From the NCBI GenBank assembly GCA_965153355.1, contig OZ231126.1, positions 14,446,001 through 14,510,000 of the forward strand: 64,000 bases of DNA. Reading direction: 5' to 3'. How positions within the stretch are numbered: the first letter of the stretch is position 1; each line of letters opens with the position of its first letter. Under the pieces are notes generated by a model. The model saw only the letters and a program-made list of their open reading frames with translations, searched no databases and was not told the origin of the DNA. Both the position numbers and the translations under genes were made by a program. This document shows, one piece after another, positions 1-64,000 of this stretch. Source of the stretch: Flaccisagitta enflata. Lineage: Eukaryota.

Positions 1-26
1 AATAACAATCAACGCCATGAACACTA

Positions 27-444
27 ACAGGGTCCAGAAATGTGAAAAAAGCGCGATCTAATTTCCTCCACTTGTCACGAGACTAATTTTAGGGTGGGGT
101 CAAATTTTGAAATAGACCAAATTTTAAACAAAAGAGCAAATTTCACCCGAATATGACTTATAAAGTTAAAGTAGACCATGTTCTAGTTGGAATATCAAAA
201 AAAGAAAGACACTTTCTTTCGATACTTTTTTACAAGGATTCAAAATCTGCAATCAGATTTTTAAATATCCCATTTTGAAATTTTTACCTCATATGGCCTT
301 TTGACCTGAGACATGCAGCGGTAGCGGCCCAAATCTTGACCAGAGAATTTTTTTGATGGTCTGAGCTGATTCCCCATCCTAAAATTGGTCTTGTGACAAG
401 TGGATGAAATTAGATCACACTTAATATACATTTCTGGACCCTAT
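27..444. mobile_element. TA-flanked MITE with ~70-bp imperfect terminal inverted repeats
   Basis: ACAGGGTCCAGAAATGT...GATCTAATTTCCTCCACTTGTCACGAGACTAATTTTAGG at the left end is mirrored by CCTAAAATTGGTCTTGTGACAAGTGGATGAAATTAGATC...ACATTTCTGGACCCTAT; TA at 25-26 and 445-446. Confidence 0.8.
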
Positions 445-513
445 TACCATAAACAGCGTCGCTCAATTTGACCTTCATCGATGTTTGCTAATTGTCCCTC
501 CCCAAATTCAATT

Positions 514-963
514 TCAACGGTAGTAGCTAATAACGGCGCTGCCACGGACCACGGTGCCACCACCCATATGAAATAGAAATTGATCCAACAATTTACCACC
601 AACGTCGAACCGCCAAGAATATCGGTCGGGCGTGGTGTAATCGACGAATTGGGCCGAGTAAATGCCGTCGTTGATCTTGTTATCCGGATATCGACCATCG
701 TCCCGCAGAGCCAGATAGAAGAATGGTTTGACGTCCGAGGGTCGTTCAATTTTCGCCGTCACGGTTAACCCGAGAAGCGGATATCCACCCTGCACCGCCT
801 CCAAATGAAACGAGACTGGAGTTGGGAAGTCCACTATATATTCTGGGTTCACGGATTTTGTGATTTCGATGGTTTGACTTGGGTCATATTTGCCATGGGC
901 GCAGGATTGGAGCGATAGGAGAAAAGCGCCCAGGATTTGAGTAGAAACCGTCAGGAAATACAT
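514..963 (-). CDS. Intronless ~149-aa secreted protein resembling the CLCA C-terminal beta domain / choice-of-anchor-X motif
   Basis: ATG at 963 gives the signal-peptide-like MYFLTVSTQILGAFLLSLQSCAHG; QGGYPLLGLTVTAKIERP and LRDDGRYPDNKINDGIYSAQF match the CLCA pattern (P-vlga-V-A-ie; LxDxGxxxDxxxxDGxYS). Confidence 0.65.
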   Translation of the reverse strand: MYFLTVSTQILGAFLLSLQSCAHGKYDPSQTIEITKSVNPEYIVDFPTPVSFHLEAVQGGYPLLGLTVTAKIERPSDVKPFFYLALRDDGRYPDNKINDGIYSAQFVDYTTPDRYSWRFDVGGKLLDQFLFHMGGGTVVRGSAVISYYR

Positions 964-1199
964 TTGGTTGGGAGATACGCCGATGAATGTAATATTGTAA
1001 TAAAAAGTAATTGCTCGTAAAGTACGCAAGAATATCGCTGATGACGAGGCGGCAAAAAGTGCTTTTTCTTTTGTTTTGTTTCAAATGACTTTTGAAAAAG
1101 CGTTCCTCCGACTATAAAAAGTAAGCGGAAAAGGCAACAAACCGAATGAGTCGCTCATTAATAGCAAATGGATGGGAAGGGCCGAGCGATGATATACAA

Positions 1200-1358
1200 A
1201 GGGTGCGTCAGCATTCACCATATCATTTGGATATTTTATTTGGATATCAATATCCGGATATTCTACATAGTGAATTTACAAGATTTACTACATGAAATAT
1301 CCGGATATTGATATTCAAATAAAATATCCGAATTAGCTGATTAATGCAGACACACCTA
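1200..1358. mobile_element. Small foldback MITE
   Basis: GGATATTTTATTTGGATATCAATATCCGGATATT is inverted as AATATCCGGATATTGATATTCAAATAAAATATCC; ends GGTGCGTCAGCATT / AATGCAGACACACC. Confidence 0.6.
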
Positions 1359-1460
1359 TAGACACTCTTTTCAGTTTAAAAGGTCCAGTGGATCTTCTCT
1401 TATCTAAAATGTATAATTCCACGATAGTTTGAAGCTACTTCATTTGAATAATGAAGCAGG

Positions 1461-1720
1461 AAACAAGGCCAAGTAAAGGCCAATAAGTGCGCCCCGCTTG
1501 ATTAAGAATTTGTGAATGAACGTTTTGCATGAACGAACGAACGAATGAATGAATGAATGAATGAATGAATGAATGAATGTATGAAAATGGTGGTGCATGA
1601 AGGTGATAAGAATGAAGAAATATGCCAGAATCAGCCGTTTTGCACATTTCAAACGTTTGCGTTACCGACCGACCAACCAACCGACCAACCAACGGACATG
1701 ACCTCTTATAGAAGTGCGAT
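1461..1720 (-). mobile_element. Helentron/DINE-like short element, family B (TTCA-rich core)
   Basis: The reverse complement ends ...GCGCACTTATTGGCCTTTACTTGGCCTTGTT and carries (GGTY)n and (TTCA)n tracts; related copies at 39105-39308 (+), 53181-53405 (-) and 58497-58801 (+). Confidence 0.6.
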
Positions 1721-1779
1721 TGCTCCCAACGTACTGTACACAGAGGCCAGAAAAACTGCCAGCAATATATATATAAGAG

Positions 1780-2380
<601 letters not shown>

Positions 2381-2540
2381 GTCCTTTTTTTTTTATCTAA
2401 ATTTGTTTTTGTTTGCCTTGGAGCTGCATGGATCGCTGTCACTGTAAAAAAAAAACAAAAGAACAAGTAAATAAAGATTTGTTTACGTCTTAAAAAATCC
2501 CCGGGAAATTTTTTAAATTTTTGTTTACTTTTTTAGCCTT

Positions 2541-2797
2541 TATAGTTGCGTGCTACGCTAGTCTACACCCCGCTATGTCGGTCCGTCGGTCAGTTGATCG
2601 GTCGGTCAGTCCCTGTTTTATTTTTAGGAGTTTTCGAACTTTTTGAGTTTACTGCTTTTGCCCAAATGCTCTGGTGACCTTCCTCAGCACTGTTCCTCCC
2701 TATCTGGACGCGCCTGGGGTAGCCGTGTATCCGGCTTTGTTATCACTGCTCCTCCCCACCCGCACGCGACTTCGGTAGCCGTGTATACGGCCTTGTT
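2541..2797 (+). mobile_element. Helentron/DINE-like short element, family A, with a duplicated 3' end
   Basis: 5' TAGTTGCGTGCTACGCTAGT hairpin remnant, (GTCG)n tract, 3' CCCGCACGCGACT..GCCGTGTATACGGCCTTGTT; the 3' module is present twice. Confidence 0.7.
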
Positions 2798-3226
2798 CCT
2801 TTACTGCCACTTACCCGCACGTCTAAGGGATAAGCGTAGGTTGTCCAAACGCAGGATTTCTGCTAAAATAAAACTCTTTTTAACATGTTGGTCGATTATA
2901 CAGTTTAAGAAACGGGAACGCGGGTGGGGGCAGGGTGTTTCACATGGAAAAAGTTGGGAAGTATCCTTCTAATGTCCGTGATTTAGAACAGAACAATGTG
3001 AAATCGGAATGATTGACAGACTGGGTCGTGAATGTCCAGAGACTGGTTTAAATAAAGGAACACCGAAGATAATAAGCGTATGCCCCGCTCTGGTTTTCTA
3101 ATAAGGTCTCAGGGAGTTTGGTAACTCTCCTGGTCACTAATGTACAGATCAGCAATGTACAGGTCAAGGCTCATTTCTCAGCAGATCGAACGTTCCTCAA
3201 CGCTGTTGTTAGTGTCATCGCAACTT

Positions 3227-3663
3227 TTAGAAGAAGTATGTGTTGGTGAAGCAAACGGGATTGACGATGTAGTGGTGAATGACGAGCCAGATAACAATGG
3301 AAAACATCGTCCAGACGAAGGTGTTGTCAATTTCTTCTGGAAGTCCGCCGCAGCACTAGATTTCCAAACGCAAATCATGATAGCTTAATGATAGTCTGGA
3401 GCTAAGATACACAAACGTATCATCAACGATGTGGTCTTAAAACATTTGACCCAAGTCCTTCCATGTAATGAGGCCGCATTTTGAACGTACAAAATTTCAT
3501 CTTTTAAAAATCCCACCTGCTGCTGTGGAGTGCCTTCGGCATTGTTGCTCTTGTTAGCCGATGCGTTGTTCCTGTGGTTGTTGTTGTTGTTGCTGCAGTT
3601 CCGATCGTTGATCGTTCCACCGTAAATGAGGCTCTTGTCTCCGTTGGTGGTGACGACCGTCAT
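3227..3663 (-). CDS. Putative 91-aa single-pass membrane microprotein (2 exons: 3663-3517, 3355-3227)
   Basis: CAAAATG start; donor CAG|GTGGGA and acceptor AATCTAG|TGC join in phase 0, giving MTVVTTNGDK...GTPQQQ-CCGGLPEEIDNTFVWTMFSIVIWLVIHHYIVNPVCFTNTYFF*. Confidence 0.5.
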
Positions 3664-4185
3664 TTTGGCGCTGTTTATGCGAAGAAAGAAGCTCAAGCTT
3701 AAAGAGCACTCAGAACACAATGCAGAACCAAGACTAACGTCAAACTTGCATGTTATGTCTGACGTTAAGCATGTATTTGTTTACTTACCCCTATTTCGCT
3801 GTGTCAGTGGCCTGAGATGATTAATGTCGAGTTACCTAGCCGTCGTCTTCACGGCAAAGAAAAAAAACCTACAAAAAAAGAAATCGGAACTGTCGAGTTT
3901 GTCATGAAGGGACTACTCGAGTATTGTACTCAAAGATTGTATCGCAATGTTTTTCCATGGTCGGAGTAATGAAATATGAATGATCAGTGATCAGTCACAT
4001 GGGAATGGATCGCCTTTGTATCAAAAACTAGAAAGGCAGAAATTCGACCTGAAGATGCGTCCTTTACCACTGCGTTGTGCTGGATGACTGCAAGTCGAAT
4101 TTCAAAAGAGACAAACTTGTTAACTTCGTTATCGATTTTCACGGTGACTCCATTCCACCCCCCCCTACTTCCTCTCATCCAGGCC

Positions 4186-7100
4186 ATGTTTCCTCGCATT
4201 CTCGGTCGAATCGTCCGTCCGCTGCGAGGTCGAGCGGAAGCCGCTTCTGTTTTCACCTCCACTTGCAACTCCAGCCACCCGTCTCGTCGTGATAGATCCC
4301 AACGTTTGCATCTGGACCGTCGGACATTTTCGACTCAACCTTCGTCTTCATTTTCCCCAACGGCGTCGTCGACGTCAACCACCGCCGCCACTTCCGGCAA
4401 CGAGGAATGCGATTCGCTGTTTGGTTTCAACGTCGCCGACGACGCCTCCACCCCTTCGCATCATGGAGAGAATGCGTCGACGAGAAAATCCGGAACTGGG
4501 ATGTCGTGGTGGAATTGCGCGCCGCGAGACGAGGAGGAAGCTATGCGATTGGAGCACGAACTTATCTCTTACTTTCAAACTAGCATCTTCAACGGCGATA
4601 TCGAGCACGCGGAAAAAGTGCTGCGGAGACAAGACAAAGAATTTGTCACCGCGGACATGTTTCACATTTTCTTGAGGACTTATATCAAACGTGGACTATG
4701 GAACGAGTTTGTCGAGTTATTGCGCCACATGGAATCGCAAAACGTATCGGTTGACATCACCGTTTATGCCTTAACTCTCGCTGCTTATGGACAATTGATG
4801 GAATCGAATTCTTCTGCCTCTGCGACACGAACTTTCCTCCACGATTCCGCGTCGTCGATGAGCTCTTCGTTAAACCTTTCTGCGATGGACGTCTTACATC
4901 GTCGCGCGTTGCTGGTCGAGGAGAAGCGTCTCATCAACGTCGCCGCTTCGATGCTTTGTCAGGACTCTCTCAACATCAATGGAGATCTGTCGTGTCAACT
5001 GGCTCGATCATTAGACTACGATTGCCCCATCGTCGATCATCTCAATGAGAAAAACGCCACGTACCCTAATCCCAATTACAGTGCGTTTGACTTGACAGAA
5101 ATGAAGTCTAAATTGGAAGAAATCTGGAGACTAGAAACACACGGACAAGTGTTTGCCGACCGAGTTGATAATTTACGCGAGGTTGACGGCGATGATTCTT
5201 CTTTAACCAATCAACGACTTCGATCGTCGACTCTTCTCAGTCTCCATCGCGAAATCTGGCGAAAATCGATCTCTGAGGCGTTAGATTGCCATTTGTCCGT
5301 TCTTAAAAAGAAACGTTTCGACGAAAACATCGTCTCTCTCCATCCTTATTTGAATTTGTTCACCGCGGAAGAGATGACCGATTTTCTCGTTAGTGAGATC
5401 GATCAAATAGTTTTGTGGACTCATCAGATGGCGTTTCCTAATCACGTCCTGGCCGCAAGAATCGGAAGAATCTTCGCCATTCGCGCCGCCGCCAAACAAC
5501 ACGCGCTTTTTGGCGACTTTGAGACATTTGAGAAAATTTATTCGCGGTATTTGGAGTTTCACGCCGCTGAGACGCGACAGGTTTGGATGACAGGATGATT
5601 TTGAAAGCCTGATCTAGCGTTTTCCAATGGTGGAAATAAGATGGGAGGGGAGCAATTATTGGGCTAAGGGATTTTGAAAGAAACGAAAAAAAAAAGAAAG
5701 TGCTAGAAATAACGACAGGTGATATCATGAAAGGACAGAGAAAAAGAGATAAAGGCCAAGTGAAGTGAAAAGAATGAAAGGGAAAAGGGGAAATAGCGAA
5801 ACGAAACAAATATAACAGAAGTGATCCAACTGTCCAACACCCTCTCTGGTCACTTTCCTTTCATCTTTCAGTTTCCAACGGAGCGTCATTTTTGGAACGC
5901 CATGCGGGAGGAGTTTCCTTTCCTCGCGGACATGGACGTTACGCTACGTTATTGGCCACAATCCGTACGTCTGGAATTCGGTCATTTGCTCTTTCACGTT
6001 GTCGTCGGGGAGGCGCTGTTCAATCCACGCCTGCTTGAAATAAACAAAAACATTGAAAAAGACGACGAAGACAACGAATTCAAGCCCGTCTTTATGATTC
6101 TCACAAAAAAGGTCAAAGCTCATCCGAAAGTGTTTCAATTGTACGACGCCGTGTCTATTCCGCAATCGCATCCTTCGACAGAGCTGCCGACGAGATTACC
6201 ACCGATGCCTTGGGTCGACGCGACCGTCAACGGTAGCGTACTCAGCGATACGGCCGTCATTCGATTCGACCGCGATGACAAGTACTCGCACGAGACGCTG
6301 TCGACGATTCGCACGAACCGATTGTTTCCCCCGCTGGATGCGCTCAATCATCTCGGCTCGAGTCCATGGACCGTTAATGAATTCGTTCTTGACGTTGCCT
6401 CGGAGGTAACCACTAACAACAAAATCACAAAATGAAGACTTCTTTTGGAGAAACCAACTTTGGAGAGCTAACACTGTCGCTCATCTCTCTCTATCTTATT
6501 TTTGATTTCTTTCTCTCTCTTATTTTCTCAGGTTTTCAATTCTGGTGGTTGTCCAGAGTTGAAAATTCCATTCACTCGCGACGTGGAAGAAAGCCGCACT
6601 TCTGGCCATTTGACTCAGTCGACTGTTACGGACAACAAGAACTGGTTTTCCGCGTTGAATAACTTATCAATCGCGCGACGAATGCGAAATCAAGTCTTTT
6701 GGCTTCCCCATCAAATGGATTACCGTGGCCGATGCACACCGACTCCGGCTTTTCTCACGCATCATGGACCCGACTTGACTCGTGGTTTGATCACGTTTGC
6801 CAATAAGAAGCCCGTCGGAGAAAAAGGTGAGGCTCGCTCGGCTGTTGGGGCTTAGGAGCTGGTCCATATGACGATTGACAATCTAAGGTTACATATCTCA
6901 CTTCTCAATACAATAACTGGTCCAGGAAATCCACTTGTCCGTTCATTTGATTGTTAATTCATTAGTTTTTCTTACCAGTTTATAAACAAATGCTCATTAA
7001 AATACGATTGTTTATCAGTTCATCGTTAAATCTCTTTACCAGTTGATCTAACTGCCAGTTATTATCTCACCGAATCAGCTGCATTTCATTTTATCATTGT

Positions 7101-9552
7101 ACCACTTCAGTTAATTGACTTATTTATTTGTGCATTTTGCCATTTTTGGGCAGCGGCCCCGAAGGGGACGAAGTCCTGTAGAACACAGGGGGACATTCGT
7201 TCGTTCGTTCGTCCGTTCGTGCGTCCCCCCCCTTATCAGGCCCCTCAGGCCTAAAATCTAGCCTCTCAGGCCTCAAATTCAGCCTCTCAGGCCTCTAATC
7301 CAGCCTCTCAGGCCTCTAATCCAGCCTCTCAGGCCTCAAATCCAGCCTCTCAGGCCTCAAATCCAGCCTCTCAGGCCTCAAATCCAGCCTCTCAGGCCTC
7401 AAATCCGGCCTCTCAGGCCTCAAATCCGACCTAGCAGGCCTCAAACCTGGCCTTTCAGACCTCAAACTAGGCCTCACAGGCCTCAAATCGAAATTCCCAT
7501 GCCTCAAACCTCTCCTCGCATGCCTCAAATAAGGCCTCAAATAAGTCCTCTCAAGCTTCCAATTGGCATTCTCATGCCTTCATAGACCTCAATTTAAGCT
7601 CTTGAAGGCCTTCAGTCAACCCTCTATGTAGCATCTCATCCGGGTAAGGCAGGACAAACGAAAGTCCCCCTGTGTTCTACAGGACTTTGTCCCCTTCGGG
7701 GCCGCTGCCCTGCTTCCCCTCACTTCAACTCACAATCACTCAAAGCAGGGCTAAGGGTATCGCTGACCATATATTGCCCTTGGGCGACCTGTTAGTTTTA
7801 GAAGTTTTTGAATCTCTCATTCATTCATTCATTCTGTTGTGATCGCTATTAAGGTCTCGATTGGTTGAAGATTCACGCCATCAACGTCGCGGGGTTGAAA
7901 AAGCAATCGTCCCTGTCCGGACGGATCGAATACGCCGACGAGATCATGGACGATATTCTCGACTCGGCTCATCGGCCGTTGGACGGCGCAGGATGGTGGA
8001 AACGAGGAGACAAACCGTGGGAGACTCTAGCCGCTTGCAAAGAGATCGCCGACGCGTTGGCGACGCCCAATTCTCAATCCTTCAAAAGCAGTCTACCAAT
8101 TCATCAAGACGGATCGTGCAACAGGTTAGAGTCCCCTCAACGCGCTGTCGTTGATGGTTTTCCATGGTCAGCTTTCCATTACATTTCACTATAAACTCCT
8201 AGTTTTCCGTAAAACTGAATCTGAAAATATTCCTTCTCAATCTAACCCAAAAGCAAACTGCTTATCTAAGGAAGTTAGCGCAATGATTGTTACCTTCATT
8301 ACCAAACGAGTTCTAAGTTCTGCTTCATATTGCGTTTTCATCATCCAGTTTACAACACTTTTCCGCCTTGGCACGGGACCAATTAGCCGGGGAATTAGTC
8401 AATCTTTGCCCGTCTGAGAGACCCAAAGATCCATATTGGGACATCGTTCGACTTCTCGAGAAAAAGAGGAAAAACGACGCCGCCCGCGGACGTCGCGAAG
8501 CTCTTATTCTCGAGGGATTCTTAGACCGGAAGATCGTGAAACGGATCGTGATGAGGGTCGGGTACGGCGCCAGTCGCAGCAGCGCCATTGGCTACGTCGA
8601 ACAATGGCTACAAGACATCGACGGCTTCCCCCGAAAACACGTTAGAAAATGTTCTCGGTATTTGGGCGTTGGGATTCTAGAATGCAACGATCATCTATTT
8701 CAGTCTACGGCGAAATTAAAGAGGTGAGGCAATCTCGAGGACAGAATCATCCAATGTAAGGTGGGTGAACTTGAGATTGATACAGGTGTCTTACCCTCAG
8801 CGTGGCCTGGCTTACCGGCTTACATTTATTTACTGGCTTTCCCAATCACGATCTATACCAGGTGGCTAACACAAATAGCAGACATCGTAACGGCCGAAAA
8901 TGGTTCCATTGTATTTTGGGAGTCGCCCTTGGGTAAGTTGATAAGCTGAGCTTGATAAATTTTTGATGTCAACTGATTAGTTTTAGATGCAAACCTACCC
9001 TGGACTGTTTAGTGTTTAGGAGATGTTTTGTTGACGTGGAAAGAAAAGCACATTGGCCTTCAGACACTGCACTAATGATGAAAACATGAAAGCTATGGGT
9101 GATACGCTCAGCAATCGGTGATGGTTCACGAGGCTCACCTCTGTATCATGCAATTATGATTATCTGTAACTAGAAATATTGTTCCGCTTGTCATTTGGAT
9201 TTCAATTTCAGGCCTTCCCGTTCATCAACCTCCGGTACCTCACATCTTCGTTCCCAACTTTATTCATTCGTTGGACGCTAGTCACATGATGCTCACCGCT
9301 CTCCACGCTCACCGCAGCGGCGTCACATTTTGCGCCGTGCACGACTGTTTCTGGACTCACGCCGGCACCGTCGAACAGATGAATGACATCTGCCGTCGTC
9401 AATTTCTCAGACTTCATAGTAGTGGTTTGTTGGAAAATCTCAGCGAGCAATGCTCGAAATTGGCCGTGATCGAGGATCGAGTTCCTCCCATTCCACCGCG
9501 TGGGACACTCGATATTGAAAGAATCACCGAAAGTTTATACTTTTTCCAGTGA
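4186..9552 (+). CDS. POLRMT: Mitochondrial single-subunit (T7-like) RNA polymerase, divergent; ~1093 aa; exons 4186-5580, 5872-6405, 6532-6826, 7854-8124, 8349-8723, 8862-8932, 9212-9552
   Basis: Arg-rich presequence, PPR-like repeats, FWLPHQMDYRGR, GLDWLKIH, KPWETLAAC, HQDGSCN (motif A), RKIVKRIVMRVGYG (motif B), PNFIHSLDASHMML, AVHDCFWTHA (motif C) and C-terminal SLYFFQ; all introns are GT-AG and the frame is preserved (3282 nt). Confidence 0.95.
7143..7793 (+). mobile_element. Helentron/DINE-like element, family C, with ~47-bp internal inverted repeat and 21-bp minisatellite
   Basis: GGGCAGCGGCCCCGAAGGGGACGAAGTCCTGTAGAACACAGGGGGAC is inverted at ~7663-7710; (CCTCTCAGGCCTCAAATCCAG)n core; 3' TTGCCCTTGGGCGACCTGTT; copies at 38480-38983 (-) and 52277-52582 (+). 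Confidence 0.75.
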
Positions 9553-9875
9553 TCGTGTTGGTTGCTTTTATTTGATGAAATCCAACGTCTTCATTGAAGC
9601 AGCATAAACTCAAGAATAAGACTCATGGGTGTTCTTCTACACTTTGTGTACTTTATTCAAGTAAATTGACTCGAAACTGTGATTGTCATTGAACCCTTGT
9701 TAACAATAGCAAACTGTTGGGCCAACAGTGTTGGCTGTCTTATTTATTCTATCTTTGTTGGTCATGCGATGGTTTTCTATCCCTCGCCATTTGTTTTATC
9801 CTTTAGAGCCAGTGATGGTTTTAACGAAGCGAGCAACAATCACCATACAAATCAGTCAAATTTAATTTGACAATC

Positions 9876-19658
<9,783 letters not shown>

Positions 19659-20271
19659 CGTAGGATATCCTCATTTTTTTCACTTCTCGCGATTGATTTT
19701 ATTTACGGTGTTTTGAGCGCTCTGATGATGGTTTCGATGTGCAACATATATACTTATGTATCTTGCCACAAAAGCATGAACAGATTGTGAGGTACAAAAT
19801 CTCCCCATTTTTCCTCGCCGCCTTCATATTTAACCATGGTTTTCTGACTAATCCACCTTCGAGATTTAGAATGATGAATTTGAATCTTGGGTCTTAACAC
19901 TTGGATGACGTTTGGTTTGGTTTTTGTATGTATTATTGCCCTTTTTTAAAATCCATGTGCCATTCGCGCGCGGATTTACAATTCGCCGCTTTACTTGAAA
20001 AATGGGTCATAGTTAGAATGTCTTAAAAATGTACTGCCGGTCGGTTAGTTGGCCGTTGGCCGATTTGGTCCTTGTTTCTTTCGAAACTTAGTATTCTTTC
20101 GCTTGGTCGTGTCTAGTTCTTTTCCATACTTTTCCATGCTTTGAAATTACTCTTGCTTTTAGAAACGAAAGAGTTAAACTGTTCTGTTGTTCATAAATTG
20201 TTTCAATGATAATTGCCAACGCGACGTCTTGGGGAAGAAGTTTTTGATTTAATAAACTAAGATCCTTAGAT

Positions 20272-23200
20272 ATGGAGGCCAAACGGAAGGCGGACGAGAT
20301 GGCGTTGGTAGCTGTGGCCACGAAAAAGGCACGAACCGAAGCCGGGGCTCTGATGGAGGCCGTTCCCGGTGTCACGAGGACGTCAAATCTCGCGGTGAGG
20401 AATTAACATGAATAAGGGCTATAAACAGTTACGATTTATTCATGGGTGTATGGGGAGGGATGTCAGGGACGTCGGCCGACGTTCCTTTTTGTCGGACGTG
20501 CACCCCTGTCAGATTTAAGCTCATGTTAAAAAAGAAGGCCAAAAATAAAAAAAATGAAAGAAAAAGAAAACGGGAGAAGAAATGCATATTCAGGGGAAGA
20601 ATGAGAGAATATATGTGGTTTTCTAACAAATTAGGCTGTAGTTTCTTGCAGGAGAGTGTAATTTAAGATTTGAAAAGAATGAATAGGTAATAAAACCTGT
20701 CGGGCTTGAGGCTCTATCGGTTTTGAAACTGATTAACTGACAGCCCTTTGAGATTCCGCGCCATACACTTATGCCGGATTTATGACCTCTGTTGTCTTCA
20801 CTTCCATAATAAAGTTATCTCACTTAAACATATTCATCTGTGCAGGCTCCCATCATGTTGTTGATGGGCCACGAAGGAGACATTTTCTGCACCAAATTTC
20901 ACCCGGACGGCGAAATTTTGGTCTCTGGCGGCTTTGATCGAACCATTCTCGTTTGGAACGTTTACGGCGAATGTGAGAATATCGCCAAATTGACGGGACA
21001 TCACGGCGCCATCATGGACCTTCACTGGAGCAACGACGGCGATTATCTTTACACAGCTTCTACCGACAAAACGCTCGGCATCTGGGACGCTGAATACGGC
21101 GTCAAAATTAAGAAGATGAAAGGTGAATTTAAGTGGGAAGTTTCTTCAATAAGTCACTTAATCTATGTCATGTCAGTCAGTTTATATATAGATCTGTCAA
21201 TTTATCTTTCTTTAGTTTAATCTACTTGTCAGTTTATCCATCTGTCAGTCTGTCAGTTTATCAGTCTGTCAGTCTGTCAGTTTATCTAACTGTCAGTTCA
21301 TCTACCTGTCAGTTTATCTATCTGTCAGTCCGTCAGTTTATCTATGTCATTCTGTCAGTTTATCTACCTGTCAGTCTGTCAGTTTATCTATCTGTCAGTT
21401 TGTCTATCTCTTAGTCTGTTAGTTTATCTTTCTGTCATTTTATCTATCTGTCAGTTAATCTATCTGTCAGTCTTGTCAGTTTATCTTTCACTCTGTCAGT
21501 TTATCCATCCCTCTGCCAGTTTATCCATATGTCACTCTGTCAGTTTATCCATCTTTCAGACTCAGTTTATCCCTCTGTCAGTTTATCTATCAGTTTGTCT
21601 ATCTGTCAGTGACTCAGTTTGTCTATCTGTCAGTTTATCTATCTGGTTAAACGCACAACGTTGCACTTTTAACTTGTTTATATTGTCCCTTTTAGGTCAT
21701 CAATCATTCGTCAACTCCTGTCACGTGGCGCGAAGGGGTCCACAGCTCGTCTGCTCGGGCTCTGACGACGGCACCGTCATGGTTTGGGACTATCGCAAAA
21801 AATCTCCAGTGCACACTTTTCAAAATACGTATCAAGTCACCTCCGTCAGTTTCAGCGACACGGCTGAGCAAGTGTTCTCGGGAGGAATTGACAACGACGT
21901 AAAGGTTGGTCTGCTTTCACGTCCCAAGCCCCATCGTATCGTGGTAGGCCTTTACTTCCAAGAGTTAGTATTGTTGTTTCCGGCGTTTTGGTCGTCAATG
22001 TCGTTGTTGTTGACGCGTTGTCAGTCGTTTTCAGTGTTGTCGTCAGTGTTGTTGTTGTCGTCAGTGTTGTTGTTGTCGTCAGTGTTGTTGTTGTCGTCAG
22101 TGTTGTCGTCAGTGTTGTTGTCATGAGTTGTTGTCGTCAGTTGTTGGTGATGTTGTGGTTGTTGTCGTCAGTGTTGTTGTCGTCAGTGTTGTTGTCATGA
22201 GTTGTTGTCGTCAGTTGTTGGTGATGTTGTGGTTGTTGTCGTCAGTTGTTGTTAATGTTGTTGTCGTCAGTTGTTGTTGTTGTTGTCGACAGTTGTTGTT
22301 GTCGTCAGTTTTGTTGTTGTTGTCGTCAGTTTTCTTGTTGTTGTCGTCCGTTTTGTTGTTGTTGTCGTCAGTGTTGTCAGTGTTGTTGTTAGTGTTGTTG
22401 TTGTCAGTGTTGATGTTGTCAGTGATGATGTTGTCAGTGATGATGTTGTCAGTGTTGATGTTGTCAGTGTTGATGTTGTCAGTGTTGATGTTGTCAGTGT
22501 TGATGTTGTCATTGTTGATGTTGTCAGTGTTGATGTTGTCAGTGTTGATGTTGTCAGTGTTGATGTTGTCAGTGTTGATGTTGTCAGTGTTGATGTTGTC
22601 AGTGTTGATGTTGTCAGTGTTGATGTTGTCAGTGTTGATGTTGTCAGTGTTGATGTTGTCAGTGTCGATGTTGTCAGTGTCGATGTTGTCAGTGTCGATG
22701 TTGTCAGTGTCGATGTTGTCAGTGTCGATGTTGTCAGTGTCAGTGTCGATGTTGTCGGTGTCGATGTTGTCGGTGTCGATGTTTTCAGTGTCGATGATGT
22801 CAGTGTCATTGTTGTCAGTGTCGATGTTGTCAGTGTCGATGTTTTCAGTGTCGATGTTTTCAGTGTCGATGATGTCAGTGTCGTTGTTGTCAGTGTCGAT
22901 GTTGTCAGTGTCGATGTTGTCAGTGTCGATGATGTCAGTGTCGATGATGTCAGTGTCGATGATGTCAGTGTCGATGATGTCAGTGTCGATGATGTCAGTG
23001 TCGATGTTGTCAGTGTCGATGTTGTCAGTGTCGATGTTGTCAGTGTCGATGTTGTCAGTGTCGATGTTGTCAGTGTCCATGTTGTCAGTGTCGATGTTGT
23101 CAGTGTCCATGTTGTCAGTGTCCATGTTGTCAGTGTCGATGTTGTCAGTGTCGATGTTGTCAGTGTCGATGTTGTCAGTGTCGATGTTGTCAGTGTCGAT

Positions 23201-25061
23201 GTTGTCAGTGTCGATGTTGTCAGATGTTGTCAGTGTCGATGTTGTCAGTGTCGATGTTGTCAGTGTCGATGTTGTCAGTGTCGATGTTGTCAGTGTCGAT
23301 GTTGTCAGTGTCGATGTTGTCAGTGTCGATGTTGTCAGTGTCGATGTTGTCAGTGTCGATGTTGTCAGTGTCGATGTTGTCAGTGTCGATGTTGTCAGTG
23401 TCGATGATGTCAGTGTCGATGATGTCAGTGTCGATGATGTCAGTGTCGATGATGTCAGTGTCGATGATGTCAGTGTCGATGATGTCAGTGTCGTTGTTAT
23501 CAGTGTCGTTGTTATCAGTGTCGTTGTTATCAGTGTCGTTGTTATCAGTGTCGTTGTTGTCAGTGTCGTTGTTGTCAGTGTCGTTGTTGTCAGTGTCGTT
23601 GTTGTCAGTGTTGTTGTTGTCAGTGTTGTTGTTGTCAGTGTTGTTGTCATAAGTGTTGTTGTCATAAGTGTTGTTGTCATAAGTGTTGTTGTCATAAGTG
23701 TTGTTGTCATAAGTGTTGTTGTCATAAGTGTTGTTGTTGTTGTCGTCAGTGTTGTTGTCGTCGTTGTTGTCGTCAGTGTTGTTGTTGTCGTTGTTGTTGG
23801 TGTCAGTGTTGTTGGTGTTGTCGTTGCTGTTGGCGTCATTGTTGTTGATGTTGTCGTTGCTGTTGGCGTCATTGTTGTTGATGTTGTCGTTGCTGTTGGC
23901 GTCATTGTTGTTGTTGTTGACGTCAGTGTTGTTGGCGTTGGCGTTGGTGTTGTTGTTGGCGTTGGCGTCAGTGTTGTTGTTGGCGTCAGTGTTGTTGTTG
24001 GCGTCAGTGTTGTTGTTGTTGTTGTTGGCGTCAGTGTTGTTGTTGTTGGCGTCAGTGTTGTTGTTGTTGTTGTTGTTGGCGTCAGTGTTGTTGTTGTTGT
24101 TGTTGGCGTCAGTGTTGTAATATTATCATCCTCATTTGCGTTTGCGTTTTCCATCGACTGCCGCTCGCCTCCAGGCTTGGGATTTGCGAAAGAATGCTCT
24201 TTCCTACAAAATGCGGGGACACGGCGAGTCTGTCACGGGAATGGAACTGAGTCCTGATGGTTCGTACTTGCTCACCAACGCCATGGACGACAACATCAGG
24301 ATTTGGGACGTCCGGCCCTACGCCCCGAAAGAAAGATGCGTCAAGATCTTACAGGTGGCTATCTAAACTGTATGGTTTGTATTAATTTGTACGTGTCTTA
24401 CCTCTGTTTCGGCTTTATTATCTACGTTTTCTCTAACAGGGCCACCAACATAATTTCGAGAAGAACTTGCTTCGGTGTGGTTGGTCACCAGATGGCTCAA
24501 AAGTCACGGCCGGGTCTGCCGACAGGTGCTTGTTCTGAATTCAGTAACAGATAAGAAGCAATAACAAGAACTGAAACCTTGACTTGATTGACATTGCTTG
24601 CTCAGGAGATTACATTGAGAAAAAGACGTCGAATTATGGGTATACGTGAGCATGTAATTTCCATAAGAAAATCCGAAATTATCAACCTTTTTAGCAAGGC
24701 CTTAATTCGACGTCTTTTTCTCAAAGAACTGAAACCACAATTATACCAATCGCAACAACAACCACACTCACAAGTCACAACATAAACTCCAATAAACAAC
24801 ATATACACTTAAAAATAACTTAATAATAATAAAACCAACAACACCGAAAAATGATCAAAACAAAAAGAACCCTTCTACTTATAGTATAAGTTATACTTCA
24901 TTTATTGCAGATTTGTTTACGTATGGGACACGACTACGCGGCGAGTGTTGTATAAACTTCCAGGTCACGCCGGATCCGTGAACGAAGTTGACTTTCACCC
25001 GACTGAACCCATCCTTGTTTCAGGATCAAACGACAAAAAGATTTTTCTCGGCGAAATTTGA
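20272..25061 (+). CDS. SNRNP40: U5 snRNP 40-kDa WD40 protein; ~341 aa; exons 20272-20394, 20846-21122, 21696-21904, 24175-24354, 24440-24525, 24911-25061
   Basis: RTSNLAAPIMLLMGHEGDIFCTKFHPDG, RRGPQLVCSGSDDGT, IWDVRPYAPKERCVKILQGHQHNFEKNLLRCGWSPDG, LYKLPGHAGSVNEVDFHP; frame preserved (1026 nt). Confidence 0.96.
22000..24118. repeat. ~2.1-kb intronic minisatellite, 15-bp unit TCAGTGTCGATGTTG with variants
   Basis: Directly visible tandem array inside SNRNP40 intron 3. Confidence 0.95.
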
Positions 25062-25225
25062 AGTTACTCTCTTCCTCAATGCGCTGGGCCTTGTTTTCAT
25101 TCGTTTTGCATACTTTTCATTGTCGTTGGATACCAATTGGTTCCAATTATCTTCACCAGATAATGCAATTCCCTCCCTCCAGTTAGTGTCTAAACGTCTA
25201 ATATGGAATGTAAGCAAATGTGACG

Positions 25226-27671
25226 ATGGAAAACTTAGCCGATGTGATGAGTTTTGGAAGTGGTGGTGAAAGTGATTTGGCCGACGTGGCAATTTCCGCG
25301 AAGACGCTCGAGACCAGGAAAGAGGTTCTTCGACTGGAGAAACGAATCGGTAATAAGCTTGATAGGCGATAGCGATATGTATTATTCGAACAATGATTGG
25401 CTGGATATAGGCCATCAGTGATCAGAAGCAATACAAACAAGGGCCGATACACGACCTCAAATCGCGGACGGTTGAGCAGGGGCAGTAACGGAAAAGGACT
25501 CGATTATTATCGCGACCAACCGTCTGACCTAGCAGCGTATAGATTTTCGTGCCCGCGCCCAAAAATGAATAGACAATGTCTTTCCACTACCCTAGGATAT
25601 CGACGTGTGTGCATCAACACCGAAGTTGACACAATTTGGACTCCCAGCGCCAGCAAGAAAAAGAAGAAACTGAAAGAGGACGATCGTGACTCACCTCAAC
25701 CGCCCTCCTGCCCAGTCCCCACTCCTTCCAAATCGCTCATAAATCTCCAAGAAGGTGTTGCGTTGCTTGCTCTGATTTTGGGTCTTACATTATCTCTTAC
25801 TTTTCTGACGATGTGATCATGTGACGTTGTAAGAATTTCATTGATGATGATGAACTCGCCAACCTGCAAAACAATCAATCAATCAATAAATGAATAATTA
25901 TTATTGCTCCAAGTCAAATTCATGTTCCCCCCAACCAGATGGCTGTCGGTTGTACTCTCGGTTGACATTTCCGTTGACGGATCCCATTCAGCTGAGCAAA
26001 ATGGTGGTGCCCGAAGTTCTCGCTTACGACGTGATCGCCGTGGAACCGGCCAACGATAAACTCTTTCATAAAGTCTGCACCGAATCCGAACACATCGATC
26101 TCATCACTTTCAATTATTCGGCCGGCAATGCACCTGATTTCAAACTTCAGCCCGGCGTCGTAAAGGTTGGTAGTATTTGGTTCATGTCTTCCGTATTTTA
26201 ACACCGAATGAATTTTACTCCGTCTCATATCCCTGATTGATACCTCCAGAATTCAGATGTGCTACGTCTAACAATTTTTTCTCGTTTTCATGAAGGTGGC
26301 GCAAGATCGTGGCATACACTTTGAAATTGTCGTTGGTCCAGGTCTTCGATCCTCTGAGAGTGCCAAGCGCGGTCTTATTTCCTACGCTCGAAAAATCGTC
26401 ACTGCGACCAAAGGTGAGTGATAATTTTAAGCCACGTCGGATCGAGGTCGGGTGAGGCGTAAGCTGGCCCGAGCGTGAAACCGGAAGTTCATTCCGGTTG
26501 CGGAAAAAGGGCAGGGTCGCCCTAAAACGATAATGGGCTGCTTGGCCGTGACGGTAACGGTATTGATAAGAAGAAGAGGAAGAAGAAAAGAAAAAAATAA
26601 GAAGAGAAGAAAAAAAATAGAAGAAAAGAAAAAAAAACGATAAAAAGAAAAAAAAAGAAGAAAAGAAAAAAAAAGAAGAAAAAAAGAAAAAAAAAGAAGA
26701 AATAAAAGAAGGGAAATAAAAGAGGGAAAAGAAGTAAATGCTCTCCCTCTCTCTCTCTCTCTGCCCCTGCCCCTGCTTTTATCTCCTTGACTGTCTGTCT
26801 GTCTCCATATCAGTCTGGCAAGTGATATGTCTAGCGTATTTTTGTAGTTATAACCACCGATGAGTAAATACAGATACTTATGACCGTACCGTACCGTACC
26901 GTCCCCGACACGATATTTCAATAAATTGCATAGTTACGCCCCGTGGCGGAAAATGGCGTTGTTGCAACGTCCACGGAATAGAGGTTTACCGCAGTGTCAC
27001 GCTCGGCCCAGGGCGTAAGTTCCATTGTTTTTCGTATTATTCCTTACCAATCGCCCCTTTTTCAGGCAAAAAGATCGTTCTCTCCAATGGAGCCATGAGG
27101 CCTTCGGAAGTTCGCGGTCCTTTCGATTTGATGAATCTCGGGGTGTTGTTCGGCATGAACCAAAGTCAAGCCAAAGATGCTGTCTCTAAGTAAGTGGAAA
27201 GTTTTGATTATTAGTCATTGACATTTTATTCTACTTGGTCACTTTGATGGAGACTGTGCCTAGTATGAAATTTAGTCTGTTTGTTATGTAAAGTTCCTGA
27301 TATAAACTTCTAAGTTTTCCTCTCGTGATTACAGAAACTTCGACGCTATTTTGCGGCACAGCTTGACGCGGAAAAGCGGCGGAGGCGTGGTGACTTTCGC
27401 CAGGGAAGGGAATTTGAGTAAAAATACGAAAGACAAATTGGCGCATCTCAAGAATCTCAAAGATGTGATCACGTCAGAAGTGGAAAAGCGTAATCAGGAA
27501 GCGCAAAGACCAGTGAAGAATGGGCATGTGACTTCCGTTGTTGAAATTCCTAACGACAAAACATCTAATTGTGAAGCGTCCACTGGTACCACCAGTGACA
27601 AGAGGAGAGCATGTGACGCAGTTGACGGCTGCGATGTAAAAAAACCTCGCCTTCTTGACACCGCCGTTTGA
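25226..27671 (+). CDS. RPP30: RNase P/MRP protein subunit p30; ~362 aa; exons 25226-25349, 25596-25754, 25939-26165, 26296-26413, 27066-27189, 27335-27671
   Basis: IGYRRVCIN, LYSRLTF, YDVIAVEPANDKLFHKVC, DRGIHFEI, KGKKIVLSNGA..PSEVRGPFDLMNLGVLFGM; frame preserved (1089 nt). Confidence 0.92.
25436..25565 (-). mobile_element. Degenerate family A Helentron/DINE-like element in RPP30 intron 1
   Basis: AACAAGGGCCGATACACGACC..CGCGGACGGTTGAGCAGGGGCAGTAA is the reverse complement of the family A 3' end. Confidence 0.55.
26464..27011. mobile_element. Non-autonomous DNA transposon with 15-bp TIRs and an 8-bp TSD
   Basis: GGCGTAAG|CTGGCCCGAGCGTGA ... TCACGCTCGGCCCAG|GGCGTAAG. Confidence 0.8.
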
Positions 27672-27904
27672 TTTTCCCATTCTTATTTAAGTTTTGTTGC
27701 ATTTGTTTGTTTTCAGGGGGATTCTGAGGGGAGGGGGAAGCACATACACCGTGGAGATAGTATGGTATGAACCGTAAACGGTGATTGACGAATCGTCAAT
27801 GACGATGAAAAATTGTACCACTCTCTGAATATTTCTCGTCGTCCTGAAATAGTGAAGGTGTGATAGAGTGGAACATCCGCGTAGGGTGACAATAAGAAAA
27901 GAAA

Positions 27905-28180
27905 ATGCCTCCAAAGAAGAAATCGAATAAAAAGAAGAAGAAAGGGAAGTTGGACGGTGACGGTCTTCCTTCTTACATCCGGCCGCCGACGACGAGAGAG
28001 TTGATTCTCGCGCATCAAATCGCCACCACGGAAAAGGAAATCCACGAGAATGCTGTTGATGCGCGGATCTACGAGGAAAAGATCAATGTGCTGCATCGCC
28101 AAATGACGGAAGCCAAAGCCAAGCAGCAAGAGCTTATTAGGAGAATGAAGAATCAGGCCGATGCCTATCGCAGGTACCGT

Positions 28181-28241
<61 letters not shown>

Positions 28242-29384
28242 TGCAGGGGGAAAGCTAAAAATGGTTTTAGCAGTTTTTAGCAACGGGGTCCTATTTTTTG
28301 ACGTGCTAAAAAGTTGCTAAAAACCTTTTTTCAATGGGGTTCCCTTTTAAGAACATGGCTGCTAAAAACATTTTTTAGTTGCTGAAAATCCCGCTGAAAG
28401 GCCATGACTTAGAAAAAAAAAAGAATTTTCTTGCTAAAATGCATTTAAAACTGCTGAAGTTACTAAAAAGTTCCTAGAATGCTTTTGAAATTGTGATATT
28501 AGTTACTAACTACTTGCTCAAAGGTTTGTGACTTTTGATAAAAGTTGGTAAAAACCTAAGGATTTTGAAATGATGCTATGATATTAAAGAAAATTTGCTA
28601 AAATGTTGCTAAAACTAAGCTAAAGTGTGCTAATATGTTGCTAAATTGAAGCTCAAGTAGAGCGACCCATTTTAGCCATATTTTAGCAACATTTTAGCAG
28701 TCGCTAAAAGTTAAAGGGTACATTCTAGCGTGTTTTTAGCAAATTTTAAGCAAATTTTTAGCATTATGACCTTTAAAAAGAGGGGTCCTCTTTTTAAAAA
28801 ATTTCTTGCTAAAAACTGCTAAAAACTGCTTAAAAACATTTGTAGCTTGCCCCCCCCTCTTTGTGTGTATGTGTGTGTTGTGTGTGTGAGTGTGTGAGTG
28901 TGTGTGTGTTAGTGTGTGTGTGTGTTAGTGTGTGTGTGTTAGTGTGTGTGTGTTAGTGTGTGTGTGTGAGTGTGTGTGTGTGTTAGAGTGTGTGTCTTTG
29001 TGTGTGTGTGTGTGTGTGTGTGTGTATTAGTGTGTGTGTGTGTGTATTAGTGTGTGTGTGTGTGTATTAGTGTGTGTGTGTGTGTATTAGTGTGTGTGTG
29101 TGTAAGGGTGAGTGTGTGTGTGTAAGGATGAGTGTGTGTGTGTATGGGTGAGTGTGTGTGTGTAAGGGTGAGTGTGTGTGTGTAAGGGTGAGTGTGTGTG
29201 TTAGTGTGAGTGTGTGTGTGTAAGGGTGAGTGTGTGTGTTAGTGTGAGTGTGTGTGTTAGTGTGAGTGTGTGTGTTAGTGTGAGTGTGTGTTAGTGTGAG
29301 TGTGTGTGTTAGTGTGAGTGTGTGTGTTAGTGTGAGTGTGTGTGTTAGTGTGAGTGTGTGTGTTAGTGTGAGTGTGTGTGTTAG

Positions 29385-29422
<38 letters not shown>

Positions 29423-29894
29423 TGTGAGTGTGTGTGTTAGTGTGAGTGTGTGTGTTAGTGTGAGTGTGTGTGTTAGTGTGAGTGTGTGTGTTAGTGTGAG
29501 TGTGTGTGTTAGTGTGAGTGTGTGTGTTAGTGTGAGTGTGTGTGTGTGTGTGAGTGTGTGTGTGTGTGTGAGTGTGTGTGTGTGTGTGAGTGTGTGTGTT
29601 AGTGTGAGTGTGTGTGTAGTGTGAGTGTGAGTGTGTGTGTTAGTGTGAGTGTGTGTGTTAGTGTGAGTGTGTGTGTTAGTGTGAGTGTGTGTGTTAGTGT
29701 GAGTGTGTGTGTTAGTGTGAGTGTGTGTGTTAGTGTGAGTGTGTGTGTTAGTGTGAGTGTGTGTGTTAGTGTGATTGTGTGTGTTAGTGTGATTGTGTGT
29801 GTGAGTGTGATTGTGTATGTGAGTGTGATTGTGTATGTGAGTGTGTGTGTTAGTGTGAGTGTGTATGTGTGAGTTTGTGTGTGTTAGTGTGTGA

Positions 29895-29927
<33 letters not shown>

Positions 29928-30284
29928 CGTGCGTGCGTGTTCCTAACCATTTGTTTCTCTTTCTTTCTTTCTGTCTTTCTTTCTTTTTCTTTCTGCCCTT
30001 TCTCTGTCTTTTGCTTTGTCTTTTCTTATGTCTTTCCTTCTTACACCTTATCTGTCTTTCCTTCTGTCTTTCCTCATCTTCCTTTGCTTCTATCTGCTAT
30101 TCTATCTTTCTTTCCCTCTATCTTTCATTCTATCTTTCTTTCTGTCTTTCTTTCTCCCTGTCTTTCTTCCCTTTCTTCCCTTCTATTCTATTCTATCTCT
30201 CTTTCTGTCCTTCATTCTGTCTTTCTGCCTCAGTCTATCTTTCTTTTTTCCTATTCTTGTCTTTCTTTTTCCCTATCTCCCCAT

Positions 30285-30332
<48 letters not shown>

Positions 30333-32447
30333 ACTCACTCACTCACTCACTCACTCACTCACTCACTCACTCACTCACTCACTCACTCACTCACTCACAC
30401 TCTCTGTCTCACTCTCACTCTCTGTCTCACTCTCACTCTCACTCTCTCTCCCCCTCTCACTCTCTCTCCCCCTCTCACTCTCTCATTCTCACTCTCTCAC
30501 TTTCTTTCTTTCTTTCTTTCTTTCTTTCTCTCTCTTTCTTTCTCTCTTTCTTTCTGTCTCTTTCTTTCTTTCTTTCTTTCTTTCTCTCTTTCTTTCTCTC
30601 TTTCTTTCTTTCTCTCTTTCTTTCTTTCTCTCTTTCTTTCTGTCTTTCTTTGTTTCTTTTTCTCTTTCTCTCTCTCCGTTCTTACCTAATCCCCCTCATC
30701 TCTTGACTCAAACAGATTCTTGAAATACGGCGCTAAGGGCAAATGGAAGGAAGGCGAAGTGGTGAATCTAGGCGACGGTCTACGCGTCGTGGCCAAGAAG
30801 CCTCACGTGACGAAAGAAGACGTCGCGGAGGCGAAAGAAAGCGCGGAGGAAACGAAACGCAAACACGAAGGCGAAGTTGCCGAGTTGACGGAGAAGGAAA
30901 TAGCCGTCGAGGATCAACTGCAAATCAGGCTACAGCTCATCGAAGATAGGATAAGGTAAGCACCATCGTCTATCCTCGAGGCGGCGTAATCTTGAACTCA
31001 ACTCTTGTAATTTTATCTTATTATCTTCTTATCTTCTCTCGTCCTCTGTAATCCATTTTTGAACTTTTCCATCAGATATCGTGACGAGGGACAAATGACC
31101 GACGCCGAGGTAATCGCGTCTTTAGAAGCTCAACTGTTGGCTGAGGAAGAGAATTACAAAGAAATGGAAGAAGTTGCGAAGAAGGTTACGGAGCAAGGCA
31201 AAAGAGAAGTCAGCGATCGCGCCGAGGAAGAGAAAAGAAAAGCCGTCGATAACGCTCTCTTGGGAATGAGCAAGAAACGAGAAAAGGGGGTGCACAGGTC
31301 AGTTGACATTCTTTTGCAGGATGTCGTTGCATGTTTCCTTACGAACAACTCTGTGCTGATCAACGTTCTATGATTTGTTGATATTACACAATGCAGGTTT
31401 ATCGAACGTGAGCACGATTGGTTACTACGCACGTTAACGGCCTATCAGTCCAGTTCATCGTTCCTCGAGGCTCGAGTTGCCGAGTTAGAAGCCGATAATC
31501 TGCAGCTGATCGACGCTCTGTTAACGACGACCCCCAAGGATGAATTTCTTCGCCATTACGCAGTCCCCGATTGGAGACAAGCCATCGAAAATGGCGATGC
31601 TCGTTCGGCGGCTGCGGAACTCAGGCCCGGAAGCCATTTAGCTTTGGTACCAAGTCGTCCTCAATCTGGTGTCTTTAATCCCATTGGAGGCCGATTAAAG
31701 TTGCCATCCTACTCCTCTCCTTTCGCCGTTGGAACGGGAGAATCGGAAGCGGAGTTGCTGCTTTCTCGTACGCCTACGCTAAGATCGATCGCCTTCCCTT
31801 TGTACAGGAGGAAAATGTCAGAATTGGCGGCCATGGACGAGAATTTTGACGGCAAGTTGGCTTTAAGACGGACGAAGGCTTGGAAAAATCGAATCGTGAC
31901 ACCGGAAGGCGTGCCAAAAGAACTGGATTTGGTCGTTTCCACTGACGTCTCGCGTCCCGTCTCGACTTCCGGTCGATTATCCAAACGAGAAGTTTACTTG
32001 GAAAGGATCGTGGATCATTTGTTCACGCTGGGAGTCAAGTCTCAAATGGAGTTGGAGGAAGAACGTAAAAAAGTCGAAGCGAATCTTCGCGTGTTTGGCG
32101 CCAAAGTCAGAATCAACGAGTTGATTCTGCGGCCGTTGCTCGATGCCGAGAGAGGCGATCCGGTCTCCACGCCAATCATGCCGCCATCGAGAAGCCTTTC
32201 ATTCGAAGAGAAATTCTCGGAACGATTGAGTTTTTCACTTCCGCGTGTTTCTTTTGATTCCTCGTTGACAGCCAAAACTGGCTTTGGTGGAGTGAATTTC
32301 CCGTTTGCGCAGATGAAGCGGTTACCGAAACCGTTAGATGTGGAGAAGGGCGGTGAGAACGAAGATAAGTGGCCCATCGATGCCGACATTCTGAGAAAGG
32401 CGCTGCGTTTGCCGCTTTTGAACGTGACCGACGACGAGGACTTTTGA
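27905..32447 (+). CDS. CCDC83: CCDC83-like coiled-coil protein; ~593 aa; exons 27905-28173, 30716-30955, 31076-31297, 31397-32447
   Basis: MPPKKK start; [30 protein letters not shown] and [13 protein letters not shown] resemble CCDC83 blocks as recalled (VTREDVEEAMKE, ENDWLKK, ELEAENLVLIDQL); frame preserved (1782 nt). Confidence 0.75.
28244..28858. mobile_element. MITE with repeated GCTAAAA/TTTTAGC subterminal motifs
   Basis: CAGGGGGAAAGCTA..TTTTAGCAGTTTTTAGCAA / TTGCTAAAAACTGCTAAAA..TAGCTTGCCCCCCCCT, embedded in a (GT)n tract. Confidence 0.65.
28860..30680. repeat. Compound microsatellite field: (TG)n with TTAG/TGAG interruptions, then TTTC/CT/CTCA
   Basis: Visible tandem repeats in CCDC83 intron 1. 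Confidence 0.95.
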
Positions 32448-32969
32448 TGTAGCCGATCAAGCTCTTTGGTGACGGTATCCACTTGATCCGTTATCGCGGG
32501 ACTCATTGAACTAGCCTAGTACGAATCCCCGACTTACTCCTTTAGAAAATGACACTATTAGTCACTTGTCACTAGTCAACAACTTTATTACTCAATTTTT
32601 TTTTTTACATACGTATGTACAAAAGAAAAAAAATACTCGAACACACCCACCGACATTCTTCTGTAAATGTGATGATTATTCAAAGGTGATCAAGAACCCC
32701 TGACTTCCGTCCAAATGCTACTATCTCTTATTGTGGACTGAGACGACATTTTTTTTGACAACGTAACGCGATTGATTGAAATGATCCAAATAGAAATTCC
32801 GTCCATTTTTCATTTTCAAGAGTTTATTTGTTTAAAGTTTACATTTTGTATTTACAAATAGTTTACAATGATTCGTAGTATGTTTTATACAAGTATGATT
32901 ATACCCTCTTGATTATCAAATTTCCACCAACTTTTCACTTAGATTTTTGTCATAAAAACATATTTCGCG

Positions 32970-33583
32970 ATGGGTGAGCAAGCAAAGATTCCCTCCGAAG
33001 ACGTTCTCGGGGTAAGATGAGATTTGGACAAAAGTGTTCTAATCTTGACACCCGCACACCAACACACCTACACCCCCACACCTACACCCGCACACCAACA
33101 CCCACACACACAGCCAACCACACACCAACAGTCCAACACACACACAAACAAACAAACAAATAAACAAACAAGAGCAAAAATAGAATCATCCGTTTCCTCC
33201 TCCGTTCCAACGTTATTTCTCCTTTTGGTCAGGTCAAATTGTCCAACGCTGTAACTGATACGTTAATCAAGACGGTGACTGGAGCTGCTTTGGGCGTGGT
33301 CTTTTCAGCTGCGTTATTCAAGTGAGTTTTGTTCCGTGTACTTGGTAACTCCGGTACTGATTTGAACTTTGACAGTGTTTGTTCACCGTGGTTTTAAGTT
33401 GATTGGAATAATCATTCACAACTACACCACGCTCTTCCACGCAGGCGGAAACCCTGGCCGATCTTCCTCGGAGCGGGGATCGGCATCGGAGCCGGAATTC
33501 AAAACTGTCAAAATGATCTCAAAACTCCATTTGCCATTCTTCCCGGCAAAATAGTCAAAGTTAATAAAGACCAAGACTCGTGA
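32970..33583 (+). CDS. MICOS10: MICOS complex subunit MIC10; 89 aa; exons 32970-33011, 33233-33321, 33445-33583 (absent from the ORF track)
   Basis: MGEQAKIPSEDVLG-VKLSNAVTDTLIKTVTGAALGVVFSAALFK-RKPWPIFLGAGIGIGAGIQNCQNDLKTPFAILPGKIVKVNKDQDS*; two TM segments with the GxGxGxG motif and a basic loop. Confidence 0.92.
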
Positions 33584-34011
33584 TATCCATTGTCAAGATA
33601 CCAATGAAATCTCGTCATCTCTCCCATCTCTACATACTCCAATCGCAGTTGGATGTGAAAGTGCATCTTCGAAGGGTCGTTACTAGACTAAAGATTCTTT
33701 TACGGTCCTACCGTTCATGTATTTGCTTTGGTAGAGCATCTATTACAAAAGACGCAAATGAATGCAACTCGAAATGCCTTGTTATGGGAGGCGGCAACGA
33801 CAACGAGATTATGAGCCTGAGATGGCAATATCATCTACCATTACGATCTTGTATTTATTGTTCCATCCATTGCTCTACATGTACATGTACATGTAAACGT
33901 TAATTTTTCATGATGGGCGCAGTGATATTCCGTCATAGATCGTGTACGGCGTTTGTGGATTGAGTTAGCGATGGACACTTAATTGATCAAAAACGCGACG
34001 CCAATTTGACG

Positions 34012-35358
34012 ATGTCTTTTCTCTCACGAACTCCCGCGTTGTTGTCGACGAGATGGACTACCAAGAGTGGATTTTGTGCACGTCTTTCCTCACCTCCGCG
34101 GAACTTTCACGCCGTGGCCAAAGACGTTTTATTGTTCAAAGACGAAAGAAACTTCTTTTATCGCGCGTTGAGTTTTGGAACGACGTTTTTGGGTGTGGCA
34201 GCCATCTATAATGGATTAACGTTTTACAAAGGTATGACATTCTTTTGTTCTTAAGCAAGGGTGGGGGGTTACCAATGTTACACGAGTCTGCCAAGTTGTG
34301 GAAAGTGGCACAATCTGTTGTTCTAACATTGTGCCTGGCAATATGTGATGATGCTCTGTGATGTGTGCAACAATTTATCCTATATACTATATACTAGGGG
34401 TCTCTTTGGTTTTGCAAACTGACTGGTTGTCTCTGTACTTACTACTTAGCATTAATTATAAACATTGTTCTATTTCTGACCCCCATTTGCACGCTAGGTT
34501 CTGTCGGGATGGCGCGGCGATTTGATCGAGCCAAGTTTGCGGCCAAGCCCAATTTAGCTTTAGACGACGATTCAGTAGATTCAACGTGGTGGACTCGTTA
34601 CAAAGCTCGAATATATCGTTTCGTGTCCGGAGATCGAATTCGTTACGCCGTTACGGCATTCATGATTTTCTTCGGCGCAATTTGTCTCATTGGATCCATC
34701 CTCATCCCAATCCGATGCGTTCATCGGTATGAAAAGAGCATAATGCTATCGACAAATATCTAGCATGCGTAGATTCGGACAGTGTGTATGTGTGTATTTT
34801 TTAGTTTTATTTGCGCGTTTGCTTTGCGCGTTTGCTTTGGCATGGTCTAGTGTATTGATCTTGCAATTTCAAAGTGTAACGGAAATCCGCCTAGAACACA
34901 AGAATTTTGGGCTCATGTGATGTTTTATTTGGAAATTCGCCTGACATGTTTCATATTTGCCAGTCTATTGAAATCGTGTGTGTGTGTGTGCGTGTGTTAG
35001 TGTGTGTGTGTGCGTGTTGGTGTGTGTGTGTGTTGGTGTGCGTGTTGGACTGTTGGTGCGTGTGTGTGTGTGTGTGTGTGTGCGTCAGTGTGTGTGCGTT
35101 AGTGTGTGTGTGTTGGTGTGTGTGAGTGTGTGTGTGACTGTGTGTGTGGGTGTGTGTGTGTGTGTGTTGGACTGTTGGTTTGTGTGTGTGTGTGTTGGTG
35201 TGTGTGTGTTGGTGTGTGTGTGTTGGTGTGTGTGTTGGTGTGTGTGTGTTGGTTTCTGTGTTGGTGTGTGTTGGTGTGGGTGTGTGTGTTGGACTGTTGG
35301 TTTGTGTGTGTGTTGGTGTGTGTGTGTGTGTGTTGGTGTGTGTGTGTGTGTGTGTGTT

Positions 35359-35398
<40 letters not shown>

Positions 35399-36668
35399 GG
35401 TGTGTGTGTGTTGGTGTGTGTGTGTTGGTGTGTGTGTGTTGGTGTGTGTGTGTTGGTGGGTGTGTGTTGGTGGGTGTGTGTTGGTGGGTGTGTGTTGGTG
35501 GGTGTGTGTTGGTGGGTGTGTGTTGGTGGGTGTGTGTTGGTGGGTGTGTGTTGGTGGGTGTGTGTGGGTGTGTGTGTTGGTGTGTGTGTTGGTGGGTATG
35601 TGTGCGTGTCCCTGATGTGTATCGCAATTCGTCTTATTCATTGTCTTTCCCGTGCCACTGAATCATTTCTGATTTCTCGTATCCCACGCAGAATGTCGCT
35701 TTTGCAAGGAGGCAGTCGGGTGTCGATAACGACCTTTGGCCCTTACGGTTTTCCGAGACAGCGCGAGGTAAGTTCATGTGATACTTGTGTTAGTCTTCAG
35801 TGGGACGCGATTTGATAGATTAGGAGGTGATATGGTGGGAGCTTGAACCAAAACTATGAGCAATGACCATTGTTTCGAATGTCGAAGGGGTAGCCTACAA
35901 AGACCCACTCTTGTCTCGAGTTTCTTTCTTCAAATTGTAATAATTGACATTTATTTCTCAGTTTCGCGTTGACGATGTGTCGGCTGCTGTGGCAAGGAAA
36001 TCTTATTACACTTCAATCCCGTTGAAAGTCAAAGGTATGTCCACGATTTACGCATGGACGCAAAATAGAACGTGATGTGGCGAAAAAAATAGCACACCCC
36101 CCCTTCAACCATATTAAGTGATTAAAATTTTTTATTGAAAGTCATTTTGAGTAATTAAGGGGAATACAAATGGTGTTATCAGAGCGATTTTTGAGATTGT
36201 AGCTAAAACTTTAAAATTTATCACTTTTACTCATGAAATATATTTTTTAAAAAAGTCAAGAAAATAGAGTAAAAATTGATCAATTTCAAGGTTCTAGGTA
36301 CAATCTCAAAATTCTCTTTGATGACGGCATTCATATTCTCCTTAGTCACTCAAAACAACTTTTAAAAAGAATTATCATTCGACATTTCATTCAATCGGTT
36401 GTAGGGGGGGTGCTAAAACTTTTGGCGCCTCATCACACTTGCACTAACTGTATTTTGCGTCCATGTGTAGTTTAATAAGTTCATTTTGTCCCGGAATGCT
36501 GCCGTTTGGCTTGTGCCGAAAGAGCTTCAACAACACAACTTTATATTTTATATTTGCTTTATATCAGGTGTTTACCCTGGCTTCCGCTTGGATAACCAAA
36601 ACGGCAAGTTCACCAACACAGCCCTTTTCGACGATGTTGTCAGCATCCAAAAGATTTTCAGAAACTGA
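34012..36668 (+). CDS. TMEM223: Mitochondrial membrane protein TMEM223; ~232 aa; exons 34012-34231, 34498-34726, 35692-35767, 35962-36034, 36568-36668
   Basis: Presequence, KDVLLFKDERNFFY, two TM segments, LLQGGSRVSITTFGP, IPLKVKG..FRLDNQNGKFTNTALFDDVV; frame preserved (699 nt). Confidence 0.85.
34976..35610. repeat. (GT)n / GTTGGT compound microsatellite
   Basis: Visible in TMEM223 intron 2. Confidence 0.95.
36072..36436. mobile_element. MITE
   Basis: GTGATGTGGCGAAAAAAATAGCACACCCCCCTTCAACC / GGTTGTAGGGGGGGTGCTAAAACTTTTGGCGCCTCATCAC, plus an internal inverted block. Confidence 0.65.
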
Positions 36669-37783
36669 ATCGTTGTCAGTTCATTTCTATGGTCACGCGA
36701 AATATTAAGTGACCATAAGTTTTGCCCCTCTCGTTTCATCCAAAATACAATTTGACTTACAGTGCATTGTTATTTATATTCCGTTGTTAAACTTAGACTG
36801 CAGATAAATTCTTTGCTCCCTGAAATTCAACTTTCATTTGTGTTTCTAAGGGATGTCCAAGAAAATGATTACAAGCATAGTAAACTCAAATCCTTTTTTA
36901 GGCAGTTTGACCAGGAGCTAGCTAACAGTAGAAGGGCAATAGTTCAAATGAGCCTAGTCATGACCTGTAGTATGCCTCGTTAATTTGGAATAAATAATGA
37001 TCCCATGTGTAGGCGAAGAAATGGCCTAATGAATGCGGTAAATATCACCGGGAAATAAGTCGAAGTCAGTCTTCGACTTTTTGACATATACGGGAGAAAT
37101 ATGGTTTTCATTTTCTTATGTGGAAGTTGAGCATCTCCACCGTGCGAATGTGGCCTCCAATGAAATCTATGGGGTAGGTAAATTTGAAAATTCTTTCATT
37201 TGGCGCCAAGCAGAATGCTCTACGGCAAATATTTTTCGCGTTGTGAATTTTTAAAGATTTATTTACAAAAAATTCATTATGAATTTTTTTCGATTTTTTA
37301 TGATTTTTAGCAGGATCAATAAAGCAGTGTATTTAAGTTTGTTTGAGCATGCAATTACATGAAAACATTTTTATGAGCATATCTGCTCATCTTTGAGGGT
37401 ATTTCTGAGCATTTTAGCTCATTTAGCTCAGTCTGTTTTTCAGATTTAAAATGCTATAAATAAATAAATGTTTTGATATATGTTTGAGCATGCAAATACA
37501 AGAAAGCATGTCTGTGAGCAGAGTTGCTTATCTGTGAGGGTGTTTTTGAGTATTATAGCTCATTTAGCTCAATTTTTTTCTGATTTCGTTTCAGTCTTTT
37601 TTTCTGATTTAACTTAAGTCTTTTTTTCTGAATTTGAATAGGACAAATAAAAAGCTCATTTAGCTTAATTAGGTCAATCTTTTTTAATCTCATTTCAAAT
37701 GTGATCATTAAAGAAATGTTATATATCTTTTTTTTTTCTGATTTTTGATGGGATAAATAAATGCTTTGATATGAGCGTGTAAA

Positions 37784-38133
37784 TTACGTCCCATGAAGCG
37801 CCCCAAACTTTGACTCTGGCTCACACCAATCTTACCACAGTTGAGGCTAGGTAAAAAAATATTCCATGCAAAATTTTAGGCCTCTGAGATAGCAGGAACC
37901 TTCGTTAGGGTGAGGTTAAGGTTTGTATTGAATTAGCATTGCAATCAATATTTCTATTATGCAAATTTTGTTTCTGCCATAGATTTCTATGGAAACTTCA
38001 TAGTCACCCTAACAAAGGTTCCTGCAATTCCAGAGGCTTGAAATTTTGCATGGGATATTTTTTTACCAAGCCTCAACCATGGTAAGATTGGTGAGAGTCA
38101 GCGTCAAAGTTTGGGGCGCTTCATGGGATGTAA
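37784..38133. mobile_element. Foldback MITE with ~135-bp TIRs inserted into a degenerate ~130-bp tandem repeat (~37320-38230)
   Basis: TTACGTCCCATGAAGCGCCCCAAACTTTGAC ... GTCAAAGTTTGGGGCGCTTCATGGGATGTAA; flanks read as a perfect 6-bp TSD (TGTAAA) or as an 8-bp TSD with one mismatch. Confidence 0.85.
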
Positions 38134-38479
38134 TGTAAATTCAAGAAAGCACATCAGTGAGCATAGCTGGTTGTCTGGTTGAGTGATTTTGAGCATTTTA
38201 GCTCATTTGGCTCAGTCCTATTTTTCTCTGATTTTCAGTGCGATCAATACATACAATTGCTCTTGATTTGATTTAATAAAAAAAAAGATTTGCAGTGACT
38301 AACGATAAAAGCTTGGTAAAAAGTGACCAACGCTTACGACTTTTTTCCTCACGGCGACTGCCGCCATTACTGGTAAATCGTGCGAGCGACAAGAGCGACT
38401 GCACTGGTAGATTAGATGAGAATTCTGAAAAGCTTTTGGTCAAAGCGTGGTGGTGGGAACTGCTCTATGCAAAGTCGCC

Positions 38480-38983
38480 GGTACCCGTTGCCCTGCTTTT
38501 CATGACAGAGAATTTGGGTGAGGGGAAGCAGGGCAGCGGTCTTCGAAAGGGATAAAGTCCTGTAGATCACGGGATTTTTGCTCGTCCTGCTTAAGATAAT
38601 TGGTGAGGCACTGAGGAGTGCCGATTGAAGGCGTTTGATGGCCTGAATGCCTATTTAAGGGCTGATGAGAATAGTCGGTGGTTTCAAGCTTGAGTGGGCA
38701 TATTTGAGGTCGGATAGTAGGTTAAAGGCCAGATAGGGGGCCTGATTTGAGGCTTGAGAGGCCTGATTTCAGGTTCAAGAGGGCTGATTTGAGGTCTGAG
38801 AGGCCTGAGAGACCCAATTTAAGGCTTGATAGGCCAGATTTGAGGCCTGATAGGTTTTATTTGAGACTCGTGAGGCCTTAAAATTTGAGGCCAGTGGGGG
38901 TGACGAACAAACTGTCAAATGGACGAATGTAAATCCATCTGTGTTCTACAGGACATCGTCCCCTTCGGCGCCGCTGCCCAAAA
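38480..38983 (-). mobile_element. Family C Helentron/DINE-like element
   Basis: Reverse-complement match to 7143-7793 (TGTGTTCTACAGGAC..GCCGCTGCCCAAAA; GCCTGATTTGAGG units). Confidence 0.7.
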
Positions 38984-39104
38984 CGTACCCTAAAATCCCG
39001 GATAGACGCGAATGGACCTATCGAGTACCGACCGATCTTCGTTCGGAATGGCGTTCACGCAATTGTAAGCCGACCTGCTGACCTTCTTTATCTTCGCCAG
39101 AATC

Positions 39105-39308
39105 TTTTTATGTGCGTCCTCGCACATCTATTGGAGGTCATGTCTGGCAGTTGGTTGGTCCGACACGCAAATGTTAAAACCGCGCGAAACAAACGATTTC
39201 ATTTTCATTCAATCGTTCTTTCATTCATTCGTTCATTCAAAATGTTCATTCATCAAAAACGTCTTTCATTCAGCGAGGCGCACATATTGGCCATAACTTG
39301 GCGTTGTT
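39105..39308 (+). mobile_element. Family B Helentron/DINE-like element
   Basis: TTTTATGTGCGTCCTCGCACAT hairpin; (TTCA)n; 3' CGAGGCGCACATATTGGCCATAACTTGGCGTTGTT. Confidence 0.65.
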
Positions 39309-40218
39309 GCATTGAAAGGAAACGATCTCGTGTTGCCTGACTTGAGCCTCTAACACGGAAAATTGAAGTTGAAAATGCAAGTTGCCGAGTGCCGACCCGA
39401 TAGCATTTCGATGAGAAAGATCGATTTTCTCTTCCAAGGCCCTCCTCATAGGCTCCCGCCCTCAGTCTATACGTCTAATTCCTTCTCTCCTTCGAAGTTC
39501 GAGCCTTACACTCTCGTACAGTGGCGTTTCGAATTCAAAACATAACAGAGAGGATGGAAAGATGATTCTCGTAAAGATCGAGTCTGAAGTGTAAGAGCAT
39601 TTGATGGATCAGTGTATCTCTAAGCGAAGATGAGAATAGATATTCTCCCCATGTCCTCATTTCCTTAAGCTTAACTCTTTAGTTTTTGGCTTTCAGTCAT
39701 GTCAGGCCCTAATATTGAAGCACAACCAGTTTTAAGCAACTGATGCACATAAAATGACATTAGCTCTTATAGTTTAGGTCACAAGTCCTTGTATCGTACA
39801 GACTTGAAGTCGGATGTTGCGGGGGGGGGGGGGGAAGGGGAAGGGAGGGCGGAAGAGCTCGCAGTGGAAATATGTAGCGATACAACATAAGATTAGGAAG
39901 CCAAAGGGAATGTAAATCCCCGCGCTTAATGGCTCACATTCTTCTGAATTGGGTGTTGGTGGAGAGATGGTCAAGATGTGTGAGGAGTGAGGACGGAAAT
40001 TGTTTCTTTATTGAGTTGCTGCGTTTAAGCCACAATCATTTGATAGCGGATCAAGTCTAACTCAGCGAGGGAAATTGTAAGATGGTCGTCATTGCAGTAC
40101 AAAGTATTACAGTTTCAATGATAATACAATGAGAGCACTGTAGATACTTGGTTTGCTGACACGGGCGAACGCGATGCATTAACTGGTTGTAATGTTGAAT
40201 TTGGTTAATTCTCTGACG

Positions 40219-40470
40219 AACAAGTGACGCGGGGTCATAATATCATTGTGGACGGTTGGGCAGGGTGTCCAACCCTTATCCACACCTCATGCCTTCCCTC
40301 CCCCTCCACAGTAGTTTATTTACATATACCTGAGGCAACAACAACCCAACCGCCCCAAATCCCACCTAAATCACCACCTCTGACACCACAAACCCTTTTC
40401 GACTCATGCTCACGGACGAACTGACGGATGGACAAAGCCTCTCATAAAGTTTTGTGTCCGCGACTAAAAA
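40219..40470 (-). mobile_element. Helentron/DINE-like element related to 41374-41590
   Basis: AACAAGTGACGCGGGGTCATAATAT..GGACGGTTGGGCAGGG is the reverse complement of the 3' end at 41545-41590; ends CGCGACTAAAAA. Confidence 0.65.
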
Positions 40471-40897
40471 TTGTGCAATTGAAATAGATTCACGATAGTT
40501 CGTCGTTCAATTTCACTTCTTGTTGATGAAACTTTAAATTGATCAAAATGATATTTTTATGCTGATAGAAATTTCAACTATGCTGGATACCAGACAAAAA
40601 AGTATTAGCTTGCAGTTGGACAGGAACATCCTTGTGGGTGGGCAGGGGCAATCGTGCTCTAGAAAACTCATTTTGGCGTTTTCTAAAATTATACGTCACC
40701 TATAGAGTAAAGATGGGTTTCATGTTTATGGACTTACCGACGAAAACAAATTTCAAACAGTCGCTCAGCAAGTCACTAGAAATGATAAAACGTCATAGAC
40801 CATTTGCATATTGGGGCTACTGTCTGAGAGAATTTCAAAACAAATCGTTCAAACTCCGTTGTTATGATTAGTTATTGATAATAAGCATTTCGTCTAA

Positions 40898-40904
40898 TAT
40901 AAAA
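40898..40904 (+). promoter_or_regulatory. TATA box of myosin light chain gene 1
   Basis: TATAAAA ~25 nt before an Inr-like TCAGCT and ~90 nt before ATG|GTAAGT. Confidence 0.6.
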
Positions 40905-40987
40905 GGATGCTCTTGCTGTGTTTCAGCTCCTTTGTGCAACCAGCATATGCGTTTTGCGTTACGCGCGGTTGAAAAAAACTTTGCAAC

Positions 40988-45492
<4,505 letters not shown>

Positions 45493-45643
45493 GAATTACA
45501 GACTAAGGATGGAGCTATTCGCTTTGTAAACGTTGTTCTAGAATATTTTGCTGTGCAGGCTGATGTACTTATGAAAGAGGAAAAGAACAAAAACTTTATA
45601 CATTGAGCATTGAACATTGAACAAAGAACATAAGAACTGAGTA

Positions 45644-45817
45644 CAGTGGAGCACCGCTAGAGCGCATCCGCTGATCAGGCATGCCCGCCTATAAGGCATC
45701 TAATTTACAGTCCCCTTAAAGATTTTGTAATTATTTTTATAGTCGCAATAAGGCAGCTTTATTATAAGGAATAATTTAGCCTTGTCCCTTGGCATGCGCT
45801 CTAGTGAAGCTCAACTG
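45644..45817. mobile_element. Short pogo/Tigger-type MITE downstream of the MLC1 stop
   Basis: TA|CAGTGGAGCACCGCTAGAGCGCA ... TGCGCTCTAGTGAAGCTCAACTG|TA. Confidence 0.65.
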
Positions 45818-46047
45818 TAATAACAATAATAAGAATTCAGATAAAAACTCACTTTAAATCATCACATTTTGCGTGTAAAAGGTTTCGACAGCTAGAGCTC
45901 AATTTAGCAAGAAATAGATATAATCTATGGGATATGAGTTTCTTTTGTCCCGTCTGGTCCGATCTATCCGATCAGGCGCTGGATACATATATCCCTCTCT
46001 CTCAGAAAAGGTCTGTTGGAGATAACAGGGTAATCACATTTCAAGTA

Positions 46048-46260
46048 AACAAGGCTGGATACACGGCTACCCCATTTGCGTGCAGATGGGCAGGGGCATT
46101 CATAGAAAAGGTCACTTGGGCAATAGGGTGAGAGCAGTGAGCTCAAAAAGCTCAAATACACGGAGAAAGTAAAAATGCAAAATGGGGCTATTGGGACTAA
46201 CCAACCCAACAACGCGACCGACGGACCAATGCATTGTAGCAGGATGTAGAGTCGCGTAGT
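46048..46260 (-). mobile_element. Family A element
   Basis: AACAAGGCTGGATACACGGCTACCCC..GGGCAGGGGC..GTAGAGTCGCGTAG. Confidence 0.65.
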
Positions 46261-46330
46261 TTGAAACTCGAATTCCATAATGTCTGTAAGACGAGTCCAT
46301 TCCAACATAAGAATTCGGTCGTTGCAGGTT

Positions 46331-50423
<4,093 letters not shown>

Positions 50424-50630
50424 TCAATCCTCGTTCAAAACGGCTTCCAAGAAAATTTTTAACAAATTGTTAGGTTACAAGCGAAATTCTGAATATAACG
50501 ATGGAAAAAAAAACGTCAAATAAATCAGTTATAAGGACAAAGGATTTGAATTTGTTACTGTTAGAGGCGGAATTCTTCGATTAACTGTTAAGGGATCTGT
50601 TTGAGCGGGATTCGAATGTAAACCGACATC

Positions 50631-50736
<106 letters not shown>

Positions 50737-51255
50737 CAGAGACAGAGAGACAGAGAGACAGAGAGATAGACAGAGATGCAGAGAGATAGACAGAGATGCA
50801 GAGACAGACAAACAGACACATACACACCAAGTCCAAGGATAGTCACAGTCAGGAAATTATTCTCCATTTTGAGAATGCCGTGAGAAAGAGGATTTAGAGC
50901 CCAATAAAAATTAACGACTGTCTAAACGCACTACTAGAAAACAAAGATCGGACCAGGGCGGACATGACATCGAGGGGCGTGAATTCTGACCTTTATACGG
51001 AAGAATTACAAAAATCAATCTAGCTTTTTACGGAATAGAATATATGTCTATACATAGAGGTGCTAAAGGTCAGAAGATTCAATTCTCAGTCTGTTTTGGG
51101 AAGAAGGAAATAGATGCCCATCAAAAAGATCAGAACAGAACTAATATTGTGAGATTGGGCAGGAGCGCGAGCAACGTTCTTAACAAGGCCGGAAACTACC
51201 AAAAGACGTTATGCAAACATGTCCGCTTGACGGCTCACCTAACTTAAAGGTATTT

Positions 51256-51579
51256 GAGGCCTGTATATTATTGAGTTCCCCCCCCCCCCCCCCGTGGGGG
51301 GGGGGGGGGGGAAATCAAAGGGTTTGGAAATGGGGAAGGAAATCAAAGGGGAAAAAAGAGAAAATATGAAAATTTGGGGATAATATAACTTTTTACAGTA
51401 CCAAATCATAAAAACTAGTTAGTAAAACACAATTTAACACTACTTAAACCTTAACTACACTGTTTTATCGCTTTATGGGGAAAAAATTATAGATTTTCAA
51501 ATGCCACGCGTCGCGTCGCGGGGAAGAAAATCGAAGGCAGGGGGGAAAATCAAAAGCGACTTAATTATATACAACCCCG
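51256..51579. mobile_element. hAT-like MITE with an 8-bp TSD
   Basis: AGGTATTT|GAGGCCTGTATATTATTGAGT ... ACTTAATTATATACAACCCCG|AGGTATTT; repeated GAAATCAAAG motifs; a related copy starts at ~63960. Confidence 0.65.
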
Positions 51580-51747
51580 AGGTATTTTAATCTAACCGAA
51601 GGCCACACTGACGTACCCTAAAATACTGACGTTCCCTAAAACACCGCCATTAGGGTCAGTTAATCGACTCGATCCCAATCAAACAACAAATCTCAATTTA
51701 CTTATTCTTGTTTCCAACATCATGCACTTTCCTTCAGTCTATTTTCT

Positions 51748-51798
<51 letters not shown>

Positions 51799-51850
51799 CT
51801 CTTTCTTTCTTTCTTTCTTTCTTTCTTTTTTCTTTCTTCCTTTTTTCTCG

Positions 51851-51917
<67 letters not shown>

Positions 51918-52014
51918 TCATTCTTTCATTCTTTCATTCTTTCTGTCTTCCTTCCTTCCCTCCTTCTTTTCATCATTTCTTTCTTTTTTTTCTCTCTTTC
52001 TTTCTATATTTTTT

Positions 52015-52086
<72 letters not shown>

Positions 52087-52276
52087 ACTTTCTTTTTTTC
52101 TCTATTTCTCTGTTTCTCTCATTCTTTCCTTCTTTTTCCCTTTTTTCCCTTTTTCTTTCATTTATTGATTCATTAATACATTTTTTTCTTTCTTTCTCTC
52201 TCTCTTTTTCTCTTTCTCTCTTTCTTTCTTTCTCTCTCTCTTTCTTTCTTTCTTTCCTTCTTTCTTTTTTTCTTTC

Positions 52277-52582
52277 TTTTTGGGCAGCGGCTCCGAAGGG
52301 GACGAAGTTCTGTAGAACACAGCCCTCTCAAGCCTCCAATTGGCATTCTCAGAGCTTGTATCAGCCATCCTGGACCTCTGTTTAGGCTCTTGAAGGCCTT
52401 CAGTCAGCCTTTATAGAATCTCATCCACTTCTTCAGTCAGGACGAACGAAAGTCCCCCTGTGTTCTACAGGACTTCGTCACCTTTGGGGCCGCTGCCCTG
52501 CTTCCCCTCACTCCAATTCACAATCACTTAAAGCAGGGCAACGGGTATCGCTAACCACATATTGCCCTTGGGCGACCTGTTT
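52277..52582 (+). mobile_element. Internally deleted family C element
   Basis: Same 5' GGGCAGCGG..CTGTAGAACAC, inverted copy and 3' TTGCCCTTGGGCGACCTGTT as 7143-7793. Confidence 0.8.
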
Positions 52583-53682
52583 TCTTTTTTTTTTCTTTCT
52601 TTCTTTCCTCATTTTTTGACAGAACTCCTATTTAAGTCCACTTTTGTTCCCCAATTCAGCCGCTCTTTCCTTTTTTCCTCAACCCCATCCCATGCCATTC
52701 CCCCCAACTTTGCTCATTTATACCCTCGTACTAGATTCTATTCGCCCCTCGAAGACCCGATGCTTCTTAGCCCTTGAGCCATTCCGCATTAAAAATATCG
52801 TTTTTCTCATCCATTATCAACTGTGTTATCATTTCGTCTTCGAATATCAACTCCTATCGCTTAGATCGCGGCTGGCAACCCGTTAACACCCAAAAACAAC
52901 CCCAGCCCCACCCCTTTTCTTTTAGCTTCCTTCACATGCGCGTGTCAGTTCTTCGTGTTTTCTTTCTAAATACATTAGTTAACCTGCTCCGCCCCATCTC
53001 TCATCTCTGCCCCTGCATGGAGCCCTACACACCTCCTTTCAGCAAAATTCGCTTATCTTATTCCTCGCCACCCTTTTGTCTCCAGACTCAAACAGGCGCA
53101 CCCCCCCTCCCCCCCCCCAAAAAAAAAAAAAAAAATTGCGCCCAATTTTCCCTACATAGTACGCAACGGCCCTATTCTAAAAACAAGGCCAAGTAGGCCA
53201 ACGGTGCGTCCTCTTTGAATGAACGGTTTTTTTTTGAATGTCATTTATGAATCAAAAGATGATTTAATGAATGAATTACTTAATGTTTGCTACTTTTATT
53301 TGGTTAGAACAATTTTTCTGTTTTATAAATACATGGTTTTGATTTTTTTAATGAATGCTTTACCGACCAACCGACCAACCAAACAAACAACCAACCAACG
53401 GACACCCATGTTCACCCTCACTTATTTTGTCATTTATCCCCTCCATTTACCAGTTCCTGGTTTATTGGAGCCCCCAGCCCTTTAAAACCCCACGTCCCAA
53501 ACAAAATTCGCTCTTTTCCTCGGCAACCGTTTGTCTCATTCGTCTTAACCCCCGCTCGCCCCCCATCTTACCCCCCAAAACAACAAAAATTAAAAATCGC
53601 CTTTCGGCGCGTGTTTTGCCCCAAAGTCTCAAATTTTTAGCTTTCTTCCGTTGTTGTTTGTCTGTGTGTGTTTGAGATTGGG

Positions 53683-53689
53683 TATAAAA
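53683..53689 (+). promoter_or_regulatory. TATA box of myosin light chain gene 2
   Basis: TATAAAA ~85 nt before CAAAAATG|GTGAGT, the same layout as copy 1. Confidence 0.55.
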
Positions 53690-53767
53690 GACGTTTGGGA
53701 TTTCTTCTGATTTTCTTCACCAACGATTTATCTCAAGTCTTGAGCTTCGTCCAAGTCTCCGGCAAAA

Positions 53768-63888
<10,121 letters not shown>

Positions 63889-64000
63889 AAATAATAGAGA
63901 AGAAACAATGAAATAAAAAAGAAGGAAAGAAAAAAAGAAATAAATAAAGCGCATATTTGCAGGCGTGTATTAAGTTGAGTATTCCCCCTCCCCGGTGGGG

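Follow-up and report, generated by a model that had tools for sequence, protein, structure and literature searches.

A marine animal gene for mitochondrial RNA polymerase predicted to lack most of the intercalating hairpin, thumb and specificity loop

The window analysed here, a 64,000-nt stretch of DNA, contains a seven-exon gene for mitochondrial RNA polymerase (POLRMT; 4186-9552, + strand) whose predicted product is a T7-like single-subunit RNA polymerase with its catalytic core preserved. In-frame deletions within exons hit the protrusions that are expected to contact the promoter and the RNA-DNA hybrid; by alignment, the intercalating hairpin has lost its distal part, the thumb its ascending basic helix and linker, and the specificity loop is gone altogether. 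The gene is a real and expressed POLRMT gene of a marine animal and it is selectively maintained. We put the probability at roughly 55% that it encodes a catalytically competent core polymerase, with promoter melting and recognition left to other factors or to easily opened DNA. Because most of the three protrusions have been lost, the start of transcription in this animal is probably unusual.

Published accounts treat the hairpin, specificity loop and thumb as conserved elements, essential for initiation, in every single-subunit RNA polymerase studied (PMC7939475, PMC11642874, PMC10600007). In human and yeast mitochondria the three elements are reported to hold the upstream edge of the bubble, to read the promoter and to anchor one end of TFB2M or Mtf1: inserted as a wedge between -5 and -4, the hairpin prevents the bubble from closing, promoter reading by the specificity loop covers -7 to -3 (PMC11642874), and the thumb helps to hold the scrunched strands (PMC7939475, PMC10600007). 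The tip of the yeast thumb binds the N-terminal domain of Mtf1, forming one of two Mtf1 anchors (PMC10600007), and removing the human specificity loop's tip (residues 1087-1099) leaves activity on a scaffold and abolishes promoter-driven transcription (PMC4402542). A literature search, with most subscription journals outside its coverage, found no report of a mitochondrial polymerase without these elements.

A spliced and transcribed gene with a conserved catalytic core

All six introns of the gene have GT-AG borders, and the joined frame comprises 1093 codons with one stop, at its end. The exons are as follows.

4186..5580, + strand: exon 1, an open frame from the ATG at 4186, its donor at 5581 supported by an RNA contig joint; predicted to encode an arginine-rich N-terminus, weak PPR-like repeats and then the first part of the N-terminal polymerase domain
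5872..6405, + strand: exon 2, N-terminal domain with the lever loop and intercalating hairpin; RNA contig joints at both borders
6532..6826, + strand: exon 3, thumb remnant and DxxGR motif; acceptor supported by a joint
7854..8124, + strand: exon 4, palm as far as motif A (HQDGSCN)
8349..8723, + strand: exon 5, fingers with motif B (R..K....YG)
8862..8932, + strand: exon 6, placed from sequence by its GT-AG borders and a frame that joins the conserved W-x-S-P-L-G
9212..9552, + strand: exon 7, remaining palm with motif C (VHDCFW), C-terminus and stop codon

Contigs from four runs were mapped on 3900-7100, where RNA supports the first two introns and the junction of exons 3 and 4. One marine metatranscriptome contig skips 5581-5871 (intron 1, 291 nt) and another skips 6406-6531 (intron 2, 126 nt), each with a GT..AG joint, and RNA contigs from two runs end at 6828, reading on into the first bases of exon 4. 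The intron joints were absent from every DNA contig of the four runs mapped on this interval, and no insertion or deletion was listed within exons 2 or 3 in DNA or RNA contigs from other samples. The stretch itself is found in runs of one organism and, across several studies, in metagenomes and metatranscriptomes of marine origin; in polyA RNA of the named organism, sampling of about 6% of the run gave 0 reads on the gene. The domains encoded by nearby frames (BTB-Kelch, WD40, RNase P p30 and C-type lectin) mark the source as an animal, and an Rfam search over the whole window returned no match.

HMMER searches of the Protein Data Bank gave human mitochondrial RNA polymerase as the best match for exons 2, 3 and 7, with yeast Rpo41 second each time and T7 RNA polymerase third, though for exons 3 and 7 alone. 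By the coordinates of the human chain (1230 residues), residues 27-176 of exon 2 correspond to 566-717 (E 3.3e-8), residues 39-96 of exon 3 to 777-834 (E 3.7e-14) and residues 12-111 of exon 7 to 1119-1229 (E 1.6e-29). The Pfam family RNA_pol (PF00940) is matched by exon 4 (E 1.8e-33, profile positions 8-95), exon 5 (E 2.3e-26, positions 97-218) and exon 7 (E 8.4e-38), with profile positions of about 219-299 uncovered by these matches. The N-terminal family RPOL_N (PF14700) is matched by exon 2 at 30.2 bits, a marginal pass of the 30.1 cut-off, and a precomputed PF14700 match exists for P0001, a protein fragment of the same gene. Exon 1 had no Pfam match; residues 125-217 of the protein weakly match a plant PPR protein (E 0.0017) and the PPR region of human POLRMT (residues 225-309, E 0.04-0.056). 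The predicted protein has the order of parts common to human POLRMT (PDB 9mn4, 6erp, 4boc) and its animal orthologues: a putative PPR-like region comes first, followed by an N-terminal domain that includes the lever loop and then by thumb, palm and fingers.

When aligned with homologues, HQDGSCN, RKIVKRIVMRVGYG, VHDCFW and MDYRGR line up with the corresponding motifs of the family, namely motifs A, B and C and the DxxGR motif. The Asp of motif A, the R, K, Y and G of motif B, the HD of motif C and DxxGR are all retained.

Homologues used for comparison

An exhaustive HMMER search with exon 2 returned 125 proteins at E <= 0.001. The top one is a 177-residue metagenome-assembly fragment, 99% identical, and the next best is only 30% identical. 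Word-indexed protein searches with exons 2 and 3 returned the gene's own fragment P0001 alone, and across the exhaustive HMMER search, the word-indexed searches and a metagenome scan no relative above about 30% identity was found beyond the gene's own cluster. The metagenome scan gave 185 pattern matches, two of which were confirmed; both are unspliced T7-like polymerases of 28-29% identity, probably phage-like and not relatives.

The spliced protein was aligned with 39 homologues of at least 1000 residues, and segments were measured between conserved anchors in 36 of them, leaving out P0122 (not alignable) and P0040 and P0072 (partial). Cluster look-ups put names to homologues from wasps, ants, a damselfly, mites, a spider and a centipede, and from a mantis shrimp, an amphipod, an isopod, an octopus, a bivalve, a gastropod, Trichinella and a bird. 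In the named arthropods, molluscs, nematode and bird the lengths of the elements are normal. Short hairpins or thumbs in P0083, P0088, P0074, P0067 and P0004 were set aside as truncated or mis-predicted fragments that begin at, or run into, unrelated sequence. The deletions were cross-checked with a profile HMM from which the window protein had been left out.

Deletions in the specificity loop, thumb and hairpin

Past residue 330 the alignment contains five deletions of at least three well-occupied columns, at the hairpin (-8), the thumb (-6 and -13), the specificity loop (-24) and a variable C-terminal loop (-15), and a single insertion, in the lever loop. The deletions in the hairpin, thumb and specificity loop each fall between conserved motifs within a single exon. 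The elements concerned are located as follows.

6019..6084, + strand: equivalent of the lever loop (B2/TFB2M-binding loop), extended by 5-6 residues relative to homologues and containing an acidic run
6085..6123, + strand: intercalating hairpin, shortened to 13 residues (P to H) and equivalent to human 604-624
6568..6645, + strand: reduced thumb, 26 residues versus about 43, without the proline-rich linker and basic ascending helix
9226..9255, + strand: 10 residues (QPPVPHIFVP) versus about 40, where the specificity loop is missing

The specificity loop, residues 1085-1108 in human POLRMT, is absent from the predicted protein. From the conserved Q-P to P-N-F, both of which lie inside exon 7, the segment measures 10 residues as against a median of 40 in the 36 homologues, and the profile HMM splits at this site, skipping 35 match states with five residues in their place.

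For exons 2 and 3, the first-pass annotation had proposed a shortened hairpin and a thumb without its usual basic helix. The strings it quoted from both exons are present where it placed them, and the human segment that it gave for comparison agrees with the human POLRMT chain in the HMMER output. It had named a normal invertebrate length of these segments as the result that would overturn its reading; hairpin and thumb both fall below the range of the 36 homologues.

Exon 3 runs from VFNSGGCPELKIP to ...LSIARRMRNQVFWLPH. Homologous thumbs consist of F-N-S-G-G-x-x-x-L-x-I-P, a proline-rich linker, a Lys/Arg-rich helix leading to E-M-Y-S-L-W and a return helix. With the P of L-x-I-P and the W of S-L-W as its ends, the thumb segment has 26 residues; in the 36 homologues the median is 43 and the two lowest values are 27 and 37. 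Since this is a net difference in length, the shortening is independent of gap placement, and since the N-side anchor opens exon 3 directly after a confirmed junction, the deletion lies within exon 3. The 27-residue thumb belongs to the Strigamia model, which is without the linker and keeps the basic helix, as do thumbs of 34-35 residues in a mite and one unnamed sequence, which are real. Relative to human residues 718-776, 40 residues replace 59, and the profile HMM deletes 17 match states. The net charge of the segment is -1 versus a median of +3, and its last 20 residues contain two K/R versus a median of five, both in comparison with the 36 homologues. AlphaFold2 modelled residues 13-27 of exon 3 as coil and 28-50 as a single helix, at moderate confidence (mean pLDDT 70.6). 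On these measurements the predicted protein has no thumb with a basic helix, as the first-pass annotation had suggested.

The reading of the hairpin is sensitive to the alignment. The adjacent lever loop, a mark of mitochondrial as distinct from phage members of the family, is present. In human POLRMT the lever loop comprises residues 588-604 and the hairpin 605-624, according to two accounts (PMC4402542, PMC11642874), and about 12 residues occupy the site of these 20 hairpin residues in the window protein. The relevant string, FKPVFMILTKKVKAHP, lies in exon 2 at about 6079-6126. Where homologues read P-A-F-Y, about 13 residues and then E-V-K-P-H-P, the window protein reads P-V-F-M-I-L-T-K-K-V-K-A-H-P. 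Between the P of the conserved P-[AV]-F and the H of K-x-H-P this gives 13 residues against a median of 21 (minimum 17, maximum 28) in the 36 full-length homologues, a shortening that depends on the alignment because the lever loop and hairpin together have a normal total, 48 residues versus a median of 50 from the G-x-L-L helix to K-x-H-P. The pairwise HMMER alignment to human POLRMT is almost gap-free across this region.

Among 117 aligned sequences the lower quartile, median and upper quartile of hairpin length are 21, 21 and 22, and the only sequences with 14 residues or fewer are the gene's own copies P0001, P0126 and P0127 and the truncated fragments P0088 and P0083; the hairpin of the isopod has 17. 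The identical short hairpin recurs in independent metagenome-derived proteins at 99% identity, and RNA contigs span it without gaps. The profile HMM deletes seven match states here, with posterior values of only 3-4, and places a five-residue insert in the lever loop, where the alignment with homologues shows an INKNIE insertion (residues 522-527).

An AlphaFold2 model of exon 2, built with 52 homologues, has strands at residues 74-77 and 80-83 joined by a two-residue turn (pLDDT >90), a conserved helix after this hairpin and coil in the acidic stretch before it, the lever loop being coil with a pLDDT of about 75. The isolated model gave no Foldseek match at E <= 0.001, the best being human POLRMT chains at E 0.086; it is not globally comparable and served for local secondary structure alone. 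Its support for a short hairpin is not fully independent, because the input alignment contained the same gap. Given the conserved P-V-F motif, the profile alignment and the model, a short hairpin next to a long lever loop is very probably the right reading. The alternative would be a hairpin of normal length whose first strand is acidic and unrecognisable; the canonical wedge would be absent in that case too.

Selection, divergence and competing explanations

Variants were scored as differences between the window and mapped contigs from mixed natural populations. Of 67 differences, 40 were listed, among them 30 coding variants, 17 synonymous and 13 non-synonymous; with 510 synonymous and 1713 non-synonymous sites, pN/pS for the listed variants is about 0.23. 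In exons 2 and 3 the listed variants comprise six synonymous and two non-synonymous changes. The open frame, the kept catalytic motifs, the spliced transcript contigs and the low pN/pS show that the gene is not decaying. At the same time the protein is highly divergent. Of 134 near-invariant columns it retains 107, compared with a median of 98% in homologues, and is changed at the other 27. In a FastTree phylogeny of 37 sequences its terminal branch is the longest (2.06 versus a median of 0.92), and it sits near the base of the polymerase tree, a position that is unreliable on so long a branch.

The first-pass annotation had read the coordinated in-frame trimming as functional specialisation in preference to random decay. 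The trimming is indeed in frame and inside exons, in a gene that shows no decay, and this supports that reading in part; the further step, to functional specialisation as against loss under relaxed constraint in a protein that evolves so fast, is plausible. The pattern could be one of relaxed constraint because the protein is very divergent and no part is lost more easily than a protrusion on the surface. On such an account, the protrusions would have been lost neutrally in a fast-evolving lineage in which they were already dispensable, owing to other components or to a very AT-rich or otherwise unusual mitochondrial genome, and the enzyme would work as usual, less well, with nothing new gained. 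The general acceleration just described fits this, as do the deletion of the variable C-terminal loop and the variation in length seen elsewhere, in the isopod hairpin and the 34-35-residue thumbs. The enlarged lever loop and the six-to-two split of variants in exons 2 and 3 speak against it, indicating that the region is still constrained. We regard passive erosion as unlikely, and it differs from the core-polymerase explanation mainly in emphasis.

Slightly less likely still is a specialised paralogue, in which a canonical second POLRMT would transcribe mtDNA and the trimmed copy would have a narrower job, such as making short replication primers on single-stranded DNA. What has been lost is, going by two studies, precisely what templates that are single-stranded or already melted do not require (PMC4402542, PMC4496689). 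The longest terminal branch in the tree is also what would be expected following duplication and a change of function. Against this, the exhaustive protein search returned the gene's own cluster alone above 35% identity. Animals, moreover, as a rule have one POLRMT gene.

A non-functional gene or an artefact (pseudogene, wrong gene model, assembly error or misalignment), to which the marginal RPOL_N score, the lack of a Pfam match in exon 1 and the empty Foldseek result at E <= 0.001 might point, is very improbable and largely refuted by 1093 open codons with canonical splice sites, spliced RNA contigs across the junctions that adjoin the hairpin and thumb, conserved motifs flanking all three deletions inside single exons, the lack of indels there in DNA and RNA contigs of other samples mapped on 3900-7100, and the excess of synonymous variants.

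A probable core polymerase and how it might start transcription

The reading that we favour, a competent core polymerase relieved of promoter melting and recognition, would be an enzyme that still polymerises RNA, yet no longer wedges open or reads a promoter unaided. Initiation could then proceed via other proteins: a TFB2M-like factor may still dock, because the lever loop, which binds TFB2M, is retained and enlarged. Alternatively, initiation might take place on DNA that is already open, being AT-rich, supercoiled or single-stranded, by analogy with the RNAPII of phage N4. The stub of a thumb would be expected to weaken the hold on the RNA-DNA hybrid and to lower processivity, unless an elongation factor compensates.

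Comparison with yeast illustrates what would remain of factor-dependent initiation. Rpo41 (PDB 6ymv and others) is a T7-like mitochondrial polymerase that relies on the factor Mtf1, which it is described as holding through the Mtf1 hairpin, the equivalent of the lever loop, and through the thumb tip (PMC10600007). It has a full hairpin, thumb and specificity loop, whereas the window protein is predicted to retain the lever-loop anchor only.

N4 RNAPII (gp15/gp16), likened here by description and not an orthologue, shows that a T7-like enzyme so reduced can work and serves as an analogy for a polymerase consisting of the core alone. In its published account it is a minimal T7-like enzyme with a truncated thumb and a truncated N-terminal, promoter-recognition domain, which is non-specific and acts on single-stranded DNA only, the cofactor gp2 loading it at AT-rich promoters (PMC4496689). 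It differs in being a two-subunit phage enzyme without a PPR region, whereas the window POLRMT is one polypeptide from a single spliced nuclear gene. Laboratory mutants of human POLRMT in which residues 613-617 or 1087-1099 were removed are hit in the same elements by smaller deletions; those in the window POLRMT are larger, natural and found in a gene still under selection.

More tentatively, and with the odds against it, we suggest that the only mitochondrial RNA polymerase of this animal lineage could be a core-only enzyme, itself no longer melting or recognising promoters, that starts through a factor at the enlarged, acidic lever loop or on open or single-stranded DNA, ends or R-loops. 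If true, this would be a test by nature of how little mitochondrial transcription needs: an animal enzyme maintained by selection without most of all three elements would show which parts are truly indispensable. It would also suggest that mitochondrial transcription can start in a manner not yet described, and would provide a ready-made minimal scaffold for biochemistry.

Loop loss in the C-terminal half of the polymerase

The specificity loop of the polymerase encoded by the seven-exon POLRMT gene (4186-9552, plus strand) is wholly absent: the corresponding segment within exon 7 (9226-9255) comprises 10 residues, where the aligned homologues have a median of 40. Relative to most homologues, a variable loop near the C-terminus, located after protein residue 1063 (about 9455-9470), is also reduced by some 15 columns.

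An unspliced T7-like RNA polymerase is encoded by two 18-kb metagenome contigs, L001 (3004-5243) and L002 (2995-3726), which were recovered in a scan for relatives. This polymerase, probably of phage or plasmid origin, shares 28-29% identity with the window protein, resembles it in having a short thumb region and has in common with it the motif P-W-T-V-N-E-F-V.

Gene structure and genomic neighbourhood

A metatranscriptome contig matches the polymerase gene from 4183 onward, the match being preceded in the contig by 35 unrelated letters. The genome has AG at 4181-4182, together with a pyrimidine tract, and the ATG at 4186 lies three bases downstream. The 35-letter leader does not occur elsewhere within the window when up to three mismatches are allowed, and could have been added by trans-splicing, derive from a distant 5′ exon or reflect a chimeric contig.

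Intron 3 contains the following feature:
7148-7710, MITE-like element, terminal inverted repeats around a tandem array
The terminal inverted repeats are 57 nt in length and 95% complementary, and enclose a tandem array in which a 21-bp unit recurs about 13 times or more.

Neighbouring frames with domains lie at 9825-19655, 20828-21217, 25890-26198 and 46334-49387. BTB and Kelch domains, indicative of a KLHL-type gene, directly follow the polymerase stop codon; the other domains include WD40 repeats, RNase P p30 and C-type lectin domains, the last of these in a minus-strand open frame of 1018 codons. Extended (CT)n and (GT)n stretches occur frequently.

Population variation in the N-terminal region

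Non-synonymous differences from contigs of mixed natural populations are concentrated in the N-terminal region, where 11 of the 13 listed fall within the stretch 4628-5116 of exon 1 (residues 148-311). The part of the protein comprising the PPR-like region and linker therefore seems to be under much weaker constraint than exons 2-3.

Follow-up and report, generated by a model that had tools for sequence, protein, structure and literature searches.

The gene and its catalytic core

The window, by which we mean the whole 64,000-nt stretch of DNA analysed here, carries a seven-exon gene whose product is, judged by its sequence, a T7-like, mitochondrial-type single-subunit RNA polymerase with an intact palm and fingers core. 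Our independent rebuild of the gene gave 7 exons and 1093 amino acids, with GT-AG boundaries at 6 of 6 introns and a single stop codon, the terminal one, in agreement with the intact seven-exon frame described in the initial annotation. All features lie on the forward (+) strand. Exon 1 (4186-5580, aa 1-465) holds the start codon, an Arg-rich N-terminus and a poorly conserved N-terminal region, and its donor GT follows position 5580. The N-terminal domain, including a remnant of the intercalating hairpin, is encoded by exon 2 (5872-6405, aa 466-643), and the thumb and the DxxGR motif (MDYRGR) by exon 3 (6532-6826, aa 644-741). The palm, with motif A (8102-8122), occupies exon 4 (7854-8124, aa 742-831), and the fingers, with motif B (8527-8568), exon 5 (8349-8723, aa 832-956). 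Exon 6 (8862-8932, aa 957-980), which agrees with P0002 and P0003, two relatives derived from transcripts, stops just 5' of the strand in front of the missing loop. A donor GT at 8933 and an acceptor AG at 9210-9211 connect it to exon 7 (9212-9552, aa 981-1093 plus stop), whose coding part (9212-9549) comprises the LPVHQP strand, a linker, the PNFIHSLD helix, motif C and the C-terminal YFFQ, followed by a TGA stop at 9550-9552. An Rfam search of the 64-kb window returned 0 matches.

Spliced contigs from one metatranscriptome run (X6) directly confirm 4 of the 6 introns. RNA contig 17 covers 4183-4864 in exon 1, contigs 18 and 19 cover 5869-6403 in exon 2, and contig 19 links 6181-6403, 6530-6823 and 7851-8053, that is, exons 2, 3 and 4. 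Contig 20 links 8346-8721 to 9211-9530, and the stretch that it carries between exons 5 and 7 measures 72 nt, which corresponds in size to exon 6; X6 depth was seen in the bin 8800-8995 and none in the bin 8996-9191.

Exons 4, 5 and 7 match the Pfam RNA_pol profile (PF00940) with 119.2, 95.5 and 130.8 bits, respectively, against a cut-off of 22. Motifs A (HQDGSCN), B (RKIVKRIVMRVGYG) and C (VHDC, 9337-9348) had been reported as retained, and the aligned columns bear this out, with DxxGR kept as well (MDYRGR at aa 705). Compared with T7 RNAP (gene 1 of NC_001604), residues D537, R627, K631, Y639, G640, H784, H811 and D812 are identical in the window enzyme, and the equivalents of D421, R423, R425, Y571, D787 and F882 are likewise all retained; T7 lacks the long N-terminal extension. 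Relatives differ at two of these sites, with N at Y639 in P0271 and I or Y at H784. For P0271, which is 67% identical to the window protein, a right-hand polymerase fold is predicted with a mean pLDDT of 88.5, and this model superimposes on the human POLRMT elongation complex 4boc_A, to which P0271 is 39% identical, with a TMq of 0.93 and an rmsd of 2.7 Å. Human POLRMT (PDB 4BOC, 6ERP, 9MN5 and others) belongs to the same family and fold and shares with the window enzyme motifs A, B and C, DxxGR, the C-terminal aromatic foot and RPOL_N. The Pfam RPOL_N match in the window protein, at 30.2 bits, barely clears the cut-off of 30.1 and covers only profile positions 193-334. A search for PPR domains found only a weak PPR_2 match (E=0.11, 13 bits), similarly weak in the canonical relative P0052 (E=0.24). 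The first 30 residues include 5 arginines and 1 acidic residue, a statement of composition only.

Specificity loop, intercalating hairpin and thumb

Exon 7 runs uninterrupted through LPVHQP (9214-9231), PVPHIFV (9232-9252) and PNFIHSLD (9253-9276). The 7-residue linker PVPHIFV, none of whose residues is basic, replaces the specificity loop together with its basic base, and the specificity loop is really absent. The initial annotation had counted only 7 residues between QP and PNFIHSLD, in a single exon, where about 40 were expected. The sequence confirms the first figure, and the second is matched by 38 residues in human POLRMT by HMMER and by the 739-779 segment of T7 RNAP, the loop and its base, which has no counterpart in the alignment with NC_001604. 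In T7 RNAP the promoter is read by loop residues N748, R756 and Q758. When the clade relative P0003 is aligned by HMMER with human POLRMT chains, 7 query residues face 38 human residues; in human POLRMT 39 residues, T1101, R1113 and K1114 among them, lie between P1081 and P1121, against 7 in the window protein. Against the Pfam RNA_pol profile, exon 7 matches positions 300-370 and P0271 matches 1-266 and later stretches, with about 30 profile positions in between left unmatched. The basic base of the loop before PNF, 'KQ.N.FP', is absent from the window protein and from P0224, P0002 and P0003, and is present in the non-clade rows listed, with KQKNAFPP as the consensus of a 59-row alignment.

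Loop lengths, counted from alignments between the QP strand and PNF helix anchors, span 18-112 residues (mode 38) in the 309 further full-length proteins that have the two anchors, against 7 in the model, the shortest of all 310; the next shortest is 18. With fragments included, only 5 of 264 rows are short-looped, all in one clade, so a short loop is uncommon. Short counts in rows P0167, P0179, P0108, P0160, P0214 and P0065 were set aside because the left anchor is absent and the gene models are probably defective. Loop length does vary in animals: it is 25 in nematode-like sequences, and natural 18-residue loops occur in Cyprideis torosa (A0A7R8WBT5, P0205) and Ampulex compressa (KAG7199578.1, P0274). 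Both arthropod proteins, however, retain the KQ.NAFP base that the window enzyme lacks. Moreover, the Ampulex hairpin has 19 residues, unlike that of the window enzyme, and the Cyprideis protein is truncated in this region.

A missed exon had been dismissed as an explanation, rightly, since both flanking motifs sit in exon 7; a hidden exon in intron 6 is ruled out by the mere 21 nt between the flanks of the gap. DNA contig record 8 of X1 runs gap-free from 8267 to 9750, with mismatches at 4 positions. X3, a marine metagenome of independent origin, shows no indel in 9212-9290 over the two stretches that it covers, 8956-9267 and 9271-9750. The ENA genomic contig P0001, read with TGA as W, gives identical residues at the loop site. 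No sign of about 90 extra nucleotides appeared in reads or in the spliced RNA contig, RNA contig 20 being gap-free across exon 7. An assembly collapse, or a gene model missing a coding piece, is therefore highly improbable, because DNA from two studies lacks an indel, with one contig spanning the site and a spliced RNA contig in agreement, and because four relatives from other sources carry linkers of 7-8 residues; in its favour is only that the X3 contigs end and begin at 9268-9270, within the flagged interval, so that this run does not bridge the spot.

Two further elements, absent from the initial annotation, are reduced. The intercalating hairpin is truncated (6088-6120) to 11 residues between a conserved P and HP, compared with 19 in 215 of 280 proteins, human POLRMT among those with 19; the 279 others span 17-59, the next shortest being 17. 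An AlphaFold model of exon 2 reduces the hairpin to a stub of 4+4 residues with a pLDDT of about 90. The thumb segment (6571-6639) is present but short, with 23 residues, against 42 in human POLRMT and 34-48 in 15 other animal enzymes, and 24 in the clade relative P0271, whose predicted structure retains one long thumb helix, H9-42. In the large alignment, where the anchors of the model are unaligned, 307 others have 29-90. The thumb appears some 15-20 residues shorter than in other enzymes. Both reductions fit the idea of a promoter-blind enzyme.

In human mtRNAP the specificity loop is described as indispensable for transcription from promoters, and hairpin residues 604-614 touch the -5 base (PMC4402542). 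T1101, R1113 and K1114 at the base of the loop grip the template strand (bioRxiv 10.1101/2025.04.03.647028). Engineered human mtRNAPs with a deletion of the hairpin tip (613-617) or a disabled loop, described in PMC4402542, are laboratory counterparts of the natural state in the window. Those mutants, however, are single-element deletions in a TFAM/TFB2M-dependent enzyme, whereas the window gene, a naturally evolving one, combines reductions of three elements. The papers examined treat the three promoter-engaging elements as conserved family-wide, and a search of the literature available to us for natural loss of the specificity loop found no report.

A clade of short-loop polymerases

The reduced state is common to a small clade of marine planktonic animals. 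Its members, environmental sequences from ENA and JGI, share 60-81% identity with the model: P0224 and P0195 at about 80%, P0271 at 67%, and P0003, P0002 and P0266 at 60-63%. Every clade member that covers the site has a linker of 7-8 residues, and even near-identical relatives have hypervariable sequence in this region. P0224 and P0195 share intron positions with the window gene, and open frames are kept in at least four diverged lineages. Scans of JGI metagenome contigs with P0271 and with alignment A3 confirmed no relative's nucleotide sequence.

The closest full-length relative is P0052, a canonical enzyme of 1546 aa from a JGI contig that is 42% identical over 995 aligned residues; its loop of 30 residues has a KQKNGFP base, and its hairpin and thumb segments count 23 and 44 residues, respectively. 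Its type also includes P0005, P0007, P0032 and P0078, and genomic fragments of this type lack introns 5 and 6 of the window gene. In our tree, P0052 is sister to the short-loop clade with an SH-aLRT of 98, the stem of the clade measures 1.78 substitutions per site, and the clade and P0052 together fall outside every named group; this was a quick search, in which the long rows of Cyprideis and Panagrellus, of unsure place, stand unresolved beside them. For the SNRNP40 exon, the best named hits among 123 scored candidates were Daphnia magna (70%), Strigamia maritima (68%) and Ptychodera flava (68%), with Tigriopus californicus at 61%, and an Atlas search with a neighbouring exon yielded no value higher than 0.89; the source would be a planktonic marine metazoan and may be an arthropod.

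Among the listed polymorphisms, a partial list with 69 further differences outside it, codons 600 and above have 8 synonymous and 2 non-synonymous changes, and the N-terminal half has 7 synonymous and 10 non-synonymous. Neutral evolution as a pseudogene had been raised as a check on the initial annotation; we judge the gene not to be a neutral pseudogene. We read it as a real, spliced, nuclear and selectively maintained gene. Evidence for expression comes from the one metatranscriptome run X6; RNA runs X8 and X10-X12, which contain small shares of the words, do not enter the count. In a polyA run of the organism (X22), none of the 12.2 million reads examined (~6% of the run) fell on exons, all 1147 mapped reads sitting on an intron repeat. 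This is no proof of silence, and the empty result could also signal a poorly expressed or dispensable gene.

Initiation of RNA synthesis and the role of the enzyme

The specificity loop, intercalating hairpin and thumb, all of which engage promoter DNA and initiation factors, are reduced while the core is intact. The initial annotation had proposed a catalytically competent but promoter-blind enzyme; the intact and spliced gene, the conserved catalytic residues and the absent loop all stand, and competence itself we infer. Such an enzyme would still polymerise RNA. A duplex promoter could not be read or wedged open as it is by human POLRMT, yeast Rpo41 and T7 RNAP, and with promoter recognition and opening lost, initiation would have to use single-stranded DNA, pre-opened DNA or a primer. 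Consistent with this, mtRNAPs by themselves can use single-stranded DNA and bubbles as templates, according to a review (PMC7939475). RNA synthesis by the window enzyme probably starts in an unusual way.

Our preferred reading, held tentatively and at somewhat below an even chance, is that this real gene encodes a promoter-blind polymerase, most likely a specialised, promoter-independent paralog that would work alongside a canonical, P0052-type enzyme and would be primase-like in mtDNA replication; the primase role in particular we purely infer. A paralog is suggested by the canonical sister P0052 and the long stem of 1.78, by the fact that none of 12.2 million polyA reads fell on a unique part of the gene, and by the changes at the Y639 or H784 positions in relatives. 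However, to our knowledge animals normally carry one POLRMT gene, single-copy in almost all, a norm that favours a sole enzyme. P0052 may also stem from another lineage; genomic fragments of its type differ in intron pattern, and it was placed by a quick tree with Cyprideis and Panagrellus unresolved nearby. Reliance on a single RNA run for expression, and the 7 synonymous against 10 non-synonymous differences in the N-terminal half, weigh against the preferred reading as a whole.

The same observations could instead describe an ortholog that is highly derived and serves the lineage as its sole mitochondrial RNA polymerase, its promoter work having shifted entirely to other factors or initiation taking place at non-duplex structures. 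We hold this only slightly less likely than the preferred reading. Start structures that may be named for a sole enzyme are single-stranded regions, hairpins, ends and replication intermediates. The usual single copy of POLRMT in almost all animals speaks for this, as do the Arg-rich N-terminus, the long N-terminal region and the RPOL_N match, all as in a normal POLRMT, the retention of every catalytic residue in the window protein, and conservation of the clade across 60-81% identity. Shortening of the loop has precedent (18 residues in Cyprideis torosa and Ampulex compressa, 25 in nematode-like sequences), and an intron pattern unlike that of the P0052-type fragments is what one would see if these fragments belong to other taxa. 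By contrast, zero exon reads in 12.2 million polyA reads would be odd for an essential housekeeping gene, relatives are altered at the Y639 or H784 equivalents, and a canonical sister, P0052, exists. Work on the T7 and yeast enzymes indicates that a shortened thumb should lower processivity, a cost to a transcriptase that must cover the length of a genome. In its full form, this reading has the animal's sole mitochondrial RNA polymerase lacking the loop, most of the hairpin and part of the thumb, so that in an animal the polymerase itself would need neither to recognise nor to melt a promoter; to this we give marginally less weight.

It is improbable that the gene is transcribed yet useless as a polymerase, either in slow decay or retained for a non-catalytic role. 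The loss of three functional elements and the very long stem branch would fit such a course, as would a linker that is hypervariable among near-identical relatives, relatives with N at Y639 and I or Y at H784, the lack of reads on exons in the examined part of the organism's polyA run, and N-terminal non-synonymous differences as numerous as synonymous ones. However, all 1093 codons form an intact frame across six correct introns, the catalytic residues are complete in this species, and open frames persist in at least four diverged lineages. In the polymerase domain, synonymous differences outnumber non-synonymous ones by 8 to 2, and P0271 gives a confident polymerase fold.

A natural, conserved enzyme in which three elements are reduced and the active site is kept is a ready-made minimal core of this polymerase family. 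If it is a paralog, as we tentatively prefer, it would be an animal case in which members of the mtRNAP family divide their labour, with this one perhaps a dedicated primase. If instead it is the only copy, it would show that animal mitochondrial transcription can begin without the polymerase reading a promoter, and this would apply to abundant marine zooplankton across an entire clade, with initiation left to other factors or to non-duplex structures.

Gene structure and sequence support

An independent reconstruction of the gene model, anchored on tblastn matches and guided by splice signals, gave a seven-exon gene on the forward strand, window 4186 to 9552 (exons 4186-5580, 5872-6405, 6532-6826, 7854-8124, 8349-8723, 8862-8932 and 9212-9552), in which all six introns are GT-AG and the only stop in the 1093-residue product is the terminal TGA, bearing out the intact seven-exon frame of the initial annotation. 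Exons 4, 5 and 7 match Pfam RNA_pol (PF00940) far above the cut-off, and motifs A, B and C, which had been described as retained, are all found together with DxxGR. By every core feature tested, the protein belongs to the T7-like RNA polymerase family. The gap of only seven residues between QP and PNFIHSLD is also where it had been placed: LPVHQP (9214-9231), PVPHIFV (9232-9252) and PNFIHSLD (9253-9276) form one unbroken forward-strand run in exon 7.

Extra nucleotides in reads or cDNA would have pointed to an assembly error here, and contigs from the DNA runs X1 and X3 and the metatranscriptome X6 show no indel. Reads and contigs were placed on window 3900-9750. The runs that contain the window's DNA carry marine metagenome and metatranscriptome labels, so its source is a planktonic marine animal. 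One X1 contig (record 8) runs from 8267 to 9750 with 4 mismatches and 0 gaps; X3, an independently sampled marine metagenome, has contigs over 8956-9267 and 9271-9750 that leave the flagged interval indel-free and meet at 9268-9270 without bridging it. X6 contigs are spliced: record 19 links 6181-6403, 6530-6823 and 7851-8053, and record 20 links 8346-8721 to 9211-9530 through 72 nt that match exon 6 in size, and it is gap-free in exon 7. X6 depth is nil in bin 8996-9191 within intron 6. Identical residues come from P0001, an ENA genomic contig called with TGA read as W. That the short loop is an artefact is extremely improbable.

Intron 3 holds a MITE-like element (7148-7710) with 57-nt inverted arms (7148-7204 and 7654-7710, 95% complementary) flanking a 21-nt tandem array at 7172-7570; in DNA runs its word depth climbs into the millions, and polyA RNA reads from the organism (X22) map to the arms. 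Elsewhere in the window lie a BTB-BACK-Kelch gene (9877-19650, forward; BACK 3.7e-27, Kelch_1 7.2e-32), an SNRNP40-like WD40 gene (20828-22000, forward), an open exon of 1018 aa encoding C-type lectin domains (46331-49387, reverse) and abundant (CT)n and (CA)n microsatellites.

Three reduced segments of the protein

The specificity loop is exceptionally short. Aligned by HMMER to human POLRMT chains, P0003, a transcript-derived relative, sets 7 residues opposite 38 human ones and splits into two stretches; in an alignment including T7 RNAP (translated from NC_001604), nothing corresponds to T7 residues 739-779. On the Pfam RNA_pol profile the relative P0271 matches positions 1-266 and exon 7 matches 300-370, with about 30 positions between them unmatched. 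Our large alignment comprised 315 proteins of at least 850 aa (those up to P0386, plus the window model), both loop anchors being filled in 310; the model's 7 residues are the shortest of these, followed by 18, 21 and 25, with a mode of 38. A loop this short is thus not common in this sample, as it might have been among invertebrate POLRMTs. An alignment of 264 rows that included fragments has a 7-8 residue linker only in the model, P0001, P0224, P0002 and P0003; in 6 further rows, of 13-29 residues, the left anchor is missing, and these were taken as probable gene-model defects. Every printed row outside this clade carries KQ.N.FP directly ahead of PNF, which the clade lacks. P0004, an NCBI protein named RPO41 (1346 aa), has an internal C-terminal duplication of about 70 residues that includes the PNFIHSLD and HDS motifs; because this inflated its score, it was left out of the alignments.

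Two named arthropod POLRMTs, P0205 (Cyprideis torosa) and P0274 (Ampulex compressa), have 18-residue loops against the usual 37-38 and still keep the KQ.NAFP base. Judged from these sequences, loop length among animals is less fixed than vertebrate sequences suggest.

Two more segments, on which the initial annotation did not remark, are also reduced. The intercalating hairpin segment (conserved P to HP; human P604-H624) has 11 residues in the model, as against 19 in 215 of the 280 proteins with both anchors, the next shortest being 17. An AlphaFold model of exon 2 (44 homologs) predicts a 4+4 residue hairpin at pLDDT near 90, the fragment as a whole being modest (mean pLDDT 74, pTM 0.42). The thumb segment has 23 residues (24 in P0271), compared with 34-48 in 15 other animal enzymes and 29 to 90 in the other 307 proteins of the large alignment, where the model's own anchors are unaligned. 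Hairpin and thumb regions each lie within one exon and are covered by X6 RNA contigs. In three respects, the loop, its basic KQ.N.FP base and the hairpin, the model departs from the canonical promoter-dependent mitochondrial enzyme; its thumb is present but short.

Relatives and the catalytic core

Identity to the model is 97-98% in P0210 and P0273, about 80% in P0224 and P0195 (ENA genomic fragments starting or ending at the gene's intron positions), 67% in P0271, 63% in P0003 and 60-61% in P0002 and P0266. The last four are RNA-derived, since their JGI contigs of about 1-1.5 kb are open across several window exons. P0003 and P0271 are identical over their first 145 and last 55 residues but diverge strongly at the linker and where the following helix begins (a region equivalent to window 8862-9400); either this site is hypervariable or one of the metatranscriptome contigs is chimeric.

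Equivalents of T7 D421, R423, R425, D537, Y571, R627, K631, M635, Y639, G640, N781, H784, D787, H811, D812 and F882 are all kept in the model; that of T636 is R throughout the clade. Among relatives, Y639 is replaced by N in P0003 and P0271, H784 by I in P0002 and P0266 and by Y in P0003, and D787 by E in P0002 and P0266. In T7 RNAP, the Y639 and H784 positions govern discrimination between sugars and contacts with the primer end. The predicted fold of P0271 (59-row alignment; mean pLDDT 88.5, pTM 0.87) superposes on the human elongation complex 4boc_A (TMq 0.93, rmsd 2.7 A), with two short strands, a linker and then a long helix at the loop site.

The closest full-length relative is P0052 (1546 aa, JGI contig; 42% identity over 995 aligned residues), whose loop, hairpin and thumb segments measure 30, 23 and 44 residues, whereas those of the model measure 7, 11 and 23. 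A quick IQ-TREE run of 31 rows places P0052 as sister of the model and P0271 (SH-aLRT 98), gives the clade a stem of 1.78 substitutions per site and joins the whole group to no named phylum; the best named matches of P0052 are insects, a nemertean, annelids and molluscs, all at 44-50% identity. Four ENA genomic fragments of P0052 type (P0005, P0455, P0456, P0078) show intron read-through just ahead of DVYSDV, then a single exon encoding at least 266 residues up to the stop, without introns 5 and 6 of the window gene. This difference would date any duplication far back, or else place the two types in different taxa.

Possible role of the enzyme

We tentatively favour a specialised polymerase that works independently of promoters alongside a canonical one, a reading suggested by the long stem, canonical sister and short thumb, by the fidelity residues that relatives have changed, and by the lack of reads on the gene's exons among 12.2 million polyA RNA reads of the organism (X22). 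Only slightly less probably, it could be the sole, remodelled mitochondrial RNA polymerase: animals as a rule carry one POLRMT per genome, the N-terminal architecture is retained, and the intron pattern differs from the P0052 type. A decaying or non-catalytic gene seems unlikely. The sequence differences carry signs of both constraint and relaxation. Of 39 classified differences between reads or contigs and the window (69 more lie outside this set), 27 are coding, 15 synonymous and 12 non-synonymous; among those classified, the split is 8 to 2 from codon 600 onward and 7 to 10 in codons 148-424.

In published accounts, promoter-driven transcription requires the human loop and hairpin residues 604-614 touch the -5 base after TFB2M binding (PMC4402542), the loop-base residues T1101, R1113 and K1114 read -3G and hold the template strand (bioRxiv 10.1101/2025.04.03.647028), and the thumb touches Mtf1/TFB2M, mitochondrial polymerases by themselves being able to work on single-stranded and bubble DNA (PMC7939475). 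The human loop-mutant data are in Supplementary Figure S4 of PMC4402542. A limited literature search returned no report of natural loss of the specificity loop. With its active site intact, the window enzyme should still extend RNA; lacking the loop, a full hairpin and a full thumb, it would not be expected to locate or melt a duplex promoter by the established mechanism. We hold both predictions with fair confidence.
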